In this document: positions 1 to 64,000 of the stretch, piece after piece
Numbering within the stretch: the first letter of the stretch is position 1
Layout of the letters: every line of letters begins with the position of its first letter
Made by a program: the position numbers and the translations under genes
IMG/VR virus record: IMGVR_UViG_3300020220_000040
Coordinates: 4,541 to 68,540 of that record
Source of the DNA: a virus
Reading direction: 5' to 3' (one strand)
Length of the DNA: 64,000 nucleotides
Notes under the pieces: model-generated
The model's database searches: none
What the model saw: only the letters and a program-made list of their open reading frames with translations
Told to the model about the DNA's origin: nothing

Positions 1-1433
1 GCTCGAAGCCCGACGGGAAGGGCAAGGGTGCCTCCAAGGGCGGCGACCCGTCCGAGGATGGGGACGAGGACGGCGAGGGCTCTGGGAAGGGCTCCGGCGG
101 CGAAGAAGACGAAGGCGACGAGGATGGGGAGGGCTCCGGCAAGGGCTCTGGTGAGGAGGATGGAGCCGAGGGCGGCGGAGACGAAGGGGACGAAGACGGC
201 GAGGGCTCCGGAGACGACGGGGACAACGACGGCGACGGGGACAACGACGCCGAAGGCTCCGGGAACGGGAAGGGTCAGGGGGACGACTCCTCCGACTCCG
301 AGGGGAAGGACCCCGCTCCGGGTGCTGGGGGCCACCACTGGGATCCCGAGCGTGCGAAGGCGTGGGAGATGGTTGCCGAGGAAATCCTCGACGCAGCCTC
401 CAAGGGAGAGGAGGCGGGTCTGCGGGATCTGGCCTCGGCTCTCGAAGAAGCCTTCGATGCGGTCCGCGAGCGTGAAGGTTCGGACTGCACGACCGAGGAG
501 AAGGTCTGGCGTCCCTACAACCCCGCTCTCGACATCGTGACGATGGTGCCCCCGTCGGACGGGGGCAAGGCCGATGACCAGCGGCGGGCCAAGGCTCTCC
601 TCGCGTCGGTCAAGTCGGAGTGTTCCTTCCTGCGTGCTCGTCTCCGGTCCATCGTCCGGGCGGTCGAGCAGCGGTCGGTGATCCACGGTGTGCGTCGGGG
701 TCGGGAACTGTCCGAGCGGATGCTGGTGGACTCGGTCGCCGCGATTCGGTCGGGTCAGGCTCCGAGCCGGGCCTACTACACCGTCAGCGACAAGATCGAC
801 ACCTCGATCGCGGCGGCCATCGTGATCGACCAGTCGTCGTCGATGTCCTGGCCCCGGACGAAGCTCCAGGATGCCACCCGGTGCCTCGTGGCTCTGACCG
901 AGCCCCTGGACGCCATCGGGGCGGCGGTGCTCGTGGCGGGCTTCCGGGATGGTCCGGGCAACCCCAACGGTGTGGACTACGACGACATGCAGTCGGGCGA
1001 GTTCCACCGGGCCGAGGGTGTGTGCCACGACGTGTTCAAGGGGTTCGACGAGAAGTTCCAGTCGGCGTGTTGGCGGTTCGCCAACACCCGGGCGGTCGGC
1101 GGCACGCCGATGGCGGACGGGGTGCAGTTCGGGTTGGAGTGTCTGGCGACCCGCCAGGAAGCTCACCGGGTGCTGTTCATCGTGACGGACGGGGAGCCCA
1201 ACTACGGGCACAGCCCGGTCATCAAGCGTCAGATCCGCATCGCGAAGAAGTCGGGGATCAACATCATCGGCGTCGGGATCGGGGCCGAGTCGAAGTCGGT
1301 CATGACGCTGTTCCCCGACCACGTTTGGGCTGCCAACATCTCCGAACTGCCCAAGGCACTCATCAACAAGCTCAACGATATCCTGGACTTCCGGGGGATC
1401 GGGCGTGGTCGGCCGCTGGCAAAGTCAGCGTGA
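1..1433 (+). CDS. CobT-like vWA-domain protein, 5'-truncated, with acidic Gly/Asp/Glu linker
   Basis: The frame is open from base 3 (SKPDGKGKGASKGGDPSEDGDEDGEGSG...) into ORF 369..1433. MIDAS motifs IDQSSSM, GGTP and IVTDG; adjacent to a MoxR AAA gene. Confidence 0.85.
   Translation, partial: SKPDGKGKGASKGGDPSEDGDEDGEGSGKGSGGEEDEGDEDGEGSGKGSGEEDGAEGGGDEGDEDGEGSGDDGDNDGDGDNDAEGSGNGKGQGDDSSDSEGKDPAPGAGGHHWDPERAKAWEMVAEEILDAASKGEEAGLRDLASALEEAFDAVREREGSDCTTEEKVWRPYNPALDIVTMVPPSDGGKADDQRRAKALLASVKSECSFLRARLRSIVRAVEQRSVIHGVRRGRELSERMLVDSVAAIRSGQAPSRAYYTVSDKIDTSIAAAIVIDQSSSMSWPRTKLQDATRCLVALTEPLDAIGAAVLVAGFRDGPGNPNGVDYDDMQSGEFHRAEGVCHDVFKGFDEKFQSACWRFANTRAVGGTPMADGVQFGLECLATRQEAHRVLFIVTDGEPNYGHSPVIKRQIRIAKKSGINIIGVGIGAESKSVMTLFPDHVWAANISELPKALINKLNDILDFRGIGRGRPLAKSA
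40..300 (+). repeat. Low-complexity coding repeats (GEGSG/DEDG)
   Basis: Recurrent ggcgagggctc(c/t)gg and gacgaagac units. Confidence 0.6.
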
Positions 1434-1494
1434 TTCTCGAGTTGAGGTTCAGGACGGGCCTCCCATCGCGTAGACAGGGAGAGGAGAAATCCCG

Positions 1495-2682
1495 ATGACG
1501 TTCGAGACCCCGGCCTGCCGTGTGTGTGGCCATCGCGACCACTGGCTCGGTGAGCACATCATCGAGGCTCACGCGATGAGCCTTCCCGAGTACCTCCGGC
1601 GGTATCCAGGTGCCCCGCTCGCCTCCCAGGCGGCGTTGGCAGAACTGAACCGGGGGTGTGCGGACCTCCGCAAGAACCAGCAGCCGCCCCCCGGGATCGA
1701 CGCTTTGAGCATCGACTTCGCCGGTGTTCGGACTCGGGTGAGCCCCGACGTGCCCGAGTCGGCATGCCTCAAGCTGCCCGACGCCTACCGGATCCCCCAG
1801 TACGGGGAACTGGCGAAGGATGTTCGGGAGGCGGCCATCAGCCTCGCTCGGGGTCGCTCCATGTACATCTGGGGCCTCCCGGGCACCGGCAAAGACGCCC
1901 TGTTCCACGCCTTCTCCTGGATGACGCGGACGCCCGGTCTGATCTTCCAGGTCGAACCCTCGGCGGACATTCGCGCGTGGTTCTTCAGCCACGAGTTCAA
2001 CAAGGAAGGGACCTATTGGGCGGAAGGTGAGCTTCTCAAGACCCTCCGCGACGGGTACACGACGCCGACGGGTCGGAAGGTGCCGTACCTCATCCTGATC
2101 ACCGACTTCGACCGGGCCACGAAGGAACAGGCGGAAAGCCTCCGTCTCGTTCTCGACTCCATCGAGGGTCGCGTGAAGGGTCCGGCGGGCGTGACCTACA
2201 AGGTGTTCCCAGGCACGCAGGTCGTCGTGACGGCGAACACGGCGGGGGGTGGTGACACCCGGGGGCGGATGATCTCGGCCAACGTGATCGATGCCTCGAT
2301 CCTCGACCGGTTCGGTCGCGCCTACGAATTCCACTGGATGGACTGGCAGGACGAGGAGGTCATCGTCCGCAACAAGTTCCCTCTGCTGGAGGAGCGGTGT
2401 CCCTCGGTGTTCAGCCAGATCGGGGCGGCCACCGGCTCGCTTCGCAAGGCCATCGCCTCCGACGAGTTGTATGCGGAGTTCTCGCACCGTGCCCTGTGCG
2501 CGTGGCTCGGACACGCCGAAGACATCGTGGCCATCGAGGACAAGGTGCCCCAGGATCTCGTCAAGCGGGCCTTCCGGGCGGTTCTCGACAAGCTCCCCGA
2601 CGCGGAGACGCGGGACCAAGCCGTCCACCTCATCAGTTCGCACATCCAGGGTGGGGCTCTCCCGAAGGCTGGGAAGAAGTGA
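1495..2682 (+). CDS. CobS/MoxR-like AAA+ ATPase with N-terminal Zn finger
   Basis: CRVC..H...H N-terminus; Walker A GLPGTGKD; Walker B-like ILITDFDRA; TANT sensor; LDRF arginine finger. Confidence 0.85.
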   Translation: MTFETPACRVCGHRDHWLGEHIIEAHAMSLPEYLRRYPGAPLASQAALAELNRGCADLRKNQQPPPGIDALSIDFAGVRTRVSPDVPESACLKLPDAYRIPQYGELAKDVREAAISLARGRSMYIWGLPGTGKDALFHAFSWMTRTPGLIFQVEPSADIRAWFFSHEFNKEGTYWAEGELLKTLRDGYTTPTGRKVPYLILITDFDRATKEQAESLRLVLDSIEGRVKGPAGVTYKVFPGTQVVVTANTAGGGDTRGRMISANVIDASILDRFGRAYEFHWMDWQDEEVIVRNKFPLLEERCPSVFSQIGAATGSLRKAIASDELYAEFSHRALCAWLGHAEDIVAIEDKVPQDLVKRAFRAVLDKLPDAETRDQAVHLISSHIQGGALPKAGKK

Positions 2683-2685
2683 CCC

Positions 2686-2699
2686 GATAGGCGTCCTAT
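2686..2699 (+). promoter_or_regulatory. Putative late promoter GATAG-N4-CCTAT
   Basis: Aligns with six other intergenic or near-intergenic copies (10471, 17631, 24103, 50561, 54342, 59079). Confidence 0.55.
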
Positions 2700-2745
2700 A
2701 CCGCCCGGTGGTTGGTGGGCTTCTTACCCACCGGACGGGGCCGCC

Positions 2746-3018
2746 TTGTCGAAGTCCGACATGATCCAGCGCATTGCTCGTCGTGCCTCTGAACGTCAGG
2801 GGTACGGCCAGATGCGGACGCTGCACCTCCGCGAAGAGGTGGCCAAGGCGTTGGCCAACCGGCCGGACGGTGCGAAGGCATCCACCCTGTCCGCTGTGCT
2901 GGCCGAAGCCATCAAGTTGATGGTGGGCGAGGGGGCTGATCCGCAAGCGGTGGAAGCCCTGGCCCGTCAAGAAGCCTCGGACTTCGTGAAGAAGGCTCTC
3001 CGCCTGAGGAAACGCTGA
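2746..3018 (+). CDS. Hypothetical protein
   Basis: Phage-like codon use; TGATG overlap with the next gene. Confidence 0.65.
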   Translation: MSKSDMIQRIARRASERQGYGQMRTLHLREEVAKALANRPDGAKASTLSAVLAEAIKLMVGEGADPQAVEALARQEASDFVKKALRLRKR

Positions 3019-3704
3019 TGCCCACCTCCGGTATCTATGCCGTCCGCAACAAGATCAACGGGAAGGTTTACGTGGGGAAGTCTGTAGACATCACCCACCG
3101 TTGGTGCAGCCACAAGGCTCGTCTGCGTCGAGGTGTGCATGTCAACACGCACTTGCAGCGGGCATGGAACCTGTACGGAGAGGGGGCTTTTGAATGTGAA
3201 GTCGTTCACCGGGAGAATGACAGAACCTTGCTGCCGCAACTAGAAGCCCAGTATGTGCTCGACTTCTCCGCCACAGACCCCGAGAAGGGCTACAACTTGA
3301 ATGTGGTAGACACCCACAGCTATCGCGCGAGCCCAGAGACACGGGCCAAGCAGAGTGCGGCACAGAAGGCTCGACATGCGGCCCACCCTCGCACTTGCAC
3401 GCCTGAGCAGCGAGCAAGGATGAGTGCGGCCCAGAAAGCTCGGGGGGCTACAGCTTCGGCGGAAACACGGGCCAAAATGAGTGCCGGCAGCAAGGGCAAG
3501 AAGAAGAGCCTCGAACATCGAGATGCTCTCATCGCCGCACATACGGGATGGGTTCCGAGTCAGGAGACTCGGGACAAGATTGGAGCAGCACATCGGGGAA
3601 GGAAAGCCAGTCCTGGAACCAGAGCCAAGATGTCGGCTACTCGCAAGGGCAAGAAGCGGGGCCCATACCGTAAGCACGCGCAAAGCGTAGAAGAAAACAA
3701 GTGA
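3018..3704 (+). mobile_element. GIY-YIG homing endonuclease with NUMOD3-like repeats
   Basis: GIYAVRN...VYVGKS..I..RW..H, E..Y, GYN; repeated S.ETRAKMS.A.KG units; lower GC than flanks. Confidence 0.9.
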
Positions 3705-3712
3705 GGTAGCCG

Positions 3713-4339
3713 GTGCCTTCTTTCCTCAAGACAAAGAAAGATGAAGATATGTGGGCCAAAGCCAAGGCGTTTGCTGAAGAGTCAGGGCACAAGGACGATT
3801 GGCCCTATATAACAGGCATTTGGAAACAAATGCAGGGCGAGGGTGCTTCGGCTCGGGTCGCGGATCGGTTCCTGGCCGCCTACGAACCCGGTCACCGCAA
3901 GGATGACTCTCGCGACCCCGACACCGATGGCTGGGTGAACGGCCTCGTCGAGGACTTCACCCCCACTGAAGGTGAGGGCTCCCAGGTGCCCTTCCCCCGC
4001 GACAACCAGGGCCACCCCCTCGCCCCGCCCGACCTCGGGATCGAGAACATCCCTGGCTACGAGTGGCACGACAAGTCCAAGGCGTTCCACTCCATCATGG
4101 AGAAGGAAGCCTCGAGCCGGACGGCCTCGATGGAGGACGAGCTTCGCTGGTGCGCCAACGAGATCGACCGAGCCAACGACATCCTTCGCGATGTCGTGCT
4201 GACCCTCGACGGCCGCCGTGATGGGGATGAGTCCATCTCGGACGTGTACGGGGCAGCGGCGGTTGTGACCCGCGAACTCTCCATGAACGTCTCGAAGAGC
4301 CTCGCGGAGGCCGAGAAGAAGCTCCGCCGGCTGGTCTAG
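3713..4339 (+). CDS. Hypothetical protein with RVADRFL motif
   Basis: ORF with GAGG RBS; ASARVADRFLAA; first ~40 codons are AT-richer. Confidence 0.7.
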   Translation: MPSFLKTKKDEDMWAKAKAFAEESGHKDDWPYITGIWKQMQGEGASARVADRFLAAYEPGHRKDDSRDPDTDGWVNGLVEDFTPTEGEGSQVPFPRDNQGHPLAPPDLGIENIPGYEWHDKSKAFHSIMEKEASSRTASMEDELRWCANEIDRANDILRDVVLTLDGRRDGDESISDVYGAAAVVTRELSMNVSKSLAEAEKKLRRLV

Positions 4340-5097
4340 CGCCTGAAGCGGTAGACCGCCGAGGGACGACCCACGCCTCCCCGCTTGCCGGGGGCAGTCT
4401 CGAGGATGCCGTCCTCGAGCATCCGGCGGAACTTCCGGTGGAAGGTCTTGGGGTCGTAGGCGGCTCCCTTGATCGCCTCGTACACCGACCGAAGCTCGGC
4501 CACGGTGAAGGTCTCGGGCACCAGGTCGAAGGCGATGGGGGAGTAGTCGATGCGACCCCGCAGCCGCTTGATGGCCGTGTCGAGAATCTGGTCGTGGTCG
4601 AAGGCGAGGGCCGCCCTACTCTCGAGCACCTCCTGGACGGACTGCCACTTCGCCTCGTCCGCATCGTCCCCAGCCGTCACGAGCGGGGCCAGCGTGGGCC
4701 TCACGAGAGCGAAGTAGGCGACCGAGATGACGCGCGTGCGGGGGTCACGCCCGGCCTTCCCGAACGTGTACAACTGCTCGATGTAGCACGAGCCGTGAGG
4801 GAGCCCCGTCTCCTCCTGCAGTTCGCGGTGGGCCGCTTCCTCCAGATCCTCCCCCTGTTGCTTCAGCCCGTCTCCGACATCGACGAAGCCGCCAGGGAAC
4901 GCCCAGCATCCCCTGTAGGGGTGTCCGCCCCGCTTGATGAGCAGCACCTTCAGATCCGTGTCGATGACCGTGAAGATCGCCAGGTCGACCGTGACCGACG
5001 GCTTCGGGTAGTCCTTCGCCGTGTAGGCGGCGAGGAACTCAGCCTCGGTCATGTCCGCCCCGTCCTTGGACGAGAGCTTTCCGCTGGGATCGGTCAC
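4336..5097 (-). CDS. nrtR: NrtR-type NUDIX + winged-HTH regulator of NAD metabolism
   Basis: KPSVTVDLAIF, WAFPGGFV, AHRELQEETGL, EQLYTFG..RDPR, LAFDH, C-terminal wHTH ending GRPSAVYRF. Confidence 0.9.
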   Translation of the reverse strand: MTDPSGKLSSKDGADMTEAEFLAAYTAKDYPKPSVTVDLAIFTVIDTDLKVLLIKRGGHPYRGCWAFPGGFVDVGDGLKQQGEDLEEAAHRELQEETGLPHGSCYIEQLYTFGKAGRDPRTRVISVAYFALVRPTLAPLVTAGDDADEAKWQSVQEVLESRAALAFDHDQILDTAIKRLRGRIDYSPIAFDLVPETFTVAELRSVYEAIKGAAYDPKTFHRKFRRMLEDGILETAPGKRGGVGRPSAVYRFRR

Positions 5098-6776
5098 TTC
5101 AACCTCATCGTGTACACCTTGTCGCCTCGCACGAAGGCAACCTTGCCCCCGTGCTTGATCAGGTGCATGTCGTTGCCGAGTTCCGTAGACTCCACTACCC
5201 GGATCTTGTCAGAACCGACCGAGGAGACTTCGAGCTTCTCGTCCTCGTTGAGGTGGACGCAGATCCCGTTGTCGAGGACCACGAAGTTGAGCCCGGCCGG
5301 CGTGATGTCCGACACCACCGGGCGCATCCGGTAGGTCTGGTAGTGCTCGTCGAAGATGAAGGTCAACCGGTCGTACTTGCCCTTCTTCGCACCGACGACC
5401 ATCAGGAGGCGGTTGTCGAACTTGGCCTCGACCACCTTGTAGTCGTCGAGTTCGGGCACCCGGACCTGGTGGGCAAGCCCGGCAGCAGGAAACACGGAGA
5501 CGAACATCGAGCCCAGGAGGTTCTGCACGAGCACCCCGTCATGCAGACGGGTGGCGTACTCCAAGATGTTGGCCGCCACCCGAGGAGACGCCACGACGTT
5601 GCTGCCCGAGTCGGTGAGCACCATCTCGATGATGCGATCTGCACTCTTGACGTAGATGCGGCCCCCGTAGGCCATCACCTGGTCGGCCTTCAGAGTGACG
5701 GGCACGTCCTTCTGTTGGGCCATGTTGTAGAGCCGGAGTTCGCCGTTCTCGAGCCACGCCACGACAGGCTGGTTGAGCTTGGGGCTGAAGCCCACTCCAC
5801 GCACCGGAGTGGGTCCCCGCACCTTGCGCCCGTTGAGGAACACGCCCTCGGGAGTGCCCGCCACCACAGCCCCGCCGTTCTCGACGAACCCGAGCACCTG
5901 TGCGGCGAAGGCCGCCAACTCGGAGATGTCGAGAGAGGCCCCGCTGAGGATGGTGCGGACCAACACCGCCGTCGCCACGAACGTGCCGGGGTCTGCAGGC
6001 GGAGGGAGACGCTTCCCGTCCTGGAGGACGGCCTTGAACCACGCCCGGTAGCCAGGCGGAATCACGTCCACGGGGTACACGACCTTGGGGACGGACACCG
6101 AGGGGTCGAAGATGGAGATGCACGCCTTCATCCGCTCCTCGAGCCCGTGGACGGAGGCGTGCTTGCCCTTGTAGGGGTGGATGCCGGTGAACATCTGGTA
6201 CGCGACACACGCGAACGAGAACCAGTCGGACAACTCGGTGAAGTCGTGCCCCTTCACGGTCCAGTCGCGGACGGAGGGCATGATGGCGGTCGCGGGGTAG
6301 CTGCGGGTCTGGTAGCTGTCCACGTCGATGCCGTAGACCTCGGAGAACGTCCGGTCCACGAGGAAGTTCATCTCGTTGAGGTCGACGATGAGCGTGCCCG
6401 ACTGGTGGATGCTCGCCACCATCGCCTGAAGGTTCCGCACGAGGGCGAGCATCTTCGGGTGGTCGAGCCCTTCCCGCTCCCGGAAGGCTCGGGTGAAGAC
6501 CTGGCAGAGCGGCATCGTGTTGCCCACGAACCGCATCGTGTAGCCGAGGGGCTGGTTCGTCTTGGGGTCGAGCAACACCCGTTCGGGCTTGATCACGTTC
6601 GGGTCGCGGATGGCGGCCAACTCCGTGATCTTCCCGACAGGGAGCATCCTCCCGGGGTCCGTGTAGACCTTGAACGCGGTGGTGCCCTTGGCGTAGATCG
6701 AGCCTTCGCCGCCACTTCCCACATAGTCACGTTGTGTCAGCGTGACCGGCCCTTGCCCTTGAATATGGACGATCAC
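5094..6776 (-). CDS. YegI-like Ser/Thr protein kinase (TerY-P triad)
   Basis: GSGGEGSIY, AFKVY, VDLNEMNFLV, IDVDS, DWFSFA, HPYKG. Confidence 0.85.
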   Translation of the reverse strand: MIVHIQGQGPVTLTQRDYVGSGGEGSIYAKGTTAFKVYTDPGRMLPVGKITELAAIRDPNVIKPERVLLDPKTNQPLGYTMRFVGNTMPLCQVFTRAFREREGLDHPKMLALVRNLQAMVASIHQSGTLIVDLNEMNFLVDRTFSEVYGIDVDSYQTRSYPATAIMPSVRDWTVKGHDFTELSDWFSFACVAYQMFTGIHPYKGKHASVHGLEERMKACISIFDPSVSVPKVVYPVDVIPPGYRAWFKAVLQDGKRLPPPADPGTFVATAVLVRTILSGASLDISELAAFAAQVLGFVENGGAVVAGTPEGVFLNGRKVRGPTPVRGVGFSPKLNQPVVAWLENGELRLYNMAQQKDVPVTLKADQVMAYGGRIYVKSADRIIEMVLTDSGSNVVASPRVAANILEYATRLHDGVLVQNLLGSMFVSVFPAAGLAHQVRVPELDDYKVVEAKFDNRLLMVVGAKKGKYDRLTFIFDEHYQTYRMRPVVSDITPAGLNFVVLDNGICVHLNEDEKLEVSSVGSDKIRVVESTELGNDMHLIKHGGKVAFVRGDKVYTMRLK

Positions 6777-7302
6777 GGTTTTGCTCCGCGTGTAGCTCTA
6801 CATGACAACGCACGCAGAGGAGGATGCACTTGTCGATCTCCGCCTGGAGGCGCTGCCACGCCCATCCGTACATGCGCGAGACCGTGAACTCCTTCACTGT
6901 CGGATCGGAGTGGTGGAATACGAGGGCATCGAGGCACCGGAAATAGCCGCACTCGACGCATTTCCCTCCTTTGTATGCGACTGCCCGTTCCTTCTGTCGT
7001 TTTGCTCGCAAAACCGATCGGCAGGCGTTGCAGACCCCCTTCCGATGACCGGCGCTGTTGTTGTGCTTCCCCAGGTAGGTGAACGCCTTGCCACAAGTCT
7101 GGCAGGTGCGCTCGGGGTTCATCGCCTCGGGATCGTGCAGCGGTTGGTGGTTCCTCGCCCCGAAAGGCGAACACTCCAGGCAGTAGATCCTGCTGCTCAG
7201 CATCCTCATCCGACCATCGACCATCACGCGATTCGGAAATGTGTTCCCACACTTCTTGCAGGTTCTCTTGCCGGGTTTGCGGGTTTTGAAGGTGTAGGCC
7301 AT
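6727..7302 (-). mobile_element. HNH homing endonuclease with CxxC zinc ribbons
   Basis: YKGGKCVECGY..C..ALVFHH.DP..KEF..C.LLC..CH..H; lower GC. Confidence 0.85.
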
Positions 7303-7342
7303 GCGCGCAAGCATAGCACAGCGGAGCAACGAAAGCTATGAC

Positions 7343-7414
7343 CTCGCCGCCCGAAGCGACGAACTCCCGCTGGGTGAGGCTGACCTCGCCCTGGCCTTGG
7401 ATGACGACCTTCAT
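7343..7414 (-). pseudogene. Remnant original 5' end of the kinase gene
   Basis: MKVVIQGQGEVSLTQREFVASGGE duplicates the kinase start MIVHIQGQGPVTLTQRDYVGSGGE. Confidence 0.85.
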
Positions 7415-7956
7415 GGCTGTGTCCGTTGGAAATACTGGGTCGGCACGGAGTCCACCAGCCAGACGTGGTTGTCGGTCTCGAAGAACTGGAACCCAGCTTC
7501 GGCCATCTCCTGCGCCCGCACCTCGAGGATCACGGGCTTTCCGTGGCGTCCCCCAACCTGGCGAGCCGTGTCGGTGGTGGCGGACAGGTGGACGTGGTGG
7601 CGGGACATCTTCTGCAGACCTTCCCTGAAGATGGCCTCGAGGAAGCGTTCAGCGGTGCCGTGGTACAGCACGGCGGGCGGGGCCTTCGGCTGGTAGCCAA
7701 GCTCCACCTCAACCGAGTGCCCCTGACGAGCACGGATTCGTGTCCCGTCCTCGTTGAACTCGAACCGCTTCTTGTTGTTGTCCGCGACGACCTGGTTGAG
7801 GTCGTCGCGGGACATCCCACGCCCCCGTTCGTCGAGTGCCTTCAGCAAGGCGTCGACCTCGACCCACCCTGCATCATCGAGGGTGAGCCCCACACTCCCG
7901 GGCTTGTGCCGCAGGATGAGGGAGAGGAACTTCGAGTGTTGGGTCACGTCAGCCAT
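7411..7956 (-). CDS. kptA: RNA 2'-phosphotransferase Tpt1/KptA
   Basis: SKFLSLILRH, KKRF, IRARQGHS, LYHGT, MSRHHVHLS, VWL. Confidence 0.95.
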   Translation of the reverse strand: MADVTQHSKFLSLILRHKPGSVGLTLDDAGWVEVDALLKALDERGRGMSRDDLNQVVADNNKKRFEFNEDGTRIRARQGHSVEVELGYQPKAPPAVLYHGTAERFLEAIFREGLQKMSRHHVHLSATTDTARQVGGRHGKPVILEVRAQEMAEAGFQFFETDNHVWLVDSVPTQYFQRTQP

Positions 7957-8746
7957 TGGAAACCTCTGCGCCGAGGTACATCCCGGCCACCGAGAAGTCG
8001 TCGTCGTGGTGCCAGCCCTTGGCCGCCACGTCCTTCAGGAACCGCTTCGCCCGACGGGTGAGGAACTCCCCCACGAACCCCTTGATGGCGAGCATCTCGT
8101 CGACCACGACGGGGAGGGGGACAGCCTCGGTCATGCCCGAGGTGCCCACGGGCTTGCGGAAGGAGAGGGCTCCGTCCGAGAACAGGAGCACGAGGTCGAA
8201 CTGGTCCGCGTTGAACCCGTAGGAGGTCACCGGGGAGCCCCAGCCCTCGGGCCCCAGGATGACCACTTCCTTCTCGGACACATCGTCCCCGTCGTAGGAG
8301 GTGACCACTTGCCGGGTGCCGAACTCGGTGGCGTAGCGGTCCCGTCGGGACCGGTCGAGGTCGTAGTTGGGGTAGAGCGGGGCCCCAGACGGGTAGCTCG
8401 TCGAGATGATGAGCCGTGTCCCATCCCGGCGGCGAGCGACCACCACGCCATCTCCGTGAACCGTCACCTGCACAGAGCGCGAGGTGGGGTCCCAACGAGC
8501 CGACAGCAAGGTGGCGTCCAGCGTCTCATCCGGGAGGGCCAACACCTCCAACAGGAGCCGAGCTTGGGCCACACCGTCGGCTGGGCCGTGGATCTGGGCC
8601 ATGTGGCAGATGAGGCGGGAGCCCACGTCCGTGTGGGGGGACGAGGAGCACCCGTCCGACAACAGGATCAACCCGGACTGGGCCAGCGCGTAGTCCTGGC
8701 AGACGTTGTGCTGCTTGCCCGTAGTGAAGAAGGCGTCGGTGTTCAT
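7949..8746 (-). CDS. PP2C-like phosphatase (YegK-like)
   Basis: GKQHNVCQDY, LSDGCSS, HGDG, FSDG, DDDFS; ATG 8746 overlaps the upstream stop. Confidence 0.85.
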   Translation of the reverse strand: MNTDAFFTTGKQHNVCQDYALAQSGLILLSDGCSSSPHTDVGSRLICHMAQIHGPADGVAQARLLLEVLALPDETLDATLLSARWDPTSRSVQVTVHGDGVVVARRRDGTRLIISTSYPSGAPLYPNYDLDRSRRDRYATEFGTRQVVTSYDGDDVSEKEVVILGPEGWGSPVTSYGFNADQFDLVLLFSDGALSFRKPVGTSGMTEAVPLPVVVDEMLAIKGFVGEFLTRRAKRFLKDVAAKGWHHDDDFSVAGMYLGAEVSNG

Positions 8747-9258
8747 GGGGCACTCGGCTTGGGGATTTGAGCTAGGGCGGGGCTCCCGAGTTGTTCGATG
8801 AGGAGCCGAGTGAGGTCCAACAGGTTCTCGGGCCACGGCTCTCCGAGCTTCCACCACACGGGCTCGGTGGTGCCCAGGGTGTACCGCTCGAAGTGGAGCA
8901 TCGTCATCGGACGCCCCTTGTCCTTCTGGAGGACGCGCGTGACCCAGCCGAGGAGTCGGCCCGCTTCCACGGTGTCTCCCACCTTCAGGTCAGCGGGAGC
9001 GATCTCCCCGTAGCAGAGGACGTGTTGTTCCCCCTGCACGAGGATGCAGTCGGTGTCGTTCCACCAGGGGGAGTCCGCCTTCGGTCCCGTGAAGGGGAGG
9101 ATGGCGACCACCACCCCCGGCTCGACGGCGAACACGGACGTTCCCTCGGGGCAGTAGAGGTCCACGCCCGTGTGGATGTCGTGCTTGCGCGCCACCCCAA
9201 ACGCTCCCGGAGATCCGGGAGCGGGGAACGTGCGGGCTTCCCCGGAGAGAGGCCACAT
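8743..9258 (-). CDS. M23-family peptidase
   Basis: HTGVDL, V.VGD.V.AG..LG, LHFE. Confidence 0.8.
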   Translation of the reverse strand: MWPLSGEARTFPAPGSPGAFGVARKHDIHTGVDLYCPEGTSVFAVEPGVVVAILPFTGPKADSPWWNDTDCILVQGEQHVLCYGEIAPADLKVGDTVEAGRLLGWVTRVLQKDKGRPMTMLHFERYTLGTTEPVWWKLGEPWPENLLDLTRLLIEQLGSPALAQIPKPSAP

Positions 9259-9710
9259 CAGGGGCTCCTGGAGGAGACCACCTGTGCGGCCTCCGACACG
9301 TCCGTGTCGAAGCAGCACGAGCGGGTATAGACGATGCGCTCGTCCTTTCCTCCCCGACGACGCACCGTGATCTCGATGCCTCCGCCGTACCCCGCATCGC
9401 GGCCCATGAACCCGGGGTCGGATGTCGGGACCCTACGGACGCGAACCACCTCAAACTCGGAGGTTGCTCGCGTCGGGTCCTCGGCACTGGTGTCCAGCAC
9501 ATGTTCGACCTTGCGCTCCCAGCCCCCTGGACGCTTCTGCGTCTCCTTCCAGTGGTGCGAACCTCCCCGACCCCCTTGGAGCGGTGATCGGACGAGAACG
9601 AGCTTCCCGCCAGGGGTGAACCGGGTGTTGTGACAGCAATGCACGAGGTGAGCCCCGAGGATGATGTCACCCACCTTCTCTTGGGTGGTGGTGGTGGTGG
9701 TGGTGCTCAC
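9258..9710 (-). CDS. Hypothetical protein with N-terminal poly-Thr
   Basis: GTG 9710 after a purine-rich RBS; (ACC)7 run; fills the operon gap. Confidence 0.6.
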   Translation of the reverse strand: MSTTTTTTTQEKVGDIILGAHLVHCCHNTRFTPGGKLVLVRSPLQGGRGGSHHWKETQKRPGGWERKVEHVLDTSAEDPTRATSEFEVVRVRRVPTSDPGFMGRDAGYGGGIEITVRRRGGKDERIVYTRSCCFDTDVSEAAQVVSSRSP

Positions 9711-9723
9711 GGAGCCCCCTCTT

Positions 9724-10458
9724 TCAGAAGGTGAGGGCCTGCGAAGGGCCGCCCGTGCCGAGAGCCTGGCTCTGGCTGCTGATGGACTTCGAGACGAAGG
9801 CCGCGAGCTTCGCGAGCCGCTTCTCGTCCGCCTCACCGATGTTCACGAACTGGGTGAACCCGGCCTGGGTGGCGAAGTCCTGGAGCATCTGGGCGAGCAT
9901 CGGGTCGGTGACGTTGACCCCGATGAGGATGCTCACGATGGACTCGAGAGCCTCGGAGGGGACGACGCGCTCGAGGGACTTCTTGACCTCGTTGACGGTC
10001 ATCTTGCCCGCGTTGTTCCCGCCGTCGGTGATGACGAACACGATGCCGTTGGCCGTGAAGTCGTTCTGCTGGAGGTCGCGACCGTAGCGGGCCACGGCAT
10101 CCACACAGTCCACGGAGGCGTCGTACAGAGCCGTCGAGCCGCCCGCCGGGATGGTGTTGTCGTAGTCGCCGGGGTTGCAGTCCTGGAGGAGCTTGAACCC
10201 GTGGACCTCGGTGAGGAGGTGGTCGAACCGGGTGTACCGGAGCATCAGGTTGTCGGCCCGGGGCGAGTGGCGGCACGCCTCGACGATGGCCTTGATGGCC
10301 TTCTCCTCCTGGCGGGCGAACCCGGCCACGGAACCGGAGCAGTCCACGGTGAGGCCGACAAGGGTGTACTCGCCGGCTCCGAGCTTCGAGATGTCCACGG
10401 CGGAGAACCCGAACGTGGAAGCCACAGGGCCGGTGGCGTCGGCAGAGAACTTGGGCAT
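9724..10458 (-). CDS. TerY-like vWA protein
   Basis: VDCSGSV, GGSTALYDA, VITDG, C-terminal FVSKSISSQSQ. Confidence 0.85.
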   Translation of the reverse strand: MPKFSADATGPVASTFGFSAVDISKLGAGEYTLVGLTVDCSGSVAGFARQEEKAIKAIVEACRHSPRADNLMLRYTRFDHLLTEVHGFKLLQDCNPGDYDNTIPAGGSTALYDASVDCVDAVARYGRDLQQNDFTANGIVFVITDGGNNAGKMTVNEVKKSLERVVPSEALESIVSILIGVNVTDPMLAQMLQDFATQAGFTQFVNIGEADEKRLAKLAAFVSKSISSQSQALGTGGPSQALTF

Positions 10459-10470
10459 GGTCGTGACTCC

Positions 10471-10484
10471 GGTAAAGCACCTAT
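10471..10484 (+). promoter_or_regulatory. Putative late promoter upstream of the endonuclease
   Basis: GGTAA-AGCA-CCTAT matches the shared motif. Confidence 0.5.
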
Positions 10485-10513
10485 ATCGCAACGGGTGTTA
10501 GCGACGGAGGTGT

Positions 10514-11473
10514 GTGGTGGGTGGTAGAAGTTGGACGTTGGGTGAAGTCGAGGGGTTCTTCCGAAAAGCCGGATGTGAACTCCTCTCGGTTGAGTACACG
10601 GGGTGCAACCAGAGGCTTCGCTACCGATGCGGATGTGGAGTGGAAGCCGAAACAGTGTTCCGAACCTTCAAACACAAGGTTGAAAAGGGTGTTCGTCGTG
10701 GTTGCGAGCATTGCGCGATCGAGCGGATGCTGGAGACCACGCGAGAAAGAAACGGCGGGCAACATCACTTTCAGACTGACGACTTCCTCCGTCGTCGGGG
10801 GGAGTCGAACCTTGCCCGGTTTGGTGTGGCAAACGTTCTTCAGAGTGCCGCGATCAAGCAAAAGCGGGTGGAGACGGTGCGTGCGCGCTACGGGGTTGAT
10901 TCGGTGAGTCAGGTGCCCGAGATACAGCAACGACAACGAGAGGGCTTCCGGGCGAAGTACGGTGTGGAACACTTCCTCCAACATCCAGAATCGGCTGCAA
11001 AGTTCCGTCGGACATTGGTGGAGCGATACGGGGCCCCGAGTCTTGCTTTTGTAAGTCGACGCTCCTCCCACGAAGCACAGAATTTCTTCGGGCTCCTGTT
11101 TGACAGGCTTCCCAAGGAACACCATGAGAAGTGCTACTTCTCCCCCCACACGCGGGAATTCAACGTCTGGAAGGACGGTGCCTACTACAAGTACGACTTC
11201 GTCCATTCCCGATTGAAGAAGGCCATTGAGTACAACGGATCCCGGTTCCACCCACGTCCTGAGCAAGACGCGGACGAGGTCGGGTGGTGCTTGTTCCGAC
11301 CCAACCGCACCGTCCGCGAGGCCCGCGAGTACGAGGAGCACAAGCTCGGTGCCCTCCGTGCTCGTGGGTTCGATGTCATGGTGGTATGGGATCATGAGGT
11401 GAAGCACGACAGGGACTCCGTCATCGCCCAGTGTCTCGCTTTTCTGCTTACGCCAGAACCTCATCGGAGTTGA
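10514..11473 (+). mobile_element. Free-standing endonuclease (Vsr/DUF559-like PD-(D/E)xK) with (K/R)YGV repeats
   Basis: RFGV/RYGV/KYGV/RYGA repeats; YDF...AIEYNG..FH; VVWDHE; antisense to the operon; lower GC. Confidence 0.75.
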
Positions 11474-12350
11474 CGACACGCATCCCCTTCGGCTGCATCT
11501 CCTTCAGGAAAGCATCTCCGAGGAAGTCGAATCCCCCGACGTTCGAGCAGCAGTCACGGATGAGCCACATTTTCTCGACGTACTTCGGGTTCGTGAATGC
11601 CGAAGCAATGTCCTTTCCCGTTGAGGCCACGCAGTGGGACAGCGCCTCGCCCGTGAACAGGATCACGTCGGCGTCCTCGAGGGTCTGGACGAGGCGGGTG
11701 TTGACCTGGGTCGCCGGGTCGGCCGGGTCCGGCACCTCGGCCATGACGCCGGAGAAGTGCTCGGTCCAGGGGTTGTTGCCCTTGACGACGTAGTTGACGC
11801 GGCCGATGAACTCACGCTCCCACCACTTCAGGGCATTCGCGAGTTCGGGGACGACGCCCCAACCCCAGGTGCCGACCACGCAGTGCTCGGTCCAGACGAT
11901 GTGGGGGTAGCGGCCACGGGCCGCGAGGGCCTGCAGGTAGCCGAACGAGCCCTTCCCGGTCGGGCCGCCCTGGTGGAGGAACGAGGGGATGGTGGTGACG
12001 TACTCCTCCTCGGTCGGGGACATGCCGAAGGCGTTCGGGCTCGAGCCGCCGGGGATGAACTTCACGACGCGGCGGCCGTCCGGGTGGATGCCGAGGCAGG
12101 TGAACGGGGCGGGCTCGGCACCGTCCGAGGCACGCTTCCACCAGCGGGGACGCTCGATGCCGACGGTCTGGTGGGAGTCCATCGTGACGTGGATGTCGTC
12201 GATCTTGCTGCCCAGACGGCGGACCATCTTGGCGAGGCGGTTCATGTCCTGGTCGGCACCCGGAACGACGAGGGCACCCTGGTTGCCGTGGCCGTCGTCC
12301 CCGATGCAGAAGTCGTTCTGGGGATCTACCACGAAAAGATGCAAGCGCAT
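11448..12350 (-). CDS. pncA: Nicotinamidase (isochorismatase family)
   Basis: VVDPQNDFC, TMDSH, WTEHCVVGTWG, KG.NPWTEHFS, GEALSHCV. Confidence 0.85.
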   Translation of the reverse strand: MRLHLFVVDPQNDFCIGDDGHGNQGALVVPGADQDMNRLAKMVRRLGSKIDDIHVTMDSHQTVGIERPRWWKRASDGAEPAPFTCLGIHPDGRRVVKFIPGGSSPNAFGMSPTEEEYVTTIPSFLHQGGPTGKGSFGYLQALAARGRYPHIVWTEHCVVGTWGWGVVPELANALKWWEREFIGRVNYVVKGNNPWTEHFSGVMAEVPDPADPATQVNTRLVQTLEDADVILFTGEALSHCVASTGKDIASAFTNPKYVEKMWLIRDCCSNVGGFDFLGDAFLKEMQPKGMRVVNSDEVLA

Positions 12351-12353
12351 GTG

Positions 12354-13205
12354 CTACTCCTTCGGAAGCAAGTGCTTCCAAGTGCGGTTGTGGACGATGG
12401 CGGCCACCGTCCCGGGGGCGATGTTGAAACGTTGGGCGAGCGACACCTGTGCTTCGCCTTCCTTGAAGGCGGCTCGGATCTGAAGGACATCTCCGTCTCT
12501 CAACTTGGAGAGATGGTGTCCCGATCCCCGCTTGCGCTTGGTGATCAGGCTGTCACGGTGAGGCACCGACTTCTGCGGAGGTCGAGACACGGCATCTTCC
12601 GGCGACCACCCGTTCTTGAGCCGGTATTCCAACGACTGGACAGTGATGCCGACCTCCTCCGCCCACTGTGTGAAGGGCTTGGTGACACCTTCGACGGTGA
12701 GGAACCTCGTGGAGGAGGTGTTGCGGGCCTGTTCTTTGGGTGTGGCCCACCGGACGTTGTGGGGCTCATAGTTCCCGTTGTTGTCGATGCGATCGAGCGA
12801 GTGTTTCGGGGAAGGTCGAGGCCCCATATCTGCGAGGAACTGATCGAAGCTCTTGTCCCACGCCGCACACACCTGAGCCCGATTCCCATAGAGGTAGAAG
12901 CTCTGGTTCCTCGGATCTGAGCACCTCCGACGCATATTCATCCAGATGCGATACTCGGGGCGGTAGCTGCGGGGGAGCGGGCTTTCCGTTGGGAGATGGG
13001 TTGAAGCACCCACTTCCGCCAAATCAACGGTGGGCACTACCTGAGCCCACGCCCCATACTTCTGTGAGAAGAATCCGATGGGACAGACTTCCACACCTTC
13101 CCGCACGAACGAGTCCGCGAGAACTACAGCATCTCGGACGTGCGCCGTTCGGGCTTTGCGGGATGGGGCGGAAGTCAGTTGCACGAAAGTCCCTCTTTTG
13201 AGCAT
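12354..13205 (-). mobile_element. HNH-type homing endonuclease
   Basis: EYRIW..MRRRC, YG, F..DMG.RP..HSLDRIDNNGNYEP.NVRWAT..EQARN; C-terminal HTH. Confidence 0.85.
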
Positions 13206-13236
13206 TGTGTGAAGCCTCCGTAGGGAGACTATCACA

Positions 13237-14262
13237 TCAGACCGGAAGCTCGTTGGTGAGGATGCCCGCTTTGACCAACGACGCGCGGTCACCGAGGGCC
13301 GGGCAGTTGGGGTTCATCTTGTGGCGGGTGGCCGCCTCGACCCGCCGGGCGTTCGTGAGGAGCGTGGTGACCACGTTCTCGGGGATGTTCGCGAACATGG
13401 ACAAGCGGGGGGCGACCTCGTTCAGGCTGAGGAAGGCCAGGGACTCGGAACTGTCCCCGAACAGGACTTCACCGGCCCTCCCGTCGGTCCCGTCGCAGAA
13501 GCGGTGCAGCCGCTCGATGAGGCCGACGTTCTTGTAGGCCCCCGTCTCCACGTCCACGTAGGAGTAGAACGGGATGCCACAGCCCTTGAGGCCGAGGTAG
13601 GACGCGATCTCCTCCTCGTCGTTGTGCTGGTCGCCGACGCCCCACAGGTCGGGGGACGGACGGGCGGTCAGGATGGAGCGGGGGACACCGAGGGCGATGC
13701 CCAACTGGAACACCTCGCCCTTCGACAGCATCGAGATCGGGTTGGAGTCGACCTCGCCGTCGCCGCCCTTCTGGTAGAAGCGGAGGACACGGTCCTCGTC
13801 CTCGTTGCCCGTGCCGTGGCGGATGCCCCCGCCCGAGAGGCGGTTGGCGGCCCGACCCCAGGGGGCACGGAGGGTGGAGCGGATGGAGCCGAGGATGGTC
13901 GGGTCCTTCTTGATCCGGGTGAAGATGTCCGCCTCGGAGTACCCGGCCCGCGTCATCGCGGTGAGCATGGTCTGGTACAGGGTGTCGAACAGGAACGTGC
14001 CGTCGAACTCGATGAGCTTGACCCCGAACGCCTGGGCACACTCCCGAGCCCGAGCGAGAGCGTCCGGGTTGGAGTTGATGCCGAGGAAGGCTGCGGTCAC
14101 GTTCTCGGGGCCGAGAGCACGGGAGAGGAGCCCGAGCATCACCGCCGAATCCACACCTCCGGAGAGGTCCAGTTCCGCCCGGGTCTGACCTGCCTTCTGG
14201 TGCATGTCGCGGATCGCCGCGACGCGGTTGTCGATGAGGGCCTGCGGGTTGAGGACGGGCAT
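13237..14262 (-). CDS. nadE: NH3-dependent NAD+ synthetase
   Basis: LSGGVDSAV, GTGN..E, FYQKGGDG, PI..LSK.EV, PSPDLW. Confidence 0.9.
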   Translation of the reverse strand: MPVLNPQALIDNRVAAIRDMHQKAGQTRAELDLSGGVDSAVMLGLLSRALGPENVTAAFLGINSNPDALARARECAQAFGVKLIEFDGTFLFDTLYQTMLTAMTRAGYSEADIFTRIKKDPTILGSIRSTLRAPWGRAANRLSGGGIRHGTGNEDEDRVLRFYQKGGDGEVDSNPISMLSKGEVFQLGIALGVPRSILTARPSPDLWGVGDQHNDEEEIASYLGLKGCGIPFYSYVDVETGAYKNVGLIERLHRFCDGTDGRAGEVLFGDSSESLAFLSLNEVAPRLSMFANIPENVVTTLLTNARRVEAATRHKMNPNCPALGDRASLVKAGILTNELPV

Positions 14263-15749
14263 TACTGCCTCCGGGTGTTGATGGAGTGCATACGCGAAAG
14301 CCGCAAGTTCTGAACCAGAGTCTGAGTGGCGGGGCTCAAAGCGAGTCCCGGCTTCCGAGCGGCGAAGGATTGGGCTTCCCTTGCCGTGAAGTGAACGTGG
14401 CTGGGGATTCGGTCCGCCCCAGAGAGCCGCTCGAAGTCGCGAGACATCTCCTCGCCTTCTTGGGCGACGATGCCGGTGGGGCCTTGGTACTCGGCCGAAC
14501 CGAGACGAGGGCGGTACAGCACCGGCTGACCGGGGATGGACTCTTTCCCCGCTCCGGGCTCATCCCCGAACTTCATGGTCGGGGTCGGGCCGCTCTGCGT
14601 GAGCTTGTAGACCGCCGCCACCCGGTCGCGGGTGAGCGGGTCGTTGGGGGCCTTCACGATGTAGCCGCCGTAGCCGTAGAGCACGTCCTCGGCGGGGACT
14701 TCGAGCATCTTCCGCAGCGTCTCGAACTCCTCGGTCATCTCCTGGTTGAAGGAGTCCTCGAGGATGAACCGGGGACGGATGCCCATCCCACGAGCCTTCA
14801 TGACCGCGTAGATGAACTGGGTGCGCTTGTCGCCCGAGTCGAACCGCACGAAGTCCCGACGAGACGGGTCCTCGGCGATGAGAGCGAACGCTTCGGGGAG
14901 GCCCGAGTCGATGGTGGAGAAGGTGTCGAGCAGGAAGCTGGTCGGGCCCGCGACACGGTCTCGCATCGCCCGGAAGGCAGCCGCGTCCGACCCGAACCGC
15001 TGGACGTGCTCGTGGCCCATGGTGCCGACAGGCGTGAGGCCGAGTTGCTTCGCCAGGTAGACGTTGCTGGTGGCCTGGAGCCCGGCTTCTTTGGCGGCGG
15101 ACAGAGCCGCGAAGTGTTGGAGGGGGCACGCCACCGAGCGCATCCCCACCTCGAAGATGCGGGTCGGGTCGCCGACCGCCTCGATCAGCCTACGAACGCG
15201 AGACTGGACGTGCTCGGTGTACGAGGCGGTATCGACGGTGATCTCGACCTTGGACTTGAAGTGGATGGCGTCGAGCGTCTCGAGGATGATGCGCTTCTGC
15301 TCGTCCGAAGTGACGGTCTTCACGACCTCGGCGAGTCGCTGCGGGTCGGTGAAGGCGAGGGTGGCGATCTGGATGCGGTAGTGGAACTGGAGAGCGAGGG
15401 GCTCGAGCCACGACACGAGGGCCGAGGGGCCCGTGACCGTGAACACGGGCTCACGGTCGAAGAACCAGGTCCCCTTGGGCAACGCCTTGATGGTGATCTG
15501 GCCTTCCTGCAAGGCAGTGAAGAAGGCCCCGCCCATCGGGTACGTCCCGTCCAGGAACTCCACGTCCTCGCGGAAGGCCCTCCCACGGCACGGACCCGGA
15601 AGGAGCTTCCGAATCTCCTCCTCGACATCGAACGGGAGGTAGTGCGGGCCGCCCTTGCGGTGGGAGTAGTAGAAGGTCTCGGTGCGAAGCGGGAATCCCG
15701 CCTCGGCCATCGAGAACTTGTATCCATCTGTTTCCAGAACGCCGGGCAT
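14262..15749 (-). CDS. pncB: Nicotinate phosphoribosyltransferase
   Basis: TDGYKFSM, TSNV, GTMGHE, LLDTF, RFDSGD, VYKL; adjacent to nadE and pncA. Confidence 0.8.
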   Translation of the reverse strand: MPGVLETDGYKFSMAEAGFPLRTETFYYSHRKGGPHYLPFDVEEEIRKLLPGPCRGRAFREDVEFLDGTYPMGGAFFTALQEGQITIKALPKGTWFFDREPVFTVTGPSALVSWLEPLALQFHYRIQIATLAFTDPQRLAEVVKTVTSDEQKRIILETLDAIHFKSKVEITVDTASYTEHVQSRVRRLIEAVGDPTRIFEVGMRSVACPLQHFAALSAAKEAGLQATSNVYLAKQLGLTPVGTMGHEHVQRFGSDAAAFRAMRDRVAGPTSFLLDTFSTIDSGLPEAFALIAEDPSRRDFVRFDSGDKRTQFIYAVMKARGMGIRPRFILEDSFNQEMTEEFETLRKMLEVPAEDVLYGYGGYIVKAPNDPLTRDRVAAVYKLTQSGPTPTMKFGDEPGAGKESIPGQPVLYRPRLGSAEYQGPTGIVAQEGEEMSRDFERLSGADRIPSHVHFTAREAQSFAARKPGLALSPATQTLVQNLRLSRMHSINTRRQ

Positions 15750-15774
15750 CTGCTTCTTCCTGTCGGGGTGTCCG

Positions 15775-15823
15775 AGTTAGTGTCACCGTTGCCGCTAACT
15801 ACCCGAGCCGGAGAAAAAGTCAA
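15775..15823 (-). promoter_or_regulatory. Putative promoter with overlapping imperfect palindrome (candidate NrtR operator)
   Basis: TTGACT-16-TAGTTA on the minus strand; palindrome AGTTAGTGTCA-ccgt-TGCCGCTAACT at 15775-15800. Confidence 0.45.
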
Positions 15824-15861
15824 ACCCCCGGGCGCAAGAAATCTGAAGCACCTACCGGGCG

Positions 15862-16134
15862 TCAGCCCTCTTTACGACGTAGAACCTGAAGATCCCACGG
15901 GTGATACCACGTCGGGACATCCGGCTCCGCCATCACGTAGACGTGCTGGTCTGCGCTGTAGACGTTCCCGCGAACTGCGAGGACTTCGTACTCTGCCCCG
16001 ACATCCTGTCCCCGGACGACACGGACGACGTCGCCCACGCCAGGGATGGTGAGTAGGGAACCCGCGAACCGGTGCTTCAGGGTGCGATTGTCGATGGCCT
16101 TGAGCATGTCATCGCGGGATTTGGACATTCGCAC
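15862..16134 (-). CDS. Hypothetical protein
   Basis: ORF with GAGG RBS. Confidence 0.55.
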   Translation of the reverse strand: MRMSKSRDDMLKAIDNRTLKHRFAGSLLTIPGVGDVVRVVRGQDVGAEYEVLAVRGNVYSADQHVYVMAEPDVPTWYHPWDLQVLRRKEG

Positions 16135-16193
16135 CTCTACCCCTCTACTCGGGAGCCTTTGTCAGTCGGTAGGGTACCGGACCGGAGGCTGCT

Positions 16194-16895
16194 ATGGGGC
16201 AAGTCGTAATCGTGGAAGGGTTGATTGGTGCCGGGAAATCCACCCTCACGCAGGAGCTTGGGGCGGCCCTCGGTCCCAACACGCTGACGCTCATGGAGCC
16301 CGACGAGAAGGACGCGGCCAACCCCTACCTGTCGGACTTCTACGGGGACAAGGAGCGGTGGTCGTTTACGATGCAGGTGCATCTCCTCGGTGCCCGGTAC
16401 AAGATGCAGCTTGCTGCCCAGTGGCACGCCATGTCAAACCGGGGTCACGCCTGTCTCGACCGTTCGTTCTACGGGGACACCTGCTTCGCCCGGATGATGA
16501 ATCGCACGGGCGAGATCAGCGACCGTGAGTTCGAGACGTACCGCATCATCTACCAGTCGATGACGGCCTCCGTGCTCCTCCCCAGTGCGTGCGTCCGACT
16601 CCGGGTCGACCCGAAGATCGCGGCGGAGCGCATCCAGCGTCGAGCTTCGGAGCGGGAGGGTCGTCGTTCGGAGTTGACCATCGACCTCGGCTACCTCGAG
16701 TCGTTGGAGAAGGAGATCGACGCCACCGTGGACGTGTTGCGGCAGCAAGGCGTCAAGATCATCGAGGTCCCCTGGTCCGAGAACCGGGGGTCCGCCGAGG
16801 AGCGGGCGGAAGGTGTCCAGGCCATCGCGGACCGGATCAACGAAGCGACGGTCCCGGACCTGTTCCTCCACTTGCACCGCCGAGTTCACCAGTGA
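16194..16895 (+). CDS. Deoxynucleoside kinase
   Basis: IVEGLIGAGKST, FY....RWSF..Q, DRSFYGD, R..R.R..E. Confidence 0.9.
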   Translation: MGQVVIVEGLIGAGKSTLTQELGAALGPNTLTLMEPDEKDAANPYLSDFYGDKERWSFTMQVHLLGARYKMQLAAQWHAMSNRGHACLDRSFYGDTCFARMMNRTGEISDREFETYRIIYQSMTASVLLPSACVRLRVDPKIAAERIQRRASEREGRRSELTIDLGYLESLEKEIDATVDVLRQQGVKIIEVPWSENRGSAEERAEGVQAIADRINEATVPDLFLHLHRRVHQ

Positions 16896-17278
16896 GTTCA
16901 GACGGAGACCACGAGGTCGTCGTTCTGGAAGTCCTCGTGCGTCGGAACAAGACCTCGGGCCAGGTGGACTCCATCCACCGGCCGCAATCCGAGGCGGATG
17001 AGAAGCTCCTGTTGTCGTGGCCGTCTGGTGGACTGGAGCAGGCAGCATTCGCGCTCCTGGTCGAGGCGGCTCGGAAAGAAGCTCTGCTCAGTGTCATCCT
17101 GGATGCCTCCAAAGACCCCCAGTGGCGGGCACGATTTCAGAGCGCCACTCCCGATGAACAAAATGCGGCGATCACCCGTTTGGCCGCCATCTTGCGCCAG
17201 GGGATGAAGGGGACACTGGAGCGCATTTCCGAGGCGGCGCTACGAGAGGCGCTGGAGGGTGTTCTACACTCCGGTTAG
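16892..17278 (+). CDS. Hypothetical protein
   Basis: GTGA overlap with the dNK stop; 3' part of the 16589 ORF. Confidence 0.6.
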   Translation: MSSDGDHEVVVLEVLVRRNKTSGQVDSIHRPQSEADEKLLLSWPSGGLEQAAFALLVEAARKEALLSVILDASKDPQWRARFQSATPDEQNAAITRLAAILRQGMKGTLERISEAALREALEGVLHSG

Positions 17279-17344
17279 TGGCGCTGCCCTTGTCGGGGGT
17301 CTTCTCTCCCCGCGTTTTGGGTAAACCACAACAGGAGGACGAAC

Positions 17345-17635
17345 ATGAACGAGAACCTGTTCCGATCCGTCCAAGCCACCCTCCTGGCTCGCTGGGATGG
17401 GAAGCTGACGGAGATCCTCGTGTGCGCCAAGAACTTCGCCCAGGGAGCGTTGAACCGGTACCGGTCCACTCCCGAGGCGAACCGTGAGGCCGAGGTCGAG
17501 AAGCTGGTGCGTGAGGCGTACATGGCCGGGTACAGGCAGGCGTACTGGGACGGCATCGTGGATTTCGCCGAGGCTTCGGTCGAGGTCAAGAACCCCGTGC
17601 GGGGTCTGATGCCCATGTCGAGCCTCGTTCACTGA
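17345..17635 (+). CDS. Hypothetical protein
   Basis: AGGAGG RBS; GC3-rich codons. Confidence 0.7.
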   Translation: MNENLFRSVQATLLARWDGKLTEILVCAKNFAQGALNRYRSTPEANREAEVEKLVREAYMAGYRQAYWDGIVDFAEASVEVKNPVRGLMPMSSLVH

Positions 17636-17676
17636 TCCTCCTATGCGACCCCTTGGGTGAGTCCAAGGAGTCGAGG

Positions 17677-19473
17677 ATGGAGCGCAAGCAGGCCCGCGCC
17701 GATGTGGCCCACATCCGACAGACGACACAGTTCACCTGCTGTGCCGCGTCGATTGCTGCGGCTCTGAAGGCTCACGGGAAGAACGTCTCCGAGGATGACG
17801 TCAACAAGGTGCTCGGGGCGGCTCCGATGGCCGGAGCCACCTGGGAGGCCATGCTCGCCACGGTCCAGTACTTCGGGTGCCGGGGTAGCCTCGTCGTTCC
17901 GTCCACCCCTCGGATGCTGAAGGGCTGGACGGACCAAGGGCTTCCCGTCCTCATCGCGTGGAACCCCGAGAACCGTCCCTGGTCCCACGCCTCGGTGGTG
18001 TTCGACGTGGTGGAAGGGGCGGACGGTGTGCTCCACGTTCACGTCATGGACCCGAACATCCCGAACCCCTCTCGCCACGTCCGCGTTCTCGACGAGGACG
18101 AGTTCTGTCAGAAGTGGGGCGAGAAGGTCAGCGACACCCTCATCGTCCGTCGTCCCGCGATGGTGGTCGAGCGCGAGGTCACGGTCGAAGGTCGTCAGGT
18201 CAAGGCATCCACTCGCCAGAAGGAAGCCGAGGCCCACGACTGCTACAAGGACTACCAGAACGGTGGGATGACCTGGGAGGAGTACCAGAACTGCCTCAAG
18301 CGGTTCAAGAACGAGGACAGCCGCCCTCGTTACCCCACCAAGGCCAAGACACCGGTGCCCGCCGACTACTACAAGAGGGCCCGCCGCCTGCTGTTGGCCT
18401 TGTGGTTCACGGCCGACAACGGGCGCAAGTTCGTCAAGGACAACCTGTACGCTCGTGAACTGACGGACGCCCAGCACCAGTGGTTCGGCGGTCTGGAGCA
18501 GAAGTACAGCCGGGTCATGGCCGAGTTGCCCGACGACCCGAACCTGTCCTTCGGGACGGACGGGTCGTTGTTCCTGGGTCTGGCGGGGCTGTCCGATGGG
18601 GACAAGTCCAAGATCCAGAGGCGCTTCGACTTCAGGCCCGAGCGGAACGAGTGGGTGTTGTACCCCAAGGGGTCCTTGCCCGTGGCGGCTCCGCCAGAGC
18701 CGGAGCGTGCTTCCGTGGACCCGGGCCGCCAGGCCCAGATGCTTGCGGCTCTCGACACCCTCATCAACCGCACGAACAGCGGGATGCTGAAGGGGTTCAA
18801 GCGGGACCTCGAGATGGGCAAGGGGCTCACCGAGGACCAGTTGAAGGTCATCCGGCACAACCTCTACAAGAGCGGCATGCGTCCGGAGGCGGAACTGTTC
18901 CGCACGGCTTCGCTCGTGGAAGCGGGGTCGCGTGAGGTCGAGCGGCTGGGGACCCTCCGAGCCTTCTGGTTGTTCAACTCGCCTCGGCAGCGCGTATACG
19001 GGATTCTCGACTCGAACATCGAGGGAGACCCCGAAGTCGGAACGATCGCCTGGAACCGCAGGTCGGATACCTGGGAAGTCACGCAGTGGCTGGACACCGA
19101 CCAGAACTACAAGCGTCCCCTGGGTTCGTTCACGGCTTCTGACGCCCGAGAGGGTGTGAAGCGTGCGCTTCTCACCTTCCAAGACCAGCGCGTGAAGTCG
19201 CAACAGGAGTTCCCCGTGTCCAAGACTGCCAAGGCTCCGACCCCCGTGGTCGAGAAGAAGGATCGCAACAAGCTCACCGTCGAGGGTCCCTCTCGTCGAA
19301 ACCCCATCGTTCAGCAGATGATCGAGCGTGGGCCGGGCGGAGCCGGGAAGCACCACACCCGGGAACGGGACGTGGAGAAGGGCAAGAGCCGCAAGGACAA
19401 GCACAAGAAGCCGTGGGGGGACAAGGAGGCCGCTTCCCGAGTGGCTGACCGATACCTCGCGGAACAGGAGTGA
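17677..19473 (+). CDS. Mosaic protein with N-terminal C39-like cysteine peptidase domain; putative virion protein
   Basis: RQTTQFTCCAAS...HASVV...MDP catalytic pattern; ends ASRVADRYLAEQE; preceded by the late-promoter motif at 17631. Confidence 0.7.
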   Translation: MERKQARADVAHIRQTTQFTCCAASIAAALKAHGKNVSEDDVNKVLGAAPMAGATWEAMLATVQYFGCRGSLVVPSTPRMLKGWTDQGLPVLIAWNPENRPWSHASVVFDVVEGADGVLHVHVMDPNIPNPSRHVRVLDEDEFCQKWGEKVSDTLIVRRPAMVVEREVTVEGRQVKASTRQKEAEAHDCYKDYQNGGMTWEEYQNCLKRFKNEDSRPRYPTKAKTPVPADYYKRARRLLLALWFTADNGRKFVKDNLYARELTDAQHQWFGGLEQKYSRVMAELPDDPNLSFGTDGSLFLGLAGLSDGDKSKIQRRFDFRPERNEWVLYPKGSLPVAAPPEPERASVDPGRQAQMLAALDTLINRTNSGMLKGFKRDLEMGKGLTEDQLKVIRHNLYKSGMRPEAELFRTASLVEAGSREVERLGTLRAFWLFNSPRQRVYGILDSNIEGDPEVGTIAWNRRSDTWEVTQWLDTDQNYKRPLGSFTASDAREGVKRALLTFQDQRVKSQQEFPVSKTAKAPTPVVEKKDRNKLTVEGPSRRNPIVQQMIERGPGGAGKHHTRERDVEKGKSRKDKHKKPWGDKEAASRVADRYLAEQE

Positions 19474-20816
19474 CCATGCCGACCCATGAAGCCAAGTTCC
19501 CCAAGGGCGAGAAGATGACCGTGGATGAGGTCGCGGCGGTGGTCGGCGACTCGTTCAAGGAGATGAACGAGAACCCACCCGAGTCCGTGTTGGAGGTTCG
19601 GGAGGAGATGGAGGGCAAGGTCGCCTCGGGCCGCAAGCTCTCCTGGCCGGACGGAGATCCGACGGCTCCCTGGACTCCGTGGGGTCCGGCCCAGTACGGC
19701 ACGGAGGTCACTCGAGGCGTCCGCAGCTACAGCACCGCCGGTCACGGTGGCATTGCGGTGGCACAGGGCGTGGCTCGCAAGATGCTCTCCCCGGCCGCCC
19801 TGAAGACCGCCCTGTTCCAGAACGGGTACTTCTGGTTCGAGGAGGACGTGGACGCCCAGATCGTCCTCTACGAGCGGCCCGAGTGGCTGCGGGTGCTCAA
19901 CCCGTCCTACTCGCACGACAAGGTCGTCCACAGCGTCGAGAACTCCTCGTACTTCAAGCGGTACATGGACATGAAGAACTCCGGTGTCCAGATGGCCCCG
20001 AAGGCGAAGGTGGGGGACCTGTTCACCGTGCTGAAGCCGATCCAATTCCAAGGGGGGACGAACATGAACCCCGGGGACAAGGTTCGCGTCGAGAAGCTGG
20101 GTGGGCAGAACATGGTCGTGTCGTTCGGCGGGCAGTTGTTCCGGCTGCCGGTCGCCTACTACATGGCCGATGACGCCCGACTCGCCCTGGAAACGGGCAA
20201 GGTCGCTCGTCAGCGTCTCACCTGGAAGCTGGCGGCCGAGGACACCCAGGTCGTTCCCGACTTCTCGAGCCGCGAAGCAGCCTCTGGGCTCTACGGGTTC
20301 AACAAGGCCACGGAGAACGCCTGTGAGTCCGCTTCGCGGAAGCTCGCGAAGGCGGCTCTTCGCATCGCCAAGGACGCCTTCGCCAAGGATGCCGAGGTGG
20401 TGCCCTTCCTCCAGGCTCATGTGAAGCGGGAGGGCTCTCGCTCGGCGAAGGTTCTTCTGGCGGCCATGAAGGAGATCGGCCCCAAGGTTGCCTCCGAGAT
20501 GCGGGGCGGTCGTCCCAAGGAAGCCGGCGAGGCGGTGTACGGCCTGTACGGCTTCAAGGCTCGGACGGCGGACCTGGGACTCCAAGCCTGCACGGAGATC
20601 CGGGCGGCTGCGGGTCGCATCGCGGCCGACCTCCATCACCGCAAGGCCGACTCCTACGAGAAGATCACGGGGTTCCTGAAGCAGCACTCCCGCGAAGGCA
20701 AGTCCGCCTACGCGGGGATGCTCCTGTCCTGCTACCCCGACGCCGAGATGCGCCTGGCCTCGACCCGTTCGGCCGCCCCCTCCTCGGTGGGTGGCTGGCT
20801 CGAGTGGGAAGACTAG
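19470..20816 (+). CDS. Mosaic hypothetical protein (DUF7007-like domain, two GLYGF repeats)
   Basis: TPWG...TAGHGGI...FEED; duplicated GLYGF.K/A.T...AC units. Confidence 0.65.
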   Translation: MTMPTHEAKFPKGEKMTVDEVAAVVGDSFKEMNENPPESVLEVREEMEGKVASGRKLSWPDGDPTAPWTPWGPAQYGTEVTRGVRSYSTAGHGGIAVAQGVARKMLSPAALKTALFQNGYFWFEEDVDAQIVLYERPEWLRVLNPSYSHDKVVHSVENSSYFKRYMDMKNSGVQMAPKAKVGDLFTVLKPIQFQGGTNMNPGDKVRVEKLGGQNMVVSFGGQLFRLPVAYYMADDARLALETGKVARQRLTWKLAAEDTQVVPDFSSREAASGLYGFNKATENACESASRKLAKAALRIAKDAFAKDAEVVPFLQAHVKREGSRSAKVLLAAMKEIGPKVASEMRGGRPKEAGEAVYGLYGFKARTADLGLQACTEIRAAAGRIAADLHHRKADSYEKITGFLKQHSREGKSAYAGMLLSCYPDAEMRLASTRSAAPSSVGGWLEWED

Positions 20817-20995
20817 GCTTCGGCCACGATGGGCAGCCGCCGGGTTGCCCATGCTTCGAGCACGTCCAAGGCGGGGAGCGTCCGGAAATACGCCTCGCCA
20901 CGGACGGGACCGAGCATCGCCAGACACAAGTTGTGTGCCCAGGTGTAGGCGGCGTTGAAGTCGGACATCGTCATGCGGATGGCTTTGCGGGTCAT
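20813..20995 (-). CDS. Hypothetical protein
   Basis: ATGA overlap with the upstream gene. Confidence 0.55.
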   Translation of the reverse strand: MTRKAIRMTMSDFNAAYTWAHNLCLAMLGPVRGEAYFRTLPALDVLEAWATRRLPIVAEA

Positions 20996-21468
20996 GTTCG
21001 CCTCTTTTGGGAGAACCCGACGCCTCCTGATCCAACATCCTGTTCCAAGCAGCGTAGCACCAAGTCGCGGATAGGTAGGGGGAGAGTGAGGATGCGGGGG
21101 AGGGCTTCGGGGCGGGGTTGGATGAGGTGCTGCTCTTGGAAGAAGTCGCCGAAGTCCTCGCCGAGGGCCGCACGGAGGGCAGCCACGTCGGCGTTCTTCG
21201 CGAGACGGGTGATCGGCTCGGGGGCCGACACGGTAGCCACCGAGGTCGTGCCTTCCAGCACGAGGGACGGTGAGCCCTTGAACTTGCCGGCGGCATCGGC
21301 ACGCAAGGTGTCCTTCACGCGGTCGAGTGCCTTCTTGGTGCTCGACAGGATGGACTGAAGGGTCTGGCCCGCCTCCACCCGCTCGGACGTGCTTGCAGTG
21401 TCGATCCCCCGCGTCAGGTCGCGGAGGATGCGCTCGATGTCGGAGAGTCCGCGATCAAAGTGGCTCAC
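20992..21468 (-). CDS. Hypothetical protein
   Basis: GTGA overlap at 21465-21468. Confidence 0.6.
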   Translation of the reverse strand: MSHFDRGLSDIERILRDLTRGIDTASTSERVEAGQTLQSILSSTKKALDRVKDTLRADAAGKFKGSPSLVLEGTTSVATVSAPEPITRLAKNADVAALRAALGEDFGDFFQEQHLIQPRPEALPRILTLPLPIRDLVLRCLEQDVGSGGVGFSQKRRT

Positions 21469-22373
21469 GTACACGTCTCGTGTCGAAGGCCCTTGCTGGG
21501 CACATGGATGGCGGCCTGGCCCTTGGGGATGGTGCCCTTGCACAAGTAGCACCTGGACTCGACCGTGGCGTTGATCTTCGTCCCCCGGTGCGGGTCCAGG
21601 GGCGGCTCGGCCTTGGCCTGGGTCGGGGAACTCTTCCCCGTCAGTTCGTTGAGGATGTCATCCAGGTCTTCGTCCTTGACCTGCGTGCGAGACGTGTCGG
21701 ACACCGTGGAAGCCGTGGAAGCCGCCTTGTTGGCTCGGAGGGCATCCGCTTCGTCCCGCTTGCGGAGACCTTCCCCGATCTTCGCGATCCGCATGATCTG
21801 GTGGGAGACGCACGATCCGGAGATCGGGCACGCCGAGCACACCGCCGAGGAGGCATCGTAGCCCCCGAAGCAGGGAGTCTTGCCGATGGCCAGCGACCGG
21901 ATGTAGGTGTCGCTCGCGTAGGTGTCGCTCGGGATGGTCGGATACAGGCAGTGGCCCGCCGTGTCGTCGGCCCACTGGGACACCGGCTCGGGGTCCGGCT
22001 CGGTCGGGATGGGTTCCTCCTCCGACACCAAGTCGGAGAGAACGTCGTCCTCGGCCGGAGACACCTCGGCCTGGATGTTCCCGCCCGTCAGGGCACGGAT
22101 GGCCTGCTCGCCCTCGGGCGTGATGGTCCACTTCCCGCGAACGTCGCCCTCCGAGAGGAGGCCGTCCTTGCGGAGAACCTGGGTGGCGAGCCACCGGGCG
22201 TTGTTCGCTCCCCGCTCCCGCTCGACGGGATCGGTCACGCCCATGTTGTCCAGCATCCGCTGGATGACCTCGCTCCCCTTGACGACGGTTCCCGCTGGGA
22301 GGCCGCCAAGGGTGCGAAGCAGGGGTTCACGGACGGTGTTGGGGGTCAGTGTTCGGGTCATGCGGTGCTCCAT
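21465..22373 (-). CDS. Mrr-N-like winged-helix protein with Cys-rich Zn sites
   Basis: LRKDGLL....RGKWTITPEG; CFG.Y.....CSAC....SC; CYLC...HETC. Confidence 0.6.
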   Translation of the reverse strand: MEHRMTRTLTPNTVREPLLRTLGGLPAGTVVKGSEVIQRMLDNMGVTDPVERERGANNARWLATQVLRKDGLLSEGDVRGKWTITPEGEQAIRALTGGNIQAEVSPAEDDVLSDLVSEEEPIPTEPDPEPVSQWADDTAGHCLYPTIPSDTYASDTYIRSLAIGKTPCFGGYDASSAVCSACPISGSCVSHQIMRIAKIGEGLRKRDEADALRANKAASTASTVSDTSRTQVKDEDLDDILNELTGKSSPTQAKAEPPLDPHRGTKINATVESRCYLCKGTIPKGQAAIHVPSKGLRHETCT

Positions 22374-22404
22374 CTGGTATACGCGGCAGCCCCGAAACCT
22401 GAAC

Positions 22405-23841
22405 CTACCCCATCGCATTCAGGTTGAGTTCGATGCCGAAACGCTCCCCGTTGTCGAGGGCGGCCTCCCCGGAGGGCGTGACCATGAACCCACCATCGCC
22501 GACACGACGGAGACGACCCGCACTCACCAGGGCGTCCATGACCGACGTGTCGATCCCTTCGACGAAGCTCGGGTCGAACGGGGACACGGCCGAGGTGTCG
22601 CCGCCCGCATCCTCCACCTGCTTCTCCCAGGCATCCCGGGCCTTCTCGATCAGGCCCGCGTGGATGTCATCGAGGGTCGAGCACGGCTCCTCGCGAAGGT
22701 ACTCCAACGCCTGCACCGCGTTGGCGGAGAACACCGTGGCCCGCTGAACAGCGGCACGGAGATCGGCCACGAGAGCCGCCGCCCGGTTGCGGGAGACACC
22801 CTCGGCCGCACCGATGTCCGCGAACCCCATGTCGTCGAGGGTCATCTGGTGGATGCGGAGGAACCGCTCCTTGGCTCCCGCCTTCTCGCGACGGATGGCG
22901 GCCTCGGTCAGGGCGATGCCCCGCTGTGCGGTGAGGCGGTGGATGATGTCGTCTTCCAGGTTGCCGCCCACCACGTCGAGGAGAGCCGCACTGGACCCCG
23001 AGCCCGAGACGTGAACGTCGTCCCGACCGTCTGCGTCCACCCCGAGGAACACACCCTGCGTTTCGGCGGGGAGGTTCGCTTCCTCGGTGATGCCGAGCCG
23101 GAGTTCCTTCTCGGTCCGTGCGCCCTTGAAGGAGCGGGTGAGAGCATCGCGCCCCTCGTCCCGGAACTGCGAGAGGGCCGACTTGTAGCACCACGAGCGG
23201 ATGTTCGACGGGCTCGGCTGGTTGCCCGCCGCGATCCGGGCACGGAGCCCGTTGCGGTTGATCAGGTTGAGCAGGTAGCCGTTCACGAGGTCGTGAAGCT
23301 CGTTGAAGTGAGCCGACCGAGCACAGGCGTACTGCAGGTGCGTGACGAGCTTCTGGAAGTAGGGCTGGTCGATGACGCGATCGACCCAAAACGCCGTGAC
23401 GTTCTGGCGTTCGCACCAGTCCCGAGCCTCCACCGAGGCCGCGATGCCCGTCGGAGTCAACGACCACGAACCCGACGCCACTTCCCGCACCAACCCCTCG
23501 TCCCGCAACATCCCGAGCCAACGCTCCGTGAGGTACGTCTCACGAGCGATGTCGCACGCCTCGAAGAACTCGGCGATCCCGTCGGGTTTCGAGAGGAACT
23601 TCCGCGAGGTGCTCGCCTTGGTCCCGAGCTTCGCGCTCTCGTCCCAGAAGGACTGGAGGTCCAGCCAGCCCGAAGGCGAAACCCCGTCCGGGCGGGCTTG
23701 AAGCCGATCCTCGAGTCGGGTGACCGAAGAAGCGATCTGGTCGGCGGTGACCGAGTTCGTTCCGCGATAGAGGGTGCGCTCTCCGACGACATGCAGGGTC
23801 GCCGTGTGCCACCCCCTCAGAACGAGGGAGTCGTGGGTCAT
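22405..23841 (-). CDS. Sigma-70-like factor flanked by winged-helix domains
   Basis: Region-2-like DLVNGYLL..IRSWCYKSALSQFRDEGR; region-4 HTH GFADIGAAEGVSRNRAAALV; wHTH ends WSLTPTG and FMVTPSG. Confidence 0.55.
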   Translation of the reverse strand: MTHDSLVLRGWHTATLHVVGERTLYRGTNSVTADQIASSVTRLEDRLQARPDGVSPSGWLDLQSFWDESAKLGTKASTSRKFLSKPDGIAEFFEACDIARETYLTERWLGMLRDEGLVREVASGSWSLTPTGIAASVEARDWCERQNVTAFWVDRVIDQPYFQKLVTHLQYACARSAHFNELHDLVNGYLLNLINRNGLRARIAAGNQPSPSNIRSWCYKSALSQFRDEGRDALTRSFKGARTEKELRLGITEEANLPAETQGVFLGVDADGRDDVHVSGSGSSAALLDVVGGNLEDDIIHRLTAQRGIALTEAAIRREKAGAKERFLRIHQMTLDDMGFADIGAAEGVSRNRAAALVADLRAAVQRATVFSANAVQALEYLREEPCSTLDDIHAGLIEKARDAWEKQVEDAGGDTSAVSPFDPSFVEGIDTSVMDALVSAGRLRRVGDGGFMVTPSGEAALDNGERFGIELNLNAMG

Positions 23842-23954
23842 GGGGTTCTCCGGGTAGCCTTCCGCCCCCAGAGGGGAGGTTGGCGCGGGGTCAGGGGGTC
23901 AGGGAGGTTGACCACGACATAGACAGGGTAGAGGTCGGGGGCGTGGTCGAATGG

Positions 23955-23983
23955 AGGATAAGAAGGGCACTTCCGCCTGTCAA
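23955..23983 (-). promoter_or_regulatory. Sigma70-type promoter
   Basis: TTGACA-17 bp-TATCCT pointing at gene 23841. Confidence 0.7.
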
Positions 23984-24157
23984 CTAGGGTTCACGAAAGT
24001 TCTCGTGAGCCACGTTTGAGCGTGAACTTTCGGGTTCACGGAAGCCCCAACGGCCTCGTGCCCTCACTACGCTGGAGGGCGCGCAACCTGAACCCGACGG
24101 TCGATAGTCCGTCTATCTCCCGGATCTGGTAGCCAAAGCTCTCGGGAGATCGACCTC

Positions 24158-25063
24158 ATGAACCGCACCCTGTTGGCCAGCCTCACCGTCAAGGTGGCCG
24201 AGAAGTCGATGGACATGCTGATCCGAGCGACCATCCTCGAAGGGGTTGCCGGAGTCCCCCGTGGGACGTGGATCGGCCGAGGCGACATGGGCGGCATCAC
24301 CCGGGCGTTCGAGAAGGCCCAGGAAACGCTCCCGGGGATGGACCTCCGCTGGGTTTCCCGAGGCGAAGTCGGTCTGCACCGTCTCCTCGAGGCCACCGTC
24401 GGGTCGCTGTTGCGGAAGTGGCCCGACGCGGTGGACGACGTGGTCATGCAGATCATGTCCAGCTTCGGAACGAAGTCGGCCGAGAGCGGGAACCTCTACA
24501 AGATCGGCCGGCTCATCTCCGACGAAGTTCGGTCGGGTTCCGATGTCAAGCATGCCGCGGGCATGCTCCGGGTGCTCGCGAAGTCGCGGGCGATGGACTA
24601 CCTCCGCCAGCGGAAGACCCGCCCCGAGGAATCGCTCTCCATGGAGACCGAGGACGGCGGGACGCGGGAGTTGGACATCGCCAACGAGGTGAACTCGGAC
24701 AAGCTCCTCGACATCCTGCTCGACCCTCGGAACGGTGCGATCCGCGACCACTACATCAACACCGCCGAGACGCTCTTCCGGGGTCGTCGCCAGCGGGAGG
24801 ACGGCTCCCCCAAGCCCATCGACATCGTGCGGTACTGGCTGGAGCACCCCGAGAAGAAGAACGTCGAGATCAGCAGGGACTTCGGCTTCTCGGTCTCCCA
24901 CGGAGCGGCCACCTACGTCGGCGGCATCCTCAAGGACGCCCAGAAGGCGTTCCTCCAGGCGGTCGAGAACAACCCCAAGATTCGGGGTGACGTGGAGATG
25001 GCCATGGAACTGGCCGGGCTCGGCTACGGCATCCGGGCTGCCAAGAAGAAGCAGGCCCAGTAG
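24158..25063 (+). CDS. Sigma-factor-like protein
   Basis: DAVDDVVMQ, LAKSRAMDYLRQRK, SLSMETEDG, HTH KNVEISRDFGFS; late-promoter motif at 24103. Confidence 0.5.
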   Translation: MNRTLLASLTVKVAEKSMDMLIRATILEGVAGVPRGTWIGRGDMGGITRAFEKAQETLPGMDLRWVSRGEVGLHRLLEATVGSLLRKWPDAVDDVVMQIMSSFGTKSAESGNLYKIGRLISDEVRSGSDVKHAAGMLRVLAKSRAMDYLRQRKTRPEESLSMETEDGGTRELDIANEVNSDKLLDILLDPRNGAIRDHYINTAETLFRGRRQREDGSPKPIDIVRYWLEHPEKKNVEISRDFGFSVSHGAATYVGGILKDAQKAFLQAVENNPKIRGDVEMAMELAGLGYGIRAAKKKQAQ

Positions 25064-25101
25064 GTTCAGGTCCGCACCTCCCCCGCGTACCAGGGGAGGA
25101 G

Positions 25102-25566
25102 GTGCTGGTGATCTTGTCCCCCGACCACTTCTTGATCGATGCTGACGGGATCTACTCGTGGTCCCCGTCACAGGCTGCGGCTGCGTGGGCCGCCACCGAG
25201 CGTCGGGTCAAGGAGTTCCTGGCGGACCCGAGGTACACGAAGCTCGTGCTCCTCGTAGGGGTTCCGGGAGCGGGGAAGTCCACCTGGCTTCAGCAGAACC
25301 AGGACCCGTACACCATCTACGTGGACGCCACGTTCACCCTCCAGAGGGCTCGTCAGCCGTTCCTCCTGGCGGCTCAGCAAGTGAGCAAGCAGGTGGAAGC
25401 TGTCCTCCTCGACACCTCCTTCGAGGAGTGCTGTCGGAGGAACGACCTCCGTTCGGACGACAGGAGGGTCCCGCTCGAGAAGCTGATCCGGTTCCGCGAT
25501 CAGCTTCTCTCGGAATCTCCGACCTTGGAGGAGGGGTTTACCAGGGTGGTTCGAGTTGGTCCTTGA
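25102..25566 (+). CDS. P-loop kinase (AAA_33/PNK-like)
   Basis: VLLVGVPGAGKSTW, DAT, C.RRN..R, P.LEEGF. Confidence 0.8.
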   Translation: MLVILSPDHFLIDADGIYSWSPSQAAAAWAATERRVKEFLADPRYTKLVLLVGVPGAGKSTWLQQNQDPYTIYVDATFTLQRARQPFLLAAQQVSKQVEAVLLDTSFEECCRRNDLRSDDRRVPLEKLIRFRDQLLSESPTLEEGFTRVVRVGP

Positions 25567-26056
25567 CCCCAAGGTTGAGGGGCCGTTAGCTTCCCGAAGT
25601 CGATCCTCTCCCCCTCTCGGGGAGGAGACGTTCTCGGATTCAGGTAGCCCACCTCCTGACCCTCCCTCGGACTCAGGAAAATGCGACCTGGAGGTCGAGA
25701 TCGGGGAAACCCGACAGGCAAGGAACTCCTGCGGATCGATCTCCCGAGTCTCGGGAACCCAACTGGAACTTACAAGGATTCACCTAACCTTTCGCAAGTA
25801 GGGTGCTTGAAGCCAGTCTGAACACTCAGGTAGGGCTTCTCGACCAGTTCTCTCGAACCCGTCCCCTTCTCTCCCGACCCCAGGGAGGTTGGAACAAGAG
25901 AGTAGGGACTTAGATGGATGTAGAGGGAGACCGAAGGTCGACCGATTTTGAAGTCGTCGTAGTCAAACGAAACCTCCTGCTACCTCCACCTGAATCCATC
26001 CGACGAGAATCCCAAGTAGTCGTCCCAGAGAGAGAACGAGTCCTCCAAGAGCTACG

Positions 26057-26491
26057 GTGTTCAGTCTATCCACCTCCTCGAGCAAGGAAGGTGGAGTAGT
26101 GTCCTACGGAAACCTGATCCCGAGGATCCTCTCGCCTGTTGAGGCTGAGACGGAACTCGCTGTTCCCTGCTGGTTGATCCTGGCTGGGGTGGCTCAACCC
26201 GTCTTCCCGAACCGAGATCGATCGACCCCGAGTCCTGTGGTCTTGATCTCGAGGGTGCGGTCACGTCTCCCCTCGAACTTCGACCTCCCTCTGACGGGGC
26301 TTCCCTACCCTGTGGACTGGAGGCAGTGGAGAACGGCTGTGGTTCCTGTTCTGGAGGACCCGATGTGGGATCCTCGGAACCCTGTGACCGCAGTTTCGAT
26401 CACCACCGGGTCCTCTCAAGAGATCCTCGCGCTGCTGGGTAGAGCCCTGAATGCCTCGTTCGTAGCGGCTGGTTGGGGACCTCAACCTTAG
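26057..26491 (+). CDS. Hypothetical protein
   Basis: ORF only; start uncertain. Confidence 0.4.
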   Translation: MFSLSTSSSKEGGVVSYGNLIPRILSPVEAETELAVPCWLILAGVAQPVFPNRDRSTPSPVVLISRVRSRLPSNFDLPLTGLPYPVDWRQWRTAVVPVLEDPMWDPRNPVTAVSITTGSSQEILALLGRALNASFVAAGWGPQP

Positions 26492-26538
26492 GGGGTTCGT
26501 CTCCCTGTTGAGACGAGTAGGGTAAGGACGGAGACAAC

Positions 26539-26742
26539 ATGTCGGACAAGCCCCCTAAGACTGCGCCTGTTCCGCCTCCTCCTCCACCTCCCAAGCGGGT
26601 TGTCTGGTTCGCGTGCCGAGCCACCCCGAAGTGTGAGGGGAAGGAGGCCACCATCGTCCGCCAGTTCGGGAGACCCGGACAGGGAAGCTCAACCCACTAC
26701 CGCTGCAACACTTGTAAGGGGACCTGGGTTGTCCAGCAGTAA
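26539..26742 (+). CDS. Small Zn-ribbon protein
   Basis: CRATPKC...YRCNTC; GGAG RBS. Confidence 0.65.
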   Translation: MSDKPPKTAPVPPPPPPPKRVVWFACRATPKCEGKEATIVRQFGRPGQGSSTHYRCNTCKGTWVVQQ

Positions 26743-27385
26743 GTCAGTTCCCTGTTACCTTTTCCACGGCCCGACCGCACAGGGAAAGGCTGCGTTTGCT
26801 GCGAGCGAGTGGGGAACGGTTCTCGGGTCGTTCGGAGATCCGAGGAACGGGCTCAACACGGAGACGGTTCGTGAGGCCGCCGAGATGCTGTCGGCTCCTG
26901 CGGTGGGGGATCGACCTGGGGCTGTTGTCGTAGGTCCCGTGGACATCCTGACCCACGGGGGAGCGATCGACTCGCTCCTCAAGGTCATCGAGGAGGCGCA
27001 CCCGAGGCTGCCTCGTCCGTTCCTGTGGGCGTGGGACGGGGGAGCGGTTCGAGCGACCATCCGTTCTCGGTGCCTGCTGGAGTGGTGTCCGGGCCAGGTG
27101 GTCCTGGACCGGAAGATGATCGAGGCCGCCAAGCTGGTGGTGGACTCCTCGCTGTCCGGTTCGACGGCGGGAGTGCTGGACTCGATGGCCGACCTGAAGA
27201 AGCAGGGCCAGGAGGCGAAGCGGGACTGGTCGTCTACGGCGGACGACTTCCTGGTGGCGGTGGCTCAAGTTCTGGCGGGACGGACGGGTCACACGCACCT
27301 GAAGCTGTGGTCGAAGGTGCGCCCGCTGATGGAGTCGTACTCGTCCCCGACCTACGGGGAGATTGTCGTGGGGTTCCTCCCATGA
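26729..27385 (+). CDS. DNA Pol III delta'-like clamp-loader subunit
   Basis: YLFHGP, DSLLKVIEE, TIRSRC; start (TTG) uncertain. Confidence 0.65.
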   Translation: MSSSKSVPCYLFHGPTAQGKAAFAASEWGTVLGSFGDPRNGLNTETVREAAEMLSAPAVGDRPGAVVVGPVDILTHGGAIDSLLKVIEEAHPRLPRPFLWAWDGGAVRATIRSRCLLEWCPGQVVLDRKMIEAAKLVVDSSLSGSTAGVLDSMADLKKQGQEAKRDWSSTADDFLVAVAQVLAGRTGHTHLKLWSKVRPLMESYSSPTYGEIVVGFLP

Positions 27386-28446
27386 GCGGGAAGTCGAAGG
27401 GGTGGGCCGCACCTCCGCCGGTGATGGTGGTGTCCGGCACCCAGGAGTTCCTCCGGAACCGGGAGATCCAGAAAGCGACCCGTGCGGCGTTGGCCTCGGG
27501 TCGTCGGGTCGTTCATGTGGGCGTCGGGGACGGGCAGATGTTGTCGGACCTCCTGTCCAGCGCGTTCATCTTCTCCTCCGAGACGCTCGCCATCGTGGAG
27601 AGCGCCCCGGTGCGGAAGAAGTCGGCCAAGAAGAAGGCCGAGGCGGAACCGAGTGGCGAGGACGTGGAGGGAGGCTGGACGGAGGAAGACCTCGAGTTGG
27701 TGTTGGAGCACTCGAAGTCCTCGTTCTCCGAAATCTCCCTGGTCATCCACCACGACGGTGAACTGGGCCCCAAGTCCTTCGCTGGACTTCTGGTCGAGGG
27801 CCTTCCGAAGAGCCGGCTGCTGGACTTCCCCGCCCCCAAGCCTTGGGAGCAGAACGAGCACGCCCAGAAGTTCTTCATGGGTGAACTGAAGCGTCTGGGC
27901 AAGTCGATGGCGGATCCCTTGGCCGAAGCCGTGATTCGCCAGGCAGGCACGGACCTCGGGCTGCTGTCTTTCGAGGCGTTGAAGATTGCGACCCTTCTTG
28001 ACAGGGAGGGTCGTCCCGAAGCCGTGGCGGCGGACTTGTCGGGATTGATCTCAAACTTCGGTTCGGACGACTGGAATGCCTTGAAAGAGGCTCTGGGTGC
28101 GAAGAATGCAACGCGGGTGGTCCGAACCTTGGGGAACCTCCGCAACGGGCCGTCTGGCGGGGCCGTAACCCGAGCTACCGCCGTTCTTTTGGGCACGGTG
28201 GAACAGTGGCTTCACGCCGCAGCCCTCCTCGAGTCTGGGCTCGACGAGGAATCCGCCGCTGCACGGCTGAACATGAAGCTGTTCCCTTTCAAACAGAACG
28301 TTCAACCTCCTGCAAAGCGTTGGGGGCGACGTTCGTTGGACTCGCTATATCGAGGGGTAGTAGAGGTTGATGGAGGGGTGCGGAGGGGCCACTTGAATCC
28401 GTGGGTGGAGCTTGAAAGCGTGCTCCTGTCGGCGTGCCGCCTCTAA
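27382..28446 (+). CDS. holA: DNA Pol III delta (HolA-like)
   Basis: V.G.QEFL, GTDLGLLSFEALKI, D...RRG..NP..ELE. Confidence 0.65.
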   Translation: MSGKSKGWAAPPPVMVVSGTQEFLRNREIQKATRAALASGRRVVHVGVGDGQMLSDLLSSAFIFSSETLAIVESAPVRKKSAKKKAEAEPSGEDVEGGWTEEDLELVLEHSKSSFSEISLVIHHDGELGPKSFAGLLVEGLPKSRLLDFPAPKPWEQNEHAQKFFMGELKRLGKSMADPLAEAVIRQAGTDLGLLSFEALKIATLLDREGRPEAVAADLSGLISNFGSDDWNALKEALGAKNATRVVRTLGNLRNGPSGGAVTRATAVLLGTVEQWLHAAALLESGLDEESAAARLNMKLFPFKQNVQPPAKRWGRRSLDSLYRGVVEVDGGVRRGHLNPWVELESVLLSACRL

Positions 28447-28517
28447 GGGTACGACCCCCACTAGCCCCTCTATACCCCTCGCTCTATGCCTCTCGAACCA
28501 CACTCAGAGGATCCACG

Positions 28518-30497
28518 ATGAGTCAGACCAGCCTTCATGCCGAGTCCACGGCGGCACTTCGTTCTGCCGCTATTGAGGAGCCGATGTTCCCCAACCTTCT
28601 GTCCGAGTTCATCTACGTGCGGACGTACAGCCGATGGATGGACGACGAGCTTCGGCGTGAGACGTGGCCCGAGACGGTGGGCCGCTACGTCGACTTCCTC
28701 GCGGAAGAGCGTCCGATCGTCCCGAAGCACATCCTCGATGCGGCTCGTGCTGCGATCCTGGACCTCCAGGTGATGCCGTCGATGCGGGCGTTGTGGTCAG
28801 CGGGTGAGGCCGCTCGTCGGGACAACACCTGCCTGTACAACTGCTCGTTCGTGCCTCTCGACTCGCTTCATGCGTTCTCGGAGGCTCTCTACATCCTGAT
28901 GTGTGGCACGGGTGTGGGCTTCTCGGTGGAGGCCAAGTTCGTCAACAACCTGCCCCAGGTGGCGAGCCTCACGGGCGAGACGATCTCCCACGTCGTGGGC
29001 GACTCGACCGAGGGCTGGGCGGACTCGCTCCTGTTCGGCATGCAGCAGTGGTTCCAGGGCAACAAGGTGGCGTTCGACTACAGCGGCCTTCGTGCGCGTG
29101 GGACGCCCCTCAAGATCAAGGGTGGCCGTGCCTCGGGTTCGGAGCCCCTGAAGCGTCTTCACGACCTGTGCGAGGAGACGATCCTCTCGGCGGCGGGTCG
29201 GAAGCTCCGTCCGCTCGAGTGCCACGACATCGCGTGCGCCATCGGTGACATCGTTCACGTCGGTGGCTTCCGTCGTGCGGCCCTCATCTCGTTCTCGGAT
29301 CCCGAGGACGAGGAGATGCGTCACGCGAAGGACTGGAGCCGTGGCGACTTCCCGAAGATCCGCTACATGTCCAACAACTCCGCCTTCTGGGAGACCAAGC
29401 CCTCCGAGGACATCTTCTGGAAGGAGTGGCAGGCGCTGGTGGCTTCGGGCTCGGGCGAGCGTGGGTTCTACCGGATGCCTCCGGAGAAGCGTGCGGCTCG
29501 TCGGGGCGACTTCCGCTCCAACCCCTGCGGGGAGATCAACCTCCGCTACACGCTGGCCCAGGACCCGTGGACCGGGAAGGGCGGAGCCGGGAGCTTCTGC
29601 AACCTGACGGCGGCCGTCATGCGGGCGAACGACACCCGCGAGACCTTCGCCGAGAAGATCCGCATCGCGGCCTGGCTGGGAACCATCCAGGCTTCGTTCA
29701 CCGACTTCCCCTACCTCCGGGAAGGGTGGCGTCAAATCTGCAACGAGGACCGGCTCCTCGGCGTGGACATCACGGGCCAGTGCGACAACCCGGCCCTGTC
29801 GAACGACCACGAGGCCATGCTCTACTTCAACAAGGTGGCTCGCGAGACGGCGGCTGAGGCTGCCGCGTGGCTCGGCATCAACATGCCCGCCGCCATCACC
29901 TGTGGGAAGCCGAGCGGGAACTCCAGCCAACTCGTGGACTGTGCCTCGGGCTTCCACCCCCGGTACGCGCCCTACTACCTCCGCCGTGTCCGCATCGACG
30001 GCAAGGATCCCCTCACCGCTCTCCTCCGCGACTCGGGTGTTCCGATGTTCAAGGAGAACGGGATGGAGAACCTGCCCGACGAGGAAGTCTCGGTGTGGGT
30101 CGTCCAGTTCCCGGTCAAGGCCCCCGAGACGGCGATGATCCGCAACTCGGAGACGGCGCTCGAGATGTGCAACCGCTACCTCCACATCATGCGGACCTGG
30201 TGCGGGGATCGGGGTCACAACCAGTCGGCCACCATCTACGTGCGCGAGCACGAGTGGGAAGAGGTCGGCCAGTGGGTCTACACCAACTTCGACCTCATCA
30301 CGGGCCTGTCCTTCCTGCCCTTCGACGGCGGCAAGTACAGGCTCGCTCCCTACAAGGAGATCAACCAGGAGCAGTACGAGGCCGCGATGGCACAGATGCC
30401 CGTCGTGGACTTCTCGCTCCTCACGATCTACGAGCGTGAAGATCGTGGCCAGGGAGCCACGGAACTCGCGTGCTCCAGTGGATCGTGTGACATCTAG
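28518..30497 (+). CDS. nrdJ: Class II (B12-dependent) ribonucleotide reductase
   Basis: RTYSR, PSMRAL, YNCSF, GTGVGF, RRAALI, NPCGEI, CNL, KPSG, C-terminal CSSGSC. Confidence 0.92.
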   Translation: MSQTSLHAESTAALRSAAIEEPMFPNLLSEFIYVRTYSRWMDDELRRETWPETVGRYVDFLAEERPIVPKHILDAARAAILDLQVMPSMRALWSAGEAARRDNTCLYNCSFVPLDSLHAFSEALYILMCGTGVGFSVEAKFVNNLPQVASLTGETISHVVGDSTEGWADSLLFGMQQWFQGNKVAFDYSGLRARGTPLKIKGGRASGSEPLKRLHDLCEETILSAAGRKLRPLECHDIACAIGDIVHVGGFRRAALISFSDPEDEEMRHAKDWSRGDFPKIRYMSNNSAFWETKPSEDIFWKEWQALVASGSGERGFYRMPPEKRAARRGDFRSNPCGEINLRYTLAQDPWTGKGGAGSFCNLTAAVMRANDTRETFAEKIRIAAWLGTIQASFTDFPYLREGWRQICNEDRLLGVDITGQCDNPALSNDHEAMLYFNKVARETAAEAAAWLGINMPAAITCGKPSGNSSQLVDCASGFHPRYAPYYLRRVRIDGKDPLTALLRDSGVPMFKENGMENLPDEEVSVWVVQFPVKAPETAMIRNSETALEMCNRYLHIMRTWCGDRGHNQSATIYVREHEWEEVGQWVYTNFDLITGLSFLPFDGGKYRLAPYKEINQEQYEAAMAQMPVVDFSLLTIYEREDRGQGATELACSSGSCDI

Positions 30498-30505
30498 CTC
30501 GCAGT

Positions 30506-30551
30506 AGACCCTCCAGCCATCACAGGCTATTGTGAAATGGCTGGAGGGTCT
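30506..30551 (+). promoter_or_regulatory. Hairpin sequestering the endonuclease RBS
   Basis: agaccctccagccat...atggctggagggtct 15-bp stem containing GGAGG just before GTG 30554. Confidence 0.7.
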
Positions 30552-30553
30552 CT

Positions 30554-31153
30554 GTGGGGACAAGACCTCGTCTACAATTGGAAGGTCAACGGTTTGGAAA
30601 GTTGATCGTAGAGTCCGTGTCCACAAAGGATCGGAACGGGCATTACCGCTTCTTGTGCCGCTGTGATTGTGGCGTCGAGAAGGTAGTGCAGGGGACACAT
30701 CTGGTTCAAGGTAAGACCATCTCTTGTGGTTGCGCGAAGCCTCGGGGTTCCAGCCACAAGCAGTGGACGGGCTGTGGAGAGATCCACGGCAATTACTTTG
30801 CGGGCATTCGCCGAAGTGCTGCGGGCTCGAAGGGTCGAGCCCCGTTGACCTTCGACATCACTATCGAGTACATCTGGGACTTGTTCCTTGCACAAGAGCG
30901 ACGGTGTGCTCTTTCCGGACTCGAACTGAACTTCAAAGTCGGGAACTACAACAGCCCTGGCCGGGGTCACAGTCAGACTGCATCGCTGGACCGCATCGAC
31001 AGTGGGGAAGGCTACGTGCCCGGAAATGTTCAGTGGGTTCACAAGGACATCAACCGGATGAAGAGTGTGCTACCCCAGGACCGGTTTCTGGACTTGTGCC
31101 GCAGGGTGTCGGCCCACAACTCCAGCGGCTCCAGCGGCTCCTGCGAGTTGTGA
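30554..31153 (+). mobile_element. HNH-like homing endonuclease
   Basis: GQRFGKL, CRCDCG, SCGC, CALSG, SLDRIDS..GY..GNVQWV...N.MK. Confidence 0.85.
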
Positions 31154-31212
31154 GGAGGGGGGTCAGAAACCCCTAAGGTTGGGGTAGTAGTAGCTCGGAG
31201 ACTCCGACGCTG

Positions 31213-31731
31213 ATGGAAGGTTTCCGGGCGCTACTCCTCGAAGGGGTTTTCTACACCGAAGGTTCTCGACTCCTCTGTGCAAGTCACAGAGGAGTCGAGG
31301 ATGTTTCGTCTGTGTTGTCCGTTCTGGAGGGGCAGCGAGTCAAGTTCGCTGCTCACCATCTGCCGCCAACGACACAGCCCGATCCCTCCAAGTGGGGCGG
31401 GGGCTGTTGTCTGTGGCAACCTTCCGGCAAGTGTCCCGCCGGGCACCACGAGCGTCCGACCTGGTTGTTCAACATCTCCCTCGAGGGTGTGTTGATCCGC
31501 ACAGGGGAGGCATGGTCCGTGGAGAGCTTCGACGGGAAGACCACCGCGCTCTCCTTGAGAGAGATGCTCGTCGGGCACCATGCACGCATCGCGTCCGCCA
31601 CGTTGCTCGACGTGGAGAAGATGCGGGAGGCGGTGGAGTCCAAGAACATGACGGACACGGTGGAAGACCTGGCCTCCCGAGCCGACGACCTCCGTGATCT
31701 GCTGACTCGACTCCGAAATGGAGGTCGTTGA
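31213..31731 (+). CDS. Hypothetical protein
   Basis: ORF overlapping the recD2 start. Confidence 0.6.
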   Translation: MEGFRALLLEGVFYTEGSRLLCASHRGVEDVSSVLSVLEGQRVKFAAHHLPPTTQPDPSKWGGGCCLWQPSGKCPAGHHERPTWLFNISLEGVLIRTGEAWSVESFDGKTTALSLREMLVGHHARIASATLLDVEKMREAVESKNMTDTVEDLASRADDLRDLLTRLRNGGR

Positions 31732-34085
31732 TGGCCGAGTACTTCAGCGGGCGTGTTCACACCATCGTCTGGGCGGATGATGCCAAGGGCTTCTACGTCT
31801 TGCGGATGGTGCTGGATGGCCGTCCGACTTCAGGCGAGATCCCTGTGGTGAAGGGGAGCATCCCCGGCCTCCACATCGAGGTGGGCACCTGGTTCGGATT
31901 CGAGGGGGAGTGGATTCAGCACTCCCAGTACGGCCGCCAGCTTTCCGTCCTGAAGGCCCCCTTGGTGCGGGGATGGACGGTCGACGTGGCAGCGGGGATC
32001 CTGGCCGCCAACGGCGTAGGCGACCGTGTGGTCGGACTGCTTCGGGCCCACTTCGGCGATGAACTCGTGTCCGTCCTGGACCAGTTCGACCCGGCTCTCC
32101 TCGAGGCTGTTCCGGGGATGCCCCCGCTGTCCGCCGCACACATCGTGAGCCGTTGGCAGTCTGCCAAGGCGCACTTTCAGACCTTGGAGTTCCTCGCCGA
32201 AGCCGGTGTGCCCCGGAACAAAGTCCATCAGGTGTGGACTTTGTTCTCGGACAACGCGGCCGAGGTGCTGTCCACGAACCCCTGGGCCCTGGTGCGGATC
32301 GACGGGATCACGTTCCAGCAGGCGGACGAGGTAGCCAACAAGCTCGGCCTCGACCCCACCAGCCCGCTTCGTGCCGAGGGGGCGGTGCGGTACGTGGTCA
32401 AGACCCGGAAGGGGTTGGGGCACCTGTACCTCACGTCGGGCGAGATCGTGAACGAGGCGCAGGCCCTGTTGGGGAACTCGACTCCCCACGCGGTCGCACA
32501 CGCCATCGCGACTCTCCACAGAGCGGGCCAACTGGTTGTGGACCGACAGACCCGACAGGGGACGACGGCCATCTACGAGCCGTGGCTGCACCGCATGGAG
32601 TCCGACGCTGCGGGGCTGATGCTCGACCGGGTGGCGTCGGCCCAGTGGGGCTTGCACGAGGAAGCCACGGCACGGTTCCGGAAGATGCTGGCCGCCACGG
32701 GTCCCCAGGCCACGGACATCGCGGAAGCCCCCGACACGGACCTCCGGCACATCGCAGCGGCGGCTCTCCGGGACTGGTCGAAGGGCAGCCAGGTGTCGTT
32801 GTCCGGGGCACAGCTTCAGGGGGCGCTCAACGCCCTCGTGGAGCCGGTGTCGGTGCTGACGGGGTTGCCGGGTACGGGCAAGACCACCACGCTGAAGGCG
32901 GTGGTGAGCATCCTCAAGGACGCGGACGTGTCGTTCCTTCTCGTGGCCCCCACGGGCATCGCGGCCAAGCGCATCACGTCGGTGACGGGAGCCCCGGCCT
33001 CGACCATCCACCGGGCCTTCGGTGCCCAGGGTTGGCAGAAGGGGGAGGAGCGAGAGGCCACCTACGTCGGCGTCACGGGGCAGTCGGGGGGTATCGAGGG
33101 GTCCGACGGGTCGGGGGAACAGTGGGGGTGCTCTGAAGTCCCCCACGCGGCGGACGTGGTGATTTGCGACGAGACCTCGATGGTCGATCAGCACATCCTG
33201 TACCGCATCCTGACCTGCACGAAGCCCACCGCCCGGCTGGTGTTCATCGGGGACGACAAGCAGCTTCCCTCCGTCGGCCCCGGCAACGTTCTCCGAGACC
33301 TCATCGCCTCGGACATGTTCCCGACTGTGGCCCTGACCGAGATTTTCCGGCAGGCCGACACCAGCCAGATCGTTGTGGCCGCACATGCCATCTCTCGTGG
33401 GGATGTGCCCGAGGTGTCGAGCAGTGGCGGGGGCGAGTTCGTGCTCATCCCGGCCAAGTCGGACGACCAGGTTCTCGAACTCACCATCCGGCTGGCCGAG
33501 AAGCTGTTCACCCAGCGGGCGAACTTCCAGGTGATGTCCCCTCGGCACTCTGGGACGGTCGGGGTCACCAACCTCAACGCCCGACTGCGCGAACTTCTCA
33601 ACCCGAAGTCGCCGGGCCTCCAGGAGATGCGGCTCGGCATGGAGGTCATCCGTGAGGACGACCGCGTCATGGTGGTGAAGAACAACTACGAGAAGGAGAT
33701 TTTCAACGGGGACGTGGGCAAGATCCAGAAGCTCGACCGCAAGCTCCGTGAGGCCGAGATCAAGGTTCACGGTCCGCCCGTCCAGTACATCAGGCTCCCC
33801 TTCAAGGATGCCTCCGACCATCTCCGCCTGGCCTACTGCACCACCGTCCACAAGATGCAGGGTCAGGAGGCGGACACCATCGTCATGCCTTTGGTGGTGT
33901 CGTTCGCCCACCAGCTACAGCGCAACCTGCTGTACACCGCCATCACCCGGGCGAAGAAGCGGGTGATTCTCATCGGTCACCACGAGGCAATGGTGAAGGC
34001 CATCGCCAACAACCGCCAGGATGAGCGGAACACCCTATTCCTCGATCGTTTGCGGATAGAAGCGGCGGCCCGAGGGGGGGTCTAA
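31728..34085 (+). CDS. recD2: RecD2 SF1B helicase
   Basis: HSQYGRQ, NPW.L..I.GITF..AD, TGLPGTGKTT, APTG.AA, DETSM, GD..QLPSVGPG, FRQ, NGDVG, YTAITR. Confidence 0.92.
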   Translation: MMAEYFSGRVHTIVWADDAKGFYVLRMVLDGRPTSGEIPVVKGSIPGLHIEVGTWFGFEGEWIQHSQYGRQLSVLKAPLVRGWTVDVAAGILAANGVGDRVVGLLRAHFGDELVSVLDQFDPALLEAVPGMPPLSAAHIVSRWQSAKAHFQTLEFLAEAGVPRNKVHQVWTLFSDNAAEVLSTNPWALVRIDGITFQQADEVANKLGLDPTSPLRAEGAVRYVVKTRKGLGHLYLTSGEIVNEAQALLGNSTPHAVAHAIATLHRAGQLVVDRQTRQGTTAIYEPWLHRMESDAAGLMLDRVASAQWGLHEEATARFRKMLAATGPQATDIAEAPDTDLRHIAAAALRDWSKGSQVSLSGAQLQGALNALVEPVSVLTGLPGTGKTTTLKAVVSILKDADVSFLLVAPTGIAAKRITSVTGAPASTIHRAFGAQGWQKGEEREATYVGVTGQSGGIEGSDGSGEQWGCSEVPHAADVVICDETSMVDQHILYRILTCTKPTARLVFIGDDKQLPSVGPGNVLRDLIASDMFPTVALTEIFRQADTSQIVVAAHAISRGDVPEVSSSGGGEFVLIPAKSDDQVLELTIRLAEKLFTQRANFQVMSPRHSGTVGVTNLNARLRELLNPKSPGLQEMRLGMEVIREDDRVMVVKNNYEKEIFNGDVGKIQKLDRKLREAEIKVHGPPVQYIRLPFKDASDHLRLAYCTTVHKMQGQEADTIVMPLVVSFAHQLQRNLLYTAITRAKKRVILIGHHEAMVKAIANNRQDERNTLFLDRLRIEAAARGGV

Positions 34086-34121
34086 GGTTGGGGGCTTCGC
34101 GTAAGAGGGGAAACCCTCAAC

Positions 34122-34550
34122 GTGGAGTGCCCCGTGACCGATTCAGAGATCAAGGAAATGCTCAACCGGGTGAAGCGCAACCTTCGGGTGACCAAGGTGG
34201 TCGCCACCCGCTCGGTCAAGGGCCGGTCCGGGGATCAGTTCGCGGGCTTCGCCGCCAGCTACAACAGCGTCCAGGACGAGCCCGCTGGTGCTGGGAAGGA
34301 TCTCATCTCGGTGGTCGAGGAGCCGGAGGGTGCTTCGAGCGGGATGTCGTTGCTCGAGGCGAAGATCGCCTACTACCTCGTCGCGATGCAGGCCGACATT
34401 GCCGCTCACGAGGCCGCTCTCGCCAGCGGAGGCATCAGCCCGCAGCACTGTGCGGATGCCGTCTCCTCCATCCGGAGCAACTACGGGAAGCTCATCCGGA
34501 AGGCCCTCCCCCAAGAGGCGTCGGATTCCGAGGCCACTCCCGCGAAGTGA
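34122..34550 (+). CDS. Hypothetical protein
   Basis: GC3-rich ORF. Confidence 0.65.
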   Translation: MECPVTDSEIKEMLNRVKRNLRVTKVVATRSVKGRSGDQFAGFAASYNSVQDEPAGAGKDLISVVEEPEGASSGMSLLEAKIAYYLVAMQADIAAHEAALASGGISPQHCADAVSSIRSNYGKLIRKALPQEASDSEATPAK

Positions 34551-34601
34551 TGTTCACTCAACCTGGCTCAACGGTAGGGTGGGCCGCTTCAAGGAGACAC
34601 C

Positions 34602-35633
34602 GTGTCTGAAAACTCGCTTCCACAGGTCAATGACGCCTACGTTCGGCGAGTTTTCGACTCGCTCGCCAAGATGGACGTGGACCTCGACGCTGACCCGATG
34701 ATGTACGGTCCCAAGCGGATGATCGCCAAGGTCGCCGCTTGCCGTGACCACCTGTCTCGGTGCCAGCAGATTTTCCTCCAGGTGTCGGACGACCTGCACC
34801 GGTTGAACCGGGCGCACCGCAAGTCGAAGCTCGACTTCGACCTTCAGATGCAAGACCTCCTCGCCAACGACCCCGACGTGCGTGCGGGCAAGAACGTTCG
34901 CGACCGTGAGGCCGTGGCGACGATGAAGCTGCGGGCCGACCGCGAGCACATCGCCAACATCGAGTCGTCCATCCAAGACCTCGACGCGGTGATGTCGGTC
35001 GTGAAGGCCAAGCGTGAGGATCTGAAGGACATCCAGGGTCGCATCCGCGACCAGGTCAAGCTCTGCCAGGAGGAGGTCGGCCTGGGTGGGAAGTGGGGCT
35101 CGGCTCCTCCGCCGGGTGCCCGCACCCCCAACCTCGACGCTGCTCCCAAGGTGGACCGGACGGCCCTCGAGACGCTGAACGAGGTGATGGGTGGCCTCGA
35201 GGGCGAGTCCTCTGTCTCGGACCTCGACCAGTTCGTGATGCAGGAACTGGCGGGACAGGGTGTCTCGCCGGACGAGGACGAGGAGGACGTCGTCGTAGCA
35301 CAGCCCGAGCCGCCCAAGCCTGCGGTCGAAGTCGCCAAGGTCGTCGAGACTCCCAAGGTCGAAGCCGCCCCGGTGGTCGAGACCCCCAAGGCGGCCCCTC
35401 CTGCGGACGAGGACGAGGACGAGGACCCCTTGAGCGGGTTCAACGCGGTGGCTGCCAAGCCCGAGCCCACTGCCCCCACGTCCGCGCGTGCCGAGGAGAT
35501 CGACAACTTCTTCGACGACCTCGAAGTGGACGCTCCTTCCGCCAAGCCAGGGCAGAAGGCTGCATCCGCAGCACCTCCCCCGTTGTCGAACGACATCGAC
35601 CTTGACGACCTGATTGGTTCGTTCAAGGCGTAG
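34602..35633 (+). CDS. Coiled-coil protein with acidic tail (possible recombination mediator)
   Basis: Helical N-terminus, acidic/Pro C-terminus; next to SSB and RecA; function is inference. Confidence 0.55.
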   Translation: MSENSLPQVNDAYVRRVFDSLAKMDVDLDADPMMYGPKRMIAKVAACRDHLSRCQQIFLQVSDDLHRLNRAHRKSKLDFDLQMQDLLANDPDVRAGKNVRDREAVATMKLRADREHIANIESSIQDLDAVMSVVKAKREDLKDIQGRIRDQVKLCQEEVGLGGKWGSAPPPGARTPNLDAAPKVDRTALETLNEVMGGLEGESSVSDLDQFVMQELAGQGVSPDEDEEDVVVAQPEPPKPAVEVAKVVETPKVEAAPVVETPKAAPPADEDEDEDPLSGFNAVAAKPEPTAPTSARAEEIDNFFDDLEVDAPSAKPGQKAASAAPPPLSNDIDLDDLIGSFKA

Positions 35634-35642
35634 GTTCTTCCG

Positions 35643-35688
35643 AGGTTTGAGGCCCCTGACACCCCCCGGTGTCAGGGGCCTCAAACCT
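35643..35688. repeat. Perfect 21-bp inverted repeat with CCCC loop
   Basis: aggtttgaggcccctgacacc-cccc-ggtgtcaggggcctcaaacct. Confidence 0.85.
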
Positions 35689-35783
35689 TAGGGGGGTGGG
35701 AATCCCTAAGGTTCGGGTAGTAAGAGGTGCGGCCCCAAGTCCTGTTCATCCTGAACCCAGACACGAGCCGCAGGAGAAGTGAG

Positions 35784-36530
35784 ATGTCGAACGACTACAT
35801 GGAGTTTGGATTCGGCTCCGGTGACGAATCCATTGGTGGGGGGAAGTTCGAGCGGTTCAAGGCGAAGGAGGGCGAGAGCTACCGTGTCTCGTTCGTCTGG
35901 TGGCCGATGACCCCGACGGGCCGCCCCGACCTGAACGCCCAGTCGCCCCGGTTCATCGGCGCGAAGCGTCACTACCTCCAGGGTGTGGGGTACTTCCTGT
36001 CCAAGGGGCCGGAGTACGACAAGATCGCGGGCGGTGCTCCCAAGGCTCAGATCGCGACCGTGATCGCCATCTGGCCGACCGACCGCAAGGGCCAACTCGA
36101 CAAGACCCGGTTCGCCCAGGGCGATGTCGACGTGAAGCCCTGGATCTTCGGGCAGGACAAGTACGACCAGTTGAAGCGTCGGCACGACGAGTTCCCGTTC
36201 GGCCAGTACGACCTCAACATCGCCTGCACCGACACCCAGTTCCAGAAGATGGACCTGTCGCCCGCTCGTGAGAACCTGTTCCGCAAGGCCATGGAGAGCG
36301 AAAAGCTCGCCGGTCTGGTGGACGGCATCATCGCGAAGGTCGGTGCGATCGTCGCCGAGAACGACAAGAAGGAGCCTGTCGGGCTGCGTGGCATCATCGC
36401 CCGTGACCTCGACATCTCCAAGATCCGCGAGAAGCTCGGGGGTGCCTCGGCGTCCTCGGGGTCCGCTTTCACGGCGGACACCACCTCGCAGGTCGACGCC
36501 ATCCTCGACGACATCCTCGACCCCAAGTAG
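35784..36530 (+). CDS. Single-stranded DNA-binding protein (gp32-like)
   Basis: Aromatic-rich core, DL.I.C, acidic C-terminal tail; recombination-block context. Confidence 0.6.
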   Translation: MSNDYMEFGFGSGDESIGGGKFERFKAKEGESYRVSFVWWPMTPTGRPDLNAQSPRFIGAKRHYLQGVGYFLSKGPEYDKIAGGAPKAQIATVIAIWPTDRKGQLDKTRFAQGDVDVKPWIFGQDKYDQLKRRHDEFPFGQYDLNIACTDTQFQKMDLSPARENLFRKAMESEKLAGLVDGIIAKVGAIVAENDKKEPVGLRGIIARDLDISKIREKLGGASASSGSAFTADTTSQVDAILDDILDPK

Positions 36531-36548
36531 TCGGCGGGCGGGTTCAAC

Positions 36549-37223
36549 ATGCGCGTACTCGGGTTGGACCCGTCTCTGACCAACTTCGGTTGGGCGATAC
36601 ATGACACCTCCGCGACGGGAGCGGAACGCTGCCCCCGTCGCGGACGGTTTCAGACCAGCGCAAAGACGCTGTACGTGGCTCGCTACATCGAACTCCGGGA
36701 ATCTCTTCGGGCTCTCATCCGGGAGGAGAAGCCCGACAAGATGGGGATCGAGTTCCCCATCTTCAACGACTTGTTCTCGGAAGGGCTCTACGGCCTGTTC
36801 CTGTTCTGTAGCGAGACGCTCTACACCGAGCGGCAGGATGTCGTGTTCTGGAGCCCGATGCAGGTGAAGGCTCACGCTCGCGAGTCCCTGGCCCGACCGA
36901 AAGGTTGGGTGATGATGAAGCCGGACATGGTGGAAGCCGCCAAGCTCGACTTGGGCGGCAAGGGCACGATGAATCACAACGAGGCGGACGCCTACCTGAA
37001 CGCTCGGCTGTCCGCCCGGTTCTGGCAGTTCCACACAGGAGTCCTCGCCGAGGACGACCTGACCCCCGTGGAACGCAAGTATTTCCTCGAAGTCAAGCGG
37101 TACACCCGAGGAAAGAAGGCTGGGAAGGAAGTTCAAAAGGGGGTGGTGTACCGCGAAGATGAACGATTCTTCAGATGGTCGGAGGGCGACGATGGCACGG
37201 AAAGCAGCGACAACGGAGACTGA
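36549..37223 (+). CDS. ruvC: RuvC-like Holliday junction resolvase
   Basis: VLGLDPSLTNFGWA, GIE, P.QVK, HNEADA. Confidence 0.8.
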   Translation: MRVLGLDPSLTNFGWAIHDTSATGAERCPRRGRFQTSAKTLYVARYIELRESLRALIREEKPDKMGIEFPIFNDLFSEGLYGLFLFCSETLYTERQDVVFWSPMQVKAHARESLARPKGWVMMKPDMVEAAKLDLGGKGTMNHNEADAYLNARLSARFWQFHTGVLAEDDLTPVERKYFLEVKRYTRGKKAGKEVQKGVVYREDERFFRWSEGDDGTESSDNGD

Positions 37224-38421
37224 ACCCGAGGTGGCGGAGACCCCGAAGGCGAAGAAGGGGGCCCTCCCCAAGGTGGGGAAGCTCGCCAACATCGCAGCGG
37301 CGGCGAAGAAGGTGTTCAAGGGCGACTCTTGGCTTGCCAAGATCGACCCGGACTCCCTCGAGGAGTCTCACCCGCACGTCCCCACGGGCAGCCTCATCAT
37401 CGACTACCTGATCGGGGGCGTCCCCAACGCCAACGGTGTCCCTCCGTGCCCCGGGTTGCCCCGCAAGTGCGTCACCCAGCTTTGGGGGCAGGAAGGCGCG
37501 GGTAAGACCACCCTCGCCCTCACGGCGGCGGCGGCAACCATCGCGTCTGGTGGCGTGGTGTTCTACGTGGACTGGGAGAACGCCATCTCCATCGACTACG
37601 CCGCGAGGCTCGGTGTGCCTGTGGCGGACGACACCAAGTTCATGCTGGTGCAGCCCTCCACCTTGGAGGATGGCCTCAAGCTCATCCGCATGGCCGCCAT
37701 CGGTGGTGCCGACCTCATCGTCATCGACTCTGTGGGTGCCGCCGTCCCCGAGAACATCGCGGGTCGCGATGTGTCGGAGACGGGTGAGCAGGCTCGCGTG
37801 GGTCTGGCCGCCCAGCGGTGGTCGGAGTTCCTTCCGCAGCTTCGCGGCGACATCCTGAAGTCCAACGCGGCTGTCCTCGGCATCTCCCAGACCCGCTCGA
37901 AGATCGGCGGCATGGGTCACGGGCCGCAGTTCGAGCCCCAGGGCGGTCAGGCGTGGAAGTTCTACACCGACCTCCGCATCGAGATTCGCCGCATCCAGCA
38001 GGAGAAGGCCAAGCTCGTCAACATGCTCTCGAACCGCACCGAGGAGCGTGTCGTCGGCAACATCATCAAGGCCAAGATCGTGAAGTGCAAGCTCTCGGAC
38101 GCACAGGGCCGGGAGGAGAACTTCTACATCCGCCAGGGTGAGGGCATCGACGACATCCGGGCCACCATCGAGATCGCCATCAACCACAACATCATCCGCA
38201 AGCAGGGTGCGTGGTTCAACTACGGCGAGTCGAAGTGGCAGGGCATGGAGCAGGTTCGGAGGCACTTCAAGTCGAGCCGTTCGGACCTGGCGGAACTGAT
38301 CAACAAGATCCGGCCTCACCTCTCGAAGAAGACCGATGAGGGTCCGGAGGCGGACGTGGACGACGAGATCGGAGACGCGCTCGACGACTTCATCAAGGAA
38401 GTGGCCGAAGAAACCGAGTGA
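37192..38421 (+). CDS. recA: RecA/UvsX recombinase
   Basis: PTGSLIID, GQEGAGKTTL, VIDSVGA, SQ.R.KIG, GGQAWKFY, GAWFNY. Confidence 0.92.
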   Translation: MARKAATTETEPEVAETPKAKKGALPKVGKLANIAAAAKKVFKGDSWLAKIDPDSLEESHPHVPTGSLIIDYLIGGVPNANGVPPCPGLPRKCVTQLWGQEGAGKTTLALTAAAATIASGGVVFYVDWENAISIDYAARLGVPVADDTKFMLVQPSTLEDGLKLIRMAAIGGADLIVIDSVGAAVPENIAGRDVSETGEQARVGLAAQRWSEFLPQLRGDILKSNAAVLGISQTRSKIGGMGHGPQFEPQGGQAWKFYTDLRIEIRRIQQEKAKLVNMLSNRTEERVVGNIIKAKIVKCKLSDAQGREENFYIRQGEGIDDIRATIEIAINHNIIRKQGAWFNYGESKWQGMEQVRRHFKSSRSDLAELINKIRPHLSKKTDEGPEADVDDEIGDALDDFIKEVAEETE

Positions 38422-38438
38422 GCCGGTAGGGTCAACCC

Positions 38439-39671
38439 ATGCCGATCCGCATCCGGGCTCGAAACTTCCAGTCGATCGAGGACGCCGAAATCGTCGTCGA
38501 TCGGTTCACGGTCGTCACGGGCCCGAACAACAGCGGCAAGACCGCACTCCAACGCGCCGTCCAAGGGGTGTTCACCAACCCCTCGGGCGACGCCTTCGTG
38601 CGTCATGGGGCCGAGAAGCTGATCGTGGACATCGACTTCGGGAACGACGAGACCGTCTCGTGGGAGAAGGGTCCCAAGGTCAAGCCCAAGTACACCGTGA
38701 AGGGCAAGGCCATCCATCCTGGCCGCCAGGTGCCCGACGAAGTGCTCACCCTTGGCATCCAGCCCATCCAGGCGGGGGCCATCGCGGTGTGGCCCCAGGT
38801 GGCCCCACAGTTCACCGGACAGGTGTTCCTGCTCGACCTTCCAGGCTCGGCCATCGCTGAAGCGGTCGCCGACGTAGAGCGGGTGGGGAAGCTCACCCAG
38901 GCTCTCCGTCTCGCGGAGTCCGACAAGCGGTCTGCCTCCGCCGAGTTGAAGGTGCGGAAGAAGGACGTGGAGACCGCGAACTCCGCCTTGAGCGAGTTCG
39001 CGGGGCTGGACGCGGTGGGCGTCGTGGTGCTCTCGGTTGAACAGACCTTCGAGGACGCTCGAGCCACCCGGGTTCAGTTCGAGGCCGCCGAGAAAGCCCG
39101 CACCCGGATCCAGAACGCGACGGCCGAGGCCAACGCTCTGGCTGGGGTTCGTCTTGTTCAAGTGCCCTCTGAGGAGCTTGCCTCGAAGGCTCTCAACACG
39201 GGACGCGCCTGCACCCAGATCGAAGGTGTGAGGACACGTCTGACCAAGGCGCAGTTGCTCGTGGGGTCGCTTCAGGGGCTACGGGACGTTCGGGTCCCCC
39301 CAGCCCCCACCAAGGCCATCGAAGCACAGAGGGAACTCCGCGAGGCCCAGACCCTGCGGCAGAAAGTGTCCTCCTCCACGGCCGCCTCGAAGAAGATCGA
39401 GGCGATGAGGGCCGCCCTCGCCCAGATCAACGAGGCCAACCTCCAACAGAAGATCGACCGGGCCTCCCAGGCCAAGAAGGGGAACACCTTCCTTGAAGGG
39501 CTTCGGACGCGGATGAGTGCCGCCAAAGGTGAGATCGCTTCGCTGACCTCGACGCTGGCCGAGAAGAAGCAACTGCTCGACGCCACCGAGGTGGAGATCC
39601 GGGAAGTTCTCGGCGGGATGGGCTCTTGCCCGGTGTGCCAGACCTCCATCTCGGGTAGCCACACACACTGA
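38439..39671 (+). CDS. SbcC/Rad50 N-terminal half (Walker A, coiled coil, zinc hook)
   Basis: NFQSI, GPNNSGKT, Q-loop, terminal CPVCQ; no Walker B. Confidence 0.85.
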   Translation: MPIRIRARNFQSIEDAEIVVDRFTVVTGPNNSGKTALQRAVQGVFTNPSGDAFVRHGAEKLIVDIDFGNDETVSWEKGPKVKPKYTVKGKAIHPGRQVPDEVLTLGIQPIQAGAIAVWPQVAPQFTGQVFLLDLPGSAIAEAVADVERVGKLTQALRLAESDKRSASAELKVRKKDVETANSALSEFAGLDAVGVVVLSVEQTFEDARATRVQFEAAEKARTRIQNATAEANALAGVRLVQVPSEELASKALNTGRACTQIEGVRTRLTKAQLLVGSLQGLRDVRVPPAPTKAIEAQRELREAQTLRQKVSSSTAASKKIEAMRAALAQINEANLQQKIDRASQAKKGNTFLEGLRTRMSAAKGEIASLTSTLAEKKQLLDATEVEIREVLGGMGSCPVCQTSISGSHTH

Positions 39672-39679
39672 GGTCCCAC

Positions 39680-41914
39680 ATGGTCCGGCTGGTCTGGCGC
39701 ACCGACGTACATCTCTCGGACACCTCTCCGGCTTCCCGGAAGGACGACTGGGCCGACACCGTGTTGGGGAAGCTCAAGCAGGTCGGCATGGTGGCCGATC
39801 GACTTCGGGCTGCGGCTGTCCTCGACGGGGGAGACTTCTTCCACGTCAAGTCGCCCGGCCGGAACACGCACGACCTCGTGCGGAGAGTGGCGGACCTCCA
39901 TCAGGGGTACTCGTGCCCGGTCTACGCGAACGTGGGCAACCACGACTGCGTGTACGGGGACTACGCCTTCCTCGACCAGCAGCCACTCGGGGTTCTGTTC
40001 GCGACAGGTGTGTTCGGCCGGTGCTACGACGACTTCGAGGTGTTCTTCGGCCCAGCCGACACCACGACCTCTGAAGTGCGTGCGTACCCCTTCACGAAGA
40101 AGGACGGGTGGCTGAAGGGCAACCCCTTCACCCTCCGCGACACACACCAGGTCGGGAACATCCCAGTCGTCCGGGTGGTGGGCATTCCGTACCACGGCAC
40201 GACCTACGACCACCTCCGCTTCCGCAACATCAAGAAGGGGGAGGAGGACCACCTCGTCTGCATGGCCCACGTCCTTGCGTCCGAGAAGGGCGGCACGATG
40301 TTCGAGGGCGAGGACATCATCAAGTACGCCTCCCTGGTGGACCTCGACCCGGACGTGTGGTGTTTCCTGCCCGGAACGAAACTCATCGACTGGAACGGTC
40401 GCCAGATCGACATCGAGGCGGTGTCGGAGAGCCTGGCCGTGAGTGGCCGAGCCGGTCCAGTCGTGGTCGAGAAGGTGCATCCCGCACGAGAGGTTGACGA
40501 GGACGTGGTGCTCCTCGACGTAGAGGGGGTGCCTTCTGGCCTCATCCCTGGCGTGACGGTAGAACATCCCTTCTGGGTGGCACGAGGGCTCCAGTGCCGA
40601 CTACCGTCTCGGGCAGATAGGAGATGCCATCCTGACAAGCCGAGGGAAGCCTACCCGTGTCGGTCCTGCCAGGAGCCACCCGAGGCACGTCCTGAGTGGC
40701 TCGCGGCGGGCCAGATCGCGGTAGGAGACTACGTGGCCATTCCCGTCCGACCCATCCCGACCGGTGGATCTATGTGGGAGCCCGGCCTGGCGCGGCTCCT
40801 CGGCTACTACCTCGCGGAGGGGCACGTAATCCTCAACCGCAGCGGGGACCCTATCAGTGGAGTCGGGTGGTCATTCCACTCCGATGAGACAGACCTCCAC
40901 GCGGATGTGCGCCGCCTTGTGGGCGAGCACTTCGGGATCGAAACCCACGAGTATTCGTTGGAGAAGTACGGCCAGCGGTGTGTGCAGGTACGCGCCTACG
41001 GGGGGGCAGTCGCATCCTTCATGGGCGAGCACGGGGGTCGTCACGCAGAACAGAAGGAGATGTCTTCGGCGGTGTGGAACTTGTCCGCGGCGGCTAGGTT
41101 GGAGCTGCTTGTGGGGTGGCTTTTGGGGGATGGACACGCACGCAACCCTGGGAGGTACGACCGGGTGAAGGCTGAGGTGATGGGTGCGACGATATCCCCG
41201 AACCTCGCATCGCAGATGCACGCTATTGCTCTTTCGATCGGGCTTCGACCGTTCTACACCCTCCGGCAGGCCAGCCACGACACGGACACCCTACCGTGCC
41301 ATATCCTGTCGTTCTACGGGGACGACGCCGAGATGCTCGGTGCCCGGCTTGGGGTAATGTTCCCCGAGCGGGAGAAGACCAAAGTCGCAGGGTTCTTCCG
41401 CGATGGACTCTATTGGGCTCGCGTGCGCGGTGTCGCGATGCAGCGATATCGCGGACCCGTCTATAACATCCGCACGTCCACACAGGAGTACGTTGCTGGG
41501 CTGCTTCTAACGCACAACTGCTTCGGCCACTGGCACAAGGACCAGGGGGTCACCACCTTGGGAGGCAAGACCATCGTGAACATCGGCTCGCTGACTCGAG
41601 GCTCCTTGTCCCAGGACGAGATGACTCGTCGTCCGGCATGTGCTGTCCTCACGTTCCAGCGGGCGCAGCCCGTTCAGGTCCAGGTCGTCCGGCTGAAGGT
41701 GGCTCCCCCAGAGGAGGTGTTCGACGTGGAGGGCCGTGTCCGACAGGAGACACGCTCGATGACCATGGACGCCTTCGTGGACTCTGTGAAGCGCAAGCTC
41801 GTCACCGAGCGGGGGAAGGACATCGGTGAGATCCTCGATGGGATGCCCGACGTGCCTGACAAGGTTCGAGAGCGGGTGCTGCTGTACCTGGAACGTGCGG
41901 AGAGTGGGTCATGA
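39680..41914 (+). CDS. sbcD: SbcD/Mre11 nuclease containing an intein
   Basis: TDVHL, GGDFF, GNHD, AH, GHWH, NIGSL.R. Confidence 0.88.
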   Translation: MVRLVWRTDVHLSDTSPASRKDDWADTVLGKLKQVGMVADRLRAAAVLDGGDFFHVKSPGRNTHDLVRRVADLHQGYSCPVYANVGNHDCVYGDYAFLDQQPLGVLFATGVFGRCYDDFEVFFGPADTTTSEVRAYPFTKKDGWLKGNPFTLRDTHQVGNIPVVRVVGIPYHGTTYDHLRFRNIKKGEEDHLVCMAHVLASEKGGTMFEGEDIIKYASLVDLDPDVWCFLPGTKLIDWNGRQIDIEAVSESLAVSGRAGPVVVEKVHPAREVDEDVVLLDVEGVPSGLIPGVTVEHPFWVARGLQCRLPSRADRRCHPDKPREAYPCRSCQEPPEARPEWLAAGQIAVGDYVAIPVRPIPTGGSMWEPGLARLLGYYLAEGHVILNRSGDPISGVGWSFHSDETDLHADVRRLVGEHFGIETHEYSLEKYGQRCVQVRAYGGAVASFMGEHGGRHAEQKEMSSAVWNLSAAARLELLVGWLLGDGHARNPGRYDRVKAEVMGATISPNLASQMHAIALSIGLRPFYTLRQASHDTDTLPCHILSFYGDDAEMLGARLGVMFPEREKTKVAGFFRDGLYWARVRGVAMQRYRGPVYNIRTSTQEYVAGLLLTHNCFGHWHKDQGVTTLGGKTIVNIGSLTRGSLSQDEMTRRPACAVLTFQRAQPVQVQVVRLKVAPPEEVFDVEGRVRQETRSMTMDAFVDSVKRKLVTERGKDIGEILDGMPDVPDKVRERVLLYLERAESGS
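40361..41518 (+). mobile_element. Intein with LAGLIDADG endonuclease
   Basis: CFLPGTK start, T.EHPF, LGYYLAEG, GWLLGDG, VYNI, THN/C junction. Confidence 0.9.
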
Positions 41915-42318
41915 AGTCCAAAGAAGAGCGGAACAAGGCCATGACCGAGATGTTCGCCAAGACCTACGGGGGCCCCGCCGTGCGACAGCCCAAGAACGCC
42001 CCTGTCGCGGGCAGGGCCATGTCGATGGGGGCCACCATCCCCGGGTCCACCTGTTCGTTGTGCGCCGGCCACGAACCGCACACCCACATCTCGCCCCTGA
42101 TGGCGAGGGAGGGGGTGCCAGTCGAGCCCTTCCGTGTGGCGAACATCTCGCCCACGTTCCTGTACGCCACCATGGTCCCGGCCCCCCAGTGCGAGGGCTG
42201 TCACGTCGAGATGAGCCAACACGATTCGACCCACTGGGAGTGCCGCGAGGCAGCTTGCTCCGAGCGCGGGAAACCCGTACCGGCGCATCTCTCGGGGGTC
42301 TACCCCTTCGTTTCCTAG
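41911..42318 (+). CDS. Hypothetical Cys-rich protein
   Basis: ATGA overlap; CxxC motifs. Confidence 0.55.
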   Translation: MKSKEERNKAMTEMFAKTYGGPAVRQPKNAPVAGRAMSMGATIPGSTCSLCAGHEPHTHISPLMAREGVPVEPFRVANISPTFLYATMVPAPQCEGCHVEMSQHDSTHWECREAACSERGKPVPAHLSGVYPFVS

Positions 42319-42361
42319 CTTGGCAGGTAGGGTGTACCCCAAACCTCTGCTGGGAGATGAC

Positions 42362-43282
42362 GTGGGCAAGGCTTTCACGCTCTACTGGAGTAGCCTCGAG
42401 ACCTATGAACGCTGTCCACAGCTTTTCCTGTGGGGGCGTGGTTGGGGGACCATCGACGTGGGCGGTGGTCCGGGGAAGTCCAAGCCCAAGCCGCTGAAGG
42501 ACTCCCGCCACCACGCCATCATGGGCATCGTCATCCAGAAGGTCATCGAGCGGATGTACAACGATGAGCTTTGGCGAACCCCCGACGGTTTGCAGAAGCG
42601 ACTCTTGGACATGGTCGAGAAGGAGTTCAACTACGAGGTCAGCCGCAACTTCATCGACTGGCGACAGGCTCCGTCGAAGTTCGAGATGTTGCGGACGTGC
42701 CAGGATGGGGTGAGCGGGTTCCTTCGGACGCTGAAGGCCCAGAAGCTCCTCGGTCCCTACGCTCGAGCCGAGGTCGAACTCCTCGGGTGGGTGAACCAGT
42801 ACACCCCCATCGGCGGTCGGGCGGACTTGATTCTCCGTCGGGACGACAACGGCACGACCATCCTGGACGGGAAGAACTCCAAGGACAAGGGCAAGTACAC
42901 GAACCCCGACCAGCTTCGGTGGTACGCCCTCTGCTACTACCTCGGGTACGGCAAGCTCCCCGAGCGGCTGGGCTTCCTCTACTACCGCTACCCGGCTGGG
43001 TTCGAGAACCCGGATGGGACGATCGAGACGGGGGTGGACTGGGTGCCGGCCACTCGAGCCGACATCGAGGGTCTCGCCAAGCGGGCTGTGGATGCTCGGA
43101 AGGCGATGGACAAGGAGAAGTTCGAGGCCACGCCGTCCCCCTCGACTTGCAAATTCTGCGACTACGAGACGGTCTGCCCGGCCCGTCAAGCCCAGAAGGC
43201 CGCCAACTCCCGCTCCCGCAAGAAGGGAAAGGATGGCGAGGAGCTTGAGATCGGCGACGGTTTCGCCGAGTTGAAGATGTAG
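42362..43282 (+). CDS. Cas4/AddB-like PD-(D/E)xK exonuclease
   Basis: SSLETYERCP, GRAD, LDGKN, QLRWYA, CKFCDY..VCP. Confidence 0.85.
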   Translation: MGKAFTLYWSSLETYERCPQLFLWGRGWGTIDVGGGPGKSKPKPLKDSRHHAIMGIVIQKVIERMYNDELWRTPDGLQKRLLDMVEKEFNYEVSRNFIDWRQAPSKFEMLRTCQDGVSGFLRTLKAQKLLGPYARAEVELLGWVNQYTPIGGRADLILRRDDNGTTILDGKNSKDKGKYTNPDQLRWYALCYYLGYGKLPERLGFLYYRYPAGFENPDGTIETGVDWVPATRADIEGLAKRAVDARKAMDKEKFEATPSPSTCKFCDYETVCPARQAQKAANSRSRKKGKDGEELEIGDGFAELKM

Positions 43283-43337
43283 GGGGGGTCCAAACCTTAG
43301 GCATTCGGGTAGAGCACGGAACGGGTTCGGAGGCGAA

Positions 43338-43610
43338 GTGGACTTGGACCAACGGTTGGAGGCGGCCACCAAACGTCGAGAGACGCTTGCGGCCGAGTGC
43401 CGTCGCCTGGAAGGGAAGTTGGAAGCCGCCGAGACGGCGCTCCGAGCCGTTGAGGAGGAGTGCCGTGCCAAGAACATCGATCCCGCCAAGATCGATGAGG
43501 TAATCGAGCAACTTCGAGCCAAGTACCAGACCCTCGTGGAGCAACTAGAGCAGGACGTGGCCGCAGCGGACCGCGCCCTCACACCTTTCCTGAAGGAGAC
43601 GACCGGATGA
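43338..43610 (+). CDS. Short coiled-coil protein
   Basis: Heptad-rich ORF with GGAGG RBS. Confidence 0.7.
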   Translation: MDLDQRLEAATKRRETLAAECRRLEGKLEAAETALRAVEEECRAKNIDPAKIDEVIEQLRAKYQTLVEQLEQDVAAADRALTPFLKETTG

Positions 43611-44767
43611 AGATCACAGCAACCAAGAAGGATCTGACTGCCGCCTACCAGATCGCTTCGCTCGGAGTGGGCAGCGGGGAGGACAGCGACATCCGGACCC
43701 ATCTCTTGCTTCGCGTTCGAGACGGCAAGCTCGAGATGCTGGCGAACAACTTCGGTCGTCTCATGGCCTCCGCGTTCGTCGTGAACGCCAAGCTCACGGA
43801 CGCCAACGAAGGGGACGTGTTCACAGTCCCGGCCTGGCGTTTCGCGAAGTTCATCTCGCTCATGCGTGGAGATGACGAGGAGGCGACCCTCACCCACGGG
43901 GACGGCATCACCAAGGCCGCCAGCAAGCGGGGCACGGGCAAGTGGGCCGCACTCGACCCGAGCACCTTCCGCTACACCGACAACACCTTCGCGGAAGCCA
44001 CCCAGGTGGCGACGGCCAACATGGAGCGGCTGGCGAACACCCTGCTCTACAGCCGGAACTTCGTCCACGAGCAGGAGAACAAGTCTCCGAACCTCGTTCT
44101 GACCGAGTGCCGGAACGGTCTGTTCTGGGCGACGGACTCCATGTGCATCTCCATCGTGGAGAACCCCGACTGCGCCCAGTCCACGCTGCGGATCCACGGC
44201 AAGGACATCGGCACCCTCACCCCCTTCCTGTCGACCAAGGGGATCGAGACGGTCGAGTTGTTCGAGCACCCCAACATGGTGTTCTTCCGTCACCCCGGCG
44301 AGGTCGGTGGCATGGTCGGTGTCGCCCGCTGGGTCCACGAGTTCCCGGCGATGAAGATCGACCGCGAAGAGAAGCCCAAGTGCGGGTTCACCGTCAGTGC
44401 CGAGGGGCTCAAGGAAGCCCTGGAGTTCTTCGACGCCTTCGCCCAGAAGGACGACACCCAGGTCCGCTTCCGCTTCGAGAAGGACGGCGAGGTCGTCGTG
44501 TCGATGGCCTCCGGCTCGGGGGCGAGCGAGGACGACGACCAGGTGCTCACCTTCATCGAGTCGGACAACATGTCCGCCTTCAAGGATGCGGGGTTCACCG
44601 GCTTCTCGCTCACCAAGAAGTCGGTCAGCTTCCTGGCCGACACCTTCCTCTCCGAGAAGCAGGTTCGGTTCGGTGTGACCTGGGTGAAGAAGAACGGGTA
44701 CGTCACCATCAAGTACACCAAGGACCAGACCAACTACTTCACCCTCCTCCTGTGGCACCGGAAGTGA
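43607..44767 (+). CDS. dnaN: DNA Pol III beta sliding clamp
   Basis: 386 aa, MKIT...DL start, ATD motif, EFP; clamp-loader genes nearby. Confidence 0.7.
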   Translation: MKITATKKDLTAAYQIASLGVGSGEDSDIRTHLLLRVRDGKLEMLANNFGRLMASAFVVNAKLTDANEGDVFTVPAWRFAKFISLMRGDDEEATLTHGDGITKAASKRGTGKWAALDPSTFRYTDNTFAEATQVATANMERLANTLLYSRNFVHEQENKSPNLVLTECRNGLFWATDSMCISIVENPDCAQSTLRIHGKDIGTLTPFLSTKGIETVELFEHPNMVFFRHPGEVGGMVGVARWVHEFPAMKIDREEKPKCGFTVSAEGLKEALEFFDAFAQKDDTQVRFRFEKDGEVVVSMASGSGASEDDDQVLTFIESDNMSAFKDAGFTGFSLTKKSVSFLADTFLSEKQVRFGVTWVKKNGYVTIKYTKDQTNYFTLLLWHRK

Positions 44768-45411
44768 GTCTCCCTGACCTGCCATCCGTGCAGGTCAGTT
44801 CCCTCCGCTCACGCTTGGAGCAAGCGAAGGGGCGGAGGGACGGTCTACGGGTACGCCTGAGCCAAGCACAGGCCGAGGTGAAACGGCTGGAGGCCGAGGA
44901 GGAGGTGTCGGATCTGGCTTCGGGCTTGATCCGCACCCTCATCGACTCCGAGGTGACGGACGGCGTGAAAGCTGTCGAGGAGTTGCTGACCGAAGGCTTG
45001 CGTGCGGTGTTCGACGACCAGGACATCTCGGTGCGGGCCGACGTGGACGTGTCCCGAGGCAAGGTCAGCGTCGACCTCATCACCATCCAGAAGCAAGCGG
45101 ATGGGACCGTGACCGAGGGGTTGAGTCGGGATGCCTACGGGGGTGCCGTCACCACCGTGCAGTCCGCCCTCCTGCGGGTCATCGTCACGGTGCGCCGTGG
45201 GCTTCGTCCCGTGCTGTTCCTGGACGAGACGCTGCCCGCGTTCGACTCGAACTACGTCCACAACATGGGGGCGTTCCTCCGGGTGCTGTGTGAGCGCCTG
45301 GGGGTGGATGTCCTCCTCGTGTCCCACAACCCCGCGATGGTCGAAGCCGCAGACCACGCCTACCGCATCCAGAAGGTCAACGGGGCTGCCACGTTCAAGA
45401 GACTCCGCTAG
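44764..45411 (+). CDS. SbcC/Rad50 C-terminal half
   Basis: Coiled coil, signature-like AYGGA, Walker B LFLDE, H-loop VSHN, ADHAYRI. Confidence 0.85.
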   Translation: MSLPDLPSVQVSSLRSRLEQAKGRRDGLRVRLSQAQAEVKRLEAEEEVSDLASGLIRTLIDSEVTDGVKAVEELLTEGLRAVFDDQDISVRADVDVSRGKVSVDLITIQKQADGTVTEGLSRDAYGGAVTTVQSALLRVIVTVRRGLRPVLFLDETLPAFDSNYVHNMGAFLRVLCERLGVDVLLVSHNPAMVEAADHAYRIQKVNGAATFKRLR

Positions 45412-45434
45412 CGAGTGGGTAATGTGCGGAAGTC

Positions 45435-46094
45435 TTGGGAGAGCGCGTGAAGTCCGCAGGATCCATCCGACACAAGATCAGCCAGATCCGTTACCGGCAC
45501 CTCAAGAAGCGCCTGGAAACGGAGTTGCGCCAGGTCCCCGGCAACTGCGTCTACAACGCGGTCATCCCACCCCCAACCCTTCCAACGGGTCAGACCCCCA
45601 ACGGAGTCCCGGTCGGAGTGCCCCTGTCGGGAGGCGAGGGGTTTGGAATCTGCATGTTCGGGGCGGGGGACATCGCGAAGTGGAAGCCCACGTTCTGTGA
45701 TGAACAGGTGGATGGCGGAACACGCGCCAAGAAGTGCTCGGATTTCTGTCCGCGTCGCTCGAAGGAACAGGTGAAAGACGACTTCGCCCAAGAGCTTCAG
45801 CGGATGACCCTGGCGGAGGTGGCCTACAACTACCCAGACCTGGCGGCCTTGATCTGGGTGCTCGACGAGTCCGACTTGCCCCCTCTCGGCACGGAGGAGT
45901 CTGTCGAAGCTCCGGCCTCGGAACCCACCCCGCCTCCGCCTCCCACTCAACAGGTGCCGGTGGTGGCTCCCCCGGGCCCCGTGGCGGTAGAGGCGGAGGT
46001 GCTCCCCCTCGAGCCGGCGACCGGGTTCCTTCCCGCCGCCGTTGAACCGAAAACTACGTGGTGGTCGCGACTTCTTGGAGGCGTCTGGCCATGA
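45435..46094 (+). CDS. Hypothetical protein
   Basis: Contiguous ORF with Cys residues. Confidence 0.6.
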   Translation: MGERVKSAGSIRHKISQIRYRHLKKRLETELRQVPGNCVYNAVIPPPTLPTGQTPNGVPVGVPLSGGEGFGICMFGAGDIAKWKPTFCDEQVDGGTRAKKCSDFCPRRSKEQVKDDFAQELQRMTLAEVAYNYPDLAALIWVLDESDLPPLGTEESVEAPASEPTPPPPPTQQVPVVAPPGPVAVEAEVLPLEPATGFLPAAVEPKTTWWSRLLGGVWP

Positions 46095-46699
46095 GCGAAC
46101 CTGAAGTCGTACCTGTCCCGACGGGCATCCCCATCCCCGGCGACCTGCTGCGTCTCGGAACCCTGGACCGGAAGAACAGCCGCAACGCGAGGGCTGTGCC
46201 TCTGATGATGGAGTTCTCGGTCAACCCCCAGACCGGGCCGTTCCTTGTGTCCGCGAGCCGTGGGCTGATGTGGGTCACTCCGCGTGCCCCGAAGATCCGA
46301 GCGGCCTCCAGGCCCATCAAGCTCGGGCCGTTCTTCATGGAGGTCGTCCGTGAGGTGGCGGGGATGGGGAAGGACTCGAACTGGGGCAACACCCACCCGA
46401 TGACCCCAGAGGGCTTGATCCAAGCCGTCGCACACCTGCGCTCCTATGACCTGACGGACTTGGAGATCCTCCGGGGACCGAACACGGACATGAGCGCCTT
46501 TCCCGAGCCCGTCGCGGGGCCCGAGGACCAGCCCTTCCTTGTCGGACTTCCGCTGGTCGAGGCAGACTGGCTGGAGCCCGGCTACCTGGTGGTTGTCCCT
46601 CAAGACCGCGACTTCGTCGGCTTCATGCTGATGTTCGGTGAGCGCGGGTTGGCGGTGGTTCACAACGCCAGTCGGGGGATTGCGCTGTGTCGGGCATGA
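46091..46699 (+). CDS. Hypothetical protein
   Basis: ATGA overlaps on both sides. Confidence 0.6.
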   Translation: MSEPEVVPVPTGIPIPGDLLRLGTLDRKNSRNARAVPLMMEFSVNPQTGPFLVSASRGLMWVTPRAPKIRAASRPIKLGPFFMEVVREVAGMGKDSNWGNTHPMTPEGLIQAVAHLRSYDLTDLEILRGPNTDMSAFPEPVAGPEDQPFLVGLPLVEADWLEPGYLVVVPQDRDFVGFMLMFGERGLAVVHNASRGIALCRA

Positions 46700-47433
46700 A
46701 GGAGTGGCTGGAGGAGGCTCTGGCCACGTTCTCCCTCTCGGAGCGAGCCGAAGGTTACGCGCTGGGCCGAGGCATCACGGAGTCTCGCCTTCACGACATG
46801 GGCATCGTCGAGTGGAACTCCTCGGTTCTTTCGACGCCTGCTCCCGACGAACTGTTCCGCGACATGAGGAAGGGGATGGGGCCGAGGGGCGAGAAGCTCG
46901 ACGGCAGACTGTGCATCCCCCTCTTTTCCCCTCGGGGCGTCCTCATCGGGTTCGAGACTCGTGTGTGGTCCGGGGAGAAGAAGCTGAGCCAGTACCTCTT
47001 GCCCGGAGCGTCCTGGAACCCTGTCCTCATCGGCCTGACTCCGGCGGCCATGAAGCGGGTGTGGGCCGGTGGGAACGTGTGGCTGGCCGAGGGCGTGTTC
47101 GACATGGGTGCCCTAGAGCACGTCGTCCCTGCGAAGGACGCGGTGTTCGCAACCCTGCGGGCTCGGGTGTCTGAACGCCACGTCAGGTTCCTGCGTCGGT
47201 TTTGCCAGGGGACCGTGAACGTTGTGTACGACAACGACGAAACAGGCCGGAAGCAAGTCGAAGGTTGGGTGGACGAGGCGACCGGCAAGCGACGGTGGGG
47301 GGCTATCGAGTCGCTGTCTCGCGTAGGGTTGAGAGCACGAGACATCCGCTACAGGGGCGGGAAGGACCCGGGTGAAATCTGGGAGAACACAGGTATCGAA
47401 GGGCTGCGGAGAGCTTTCGCCGACGCCCTCTAA
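46696..47433 (+). CDS. DnaG-like primase core (TOPRIM), no zinc-binding domain
   Basis: Y..GRGI, R..IP, GF..R, LAEGVFD, YDNDETG, KDPGE. Confidence 0.8.
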   Translation: MKEWLEEALATFSLSERAEGYALGRGITESRLHDMGIVEWNSSVLSTPAPDELFRDMRKGMGPRGEKLDGRLCIPLFSPRGVLIGFETRVWSGEKKLSQYLLPGASWNPVLIGLTPAAMKRVWAGGNVWLAEGVFDMGALEHVVPAKDAVFATLRARVSERHVRFLRRFCQGTVNVVYDNDETGRKQVEGWVDEATGKRRWGAIESLSRVGLRARDIRYRGGKDPGEIWENTGIEGLRRAFADAL

Positions 47434-47448
47434 CTTTCAGGAGACAGC

Positions 47449-47916
47449 ATGAGCCTCTACAAAGCCGAGCAGGACATCGTGGACATGGTCAAGGACCTTG
47501 TCGGCCAGCACCACCCCGACCTCGCACTCGTCGTCGATGAGATCGCGGTCGTCGTCCGCGAGAAGGCGGGCAAGCGGGGTGGCAAGGCCATCTTGGGCAA
47601 GTCGTCGAAGGCGAGCCCGCTCATCGGAGTGCTGGGCGACACCGACTACAAGTTCATCCTCGAGATCGCGGGCGACGAGTGGCAGAACCTGACCACCAAG
47701 CAGCGCACCGCCCTCCTCGACCACCTCCTGTGCGCGTGCCGGGCCGAGGAAGGCGACGACGGGAACCAGAAGTTCTTCCTCGCCCCTCCGGACGTGGCGT
47801 TCTACTGGGACGAACTCGACCGCCACGGCGACTGGCGGCCCCGTCCCGAGGGTGAGGGGCCGGATGGTCCGTCCCCCATCGACGCCCTGTTCGGCAAGGA
47901 CGAGGACGACACCTGA
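47449..47916 (+). CDS. Phage metallopeptidase-like protein (degenerate site)
   Basis: LGK..K, FILEI..D.W..L...QR.ALLDH, PD; HLLCAC in place of HELxH. Confidence 0.6.
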   Translation: MSLYKAEQDIVDMVKDLVGQHHPDLALVVDEIAVVVREKAGKRGGKAILGKSSKASPLIGVLGDTDYKFILEIAGDEWQNLTTKQRTALLDHLLCACRAEEGDDGNQKFFLAPPDVAFYWDELDRHGDWRPRPEGEGPDGPSPIDALFGKDEDDT

Positions 47917-47938
47917 TCTGGCCTGAACGGGAGGAAGG

Positions 47939-49414
47939 ATGGCCCTCGACACCAAATATCGCCCGCGTCGATTCGAGGATCTGCTCGGGCAGGCCAACAC
48001 CGTCAAGGTGTTGCGTCAGTTCGTGGAGTCCGGGGCCGGATTCCATCAGTCCTACCTGTTCTGCGGGGGACACGGCTCGGGCAAGACGACCATGGGTCGC
48101 ATCCTTGCCCGAGCCCTCCTGTGCGAGAGCCCCAAGGATGGGGACCCGTGCGACCAATGCACGAACTGTGTGTCCATGCTCGAGCGTGGCTCCTCTGAGT
48201 GCTTCACCGAGTTCGACGCGGCCACCAACTCCTCCAAGGAGGACATCAAGCGGCTGACCGAGACGGTCCACTTCGACACGTTCAGCGGGAAGCGTCGCAT
48301 CTACCTGATCGACGAAAGCCACCGCCTCTCTCCGGCGGCTCTTGACGCCCTCCTGAAGCCGATGGAGGACACGGCACCGGGCACGCAAGACAAGCTGCTG
48401 GTGTGCATCTTCTGTACGACCGAGCCCGAGAAGATGAAGGCCACCATCTTCTCCCGGTGTGCCCCCGCCTTCGTCATCCAGAACGTGACCCCGACCGTGA
48501 TCGCGGAACGCCTGGCCTACGTGTGCGAGCAGGAGAAGATCCCCTTCGAGAAGGAGGCCCTGGTCGTCATCGGGGAGGTTTCAGAGTGCCACATCCGTGA
48601 TGCTCTGAAGTCGGTCGAGGGTGTCTCGATGTTGGGCGGGGTCACCCAGGCCAACGTCCACTCGTACCTCCGACTCAACGCCAACAAGCTCTACCTGAAG
48701 ATCCTGTACCTGTTGGGTCGCGACCTGGCGGCGGCCCTCCAGTCGGTCGAGGCCGTGCAGGAGGTCGTATCCCCGACCACCGCCTACGAGCGCATGGCGG
48801 ACCTGGCCATCCTGGCGTACCGCGTCCATCTGGGAGTGGGGCGCATCCCTTCGTACTGGCCCGAGAAGGCTGTCCGGGCGTTGGGGGAGACCCACGGGGC
48901 CTTCTTGCTGAAGGTCGCCTCGTTGTTCTCGTCCAGGCCCTCTCATCCGACCTACGCCATGCTGACTTGTGACCTCGCTACGTTGCATTTTCAGCGTACT
49001 GGCGATGTAGCGTCTCCCGCTTCTATCAGCCCTGCGCTGCTTGCAGCGGCCATCAAGGCAAGCCAGTCCGAGGCAGCCCCACCGCCGCCGACCCCGACTC
49101 CTCCACAACCTTCCGTGGAGCCGCCTCCAGCACACAGCAGCCCTGTCGCGGCGGATCAGAAATCGGTGGAGGCAGGTACAATCAGACCTCCGGTGTCAGA
49201 ACCCGCGCCAAGCCCACCGAAGAAGCCGTCGGCTCCGACGGTGACCAAAGGTGGGGTCTATGTTGACCCTCGAGGGATCAACCGGCGCGACCAAGGGGCC
49301 GTTACTTCCCATGAGTCCACTCCGCCGCCACTTGAAGTCGCTGAGTTCCGCAAGGGACTTCGCCGACTCGTGGCTGAGTTGGCTGTAGATGGTCGGGGGC
49401 ACCGATCAGCGTGA
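47939..49414 (+). CDS. dnaX: DNA Pol III gamma/tau
   Basis: LDTKYRP..FED..GQ, GSGKTT, C...PC..C..C, DAAT, IDESH, LLKPME, TI.SRC, RDAL. Confidence 0.92.
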   Translation: MALDTKYRPRRFEDLLGQANTVKVLRQFVESGAGFHQSYLFCGGHGSGKTTMGRILARALLCESPKDGDPCDQCTNCVSMLERGSSECFTEFDAATNSSKEDIKRLTETVHFDTFSGKRRIYLIDESHRLSPAALDALLKPMEDTAPGTQDKLLVCIFCTTEPEKMKATIFSRCAPAFVIQNVTPTVIAERLAYVCEQEKIPFEKEALVVIGEVSECHIRDALKSVEGVSMLGGVTQANVHSYLRLNANKLYLKILYLLGRDLAAALQSVEAVQEVVSPTTAYERMADLAILAYRVHLGVGRIPSYWPEKAVRALGETHGAFLLKVASLFSSRPSHPTYAMLTCDLATLHFQRTGDVASPASISPALLAAAIKASQSEAAPPPPTPTPPQPSVEPPPAHSSPVAADQKSVEAGTIRPPVSEPAPSPPKKPSAPTVTKGGVYVDPRGINRRDQGAVTSHESTPPPLEVAEFRKGLRRLVAELAVDGRGHRSA

Positions 49415-49943
49415 TGCTCGTAGCTGGGTCGTCCTCGAACTGACCCGGCTCGGCGAGGTCAAGGCCGAGGAGTCTCTGCTTGAGGGTTTGCTGCGGGATG
49501 CCCTCCGAGCGGACAACCAACTCGCCATCTTCATCCCTTCCGTGTCGTACCAGAATGGAGGGCGAAGGATCACCGTGGCCTTGATGGAGGGCTACGCCTT
49601 CGTCGCGACCGGGCTCCCCGAGATGACATACTTCGGGCTGGAGAGCACCCAATACGTGCGGAAGGTGCTCTCCGTCAAAACGCCCAACGGAATGCGGGCG
49701 TTGAGCGTGATTCCCGAAGCCCGCATCGTAGAGATGAGGGCCCAACTTGCACAGCAGGTTTCCTCGGATCTCGTCGAGGGTATGCGAGTCACGGTCACGG
49801 AGGGGGTTTACAGCCATCTGGATGGTGAGGTAGTTCAGATAGATGGCGACAACGCTCGGGTGCGGTTCCTGCTACGCTCCCTAGACCTGATCGCACCCGT
49901 GCCTCGGGTGTTTCTCACCCCCGTTACGGAGGACGAGCCATGA
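49389..49943 (+). CDS. NusG-family transcription factor
   Basis: IFIP, LMEGYAFV, KOW motif G..V.V..G.Y....GEV. Confidence 0.8.
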   Translation: MVGGTDQRDARSWVVLELTRLGEVKAEESLLEGLLRDALRADNQLAIFIPSVSYQNGGRRITVALMEGYAFVATGLPEMTYFGLESTQYVRKVLSVKTPNGMRALSVIPEARIVEMRAQLAQQVSSDLVEGMRVTVTEGVYSHLDGEVVQIDGDNARVRFLLRSLDLIAPVPRVFLTPVTEDEP

Positions 49944-50551
49944 GCGGATGGTGGGGCGGCCACAAGCTGATCGAGTCCTCAGAACTGGAGTCCCGGTTCT
50001 CCGTCGAGGACGGCATGGCCTTCATGGATGCCGTCGTGAGCGAGGGTCTGACCGAAGAGGGGACCCATCAGATCGAACGAGTTCGGTCGGTGATGGACCA
50101 ACTTCCTCCCCGAGAAGCGGATTTCATCGACCTGTACTACTTCCGGTCGATCAAGCAAACCGACATCGCGGCCATCTTCGGGGTCAGCCAGCCGACCGTG
50201 TGCTACCGGCTCCAACGAGCCGCCGCACGGATTCACTTCCTCCTCTCGCTGCCGGACCTCTCGCCCGAAGACGTGGAACGAGATGTCACCCCCTTCCTCG
50301 ACGACCCGATCGACGTGAAGATCATGCTCCTGATGCAGCAGACCACCTGTCAGTCGGAAGTCGCGAAACAACTCAATGTCTCCCAGGGGTTCGTCCGGCA
50401 TCGGTTCATCCGGTCGCTGTCGAAGCTGAAAGGACAGGACGGACTCGAGCCCCACGTCTTGCTGTTCGACCTCATCTCCCGCAACCTCAACATCCTTCGG
50501 GAAGTTCAGAGGCCGGTGTGGGGCATGAAAATGTGCCGCGTCCTGATGTGA
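49940..50551 (+). CDS. Sigma region-4-like double-HTH regulator
   Basis: LPPRE...I.LYY...QTDIA.IFGVSQPTV; QSEVAKQLNVSQ. Confidence 0.75.
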   Translation: MSGWWGGHKLIESSELESRFSVEDGMAFMDAVVSEGLTEEGTHQIERVRSVMDQLPPREADFIDLYYFRSIKQTDIAAIFGVSQPTVCYRLQRAAARIHFLLSLPDLSPEDVERDVTPFLDDPIDVKIMLLMQQTTCQSEVAKQLNVSQGFVRHRFIRSLSKLKGQDGLEPHVLLFDLISRNLNILREVQRPVWGMKMCRVLM

Positions 50552-50599
50552 ACGGCTCCCGTTGATCGTCCTATGACGCGGCCCAAGTGAGGACACCTC

Positions 50600-50911
50600 A
50601 TGGGCAGTGCCCCGTCAGAACGCCGCATCGTCATGGCCCGCAACCTTGCAAAGAGGTGGCTCGAGGCCGAAGCTCGTCCAGAGCATCGCCTGACCATCTA
50701 CTACGTCGGCAAGGAAGTTCGGGGGCTACCGAACGTACTGCGGGGGTTCCGGGACGCGAAGCTCAAGATCGGTTCCGTCGAAACCATCCCGGACCTTGGG
50801 GTCACGGAGGGGTTCGATTCGGTCACCGTGTGGTCGTCTGACCGGGATGCCCTGGTCCGCCTCGCCGCGTGGTTCGAGGCTCACCACTACGAGACGACAG
50901 GGGTGTGGTGA
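50600..50911 (+). CDS. Hypothetical late protein
   Basis: Late-promoter motif at 50561; ARNLAKRWL. Confidence 0.65.
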   Translation: MGSAPSERRIVMARNLAKRWLEAEARPEHRLTIYYVGKEVRGLPNVLRGFRDAKLKIGSVETIPDLGVTEGFDSVTVWSSDRDALVRLAAWFEAHHYETTGVW

Positions 50912-50914
50912 CCA

Positions 50915-51343
50915 ATGGCCGGAACCCGCATCGCATTCGAGTCCACGTACACCTCCGGCACCGGACAACAGCAGTACCGGTACACGGTGGTCGTCGACCT
51001 TTCCGGGGTGACGAGCGTTCGGGACATCCGCTCCCCGTTCGGGCTCATCATGGACACCATGACTCGTCTGCCGCAGTCCGTGGTGGACGACATTCAGGGC
51101 TCGATGGCCCAGGTGGAGACGATCTTGTCCCTCACTTCCGCCGTGAACGGCACTGCCACGTTCGTCTCCGCCACCTCGGTGTCGATCACGTTCTCGACCC
51201 CGATGTCGAACACGAACTACCGGGTGCATCTGTCCCCCTCTGATTTCATCCCCGTGCGGGTCACCTCCAAGCTCACCACGGGGTTCACCATCGAGACGGG
51301 CATCACCTTCACTGGGACCGTCGGCTACGACGTGTTCGTCTGA
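50915..51343 (+). CDS. Putative structural protein
   Basis: Thr/Ser-rich beta domain shared with the C-terminus of 51735. Confidence 0.6.
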   Translation: MAGTRIAFESTYTSGTGQQQYRYTVVVDLSGVTSVRDIRSPFGLIMDTMTRLPQSVVDDIQGSMAQVETILSLTSAVNGTATFVSATSVSITFSTPMSNTNYRVHLSPSDFIPVRVTSKLTTGFTIETGITFTGTVGYDVFV

Positions 51344-51351
51344 GGCCAGCC

Positions 51352-51723
51352 ATGAACCTTCGCGACCACATCATCCGCCTGGCCCATCAGAAGCCCGAGC
51401 TTCAGCCCTACCTGCTCAAGATCCTCACGCACCGTGAAGCTCGAGACGAGCGGGGTTCCGGGGGTCTGATCTTCAACTTCGAGCGGGGGTTCTCCCTTCG
51501 CACGCAGCCCACCGACCCGCCCTACAACCAGACCTACGATGGCCTCATCCTGGTGGAGCGCGCCAAGAAGCCCTACCAGATGGCCCTCCAGGTGGTTCGC
51601 GAGTTCCGGTCGGAGATCGAGCGGCTCAAGACCCCCTACGCCGTATCCAAGTTCGTGGACGAGAAGGTGCGTGAGCGCGTCGGCAAGACCCCCTCTTGGC
51701 ACTCATACTCCATGCCGGACTAG
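51352..51723 (+). CDS. Hypothetical protein
   Basis: ORF with GAGG RBS; N-terminal LRDHIIRLAHQKPEL helix. Confidence 0.65.
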   Translation: MNLRDHIIRLAHQKPELQPYLLKILTHREARDERGSGGLIFNFERGFSLRTQPTDPPYNQTYDGLILVERAKKPYQMALQVVREFRSEIERLKTPYAVSKFVDEKVRERVGKTPSWHSYSMPD

Positions 51724-51734
51724 CGAGGTAGAAC

Positions 51735-53276
51735 GTGGCTCAGCCCCCCTTCAAGACCGACGTTCTTCAGATCGAGCCTGGTGCAGCCGGGACTCGGACG
51801 ATCTCGCGTGACACCACGGCGGGCGAACTGAAGTTCATCGACCCCAGCTTCCCCACGGGCGTTCGACTGGCCGACTTGATGGGGCTCCAGAGCATCCCGA
51901 GCGTGTCCATCGTGGGTCCTTCAGGGGGCGGGGCCCAGTTCACCACCATCCAGGACGCCATCGACGAGATCACCACCACCCCGGCGGTCGTTGTGATCGC
52001 GTCGGGGGAGTACACCGAGGACATCGTTCTCTCGAAGGATGTGGTGCTCTTCGGCCTTGGGTACGTGAAGATCACGAACAGCGCAGCGGGTCCGACCATC
52101 CACATCACCGAGGATGCGGATGATGTCCCCCGGTTCGTCCGGCTTCAGAACCTCACCATCGAGAACACCGACGCCGGCGAGGAGTGCATCTTCGTCGATG
52201 GGTCCAATACGTTCGCAACGGGGACCGTCACCGTAGTGACGGCACCTCTCGCTGCCGGCGACGTGGTGAACATCAACGGCACTCCCCTGACGGGTGTGGC
52301 CGCAGCCCGTACTCCGGGCTCGAACAACTTCAACGCATCCCTCGGGACAACTGCAGCCCTGGCGGCCGAGATCGCGGCAGCCATCACCGACACCGCCAAC
52401 TCGTTCGACACGCTCGTCACCGCCACCGCGTTGAGCAGCGTGGTCACCCTTAAAGCCGTCACCCCGGGTGCGGGAGGCAACGCCATCACGCTGTCGGCGA
52501 CGACCGTGCCTCCAGGTGGCCTGACCGTCTCGGGGGCCACCCTCACGGGAGGCGGGGGCCTCGACTCCGAGGTGGCCCTCGAGGGGGTGGAGATCCTCGA
52601 CTGCATCTTGCTGGCGACGGGTGTGGGCACCCGTCAGATCGTCACCGAGACCGTCAACAACGTCCGGGTCTCCGGTGGGACCTGGCTCGGGTCGTCGTCG
52701 ACCTCGGAGGTCATCCTCAACCAGACGGCCTCGTTCGTGGTGGAAGGCGTGGGCTGGGTCAACGACTTCCAGGTCGCCTACGACACGGGCAACGACCAGC
52801 CCTCCATCCTCACGTCCGCCTGGAGTATCGGTTCGACCAGCCGGGTCGGGAACCTGCTCATCAACCTCATCGGGGAGGGTTCGACCACCCTCTTCAACTG
52901 CCCCAGCGTGAAGGACATCACCCACAACGGCGACCGAACGTTCACGGCGGTCGGCTGTGTGATGGGCAACCTGCTGGTCGAGGACACGGTGGTCGCCCGG
53001 TTCATCAACTGTGCTCGCGGGACGCTGGCCGGGTCGGGGGTCACCGCCGTGGTGTCCGAAACCAGCCTGGTGCGTTCGTCGGCCCTTGTGGCTGCGGGCT
53101 CCGACAGCGTGACCTTCACCCGGTTGCAGCCGAATACCTCCTACGCGGTGGCGGTGGACGTGCCAACTGCAGGGGTGGTTGCCAACGTGACCGCCAAGAC
53201 CACCTCGGGGTTCACAGTCACGTTTTCAGCCCCGGTGACCGGCACCGTTTTCTACACCATCCTCCGGCAGATGTGA
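51735..53276 (+). CDS. Putative virion structural protein (beta-helix-like)
   Basis: FTTIQDAID, G.Y.E pectin-lyase-like start; Thr/Gly/Ala-rich. Confidence 0.65.
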   Translation: MAQPPFKTDVLQIEPGAAGTRTISRDTTAGELKFIDPSFPTGVRLADLMGLQSIPSVSIVGPSGGGAQFTTIQDAIDEITTTPAVVVIASGEYTEDIVLSKDVVLFGLGYVKITNSAAGPTIHITEDADDVPRFVRLQNLTIENTDAGEECIFVDGSNTFATGTVTVVTAPLAAGDVVNINGTPLTGVAAARTPGSNNFNASLGTTAALAAEIAAAITDTANSFDTLVTATALSSVVTLKAVTPGAGGNAITLSATTVPPGGLTVSGATLTGGGGLDSEVALEGVEILDCILLATGVGTRQIVTETVNNVRVSGGTWLGSSSTSEVILNQTASFVVEGVGWVNDFQVAYDTGNDQPSILTSAWSIGSTSRVGNLLINLIGEGSTTLFNCPSVKDITHNGDRTFTAVGCVMGNLLVEDTVVARFINCARGTLAGSGVTAVVSETSLVRSSALVAAGSDSVTFTRLQPNTSYAVAVDVPTAGVVANVTAKTTSGFTVTFSAPVTGTVFYTILRQM

Positions 53277-53283
53277 GGTCGCC

Positions 53284-53682
53284 ATGAGCAACCCTACACA
53301 ACGTGTCGCCGCTCGCTTCTTGGCGAACTACGCGGGCAACCCAGACGGGAACGGCATCTACCCCGTGGAGATCGAGCATGGGTACGAGGAGCCTCTTGCT
53401 GGGGGCACGGACGTGATGCGGAAGCTCCAGAACCAACTGCTCGAGGAGCAGGGTCGGCCGCCTCGTCCGGAGGCTTCCCGTCTCGCCGCGTCCAAGCCCC
53501 GGACGTTGGCCCTACGGTCGCCCTTCTACGAGGCGAGCGACAAAGTCTACGGTCTGATGTCCGCCGTCCAGGCGGAGCCGATGCTCCGGGAGGACAAGAA
53601 ACTTCAGCAGTTCGCCAAGGGCCTGAAGAAACTGATCTCGGACCTCCACGACCACCTCGACTCCACCTACATCTGGGATTGA
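53284..53682 (+). CDS. Hypothetical protein with RVAARFL motif
   Basis: GAGG RBS; contiguous ORF. Confidence 0.65.
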   Translation: MSNPTQRVAARFLANYAGNPDGNGIYPVEIEHGYEEPLAGGTDVMRKLQNQLLEEQGRPPRPEASRLAASKPRTLALRSPFYEASDKVYGLMSAVQAEPMLREDKKLQQFAKGLKKLISDLHDHLDSTYIWD

Positions 53683-54332
53683 CCATGTCCAAGCACGCTG
53701 ATTTCTGGGACGAACTCACCAAGACGGCCTACGCTGGGGACGAGAGCCTCGACTTCGCCGGGAGCTACCTCACCGCCACCGAGAGGGAGGAGGAGGCCGA
53801 ATCCCAGCGTGTGGATGCTGCCGTGGAGCGACGGATCTCGGGTCGCGACCTCAACGAAGGGGCGTTCAACTCCGTGCGGGAGTTGACGGACTCCGCTCGA
53901 GCCAAGGCCGCTCTCACGCTCCCCGTGGAAGCGGGCACCCGGGTCCAGTTCATCGCGAACGCGGGCTCGGTTCTTGCCTACGACGACCCTCCGGCCCCGA
54001 ACGAGTCTGGCGTGGTCGTGGCTGTGAAGTCCGCCTCGGGCCAGATCACGTCCCACAACGGGGTCGTGTTCGCCAAGTGGTCCGACGGGAAGACCCGAGC
54101 CATCCACGCGGAGCACCTCCGGCTTGCAGCGGGTCGTGTCCGCACGACCACGGCTGCCATGGCCGACAAGATCCGGGTGGCCAGCCTCGGTGACCTGTCC
54201 GAGTTCCTTCGGTTCGGCTCCGACACGCTCGTCCACAAGGCCACGAAGGACTTGTGGAAGGTCCGCAAGGACGGAGGCGACTTCGTCATCGAGCGCCTGT
54301 TTGCGGAGAACGGCTCTCCCCTGAAGGTGTGA
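53679..54332 (+). CDS. Hypothetical head-module protein
   Basis: Contiguous ORF; K/R-x-A sites. Confidence 0.65.
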   Translation: MTMSKHADFWDELTKTAYAGDESLDFAGSYLTATEREEEAESQRVDAAVERRISGRDLNEGAFNSVRELTDSARAKAALTLPVEAGTRVQFIANAGSVLAYDDPPAPNESGVVVAVKSASGQITSHNGVVFAKWSDGKTRAIHAEHLRLAAGRVRTTTAAMADKIRVASLGDLSEFLRFGSDTLVHKATKDLWKVRKDGGDFVIERLFAENGSPLKV

Positions 54333-54386
54333 GCGGCCTTCGGTGGAGTCCTTATAGCCGCCGCTCGGGGAGAGGAGGAGCGTCCT

Positions 54387-55076
54387 TTGTCCGTTCCCAA
54401 CCCCAAGCGCGTAGCTGAGGCGTACATCTCCCGCACGGCTTCTTCCACCCGGACGAAGACGGCGGGTGAGGTCCGTTTCATCAAGGACCGTGCGGGAGAC
54501 AAGAACGAGTGGGCATGGGGCACTCCGGGCCCTTCGCAACGGGATATCGGCGAGGACTTCAAGTTCCGCCCGAAGTTCCTGAAGCCACTCTCGCTCACCC
54601 TTCGGGCCACTCTGATGGCGATGGGGCACGCCCTGTCCGCCCAGAACACCTTCGCGAAGGTGAAGTCCGCGGACATCTCCCCGGATGGCAGCCTCGGCGG
54701 CAAGGGGTACATCCAGAAGATCCCGGACATGCGGCGGGCCTACATGAACGTGGTCGAGGCGCTGTCCGCGCTGTCCGACACGCTCTACGACGAACTGAAG
54801 GCACCCCACTGGCATCCCGAGGCTACGGATGGTGGTCCTCGTGAGCGCGAGGAGGTCCAGGAGATCCTTCAGGACGCCGAGGAGATTCAACGGGACCCAG
54901 AGGGCTGGGCCGAGGAGGAACAGTCCGAGATGGACGCGGAGCACGAGTCCGCCGAACCCGAAGGTCCAGTGGCAGCACAGAAGCCCAAGCCTCGGGGGAA
55001 GAAAGCCGCCCAGTCCTCGTGGCCCCTCCTCGCCGCCTCCGTTGCCAACCGTCATCTGAAGGGGAGCACCCCGTGA
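54387..55076 (+). CDS. Hypothetical head-module protein
   Basis: Late-promoter motif at 54342; AGGAGG RBS; RVAEAYI. Confidence 0.65.
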   Translation: MSVPNPKRVAEAYISRTASSTRTKTAGEVRFIKDRAGDKNEWAWGTPGPSQRDIGEDFKFRPKFLKPLSLTLRATLMAMGHALSAQNTFAKVKSADISPDGSLGGKGYIQKIPDMRRAYMNVVEALSALSDTLYDELKAPHWHPEATDGGPREREEVQEILQDAEEIQRDPEGWAEEEQSEMDAEHESAEPEGPVAAQKPKPRGKKAAQSSWPLLAASVANRHLKGSTP

Positions 55077-57904
55077 GCAAGCGCAAGGCACAAGAACTCG
55101 ACGTGCTGGGTGAAACCCACCTTCCCGACGACCTATTCACCAACACGGACGGGTTGAACTGGATGCTCGACACCTACCCAGACCTGGGGAAGGGGATGGG
55201 TGTGCTCGACCATGAGGTCTTGAGCGACCCCAAGTCTCCCCCGTCGCTGCCAGACGGGATTGTCATCGAGGCCGGTGAGGAACTCGGTGAGGACTCGGTG
55301 GTGTTCGGCGGCATGGGCGACCTCGGCGAGATGACCCGTGAAGCGGGCCTGACGGACCTTTCCTGGTTGGAGTTGGCCGAGCAGGACCCCGAGCGCCTCC
55401 CAGACAACCCGGTGGACAATGGCATCCCCGAGTTGGAGCAAGCGTGGGGAGCCCACCGCCGCACGGACGGCATCTCGCTGCTCCCGAACGTGGACCGTGA
55501 ACAGGCGGTGTACGAGTCCAGCCTGACCGCCGATGCGGAGGGTGGGGCACTCTCACAGGCGATCATCGACGAGTCTCTGCGTTCGGCCTCTCGCAAGGTC
55601 ACCGCCGGAGCCACCTTCGCGGATGTGGCCTCCGAGGTTGCCCAGCGGCTCGGCGAGCACGCCCACCTCGCTCGAGAGGGGATGGCGAAGATCAAGGACG
55701 ACGCGGGCCTCATCGGTCGCGTGTTCATCCGGGCGGCGAACTACCCGGGCTGCGCTTCTGGGAAGTGGAACGAGCCCGTGCGGAAGCACGCGGCACAGGC
55801 CACGTACCTGGTCAAGAAGAAGGCGTGTGGCGGCTGTGTCCATGCACAGAACGGCTCCTGCGCCATGTTCAAGAAGCAGATCGTGACGACGGTGCCGTGG
55901 GAGGAGGCGGTCGAGACGTACCAGCCGGTCCTCGAAGCCTCGGGCCGCAAGGTGGCCTCCAACACGACCCCCAAGGAGGCCCTCCGCAAGGCGTTCCGTA
56001 TGGCTCCTGTGGGCCTCCAGGCGGTCGGCGACGTTCGGCCCATCCAGCCTGTCGCGGCGGACCAGGTGAGCCTGGAGGACGCCCGCAAGGCCCTCGCTGC
56101 CACCTCCACCCAGACCCGCATCCTCGAGACGACCCGCAAGGAAGCTCTCGGCCATGTGGCCCGGTGGAAGTCCAAGGGGATGCTCACCGCCCAGGACGCG
56201 GAGCGTCTGGCTTCGTCCCAGGCCGCTGGTCCCGACATCCTGAAGGCAGCGGCCCGTCTGATCTCGGCCGTCAAGGTCGCCGACTACAAGGGCGGCCAGA
56301 ACGCGGGCAAGATGGGCTACGAGGCCACCCGCGAGGAAGCCTGGCAAGCACTCGCTTCCGCCGAGGACCGCTCCAAGCAGGCCACCGAACTCATCGAGCG
56401 CGAGATGGCTCGGCGTGAGAAGGCCGCCTCTCGGGAAGGGAAGCGGATCGCGGCCATCGAACAGAAGGCGGCATCCATCCGGGCGGCCATCGACCGGGGA
56501 CTGCAGGGCAAGGCCCTGGTCGCCGCCATCCTCCGCACATTCGAAGCCTCGGATCGTGGTCTGGCTGGCGAAATCCTCGACCCGTACATCAAGTCCAAGA
56601 ACGCCCTCGCCGAGCGCACCCCTCGTGCGGCAGCGGCCTACTCGGGACTGGCGAACGATGTCCGCGTCCAGGATGTGACCGCCTCGGATGCGTGGGCCCA
56701 GCTTCGCCAGGTACACCAGCCCTCCCCCATCGACCTGGCGGAGCGTCGTCGGCTTCAGGCTCACCAGAAGCTCGTCCACACGCTGGGACGTTGGGTTCGG
56801 GACGGCATCCTCCCTCGTCAGGCGGCGGACCGGTTGGTCCAGTCGTCGGCGGAACCCCGTGAGGTTCTCCGGGTGGCTGCGGCTCTCGCGGGTCGGGCCA
56901 AGACGGCGGCCTACTCCGGGATGCTCAACGACCTTCGTGTCCCCGAGGTGTCCGCCACGGAGGCTTGGTCGCTGTTGGTGGCGGCCGAGGACAAGAACAA
57001 GAAGGCCAGTGAGGTCGTGTCGGCGGAAGTGGCTCGACGCACTCGTGCGGCCTCGCGTGAGGGCAAGAAGGAAGCCTCGGTTCGGGCCAAGGTGGCGAAG
57101 GTCACGCAGGCCATCGACCGTGGGCTTCGCGGCTCGGTCCTCAAGAACTTCATCCGCAAGCTCCTCGCGTCGGACGAGATTCCGCTCGCCTCGAAGCTCC
57201 TCGACCCTGTGCTTGCCCGCACGGGGGCACTGGAAGAGGTGATGACCACCCCGAAGGACTACGAGGGGGTTCACTTCGAGCGGGCTGCCAACGAGGGACC
57301 CAAGGTCGCTCCGGGACCTGGTTTCCGGGAGGCCGATCGGTTGCTCCGGTGGGCTCGTCAGCAGATGTCCGAGGGCTTCGCGGGCCGGGACTTGGACAAG
57401 CTCCTCGAGGGACGTTTCGCCTCCTCGGTGCGGACGGCGGCATCCTCCGCCATCCGGTCCCTCCGGGCGAAGCACGAGGGTCTGTCGGGCCAGGTCTACG
57501 TGGACGCGGAAGCCTACGCCTCCAAGACAGGCACGGCTGGCTGTGAGAAGGGTGCGCTCCGGCATCGGGCGAACCAGATCCCCACGGTCATGCAGATGGA
57601 CCGCTGTGGCTCGTGCATCCACCGTGTCGCCAAGGCGGACGGCACCCCGGTGTGCTCGACCTACAACAAGCGGCTCGTCGCCTCGATAGCCGAGGTGGTG
57701 GAGAACCCCAAGGCGTACCAGAAGGAAGCCCTTCGGCTCGCCAACGGGACGGACGCCGAGAACACGGCGGCCATGTTCAACACCTACGACCCCTCCGAGT
57801 TCGGACTGGGTGAGGAAGGCGAACTGGACGACCTGGTGCTCGAGGACGCCCCGTCGGACGAGGAAGTCGCGGACGTGTTCTTCGGCGGGATGGAGTTGGA
57901 ATGA
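55073..57904 (+). CDS. Large internally repeated protein with two Cys-rich domains
   Basis: GTGA overlap; duplicated EAW..L...REGK...AIDRGL.G blocks. Confidence 0.7.
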   Translation: MSKRKAQELDVLGETHLPDDLFTNTDGLNWMLDTYPDLGKGMGVLDHEVLSDPKSPPSLPDGIVIEAGEELGEDSVVFGGMGDLGEMTREAGLTDLSWLELAEQDPERLPDNPVDNGIPELEQAWGAHRRTDGISLLPNVDREQAVYESSLTADAEGGALSQAIIDESLRSASRKVTAGATFADVASEVAQRLGEHAHLAREGMAKIKDDAGLIGRVFIRAANYPGCASGKWNEPVRKHAAQATYLVKKKACGGCVHAQNGSCAMFKKQIVTTVPWEEAVETYQPVLEASGRKVASNTTPKEALRKAFRMAPVGLQAVGDVRPIQPVAADQVSLEDARKALAATSTQTRILETTRKEALGHVARWKSKGMLTAQDAERLASSQAAGPDILKAAARLISAVKVADYKGGQNAGKMGYEATREEAWQALASAEDRSKQATELIEREMARREKAASREGKRIAAIEQKAASIRAAIDRGLQGKALVAAILRTFEASDRGLAGEILDPYIKSKNALAERTPRAAAAYSGLANDVRVQDVTASDAWAQLRQVHQPSPIDLAERRRLQAHQKLVHTLGRWVRDGILPRQAADRLVQSSAEPREVLRVAAALAGRAKTAAYSGMLNDLRVPEVSATEAWSLLVAAEDKNKKASEVVSAEVARRTRAASREGKKEASVRAKVAKVTQAIDRGLRGSVLKNFIRKLLASDEIPLASKLLDPVLARTGALEEVMTTPKDYEGVHFERAANEGPKVAPGPGFREADRLLRWARQQMSEGFAGRDLDKLLEGRFASSVRTAASSAIRSLRAKHEGLSGQVYVDAEAYASKTGTAGCEKGALRHRANQIPTVMQMDRCGSCIHRVAKADGTPVCSTYNKRLVASIAEVVENPKAYQKEALRLANGTDAENTAAMFNTYDPSEFGLGEEGELDDLVLEDAPSDEEVADVFFGGMELE

Positions 57905-59103
57905 CCCCCGCAAGCCGACTGGGCCGTCGTTACCCGGCCGCCCACGCGGAGCACCCCGAGGTGCGAGCCATCCTGAAGGAGTTCTTCGGGCTCCTTCACG
58001 CCCTCTACTGGAGCCACTGGACGGCGCACTGGCAGGTCCAGGGGAACCCCTTCTACGGGGACCATCTCCTGTTCGAGCGGCTGTACCAAGGGGTCGTTGA
58101 GGAGATCGATACGCTGGCGGAGAAGATGGTGGCTCGGTTCGGTCCCACCGTCGTCGATGCCGTCGATCACTTCCCTGTGACCCAGGCGTGGGTGGAACGC
58201 TGGAGCGTGCAGGAGAGTCCCTACAAGAGGGCTCTCATGGCCGAGTCGGACTTCCAGTCCGCCGCCAAGCGGGTCTACGACCACATCAAGGAAGCCGGGG
58301 CCATGTCCTTGGGGTTGGACGACTACCTCATGGCCATCGCCAACGACCACGAGACGAACATGTACCTGCTGCAACAGCGGCTCCGTACAGACGGCGTGTT
58401 GAACAAGACTGCCAAGGTCTTGGACACCGTGTTCGTCGTGGTCGACCCGTCGGACCTCTCGGAGTTCGGCGACATCATCTTCGAGGCGAATGCCGCCCAC
58501 CTGGCGAACTACATCATCGGCACAGGTGGCAACAAGTGGCGGGCGGAGCACTCCACGCTCCACGACAACAAGCAGTCCGCCATCCAGGATGCTGTGGACC
58601 GCCTGAAGAAGTTCTGGGGTGGGAAGCCTCCCGCCAACGTCCTCCCGAAGAACCTGGACGTGGGTCGGCTCGCGTCGTTCGAGCGTCGGGCGACTCCGGG
58701 GCTGGACCATCTCGACGGAGATGGTGAAGCGGACATGTCGGCGGAGGGGCACTTCTTCGACAAGCCGCGTGCTCGAGAGGTGCGGGAGTTCGCTCAGTCC
58801 GGGGCCATCACGAACAGCCCCGAGGTGGCGAAGGGTGCGCTCAAGGCCGACGAACTGGCCGAGTCCCCCCGGAAGGTGAAGAAGCAGGTCGATGCTTCTC
58901 CCCCGACGGTCACCGAGATCGTGGATGACACCCCCGGTTCGGGTGAGTTCTCCACCCTGTCCCGGTACGTGGTGGAGACCGCCCAGACCGACGAGCCCGG
59001 AGTCCCACAAGGCCACCACGAAGTGCCGAAAGCTCCGGACGCGGTGAAAACGCGGGTCGCAAACCGCTGGCTTGCCTCAATAGGGAGCCTATCTGCCTCC
59101 TGA
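57901..59103 (+). CDS. Mosaic protein with N-terminal Dps/ferritin-like domain
   Basis: HWQVQG.PFYGDHLLFERLY....EEID.LAEK; HE...YLL. Confidence 0.75.
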   Translation: MTPASRLGRRYPAAHAEHPEVRAILKEFFGLLHALYWSHWTAHWQVQGNPFYGDHLLFERLYQGVVEEIDTLAEKMVARFGPTVVDAVDHFPVTQAWVERWSVQESPYKRALMAESDFQSAAKRVYDHIKEAGAMSLGLDDYLMAIANDHETNMYLLQQRLRTDGVLNKTAKVLDTVFVVVDPSDLSEFGDIIFEANAAHLANYIIGTGGNKWRAEHSTLHDNKQSAIQDAVDRLKKFWGGKPPANVLPKNLDVGRLASFERRATPGLDHLDGDGEADMSAEGHFFDKPRAREVREFAQSGAITNSPEVAKGALKADELAESPRKVKKQVDASPPTVTEIVDDTPGSGEFSTLSRYVVETAQTDEPGVPQGHHEVPKAPDAVKTRVANRWLASIGSLSAS

Positions 59104-59118
59104 GTGGGAGGCCGCGAC

Positions 59119-59694
59119 ATGGCTAGGCTCATCACGGCACCGCCGAAGTTCAAGATCCTGGTAGCGAACATCGAGAATGCGGGGGATCCCAGCCGTGGGA
59201 ACAACCCCGTGAAGGTTCGTACTGGGTTCCAGAAGCAGCTTCTCTCCGAGGTCCCTCGGACGGGGGCACCCTCGTGGTCGCCGGACGACTCGACGCCTGG
59301 GGTCCACACCTACCAGGGTCTGCTCAAGAGCACGACGCCGAAGGTCCCCGTTGCTTCGACCGGTACGGTCACGGTCGGGAACAACACCTTCACGGCACAG
59401 GCCACGCTCTACCTCGGACCCTACACCATCACGTCGAACGTGGACTTCACTCCCGGCGGCACAACGGCTTTGACCGCGACCGCGTTGGCTGCGGCCATCT
59501 CCGCCCTTCCCGAGTTCAGTGCCTCGGCCGCTCTGTCGGTCGTCACCATCACGGGGCCGTTTGGTCCCATGGGGAATGAGCTTCGGTTCGAGGACATCTA
59601 CGCGGGATCGATCGCCAACTACACGCTGTCTCCGACGGATGGCTCGCTCTCCAGCGGTGAGCCCTTCATCGGACCTCCCGAAATCTTGTCGTAG
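59119..59694 (+). CDS. Putative structural protein
   Basis: Late-promoter motif at 59079; GGAGG RBS; TGTVTV...TATALAAAI domain. Confidence 0.6.
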   Translation: MARLITAPPKFKILVANIENAGDPSRGNNPVKVRTGFQKQLLSEVPRTGAPSWSPDDSTPGVHTYQGLLKSTTPKVPVASTGTVTVGNNTFTAQATLYLGPYTITSNVDFTPGGTTALTATALAAAISALPEFSASAALSVVTITGPFGPMGNELRFEDIYAGSIANYTLSPTDGSLSSGEPFIGPPEILS

Positions 59695-59702
59695 GGGGCC
59701 AC

Positions 59703-60374
59703 ATGCCTACCCCAAAGTCCGCACAGACCAACGCCAGCATCCTCGCATCGCTCCCTTCGGGTACGACGCGGGTGCAGGTCATCGACGAGTTCGGCAAGAC
59801 TCGGTTCAAGGCTCCGGCCGATGTGGCCGACTCTGACCAGATCGTCATCGGCGGCAACGGCGACCCGATCGTGATGTCCGGCCGTCCTGGACGCAAGAAG
59901 AAGCCCGACCTGGCTCCCGCCAACGACCGCGTGGCGGAGCAGATCCGCGCCAAGGAGATCCACGTCGAGGGAGACGATCTCCTCGACACCATCCGCCAGA
60001 ACCCCGAGTCGGGAGATGTGCTCGACCGGGTGATGGAGGGCTTGGCCGAGGAGGCGGCTTCTCTGTCGTTCGAGCGGCGTGAGGCGGAGCGCACGGGGAA
60101 TCCGACTTCGCAGATTTCGATGCGACGCATCAACGCCCTGAAGGCGGTCGGCGACTCCTACCTCAAGCGGAAGGAGATCATGTCCGTCGGTGCGGTGGAC
60201 ATGGAAAGCCCCGCGTTCCGGCGGCTGTTCACCTACATCATGGAGACGTTCCGCGAAGCCCTCAACGGAGCGGGCACCCGCCCCGAGATGATCGAAACGG
60301 TGTTCGCCAACCTCTCCAAGCGTCTCGATGAGGACTGGCAGAAGGAAGCCACCAAGCGGATGTCGGAGGGCTAG
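59703..60374 (+). CDS. Hypothetical protein, candidate terminase small subunit
   Basis: Helical protein directly upstream of and overlapping terL; function by position only. Confidence 0.45.
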   Translation: MPTPKSAQTNASILASLPSGTTRVQVIDEFGKTRFKAPADVADSDQIVIGGNGDPIVMSGRPGRKKKPDLAPANDRVAEQIRAKEIHVEGDDLLDTIRQNPESGDVLDRVMEGLAEEAASLSFERREAERTGNPTSQISMRRINALKAVGDSYLKRKEIMSVGAVDMESPAFRRLFTYIMETFREALNGAGTRPEMIETVFANLSKRLDEDWQKEATKRMSEG

Positions 60375-63373
60375 TGGCCGCTGGACTTGCATCCATCGCG
60401 ATGGGGGCTGGTCGGGCGAATGCCGCGACCGGCCGTGCCGTGGTGGATCTCATCACGTTCATCGAGGCCCCTTGGGGCCTCAACATGGCCTTGTTCCCTG
60501 TCCAGCGGGTGATCCTCAAGGCGTACTACGGGGTTCCCCTCGACACCAACCCGCATGGGTTCCCGCTCGACACCCCCGTTCCACAGACCCACCCGAACTA
60601 CAGCCCGGACCTGGTGGATGTGGATGGGTACTACAAATACCGGGTCGTCATCACGGATTGGCGTCGTCAGAACCCCAAGGTGATGACCGAGGCGCAGTAC
60701 CTGGCGAAGCAGTTCGCTGAGGGTCGCTGCAACATCGGGACGGTCATCCCGGGCCAAGAGCGACGCGAGATGGTGCTGTCCGTCGGCCGTCGTTCCGGCA
60801 AGACCGAGATGTCGTCGTGCATCGCGGCCTACGAGACGTACCGGCTCCTCTCCAAGGGTGACCCCCAGACCTACTACGGCGTGCCGCCGAGCGAGAACAT
60901 CCAGCTAATCTCGTTCGCGACGGACAAGGACCAGGCGGGCATTCTCTACCAGAAGGTGTCCGGCTACTTCCGAGGCTGTTTCGCCCCCGAGACGGAGATT
61001 GTCACTGACCAGGGGGTCAAGCCCATCGGGTCTCTTGTCGGCACGAACCCGACGATCCTCACCCGTGACGGTACGTGGGTGGCGGCCCCGATTCGGTCTT
61101 TCGGGGTGCAGCCGCTCCTCAGGCTGACCCTCCAACGACAGGGTATCGAGAAGGTCATCTACACTACGGCGAACCATCGGTGGTTCGCCCGCGATGCACG
61201 AAAGGCACATCGTGGACAGGGGTTCCGGGAGTTCCTCACGACGGAACTGCGACCCGGTAAGCACCACCTCCAGGCGACGTTCGGGAAGAGCTACAAGGGA
61301 CGGATCGATCCGTCCCCGTTCGGTGTGGCACATGGGTTCGTGTTTGGGGACGGCTGTACCACCGCTGGGAGTCGCAACGCGACAGTGGCGCATCTGTACG
61401 GTGAGAAGGACGCAAACCTGCTCCCGTACTTCTCCATGTGCCCAAAGCGGCGCGGGGACGTGCGTGCGGAGCAGCCAGATAGTGGAAGGGGTGAGTGTTC
61501 CGTGGAGGTGGCTGCCCTCCCGAACTTCTTCCGTGACATCCCTCCGATCACGGAGAACAAGGCGTACCTACTCGGTTGGGCGATGGGGTACTTCGCGGCG
61601 GACGGATGCTCATCGAGTAGCGGGGTCGAGATCGCGAGCGTCGATCGGAAGAATGTTGAGTTCTTCCGTGACGTGTGTATCTTGCTCGGCATCGGAACCT
61701 ATGACATCCGGGCCGAGGATAAGGTCTCGAACATCACGGGGAAGTCGTTCCGGCTATTTCGGCTCAAGCTGATGCGTGGAACTCTGGACGAGTCGTTCTT
61801 CATCCTCCCGTCTCACCGGGAAGCCTTCCGCGCCCTTGGAGGGGACGACGTTCGTCGTCAGGTTCTTTCCTGGACTGTCAAGTCCGTGGAGCCCACGGAC
61901 CGGGTCGAAGAGGTGTTCTGTGCAACTGTAGAGGGCCACGGGGATTTCGTGCTTGCGGGGAACATTGCCACGGGAAACTGTTCCTTCTTCGCGCCCTACA
62001 CCGCGAACAACACGCAGACCTACGCCCGGTTCCAGACCCCCAAGGACATCGAGCGGTACGGCAGCTACCAGAACGACCCGACCGCCAAGGCCACCATCAA
62101 GGTCACGTTCCGGTCCTCGGTCGCCAAGGGCTCTCGTGGTCCGGGTAACATCGTCGTCATCTTCGACGAAATGGCCCACTTCACCGACAATGGCCAGTCG
62201 TCGGCGGATGCAGTCTACTCGGCCGTCGTGCCGTCTACCGCGACCTTCTCCCCCAAGGATCCCCGGGATCGCCGCAAGGCCATCGGGGCCGTCGAAGCGA
62301 AGATCATCGCCATCTCCTCGCCCTTGGGCAAGCAGGGCGTGTTCTACCAGCTTTTCGGCGACGGGTTCCGAGGTGGGGCGGTCGGGGACAATCGCCTGTC
62401 CTTCCAGGCCGCCACCTGGGAAGTGAATCCCACCATCCCGGCGGAGTTCTTCGAGTCCGAGTTCGTCAAGGACTCCCGGACGTTCTTCACCGAGTTCGGG
62501 GCCGAGTTCTCGGACCGCACTCGTGGGTGGCTGGACGGCGAAAAGGATCTGCTGGCCTGCGTCAACCCGGACCTCAAGCCGCGTACCCGGGCTCCCGCCC
62601 GGATGCCCCACTTCGCAGGGGTGGACATCGCGCTCGTGGGTGACGCCACCGCCATCGCCATCGGCCACAACGACGAGCAGGGCCGCATCGTCGTGGACCT
62701 GGTGGACTCGATCAAGGCGGGTGAGGGCGACTTCGCCAGCTACGAGAGGCTCGACTTCCAGGAGGTCGCGGACTGGATTGCGGACCACGCCAGTCGGTTC
62801 CACATCACCGAAGGGATCTTCGACCAGTGGGCCGGCATCCCGATGGAGCAGGCGCTCCAAGCCAAGGGCTTGAGCCAGTTCGAGTCGGTACACCACACCC
62901 CGATTCTGACCAGCCAGATGTACCAGAACTTCAAGGACATGATGTTCGACAAGCGACTCATGCTCTACGACTGGCCCATCCCGGATGGGGCTTCGCATTG
63001 TGAGTACATCGCGCAGTTGCTGGAGCTTCAGGCCGAGTACAAGTCGAAGTACGTGACCATCGTGCAGGCACCCAAGGTTGCGGGAAAGCACGACGACTTG
63101 GCCGACGCCTTGGTCCGGATGGTCTGGAAGGCGTCCCAGCACGTCGGCAAGGTGATCGCCATGGGGGGTTACGCTCCCAGGCCGGGCGTTCCCCAGAACG
63201 TGCAGCGGGTGGCCCAACGGGCCATGATGCAGGCCCGTAGGAAGGCGTTCCAGACGGGCTCGAGCCCTGACCGCCAGGTGCCCAAGAAGCTCGGGTTCGG
63301 TCGCAACGGTGGCGGCGGTGGACGAGGCCCGGGAGGTCTGGGCGGTCTTGGAAACCCCTGGGGCCGGAGGTAG
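60374..63373 (+). CDS. terL: Terminase large subunit containing an intein
   Basis: GRRSGKT, IFDEMAHF, ISSP, EFGAEF, GVDIA, FDQW, HDDLADA. Confidence 0.9.
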   Translation: MAAGLASIAMGAGRANAATGRAVVDLITFIEAPWGLNMALFPVQRVILKAYYGVPLDTNPHGFPLDTPVPQTHPNYSPDLVDVDGYYKYRVVITDWRRQNPKVMTEAQYLAKQFAEGRCNIGTVIPGQERREMVLSVGRRSGKTEMSSCIAAYETYRLLSKGDPQTYYGVPPSENIQLISFATDKDQAGILYQKVSGYFRGCFAPETEIVTDQGVKPIGSLVGTNPTILTRDGTWVAAPIRSFGVQPLLRLTLQRQGIEKVIYTTANHRWFARDARKAHRGQGFREFLTTELRPGKHHLQATFGKSYKGRIDPSPFGVAHGFVFGDGCTTAGSRNATVAHLYGEKDANLLPYFSMCPKRRGDVRAEQPDSGRGECSVEVAALPNFFRDIPPITENKAYLLGWAMGYFAADGCSSSSGVEIASVDRKNVEFFRDVCILLGIGTYDIRAEDKVSNITGKSFRLFRLKLMRGTLDESFFILPSHREAFRALGGDDVRRQVLSWTVKSVEPTDRVEEVFCATVEGHGDFVLAGNIATGNCSFFAPYTANNTQTYARFQTPKDIERYGSYQNDPTAKATIKVTFRSSVAKGSRGPGNIVVIFDEMAHFTDNGQSSADAVYSAVVPSTATFSPKDPRDRRKAIGAVEAKIIAISSPLGKQGVFYQLFGDGFRGGAVGDNRLSFQAATWEVNPTIPAEFFESEFVKDSRTFFTEFGAEFSDRTRGWLDGEKDLLACVNPDLKPRTRAPARMPHFAGVDIALVGDATAIAIGHNDEQGRIVVDLVDSIKAGEGDFASYERLDFQEVADWIADHASRFHITEGIFDQWAGIPMEQALQAKGLSQFESVHHTPILTSQMYQNFKDMMFDKRLMLYDWPIPDGASHCEYIAQLLELQAEYKSKYVTIVQAPKVAGKHDDLADALVRMVWKASQHVGKVIAMGGYAPRPGVPQNVQRVAQRAMMQARRKAFQTGSSPDRQVPKKLGFGRNGGGGGRGPGGLGGLGNPWGRR
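60977..61978 (+). mobile_element. Intein with LAGLIDADG endonuclease
   Basis: CFAPET start, TTANHRW, GFVFGDG, GYFAADG, VFCATV, TGN/C junction. Confidence 0.9.
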
Positions 63374-63375
63374 GC

Positions 63376-63630
63376 ATGGGCGCTCCCTCCACACCACTAC
63401 GGGCACACCACCGGCTTCTCAAGGAGATCCTCTCCTCGAGCTTCTCGGATGCCAAGGTGGCTCCCTCCCCGGAGGAGTTGGACTTGATCTCCCGTGTCTT
63501 TCAGCGCGCGGGGGGTTCGTGGGTGCGGGTGTATGGCGGATCCGTTCGTGATGTCACCCTGCTGAAGAAAACCTTGAAGGTGGCTGTTGCAAAGGGCCAT
63601 CTCTCCAAAGCTCCGAATTGGGGTGGGTGA
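63376..63630 (+). CDS. Hypothetical protein
   Basis: GGAGG RBS; TGATG overlap. Confidence 0.6.
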   Translation: MGAPSTPLRAHHRLLKEILSSSFSDAKVAPSPEELDLISRVFQRAGGSWVRVYGGSVRDVTLLKKTLKVAVAKGHLSKAPNWGG

Positions 63631-64000
63631 TGGCTTCGATTACCGGCAACACGGACGCTGACGTTGAACTGATGTACTCGGGGCTACGGCTCCCGGTCAC
63701 CGCAGGTCCGACGCTGCGTCAGACCAAGTGGCGGGGTGGTCTGTGGGTGACCTACATCACCTCGACCGAGGGCGAGTTTGTGGTTGAGGTGAGCAACGGG
63801 AACGCCTCCTGTGGGTTCCTGCTTTTCCCCAGCGAGCGGTACACCCCGTTGACGGGCTCTACCTTTGGGCCCGCGTTCGGCTCCAACGACAACTGGACCA
63901 GCTACCAGCCAGCCACCTACGTCGGCGGCCAGAACGTTGTCACGATGATCGCGGACAACACCCGGGCGTTCTTCAAGATGTTCGAGACGGTGGCCCTGGC
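63630..64000 (+). CDS. Hypothetical protein, 3'-truncated
   Basis: ATG 63630 begins MASITGNTDADVELMYSG...; frame appears open to the window end. Confidence 0.6.
   Translation, partial: MASITGNTDADVELMYSGLRLPVTAGPTLRQTKWRGGLWVTYITSTEGEFVVEVSNGNASCGFLLFPSERYTPLTGSTFGPAFGSNDNWTSYQPATYVGGQNVVTMIADNTRAFFKMFETVAL

What the first reader, a model, noticed from the sequence alone, without database searches (positions are those of the whole stretch)
6700..7414. Homing endonuclease that displaced the kinase start and supplies a recoded replacement N-terminus
Seen: the old start MKVVIQGQGEVSLTQREFVASGGE (7414-7343, GC3-rich, overlapping the kptA stop) is followed by an HNH gene and then a second start MIVHIQGQGPVTLTQRDYVGSGGEG (6776) written in AT-richer codons (cat att caa ggg caa ... 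aca caa cgt gac tat gtg gga agt). Inference: the element inserted inside the conserved Gly-rich ATP loop and restores the gene without splicing by carrying a diverged, cleavage-resistant copy of the displaced end.
Basis: partly seen in the sequence, partly recalled or inferred. Interest (0 to 1): 0.85.

Follow-up and report, generated by a model that had tools for sequence, protein, structure and literature searches.

The report
Homing endonuclease replaced kinase gene start
A selfish DNA-cutting-enzyme gene sits 24 codons into a giant phage's protein-kinase gene and keeps that gene working by bringing a foreign, differently spelled copy of those 24 codons with its own start, leaving the original start as a dead stub.

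Summary
On the minus strand the order is: kptA; a 24-codon native kinase start (7414-7343); a 40-nt spacer; an intact HNH endonuclease gene (7302-6727); a second 24-codon start (GTG 6776, GGAG 7 nt upstream); then the kinase body. The copies share 17/24 residues and 44/72 bases, and 17 of the 28 differences fall at third positions. GC3 is 0.92 for the old copy, 0.54 for the new copy and 0.91 for the body.

The break lies at E24|G25. That is the invariant Gly-rich hairpin of a confidently modelled protein-kinase fold. A 74%-identical relative (L186) has the uninterrupted gene, and its start resembles the stub. A 93%-identical relative (L110) has the same layout, with the HNH gene under purifying selection (dN/dS 0.06). 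No intron signal was found.

Relics of the same HNH family lie just upstream of the kinase start in two distant phages. A LAGLIDADG gene leaves the same footprint in this kinase (L155). A related HNH gene does so in an RtcB gene (L073).

My best reading is intron-less homing with a co-converted foreign 5' end and a one-sided, illegitimate left join. The closest known case is the fungal mitochondrial mORF hybrid genes, which are C-terminal. Cleavage and splicing remain untested. This scan has noted the same architecture before on other phage DNA.

The parts
7949..8857 (-). PP2C-type phosphatase gene, the usual upstream partner of the kinase
   Evidence: Pfam PP2C_2 E 4.9e-6. A PP2C homologue lies upstream on the same strand in 91 of 105 related loci.
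7411..7956 (-). kptA/Tpt1 RNA 2'-phosphotransferase gene. Its stop overlaps the old kinase start (ATGA).
   Evidence: Pfam PTS_2-RNA E 6.9e-51. Among the 105 related loci it is present only in L186. It is absent from L110, where PP2C abuts the stub.
7343..7414 (-). Native 24-codon kinase start, now a dead stub (old24)
   Evidence: profile E 1.8e-11. GC3 is 0.92, like the kinase body. It shares 19/24 residues with insertion-free L186.
7303..7342 (-). 40-nt spacer, the left end of the inserted block. It has no Shine-Dalgarno-like GGAG before the HNH ATG.
   Evidence: Read. GC is 0.575. It differs at 6 of 40 bases from L110. The RNA fold z-score is -1.35, not significant.
6727..7302 (-). Intact free-standing HNH homing-endonuclease gene: two N-terminal CxxC zinc ribbons plus an HNH core. 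Its last 50 nt overlap the new kinase start.
   Evidence: PHROG 2255 E 3.5e-39. All 20 invariant family columns are present. The model has pLDDT 84.2, and its residues 99-179 align with HNH nucleases at Z 4.9-3.9. dN/dS against L110 is 0.06. GC is 0.59 against 0.64 for the window. Pfam HNH reaches only E 0.13.
6705..6776 (-). Foreign replacement 5' end of the kinase (new24), with a GTG start at 6776 and GGAG at 6787-6784
   Evidence: GC3 is 0.54, the lowest of 537 sliding 24-codon windows of the kinase. Nearest starts are L120 19/24 and L118 17/24. It differs at 2 of 72 bases from L110.
5094..6704 (-). Resident body of the kinase gene (codons 25-560): kinase domain to about residue 268, then an unassigned C-terminal half
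   Evidence: Foldseek gives at least 500 PDB kinase matches at E <= 0.001, with GSK3 and CDK2 on top at TM about 0.6. D132, N137 and D151 are invariant. GC3 is 0.91.
6773..7414 (-). 213-codon frame that runs from the dead start through the HNH gene in another frame. Its TGA overlaps the new GTG. Probably a by-product.
   Evidence: also open in L110. Only 7 of 5000 naive synonymous shuffles keep it open. In 13 control genes the same frame holds 39 stops against 76.9 expected, so the corrected chance is about 0.09.

Best explanation
A free-standing HNH homing-endonuclease gene invaded an ancestor of this huge phage.

**Home and target (inferred).** The gene's home is the position immediately upstream of, and overlapping, the start of the phage's Ser/Thr-kinase-like gene. 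Its target lies about 72 nt inside that gene, in the codons of the invariant Gly-rich ATP-binding hairpin.

**Repair (inferred).** After a cut at or next to codon 24/25, repair copied the donor leftwards from the break. It copied the donor's own first 24 kinase codons, with their GTG start and GGAG, and then the endonuclease gene. Only the downstream side had homology. The upstream side was sealed illegitimately to the unresected break end, so the resident 24 codons survived as a dead stub.

**Result (shown at the DNA level).** The kinase is made from the new start without intron or intein splicing. Neither junction carries the whole original target. The stub has lost the downstream half. The new copy differs at 9 of the 21 bases before the junction. 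That would protect the genome from its own enzyme.

**Further spread (inferred).** Once formed, the block can spread by ordinary two-sided homing or recombination.

**What is shown and what is not.** Shown: anatomy, foreign spelling, an insertion-free relative, selection on the HNH gene, and parallels elsewhere. Inferred: the cut site, the order of repair steps, and resistance to cleavage.
For: - **Anatomy and duplication:**
- **Break site:** it lies in the invariant G22-G23-E24-G25 hairpin of a kinase fold.
- **Sharp change of spelling at codon 24/25:** GC3 is 0.54 before and 0.91 after. The HNH gene is at 0.73-0.77.
- **Which copy is native:** L186 (74% identical, uninterrupted) matches the stub 19/24 and the new copy 13/24. 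Of 100 homologue starts, 73 are closer to the stub, 21 closer to the new copy, and 6 tie.
- **Shared layout:** L110 has the same layout with no indel over 2323 nt. HNH dN is 0.012 and dS 0.21.
- **Block divergence:** dS of the block (0.12-0.27) is lower than that of both neighbours, PP2C at 0.79 and Nudix at 0.41.
- **Same family at the same place:** relics of this HNH family lie directly upstream of, and run into, the kinase start in L002 and L153, with no stub.
- **A second endonuclease family:** an 80-100% related LAGLIDADG gene sits upstream of the kinase in 4 loci. One of them, L155, has a 17-codon old-start stub.
- **A second target gene:** a related HNH gene is flanked by a 47-codon RtcB stub and a full RtcB gene in L073.
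- **Same window:** a GIY-YIG gene with a recoded 44-codon 5' tract is missing from L110.
- **No intron signal:** no Rfam match at E <= 10, and no significant RNA structure.
Against: - No cleavage, expression or RNA data exist. The one RNA run covers only pieces of a relative's kinase body.
- Pfam HNH is below threshold (E 0.13). Foldseek found nothing at E <= 0.001. The VIA-align Z values are under 5.
- Only 2 of 81 sequences holding this HNH family (the window and L073) show a flanking gene-end duplication. The stub is therefore not a regular feature of the family.
- No donor with an intact HNH gene next to a new24-like start was found. L118 and L120 have no HNH gene upstream.
- The spacer (6/40) and the stub (8/72) differ more from L110 than the HNH gene does (26/526). 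That does not fit a simple picture of a freshly shared cassette.
- The vWA gene has an equally low dS (0.16), so the low divergence of the block is not unique.
- No contig that skips the insert (an empty-site allele) was seen in the 4 runs laid.
- In L155 the stub is more GC3-rich (0.47) than the resident gene (0.21), which the model does not explain.
Confidence: 0.8

Rival explanations
1. Self-contained cassette homing, as in mitochondrial mORFs. The unit [spacer + HNH + new24] inserts exactly at its own cleavage site, using homology within the kinase gene on both sides. Every invasion would then leave the recipient's own 24 codons as a stub. The stub-less relics in other phages would be later deletions.
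For: - The same junction lies in two different upstream contexts: kptA in the window and PP2C in L110.
- HNH plus new24 differ at 28/598 bases, against 127/1608 for the kinase body.
- A soil-metagenome contig (X14) is 97% identical across the HNH/new24/body junction, while its other pieces are 87-95% identical.
- The HNH 3' end overlaps the kinase start in three very distant phages.
- Mitochondrial mORFs work this way (PMC3630166).
Against: - The stub's dS against L110 (0.24) equals that of the kinase body (0.27). So the stub travelled with the block and was not supplied by two different recipients.
- The spacer is the most diverged part (6/40).
- Stub-less arrangements are the majority. For the HNH gene, L002 and L153 lack a stub against one lineage with it. 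For the LAGLIDADG gene, 3 of 4 loci lack it.
- A 72-nt left arm is short.
Confidence: 0.25
2. An HNH-encoding group I or group II intron. The stub is a short 5' exon that is spliced to codon 25, and the second copy is incidental intron sequence.
For: - Splicing 7343 to 6704 would give an in-frame, complete kinase.
- Short unannotated N-terminal exons next to endonuclease genes do exist in phages, such as the ICP1 terminase (PMC10448857, passage read).
Against: - No intron family matched in Rfam at E <= 10 over 6300-7800.
- Only 40 nt on the left, and nothing on the right, is free of coding sequence.
- Folds of both flanks are no better than shuffles (z -1.35 and +0.30).
- The second copy keeps 17/24 residues, with differences concentrated at third positions, and has its own GGAG and GTG. 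An intron has no reason to conserve these.
Confidence: 0.04
3. Local tandem duplication of the kinase start in this genome, followed by divergence. The HNH gene would have landed between the copies later.
For: The two copies lie in direct orientation 638 nt apart.
Against: - GC3 is 0.92 against 0.54 within one genome, with a sharp boundary.
- The new copy groups with starts of another, lower-GC kinase lineage (L120 19/24), and the stub groups with the nearest relative.
- The same footprint arises with other endonucleases and other genes.
Confidence: 0.03
4. Add-on to the main reading. The 213-codon frame from the dead start is kept open by selection, so that ribosomes coupled to kptA end on the TGA overlapping the new GTG and re-initiate on the kinase.
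For: - The frame is open in the window and in L110 despite 31 amino-acid differences.
- Its stop overlaps the GTG.
- Only 7 of 5000 synonymous shuffles keep it open.
Against: - The same frame is depleted of stops in 13 control genes (39 observed against 76.9 expected). With that correction the chance of no stops is about 0.09.
- The new start has its own GGAG.
- L073 and L155 have no such read-through.
Confidence: 0.12

Closest known systems
Mobile endonuclease ORFs (mORFs) of fungal mitochondria that make hybrid genes: Allomyces macrogynus atp6; Glomus sp. atp6, atp9, cox2, nad3 (PMC3630166, passages read)
   Same: An endonuclease ORF arrives together with a foreign, diverged copy of the end of the gene it cuts. 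The foreign end is the one in use. The native end stays beside it as an unused remnant that matches close relatives better than the inserted copy does. Identity between the copies is similar: 64-81% there, 61% here.
   Different: Those cases replace the C-terminal (3') end, often with the ORF in phase with the host gene, use LAGLIDADG or GIY-YIG enzymes, and lie in organelle genomes. Here the 5' end is replaced, so the insert must also bring a start codon and a ribosome-binding site. The enzyme is HNH and the host is a huge phage.
Free-standing homing endonucleases of T4-type phages with intron-less homing and co-conversion of flanking markers: SegF, SegG, MobE (PMC2988022, passages; PMC2790892 and PMC2330249, abstracts in listings)
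   Same: The nuclease gene lies outside any intron or intein, next to the gene it cuts. The cut lies at a distance from the insertion point. The stretch between them is converted to the donor's resistant spelling.
   Different: In those cases the converted tract replaces the recipient's sequence and no duplicate remains. The word stem 'duplicat' does not occur in that review.
[quoted passage not shown]
   Same: Homology on one side of the break is enough. The other junction forms at microhomology. This is offered as the way mobile elements reach new sites.
   Different: That was an engineered system with an intron. Whether it yields a duplicated gene end like this one I could not check.
Endonuclease insertions that split phage genes: mobE in Aeh1 nrdA, mobA in T4 gene 39/60, seg in gene 43 of phage 25 (PMC2988022, passages)
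   Same: An endonuclease gene sits inside a functionally critical, conserved part of a coding region without intron or intein.
   Different: There the two halves are both translated and reassemble. Here the upstream piece is redundant, because the insert brings a full replacement.

Membership tests
Free-standing homing endonuclease gene (intron-less homing) | Encodes a nuclease of a homing-endonuclease family (HNH, beta-beta-alpha-Me) | tested here: met
   PHROG 2255 E 3.5e-39. All 20 invariant Cys/His/Lys columns of 26 family members are present. Model residues 99-179 align with Cap5, Gme, GVE2, Cas9 and IscB HNH domains and with T4 EndoVII at Z 4.9-3.9. These are weak scores. Pfam HNH gives E 0.13, and Foldseek gives nothing at E <= 0.001.
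Free-standing homing endonuclease gene (intron-less homing) | Present or absent at the same site among related genomes | tested here: met
   Present in the window and L110. Absent from L186 (74% identical kinase) and from the other related loci. Decayed relics lie at the same place in L002 and L153.
Free-standing homing endonuclease gene (intron-less homing) | Not embedded in a self-splicing intron or an intein | tested here: met
   No Rfam family matched at E <= 10. The three reading frames differ and stops intervene. The flanks show no significant structure. Splicing itself was not assayed.
Free-standing homing endonuclease gene (intron-less homing) | Tract of donor-type sequence between the nuclease gene and the target site | tested here: met
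   The new24 copy has GC3 0.54 against 0.91, and its closest matches are L120 and L118.
Free-standing homing endonuclease gene (intron-less homing) | Cuts the endonuclease-less allele, spares its own, and is over-inherited in mixed infection | not testable with these tools
   The phage is uncultured, and the protein was not expressed.
Mitochondrial mORF hybrid genes | Endonuclease ORF plus a foreign gene end in use, with the native end left as a remnant that matches relatives better | tested here: met
   Use of the new start is inferred from the GGAG, the GTG and the open frame. It was not measured.
Mitochondrial mORF hybrid genes | Replaces the 3' (C-terminal) end of an organelle gene | tested here: not met
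   Here the 5' end of a phage gene is replaced. It therefore works like an mORF hybrid but is not a member.
Group I intron with an endonuclease ORF | Conserved ribozyme core flanking or enclosing the ORF | tested here: not met
   One search found no match. Only 40 nt are non-coding.
Intein | In-frame insertion translated with the host protein | tested here: not met
   The HNH frame differs from both kinase frames. The stub frame ends in TGA at 6775-6773.
Eukaryote-like Ser/Thr protein kinase (the target gene) | Bilobal kinase fold with Gly-rich hairpin, beta-3 Lys, catalytic-loop Asp/Asn and metal-binding Asp | tested here: met
   The model has pLDDT 89.4. At least 500 PDB kinases match at E <= 0.001. 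G22, G23, G25, K36, D132, N137 and D151 are invariant in 30 sequences. Pfam Pkinase is below its cut-off (21.4 against 31.7 bits). Activity was not tested.

The most novel reading that the evidence does not exclude
The HNH gene, the 24 recoded codons and their GGAG and GTG form a self-contained mobile cassette. This would be a third way, besides introns and inteins, for a homing endonuclease to live inside a phage coding sequence. It would home into naive kinase alleles using only homology within the target gene, and so would be independent of the highly variable upstream neighbourhood. The read-through frame from the dead start to the TGA on the new GTG would be kept to re-couple kinase translation to the operon.
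Probability: 0.2. Interest if true: 0.7.

Novelty: new variant of a known kind. Interest (0 to 1): 0.55.

Why it matters
**A route into coding sequence.** The locus shows how a homing endonuclease can settle inside the most conserved codons of an essential-looking phage gene without an intron or an intein. The target gene's start is replaced rather than spliced.

**Stages found around one gene family.** These include:
- an intact endonuclease gene under selection;
- an insertion-free relative;
- decayed relics;
- a second endonuclease family with the same footprint.

This makes the life cycle of such elements, and the role of one-sided break repair in creating them, directly testable.

**Consequences for annotation.** Such stubs cause wrong gene starts and spurious small ORFs. 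Chimeric gene ends can mislead phylogenies.

**Consequences for phage evolution.** Endonuclease genes appear to move short foreign coding tracts between phages of very different base composition.

Tried and rejected
- **Near-identity DNA search of phage records.** It found nothing.
- **HNH protein alone in viral contigs.** It found no relative. The family alignment then found at least 496 relatives, of which the 80 best were kept.
- **Flank-duplication screen of all 81 HNH-holding sequences**. Besides the window and L073, it gave only tRNA-like or low-complexity matches (L081, L063, L090, L098, L077), which I set aside.
- **Sequencing runs**. 24 runs were listed and 4 were laid, chosen for partial word shares plus the only RNA run.
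  - No joint skips the insert.
  - The RNA run covers only kinase-body pieces at 89-95% identity.
  - It therefore says nothing about splicing or expression of this locus.
  - All data were contigs, which drop rare variants.
- **Selection on the 213-codon read-through frame.** It was suggested by a naive shuffle but not upheld by control genes.
- **Promoter and terminator scan of 6500-8100.** No promoter was found. The one terminator-like site was no more than shuffles give.
- **RNA structure of both flanks.** Not significant.
- **Donor search.** The lineages whose starts resemble new24 (L118, L120, L124, L114) have no HNH gene upstream.
- **Literature.** Seven full-text searches found no description of a phage endonuclease gene flanked by an old and a replacement 5' gene end. 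This holds only for the held library. Supplements were not opened.
- **Papers seen.**
  - Passages: PMC6279837, PMC2988022, PMC3630166, PMC12724721, PMC8351571, PMC10448857.
  - All other papers: listings or abstract starts only.
  - Paquin et al. 1994, Parker et al. 1999 and Friedrich et al. 2007 are known to me only through those passages and reference lists.
- **Not used.** The search of protein representatives, the genome-contig scan, complex prediction and the protein-atlas search.
- **Counting note.** Several loci are the same contig held in two collections: for example L007, L126 and LR745208; L012 and L173; L021 and L149; L015 and L181. Counts of loci therefore overstate the number of distinct phages.
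Full report
**What the window is.** The window is 64 kb of a 68.5-kb IMG/VR virus record. CheckV rates the record 13% complete, which points to a genome of several hundred kb. The kinase's relatives lie almost only on huge-phage contigs of 200-640 kb.

**Anatomy** (minus strand).
- PP2C phosphatase: 8857-7949.
- kptA/Tpt1: 7956-7411 (Pfam E 6.9e-51).
- Native kinase start: 24 kinase-like codons, 7414-7343. Their ATG overlaps the kptA TGA.
- Spacer: 40 nt.
- HNH gene: 7302-6727.
- Kinase: a GTG at 6776, preceded at 7 nt by GGAG, opens a 560-aa protein that ends at 5094.
- Nudix/NrtR gene: follows the kinase.

The three frames (stub, HNH, kinase) all differ. No sigma-70-like promoter or convincing terminator lies in 6500-8100. 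The genes therefore probably share the operon's transcript.

**The duplication is real.**
- The two 24-codon stretches share 17/24 residues and 44/72 bases.
- Five codons are identical, 11 are synonymous and 8 are not. Differences fall 4, 7 and 17 at codon positions 1, 2 and 3. This is the pattern of two homologous coding sequences, not of decay.
- A profile of the first 27 residues of 102 homologues hits the stub at E 1.8e-11 and the working start at E 5.2e-12.
- The layout is not an assembly artefact.

**Which copy is native.**
- The stub has GC3 0.92, like the kinase body (0.91) and kptA (0.83).
- The working copy has GC3 0.54, the minimum among 537 sliding windows of the gene. The change is abrupt at codon 24/25.
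- The HNH gene has GC 0.59 and GC3 0.73-0.77, also below the window's genes (mean GC3 0.81).
- The nearest insertion-free relative is L186 (74% identical; order PP2C, kptA, a 72-aa ORF, kinase). It matches the stub at 19/24 and the working copy at 13/24.
- The working copy is closest to the starts of L120 (19/24) and L118 (17/24). These are contigs of 44-48% GC whose kinases are only 47-48% identical overall.
- Among 100 homologue starts, 73 are closer to the stub, 21 are closer to the working copy, and 6 tie.

So the stub is resident, and the working 5' end came from elsewhere together with the HNH gene.

**Where the break is.**
- In an alignment of 30 homologues, G22, G23, G25, K36, D132, N137 and D151 are invariant.
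- The AlphaFold model of residues 1-290 has pLDDT 89.4 and pTM 0.85. Strands 18-22, 25-30 and 33-38 form the start of the N-lobe.
- The model matches at least 500 solved kinases at E <= 0.001.
- The break at E24|G25 is thus the tip of the Gly-rich hairpin. Its role in binding ATP follows from general knowledge of protein kinases and was not tested.
- In L110 the stub keeps two more bases of codon 25 than in the window. The junction is therefore known to within about 2 nt.

**The insert is an endonuclease gene under selection.**
- PHROG 2255 gives E 3.5e-39.
- 46 relatives at 34-58% identity exist in the large protein collection. All 20 invariant columns are kept.
- The model has pLDDT 84.2, and its residues 99-179 align with HNH nucleases. 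These structural matches are weak: Z 4.9-3.9, Foldseek best E 0.14, Pfam HNH E 0.13.
- Against L110 the gene shows 21 synonymous and 7 non-synonymous codon changes, with dN 0.012 and dS 0.21.

**The relative L110.**
- This metagenome contig matches window 7416-5094 without any indel at 92.7% identity. It has the same stub, spacer, HNH gene and working start.
- It lacks kptA, so PP2C abuts the stub.
- Mismatches are: stub 8/72, spacer 6/40, HNH 26/526, new copy 2/72, body 127/1608.
- dS is 0.24, 0.21, 0.12 and 0.27 for the stub, HNH, new copy and body. For the neighbouring genes it is 0.79 (PP2C), 0.49 (M23) and 0.41 (Nudix), but 0.16 for vWA.
- The block from stub to kinase end is therefore younger than both its immediate neighbours. 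The stub belongs to the block.
- This fits lateral movement of the whole block between related phages. It does not show two independent invasions.

**Parallels.**
1. *HNH relics.* Relics of the same family lie directly upstream of the kinase start and run into it, with no stub. They are in L002 (LR756511; 51% identical over residues 129-171) and L153 (64% over 148-172).
2. *A LAGLIDADG gene.* It is 80-100% identical among L155, L183, L181 and L015, and lies on the opposite strand just upstream of the kinase start. Only L155 has an old-start stub: 17 codons, profile E 4.8e-5.
3. *RtcB in L073.* A member of this HNH family (3318-3821) is flanked by a 47-codon RtcB start (3138-3299) and a full RtcB gene (3823-5025; Pfam E 1.2e-109). 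The break falls within a PD-x-H motif.
4. *A GIY-YIG gene in this window.* It lies at 3018-3704 and is followed by a gene whose first 44 codons are GC3-poor (0.42-0.58, then 0.75-1.0). L110 lacks the nuclease gene and carries a different, native-looking 48-codon start. Homology with L110 resumes inside the first four codons of the GIY-YIG ORF.

In the second-copy screen only 3 of 106 kinase-bearing sequences have a significant second start: the window, L110 and L155. Only 2 of 81 HNH-bearing sequences have duplicated flanks. Stubs are therefore the exception.

**Mechanism.** The stub-less majority shows the ordinary state: a free-standing endonuclease gene between the upstream gene and the kinase.
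- The neighbourhood upstream of the kinase varies greatly among these phages. A recipient therefore often has no left homology.
- One-sided repair with an illegitimate left join is documented for T4 (PMC2988022). It yields exactly the observed product.
- The product then behaves like a mitochondrial mORF hybrid (PMC3630166).
- The cut site, the order of steps and the resistance of the re-spelled copy are inferences. That copy differs at 9 of the 21 bases before the junction.

**Results that do not support, or that limit, this reading.**
- There are no RNA or protein data.
- The structural support for HNH is weak.
- No donor was found.
- The spacer and the stub are more diverged than the HNH gene.
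- No empty-site allele was seen in the runs laid.
- The L155 stub has an odd composition.
- The open 213-codon frame looked selected (7 of 5000 shuffles). It is unremarkable once the genome-wide depletion of stops in that frame is allowed for (39 observed against 76.9 expected in 13 genes).

**Earlier notes of this scan.**
- Notes on this genome pointed me to the GIY-YIG case and to the read-through frame. I tested both.
- Notes on other genomes report the same architecture in other phages and name the same closest known case. I did not test those notes and do not count them as evidence.

**Verdict.** This is a new variant of a known kind: a 5'-end version, in a phage and with an HNH enzyme, of the endonuclease-borne gene-end replacement known from fungal mitochondria. 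I found no published description for phages in the seven searches listed under Tried and rejected.

Noticed in passing
window 3018-3840 (+): A GIY-YIG endonuclease gene (3018-3704) is followed by a gene (GTG 3713) whose first 44 codons are GC3-poor. The relative L110 lacks the nuclease gene and has a different 48-codon start at L110 6732-6858. Homology with L110 runs into the first four codons of the GIY-YIG ORF, so the nuclease appears to use the resident gene's start codon.
   Followed up: yes
window 6773-7414 (-): A 213-codon frame runs from the dead start through the HNH gene, and its TGA overlaps the new GTG. It is also open in L110. After correction with control genes the chance is about 0.09.
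   Followed up: yes
window 7411-7956 (-); L110 2980-2992; L186 399-1136: kptA is an exact gene-sized presence/absence difference between PP2C and the kinase. It is present in the window and L186, and absent from L110 and the other 103 related loci. In L186 the kptA frame stays open about 70 codons beyond the end of the match.
   Followed up: partly
L155 1817-3001: A 17-codon old kinase start (2043-2093) and a LAGLIDADG gene on the opposite strand (2083-2940) precede a full kinase gene. The upstream zinc-ribbon ORF lacks the last ~45 residues that L015 has.
   Followed up: yes
L073 3138-5025: A 47-codon RtcB start stub, an HNH gene of the same family, then a full RtcB gene. GC3 is 0.28 for the stub, 0.14 for the HNH gene, 0.13 for the new start and 0.22 for the rest.
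   Followed up: yes
L124 2714-3001: Nine codons identical to the L120-type kinase start open an unrelated 96-aa ORF that ends at the true kinase start. This may be another start capture by an inserted gene that is not a recognisable endonuclease. The profile hit is only E 1.3.
   Followed up: partly
window 10481-11503 and 12354-13313: Two more low-GC (0.58-0.60) genes flank the pncA-like gene (11448-12353). The pncA GC3 profile dips at its first 12 codons (0.67) and near its end (0.58-0.75). I did not identify these genes.
   Followed up: partly
window 5094-5900 (-): The C-terminal ~290 residues of the kinase protein have no Pfam match. The whole 560-aa architecture, paired with an upstream PP2C gene, is conserved in 91 of 105 related loci from huge-phage contigs.
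   Followed up: no
window 6566-7107, run X14: A contig from a soil metagenome is 97% identical across the HNH/new-start/kinase junction. The same run's pieces of the kinase body, Nudix and kptA/PP2C regions are 87-95% identical. One of its contigs leaves the window's sequence at 7407, inside the stub.
   Followed up: partly

What the first reader, a model, noticed from the sequence alone, without database searches (positions are those of the whole stretch)
6773..7414. Old kinase start reads through the entire HNH gene in another frame and stops exactly on the new start
Seen: ORF 7414-6773 (213 codons) begins at the remnant ATG, stays open across the endonuclease, and its TGA overlaps the replacement GTG (GTGA at 6776-6773). 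Inference: this overprinted frame may act as a ribosome conveyor that preserves translational coupling from kptA to the kinase across the insert.
Basis: partly seen in the sequence, partly recalled or inferred. Interest (0 to 1): 0.7.

Follow-up and report, generated by a model that had tools for sequence, protein, structure and literature searches.

The report
Stop-free bridge frame across endonuclease insert
A selfish DNA-cutting gene sits inside the start of a giant phage's kinase gene, and a second reading frame through it is free of stop signals here and in eight related inserts, most likely so that ribosomes starting at the displaced old gene start are carried across the insert to the new start.

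Summary
On the minus strand, ORF 7414-6773 (213 codons) starts at the displaced kinase ATG, which forms ATGA with the kptA stop. It runs through the HNH gene in that gene's -1 frame and ends in a TGA that overlaps the new kinase GTG (GTGA, 6776-6773).

In this genome alone the ORF is not convincing. After calibration on the window's own genes, the chance that the frame is open is about 0.03-0.07, and the window holds 31 comparable -1-frame open stretches.

The comparative test changed the verdict. An exhaustive protein search with the frame's product found eight relatives of 191-222 residues. Each starts with a kinase-like N-terminus that breaks off after the G-loop GG, and each then reads on through a homologous HNH gene. 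Six of the eight end at the same aligned column as ours, give or take one.

The peptide itself drifts: median identity is 28%, and 22 of 28 changes against the nearest relative fall on HNH third positions. Only the openness is kept. Nine of the ten cassette lineages on record are called in this frame.

I read it as a selected ribosome bridge built into a start-displacing homing-endonuclease cassette. The function is inferred. I did not see the DNA of any relative. The scan noted related layouts on other DNA (e1-5348880, e1-4688753, e1-5212978).

The parts
7411..7956 (-). kptA (RNA 2'-phosphotransferase Tpt1/KptA), the upstream gene whose stop overlaps the displaced kinase start
   Evidence: Pfam PF01885 E 6.9e-51; phrog_5470 E 7.5e-67
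7411..7414 (-). ATGA: kptA stop TGA overlapping the displaced native kinase ATG
   Evidence: Sequence
7342..7414 (-). Displaced native 5' end of the kinase gene (24 codons, through the G-loop GGE), still with its ATG
   Evidence: Second match to kinase residues 3-26 in the own record. GC3 is 0.92, like the kinase body at 0.914. Resembles the N-termini of the closest kinase homologues.
6773..7414 (-). Bridge frame: 213-codon ORF made of the displaced start plus the -1 frame of the HNH gene, ending in TGA over the new GTG
   Evidence: Eight relatives with the same layout. No Pfam or PHROG family. AF2 mean pLDDT 36.8.
6705..7341 (-). Inserted cassette (637 nt): HNH gene plus a differently spelled copy of the first 24 kinase codons
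   Evidence: Composition break: HNH GC3 0.73, new first 24 codons GC3 0.54, flanks 0.91-0.92. Old and new copies agree at 7 of 24 third positions. Both copies end in GGCGGCGA.
6727..7302 (-). HNH homing endonuclease gene (ATG 7302; frame open from 7335); its last 50 nt overlap the kinase start
   Evidence: phrog_2255 E 4e-39. The M-A-x-T start is shared with P0001. The ATG column is kept in 7 of 8 relatives.
6784..6787 (-). GGAG Shine-Dalgarno-like motif 7 nt upstream of the new GTG
   Evidence: Sequence. The matching R-G-G/A residues are kept at the end of 6 of 8 relatives' bridge products; that these spell an SD is inferred.
6773..6776 (-). GTGA: bridge-frame stop TGA overlapping the new kinase start GTG
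   Evidence: GTG is the first start codon after the in-frame TAG 6800-6798 (read).
5094..6776 (-). Kinase gene (560 codons) as now expressed, with the cassette-borne N-terminus
   Evidence: Pfam Pkinase E 1.8e-4, below the cut-off. Full-length homologues in huge phages at 36-51% identity.

Best explanation
The 213-codon ORF is a selected, stop-free 'bridge' frame. It belongs to a mobile HNH homing-endonuclease cassette that sits inside the 5' end of a huge phage's kinase gene.

Shown: the cassette (7341-6705) lies just after the G-loop GG codons. It carries the HNH gene and a differently spelled copy of the first 24 kinase codons, with its own GGAG and GTG. The native 5' end (7414-7342) is left upstream with its ATG, which still overlaps the kptA stop (ATGA).

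Inferred: ribosomes that start at this displaced ATG enter the cassette in the -1 frame of the HNH gene. In this cassette family that frame is kept free of stops by the choice of HNH third-position bases. The ribosomes therefore cross about 190 codons and terminate on a TGA overlapping the new start (GTGA), the commonest layout for termination-reinitiation. This preserves kinase expression by handing ribosomes on, by keeping the mRNA translated, or both. The peptide made on the way has no function of its own.
For: Anatomy.

Comparative evidence. An exhaustive phmmer search of 1.84 billion representatives with the frame's product gave 9 hits. One is an unrelated 3171-aa protein. The other 8 are 191-222 aa and 30-86% identical. 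Six of these 8 begin with a kinase-like N-terminus (M-K/R-[VIL]-x-[VI]-[QK]-G...GG), and all 8 lose likeness to kinases right after GG. A cluster mate of a seventh (P0138, 211 aa) starts MKVTIKGK. Six of 8 end at our last column, give or take one; two end 8 codons earlier.

The relatives carry an HNH homologue one base downstream. 61-98% of positions are compatible with our HNH residues, against 21-41% in shifted controls. Seven of 8 keep xAT-Gxx where our HNH ATG lies.

Only openness is conserved. Median pairwise identity in the cassette part is 28%. Of 28 differences from P0129, 22 need a change at bridge-codon position 1, which is HNH position 3. 0 of 9 products hit Pfam. AF2 gives pLDDT under 50 for residues 22-212.

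The rough per-lineage chance of openness is 0.001-0.1. The same method reproduces the DNA-based 0.03-0.07 for our copy.

Both outcomes are visible in the protein collections. Where the frame is open, callers take it: our own ORF is P0140, and our HNH protein is absent. Only one cassette lineage (P0001/P0139, 57% identity, same DRPYSR tail) is recorded in the HNH frame. That makes 9 of 10 clusters at 90% identity open.

The HNH's own stop lies 50 nt inside the kinase. The review PMC12548453 (passages read) reports no coupling at a 25-nt overlap in one study and names NTGA as the commonest spacing.
Against: In this genome alone the openness is only marginal (0.03-0.07), and such frames are common here (31 in the window).

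The new start has its own GGAG 7 nt upstream. Folds around it are no stabler than shuffles (z -0.10 and 0.15). So need for coupling is not evident.

I saw no DNA of any relative. That their ORFs end on a kinase start is inferred from aligned ends, and 2 of 8 end 8 codons earlier.

The denominator rests on gene callers' choices and on a word-based search. I read the tails of 41 of its 71 hits. The state of the frame in the P0001/P0139 lineage is unknown.

A decayed cassette of the family at the kinase start of L002 has two stops in this frame. That copy is AT-rich, has lost the HNH N-terminal half and has no displaced start.

kptA is next to the kinase only here (0 of 25 other loci).
Confidence: 0.58

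Rival explanations
1. Chance by-product. In a GC-rich genome the -1 frame of genes is often open. The displaced ATG merely happens to read into such a frame, and NTGA at the new start stops it. Nothing is selected.
For: The calibrated P(open) for this copy is 0.03-0.07. 15.6% of 188-codon -1 windows in host genes are open (1270 of 8152). There are 31 such stretches in the window, and the stop-to-stop stretch runs on upstream to 7648. NTGA starts are a family trait and common in general (PMC5850271, abstract read). Seven distant HNH homologues at other sites have 10-29 stops in this frame, close to expectation.
Against: Eight diverged relatives with the same layout are all open, at a rough chance of 0.001-0.1 each. 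Only one lineage is recorded in the HNH frame. 0 of 277 such windows are open in the four other endonuclease genes of this window.
Confidence: 0.15
2. The ribosome traffic in this frame serves the endonuclease, not the kinase. Ribosomes from the strong native start run over the HNH start and set (limit or permit) HNH translation, or simply protect the insert's mRNA. The end on the kinase start is incidental.
For: The HNH ATG 7302 has no clear Shine-Dalgarno motif. It lies with ATG 7314 in a predicted hairpin (fold of 7379-7280: -36.6 kcal/mol, z -1.64). Free-standing endonucleases of T4 are often held down by overlap with, or coupling to, upstream ORFs (PMC2988022, passages read).
Against: Control of the HNH start would not need the frame to stay open for another 175 codons. 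It would also not need the frame to end at the same column in 6 of 8 relatives. The fold's z-score is weak.
Confidence: 0.15
3. The frame encodes a functional overprinted protein: a kinase N-terminal strand fused to a new domain.
For: Gene callers report it as a protein in 9 clusters. Its length is conserved at 191-222 aa.
Against: There is no Pfam or PHROG family. AF2 with the 9-row alignment gives mean pLDDT 36.8 and no secondary structure past residue 20 (a shallow alignment, so weak evidence). Median identity is 28%, with only 7 invariant columns. 22 of 28 changes against P0129 are at the position that is synonymous for the HNH gene. HNH-compatible identity for that pair is 161 of 164, against 160 of 188 identical bridge residues.
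Confidence: 0.05

Closest known systems
Translational coupling by termination-reinitiation at overlapping NTGA stop/start codons (review PMC12548453, passages read)
   Same: The bridge ORF is joined to its neighbours by ATGA at its start and GTGA at its end. A Shine-Dalgarno-like GGAG lies before the downstream start.
   Different: The upstream ORF here is not a gene for a protein. It is a stop-free alternative frame laid over a selfish gene, about 190 codons long, and only its openness is conserved.
Mitochondrial mobile-ORF (mORF) endonuclease 'gene hybrids': Allomyces macrogynus atp6; Glomus atp6, atp9, cox2 and nad3 (PMC3630166, passages read)
   Same: An endonuclease element inserts inside a host gene and brings a foreign, diverged copy of the gene end. 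The native end is left beside it as a displaced duplicate.
   Different: In those elements the 3' end is replaced and the mORF is often in phase with the host gene. Here the 5' end is replaced, the endonuclease is in another frame, and a third frame links the old start to the new one.
Free-standing HNH and GIY-YIG homing endonuclease genes of T4-like phages (mobA, mobE, seg genes; PMC2988022, passages read)
   Same: A free-standing endonuclease gene sits at a functionally critical, conserved part of a host gene. It overlaps neighbouring ORFs. Coupling has been proposed as a means of expression control.
   Different: The T4 cases split the host gene into two polypeptides or sit between genes. 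The passages I read describe neither a replacement gene end nor a bridging frame.
ComEB/ComEC of Bacillus subtilis: an ORF that must be translated, though its product is dispensable, for synthesis of the downstream protein (bioRxiv 10.1101/2020.12.30.424838; only the search listing's abstract start seen)
   Same: Translation of an upstream ORF, rather than its product, is what matters for the next gene.
   Different: comEB is an ordinary gene in its own frame. It is neither overprinted on another gene nor part of a mobile element.
Phage T4 gene 60 translational bypass beside the mobA insertion (bypass recalled from memory; the mobA insertion into gene 60 is named in PMC2988022)
   Same: Ribosome traffic has to be repaired at a homing-endonuclease insertion inside an essential-looking region of a gene.
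   Different: There, ribosomes hop over 50 nt within one polypeptide. Here nothing is skipped: a separate ORF is read through and a new initiation follows.

Membership tests
Free-standing HNH homing endonuclease gene | Encodes an HNH-family nuclease | tested here: met
   phrog_2255 E 4e-39 plus six further PHROG families annotated as HNH endonuclease or of unknown function. Pfam PF01844 is only E 0.17. There are 71 homologues.
Free-standing HNH homing endonuclease gene | Present or absent among otherwise homologous loci, at a fixed site in a conserved target | tested here: met
   0 of 25 kinase homologue loci carry a full cassette and 1 (L002) carries a truncated one. All 8 relatives break after the same G-loop GG. 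Composition is foreign.
Free-standing HNH homing endonuclease gene | Cleaves the insert-free allele and is copied into it by repair | not testable with these tools
   The only hint is from one soil run. A contig over 6566-7107 differs at 14 of 542 letters, while contigs over the kinase body differ at 11 of 238 to 17 of 168 and over kptA at 49 of 379.
Translationally coupled gene pair (termination-reinitiation) | Same-strand ORFs with overlapping or abutting stop and start (NTGA) | tested here: met
   ATGA at 7414-7411 and GTGA at 6776-6773.
Translationally coupled gene pair (termination-reinitiation) | Translation of the downstream ORF depends on translation of the upstream ORF | not testable with these tools
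   This needs reporters or ribosome profiling. Predicted folds at the start are not significant.
Overprinted (dual-coding) protein genes | Both frames conserved as protein sequences | tested here: not met
   The bridge product drifts (28% median identity) and 22 of 28 changes are at HNH-synonymous positions. There is no family hit and no confident fold.
Group I/II intron or intein carrying the endonuclease | Ribozyme core, or an in-frame splicing domain around the endonuclease | tested here: not met
   Rfam gives 0 matches at E up to 1 over 6400-7800. Only about 34 nt of the 637-nt insert lie outside the HNH ORF. The HNH frame is closed by TAG 7338 at the junction. The insert length is not a multiple of 3.
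Mitochondrial-type mORF gene hybrid | Endonuclease element carrying a diverged duplicate of the host gene end, with the native end displaced | tested here: met
   Here it is at the 5' end rather than the 3' end and in a phage, so it is an analogue, not a member by descent.

The most novel reading that the evidence does not exclude
These are a distinct kind of homing-endonuclease element, one that displaces a gene's start. The element restores the host gene with a respelled 5' end. It has also evolved a built-in ribosome relay: selection on synonymous sites of the endonuclease gene keeps its -1 frame stop-free, so that ribosomes loaded at the displaced start are delivered to the new start. This would be a general way for selfish inserts to cancel their own polar effect. 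It would also be a source of systematic wrong-frame gene calls in public data.
Probability: 0.45. Interest if true: 0.75.

Novelty: new variant of a known kind. Interest (0 to 1): 0.6.

Why it matters
If true, a selfish element is under selection at sites that are silent for its own protein, purely to keep a second frame readable. That frame is conserved for being open, not for what it encodes.

It would show how homing endonucleases can sit inside an expressed gene without an intron or intein and still leave host expression intact.

It gives a simple, testable case of long-range translational relay: a silent stop in the frame, or loss of the old ATG.

It also has a practical side. Gene callers take the bridge frame, so the endonuclease goes unannotated: our own record and eight relatives are filed as hypothetical proteins in the wrong frame.

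Tried and rejected
**Naive statistics.** Synonymous permutation (P 0.0005) and Fisher's test (0.0019) looked strong. I rejected both as nulls, because ordinary genes here show half the expected -1-frame stops.

**Close DNA relatives.**
- Megablast against phages found nothing.
- The viral-contig scan with the HNH found none.
- An exact pattern from the kinase start found none.
- P0001, P0138 and P0134 in viral contigs found none.
- None of L029-L073 has a kinase or kptA nearby.
- Alignment A2 was too loose for a locus scan.
- A tail-only protein search (residues 160-200) scored nothing.

**Sequencing runs.**
- No RNA holder was listed.
- Contigs of four runs were laid.
- No joint across the insert was listed.
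- X16 bins 7131-7324 have no cover.
- 82 differences beyond 6639 were not shown, so the frame could not be checked in the X16 relative.
- Contigs of three lake runs, possibly from one campaign with the source, are identical to the window. One (X8 record 30, 6631-7372) bridges both junctions.

**Intron or intein:** rejected (and by the frames).

**Programmed +1 frameshift from the bridge into the HNH frame.** I considered this and set it aside. The HNH ATG column is conserved in 7 of 8 relatives and I saw no known shift site.

**Ribosome hop between the two GGCGGCGA copies:** rejected. The distance is 636 nt and no stop follows the take-off site.

**RBS sequestration:** the folds were not significant.

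**Literature.** Five searches turned up no paper describing a stop-free frame across an endonuclease insert. Supplementary files were not opened.
Full report
**Where the window lies.** The window is 64 kb of a 68.5-kb viral record estimated at 13% complete. GC is 64%. Its kinase has full-length homologues only in uncultured phages of 350-620 kb, at 36-51% identity. It is therefore a fragment of a huge phage.

**Anatomy on the minus strand.**
- PP2C-like phosphatase, 8857-7949.
- kptA, 7956-7411 (PF01885, E 6.9e-51).
- An ATG at 7414 overlapping the kptA stop (ATGA).
- 24 codons that look like a kinase N-terminus (MKVVIQGQGEVSLTQREFVASGGE).
- An HNH endonuclease gene (phrog_2255, E 4e-39), open from 7335, with ATG at 7302 and stop at 6729-6727.
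- The 560-codon kinase, starting at GTG 6776, with GGAG 7 nt upstream.

The tool itself finds window 7337-7408 as a second copy of kinase residues 3-26.

**The insert is foreign.**
- GC3 is 0.92 in the displaced 5' end and 0.914 in kinase codons 25-560.
- GC3 is 0.54 in the first 24 codons of the working kinase and 0.73 in the HNH gene.
- The two N-terminal copies agree at 44 of 72 bases: 20, 17 and 7 of 24 at codon positions 1, 2 and 3.
- Both copies end in GGCGGCGA.

So a 637-nt cassette (7341-6705), made of the HNH gene plus a respelled 5' end, lies just after the G-loop GG codons. There is no RNA family in the region. The insert is almost filled by the HNH ORF, so it is neither an intron nor an intein.

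**The observation.** ORF 7414-6773 is real. It has 213 codons and no stop until the TGA at 6775-6773, which overlaps GTG 6776-6774. It is the -1 frame of the HNH gene and the +1 frame of the kinase.

**Chance in this genome alone.** A synonymous permutation of the HNH gene leaves the frame open in 0.05% of trials. I do not trust that null. By the same null, 49 ordinary genes of the window have 183 -1-frame stops where 356 are expected, and the four other endonuclease genes have 22 where 44 are expected.

The rate of a stop per T-ending codon is 0.113 in host genes (182 of 1604) and 0.12 in the other endonucleases (22 of 184). The HNH has 22 T-ending codons before the GTGA, none followed by AA, AG or GA. 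That gives P = 0.06-0.07. A second model gives 0.03-0.044.

Of 188-codon -1 windows, 15.6% are open in host genes and 0 of 277 in the other endonucleases. The window holds 31 same-strand -1-frame open stretches of at least 188 codons.

The stop on the start needs no explanation beyond the frame. 12 of 18 homologue loci whose match begins at the start codon read ATGA, and three more read GTGA, GTGA and TTGA just upstream. Fourth-site A is general (PMC5850271, abstract read). At this stage I held the finding to be a marginal coincidence.

**The turn.** I searched the product of the frame against 1.84 billion representative proteins with phmmer. It found 9 hits. One is an unrelated 3171-aa protein. 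The other eight are 191-222 aa, aligned end to end with ours, at 30-86% identity.

Their sequences and alignment show the same layout.
- Six begin with a kinase-like N-terminus. A cluster mate of a seventh does too (P0138).
- All lose likeness to kinases just after the G-loop GG.
- All then run on for about 170-195 residues, nearly without gaps against ours.
- Six end at our last column, give or take one. Two end 8 codons earlier.

**What the relatives encode.** From a protein one knows the first two bases of most codons. For each relative I counted positions at which the frame one base downstream could encode our HNH residue. The result was 61-98%, against 21-41% for shifted controls. Seven of 8 have xAT-Gxx at the column of our HNH ATG. 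They are therefore homologous HNH cassettes at the same site in different kinase alleles.

**What is conserved is openness, not the peptide.**
- Median pairwise identity in the cassette part is 28%, and only 7 columns are invariant.
- Against the nearest relative (P0129), 22 of 28 differences need a change at bridge-codon position 1, the HNH third position. For that pair, 161 of 164 positions stay HNH-compatible.
- 0 of 9 products match Pfam.
- AF2 with the 9-row alignment gives mean pLDDT 36.8 and nothing folded past residue 21 (the alignment is shallow).

**Chance across relatives.** I used each relative's own residue counts and the context ratios measured in this window. The rough chance of an open frame is 0.001-0.1 per lineage. 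The method returns 0.035-0.089 for our copy, in line with the DNA-based figure.

**Ascertainment.** A closed frame would leave the HNH ORF to be called, and such proteins would appear in the HNH search (71 hits). Only P0001 and its twin P0139 are close (57%) and share our kinase-overlapping tail DRPYSRxRxGxAD. I read 41 of the 71 sequences and saw that tail in no other.

All 45 loci of more distant HNH homologues lack a kinase nearby. Our own HNH protein is absent from that collection, while our bridge ORF is present as P0140. This shows that callers prefer the bridge frame when it is open.

So 9 of 10 clusters of this cassette at 90% identity are open. The weak points are these: the count rests on gene calls and a word-based search, the state of P0001's frame is unknown, and I saw no relative's DNA.

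**A decayed copy.** In L002 (an AT-rich 595-kb phage), a truncated HNH homologue with only the catalytic half overlaps the kinase ATG by 53 nt. GGAGG lies 6 nt upstream, and the start reads ATGA. There is no displaced start upstream, and the -1 frame has stops at 3876-3878 and 3972-3974. This fits the idea that the frame matters only while a displaced start feeds it. One AT-rich case proves little.

**Other contigs.** Contigs of three lake runs match the window exactly, and one bridges both junctions. These runs may be from one campaign with the source. A soil run of another study holds a contig over 6566-7107, covering the kinase start and the HNH 3' part. It differs at 14 of 542 letters. Contigs over the kinase body differ at 11 of 238 to 17 of 168, and over kptA at 49 of 379. 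This hints that the cassette is younger than its flanks, as homing would predict.

**Mechanism.** Shown: the two overlaps (ATGA, GTGA), the open frame, its conservation, and the drift of its product. Established knowledge: NTGA is the commonest coupled spacing, and long overlaps couple poorly (PMC12548453, passages read). The HNH's own stop, 50 nt inside the kinase, is therefore badly placed to hand ribosomes on. Inferred: ribosomes starting at the displaced ATG cross the cassette and reinitiate at GTG 6776, or at least keep the mRNA covered.

Two points count against need. The new start has its own GGAG. Its predicted fold is no stabler than shuffles.

**Known relatives of the idea.**
- Coupling at NTGA.
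- Mitochondrial mORF gene hybrids, which carry a foreign gene end and leave the native one displaced (PMC3630166, passages read).
- T4 free-standing endonucleases that overlap upstream ORFs or split genes (PMC2988022, passages read).
- comEB, whose translation rather than product is needed downstream (listing only).

None of these, and none of five literature searches, describes a stop-free frame overprinted on an endonuclease gene as a bridge. Notes of this scan describe related start-displacing layouts on other DNA. I did not test them.

**Verdict.** It is a new variant of known kinds. Interest is 0.6.

Noticed in passing
L002:3832-4053 (LR756511.1): A truncated HNH homologue (catalytic half only; 51% identity, E 1e-10) overlaps the kinase ATG 4001 by 53 nt, with GGAGG 6 nt upstream and ATGA at the start. 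It is a decayed cassette of the same family at the same place. It has no displaced start, and the bridge frame has two stops.
   Followed up: partly
window 10481-11503 (-): A 340-codon stop-free stretch runs antisense to the plus-strand homing endonuclease 10514-11473. It links the end of pncA (11448) to the vWA start (10491 or 10458) in the minus-strand operon. In-register antisense frames are often open here (50 antisense stretches of at least 188 codons; the other endonucleases have 1-3 stops in that frame), so it may be chance.
   Followed up: partly
window 6773-7414 and proteins P0129-P0140: Public gene calls take the bridge frame rather than the HNH frame. The window's own ORF and its eight relatives are on record as unnamed or 'hypothetical' proteins. 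The window's HNH protein is absent from the protein collection.
   Followed up: yes
window 6566-7107 in run X16: A soil-metagenome contig from another study covers the kinase start plus the HNH 3' part with 14 of 542 differences. Contigs over the kinase body and kptA differ by about 5-13%. This hints that the cassette spread after the flanks diverged. The letters in the cassette were not shown.
   Followed up: partly
window 7296-7320 (-): ATG 7314 and the HNH start ATG 7302 sit in the two arms of a predicted 7-bp hairpin (fold of 7379-7280: -36.6 kcal/mol, z -1.64). This could hold down endonuclease translation.
   Followed up: no
window 3018-3704, 10514-11473, 12354-13292, 30554-31153: Four further homing-endonuclease genes (GIY-YIG, two HNH-like, one other) have GC3 of 0.64-0.71 in a genome whose genes have GC3 of 0.76-0.93. 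I used them as calibrators for off-frame stop rates.
   Followed up: partly
window 7411-7956 versus 25 kinase homologue loci: kptA lies next to the kinase only in this phage: 0 of 25 other kinase loci have it within 4 kb. In L001 an unrelated 123-codon ORF holds that position.
   Followed up: partly
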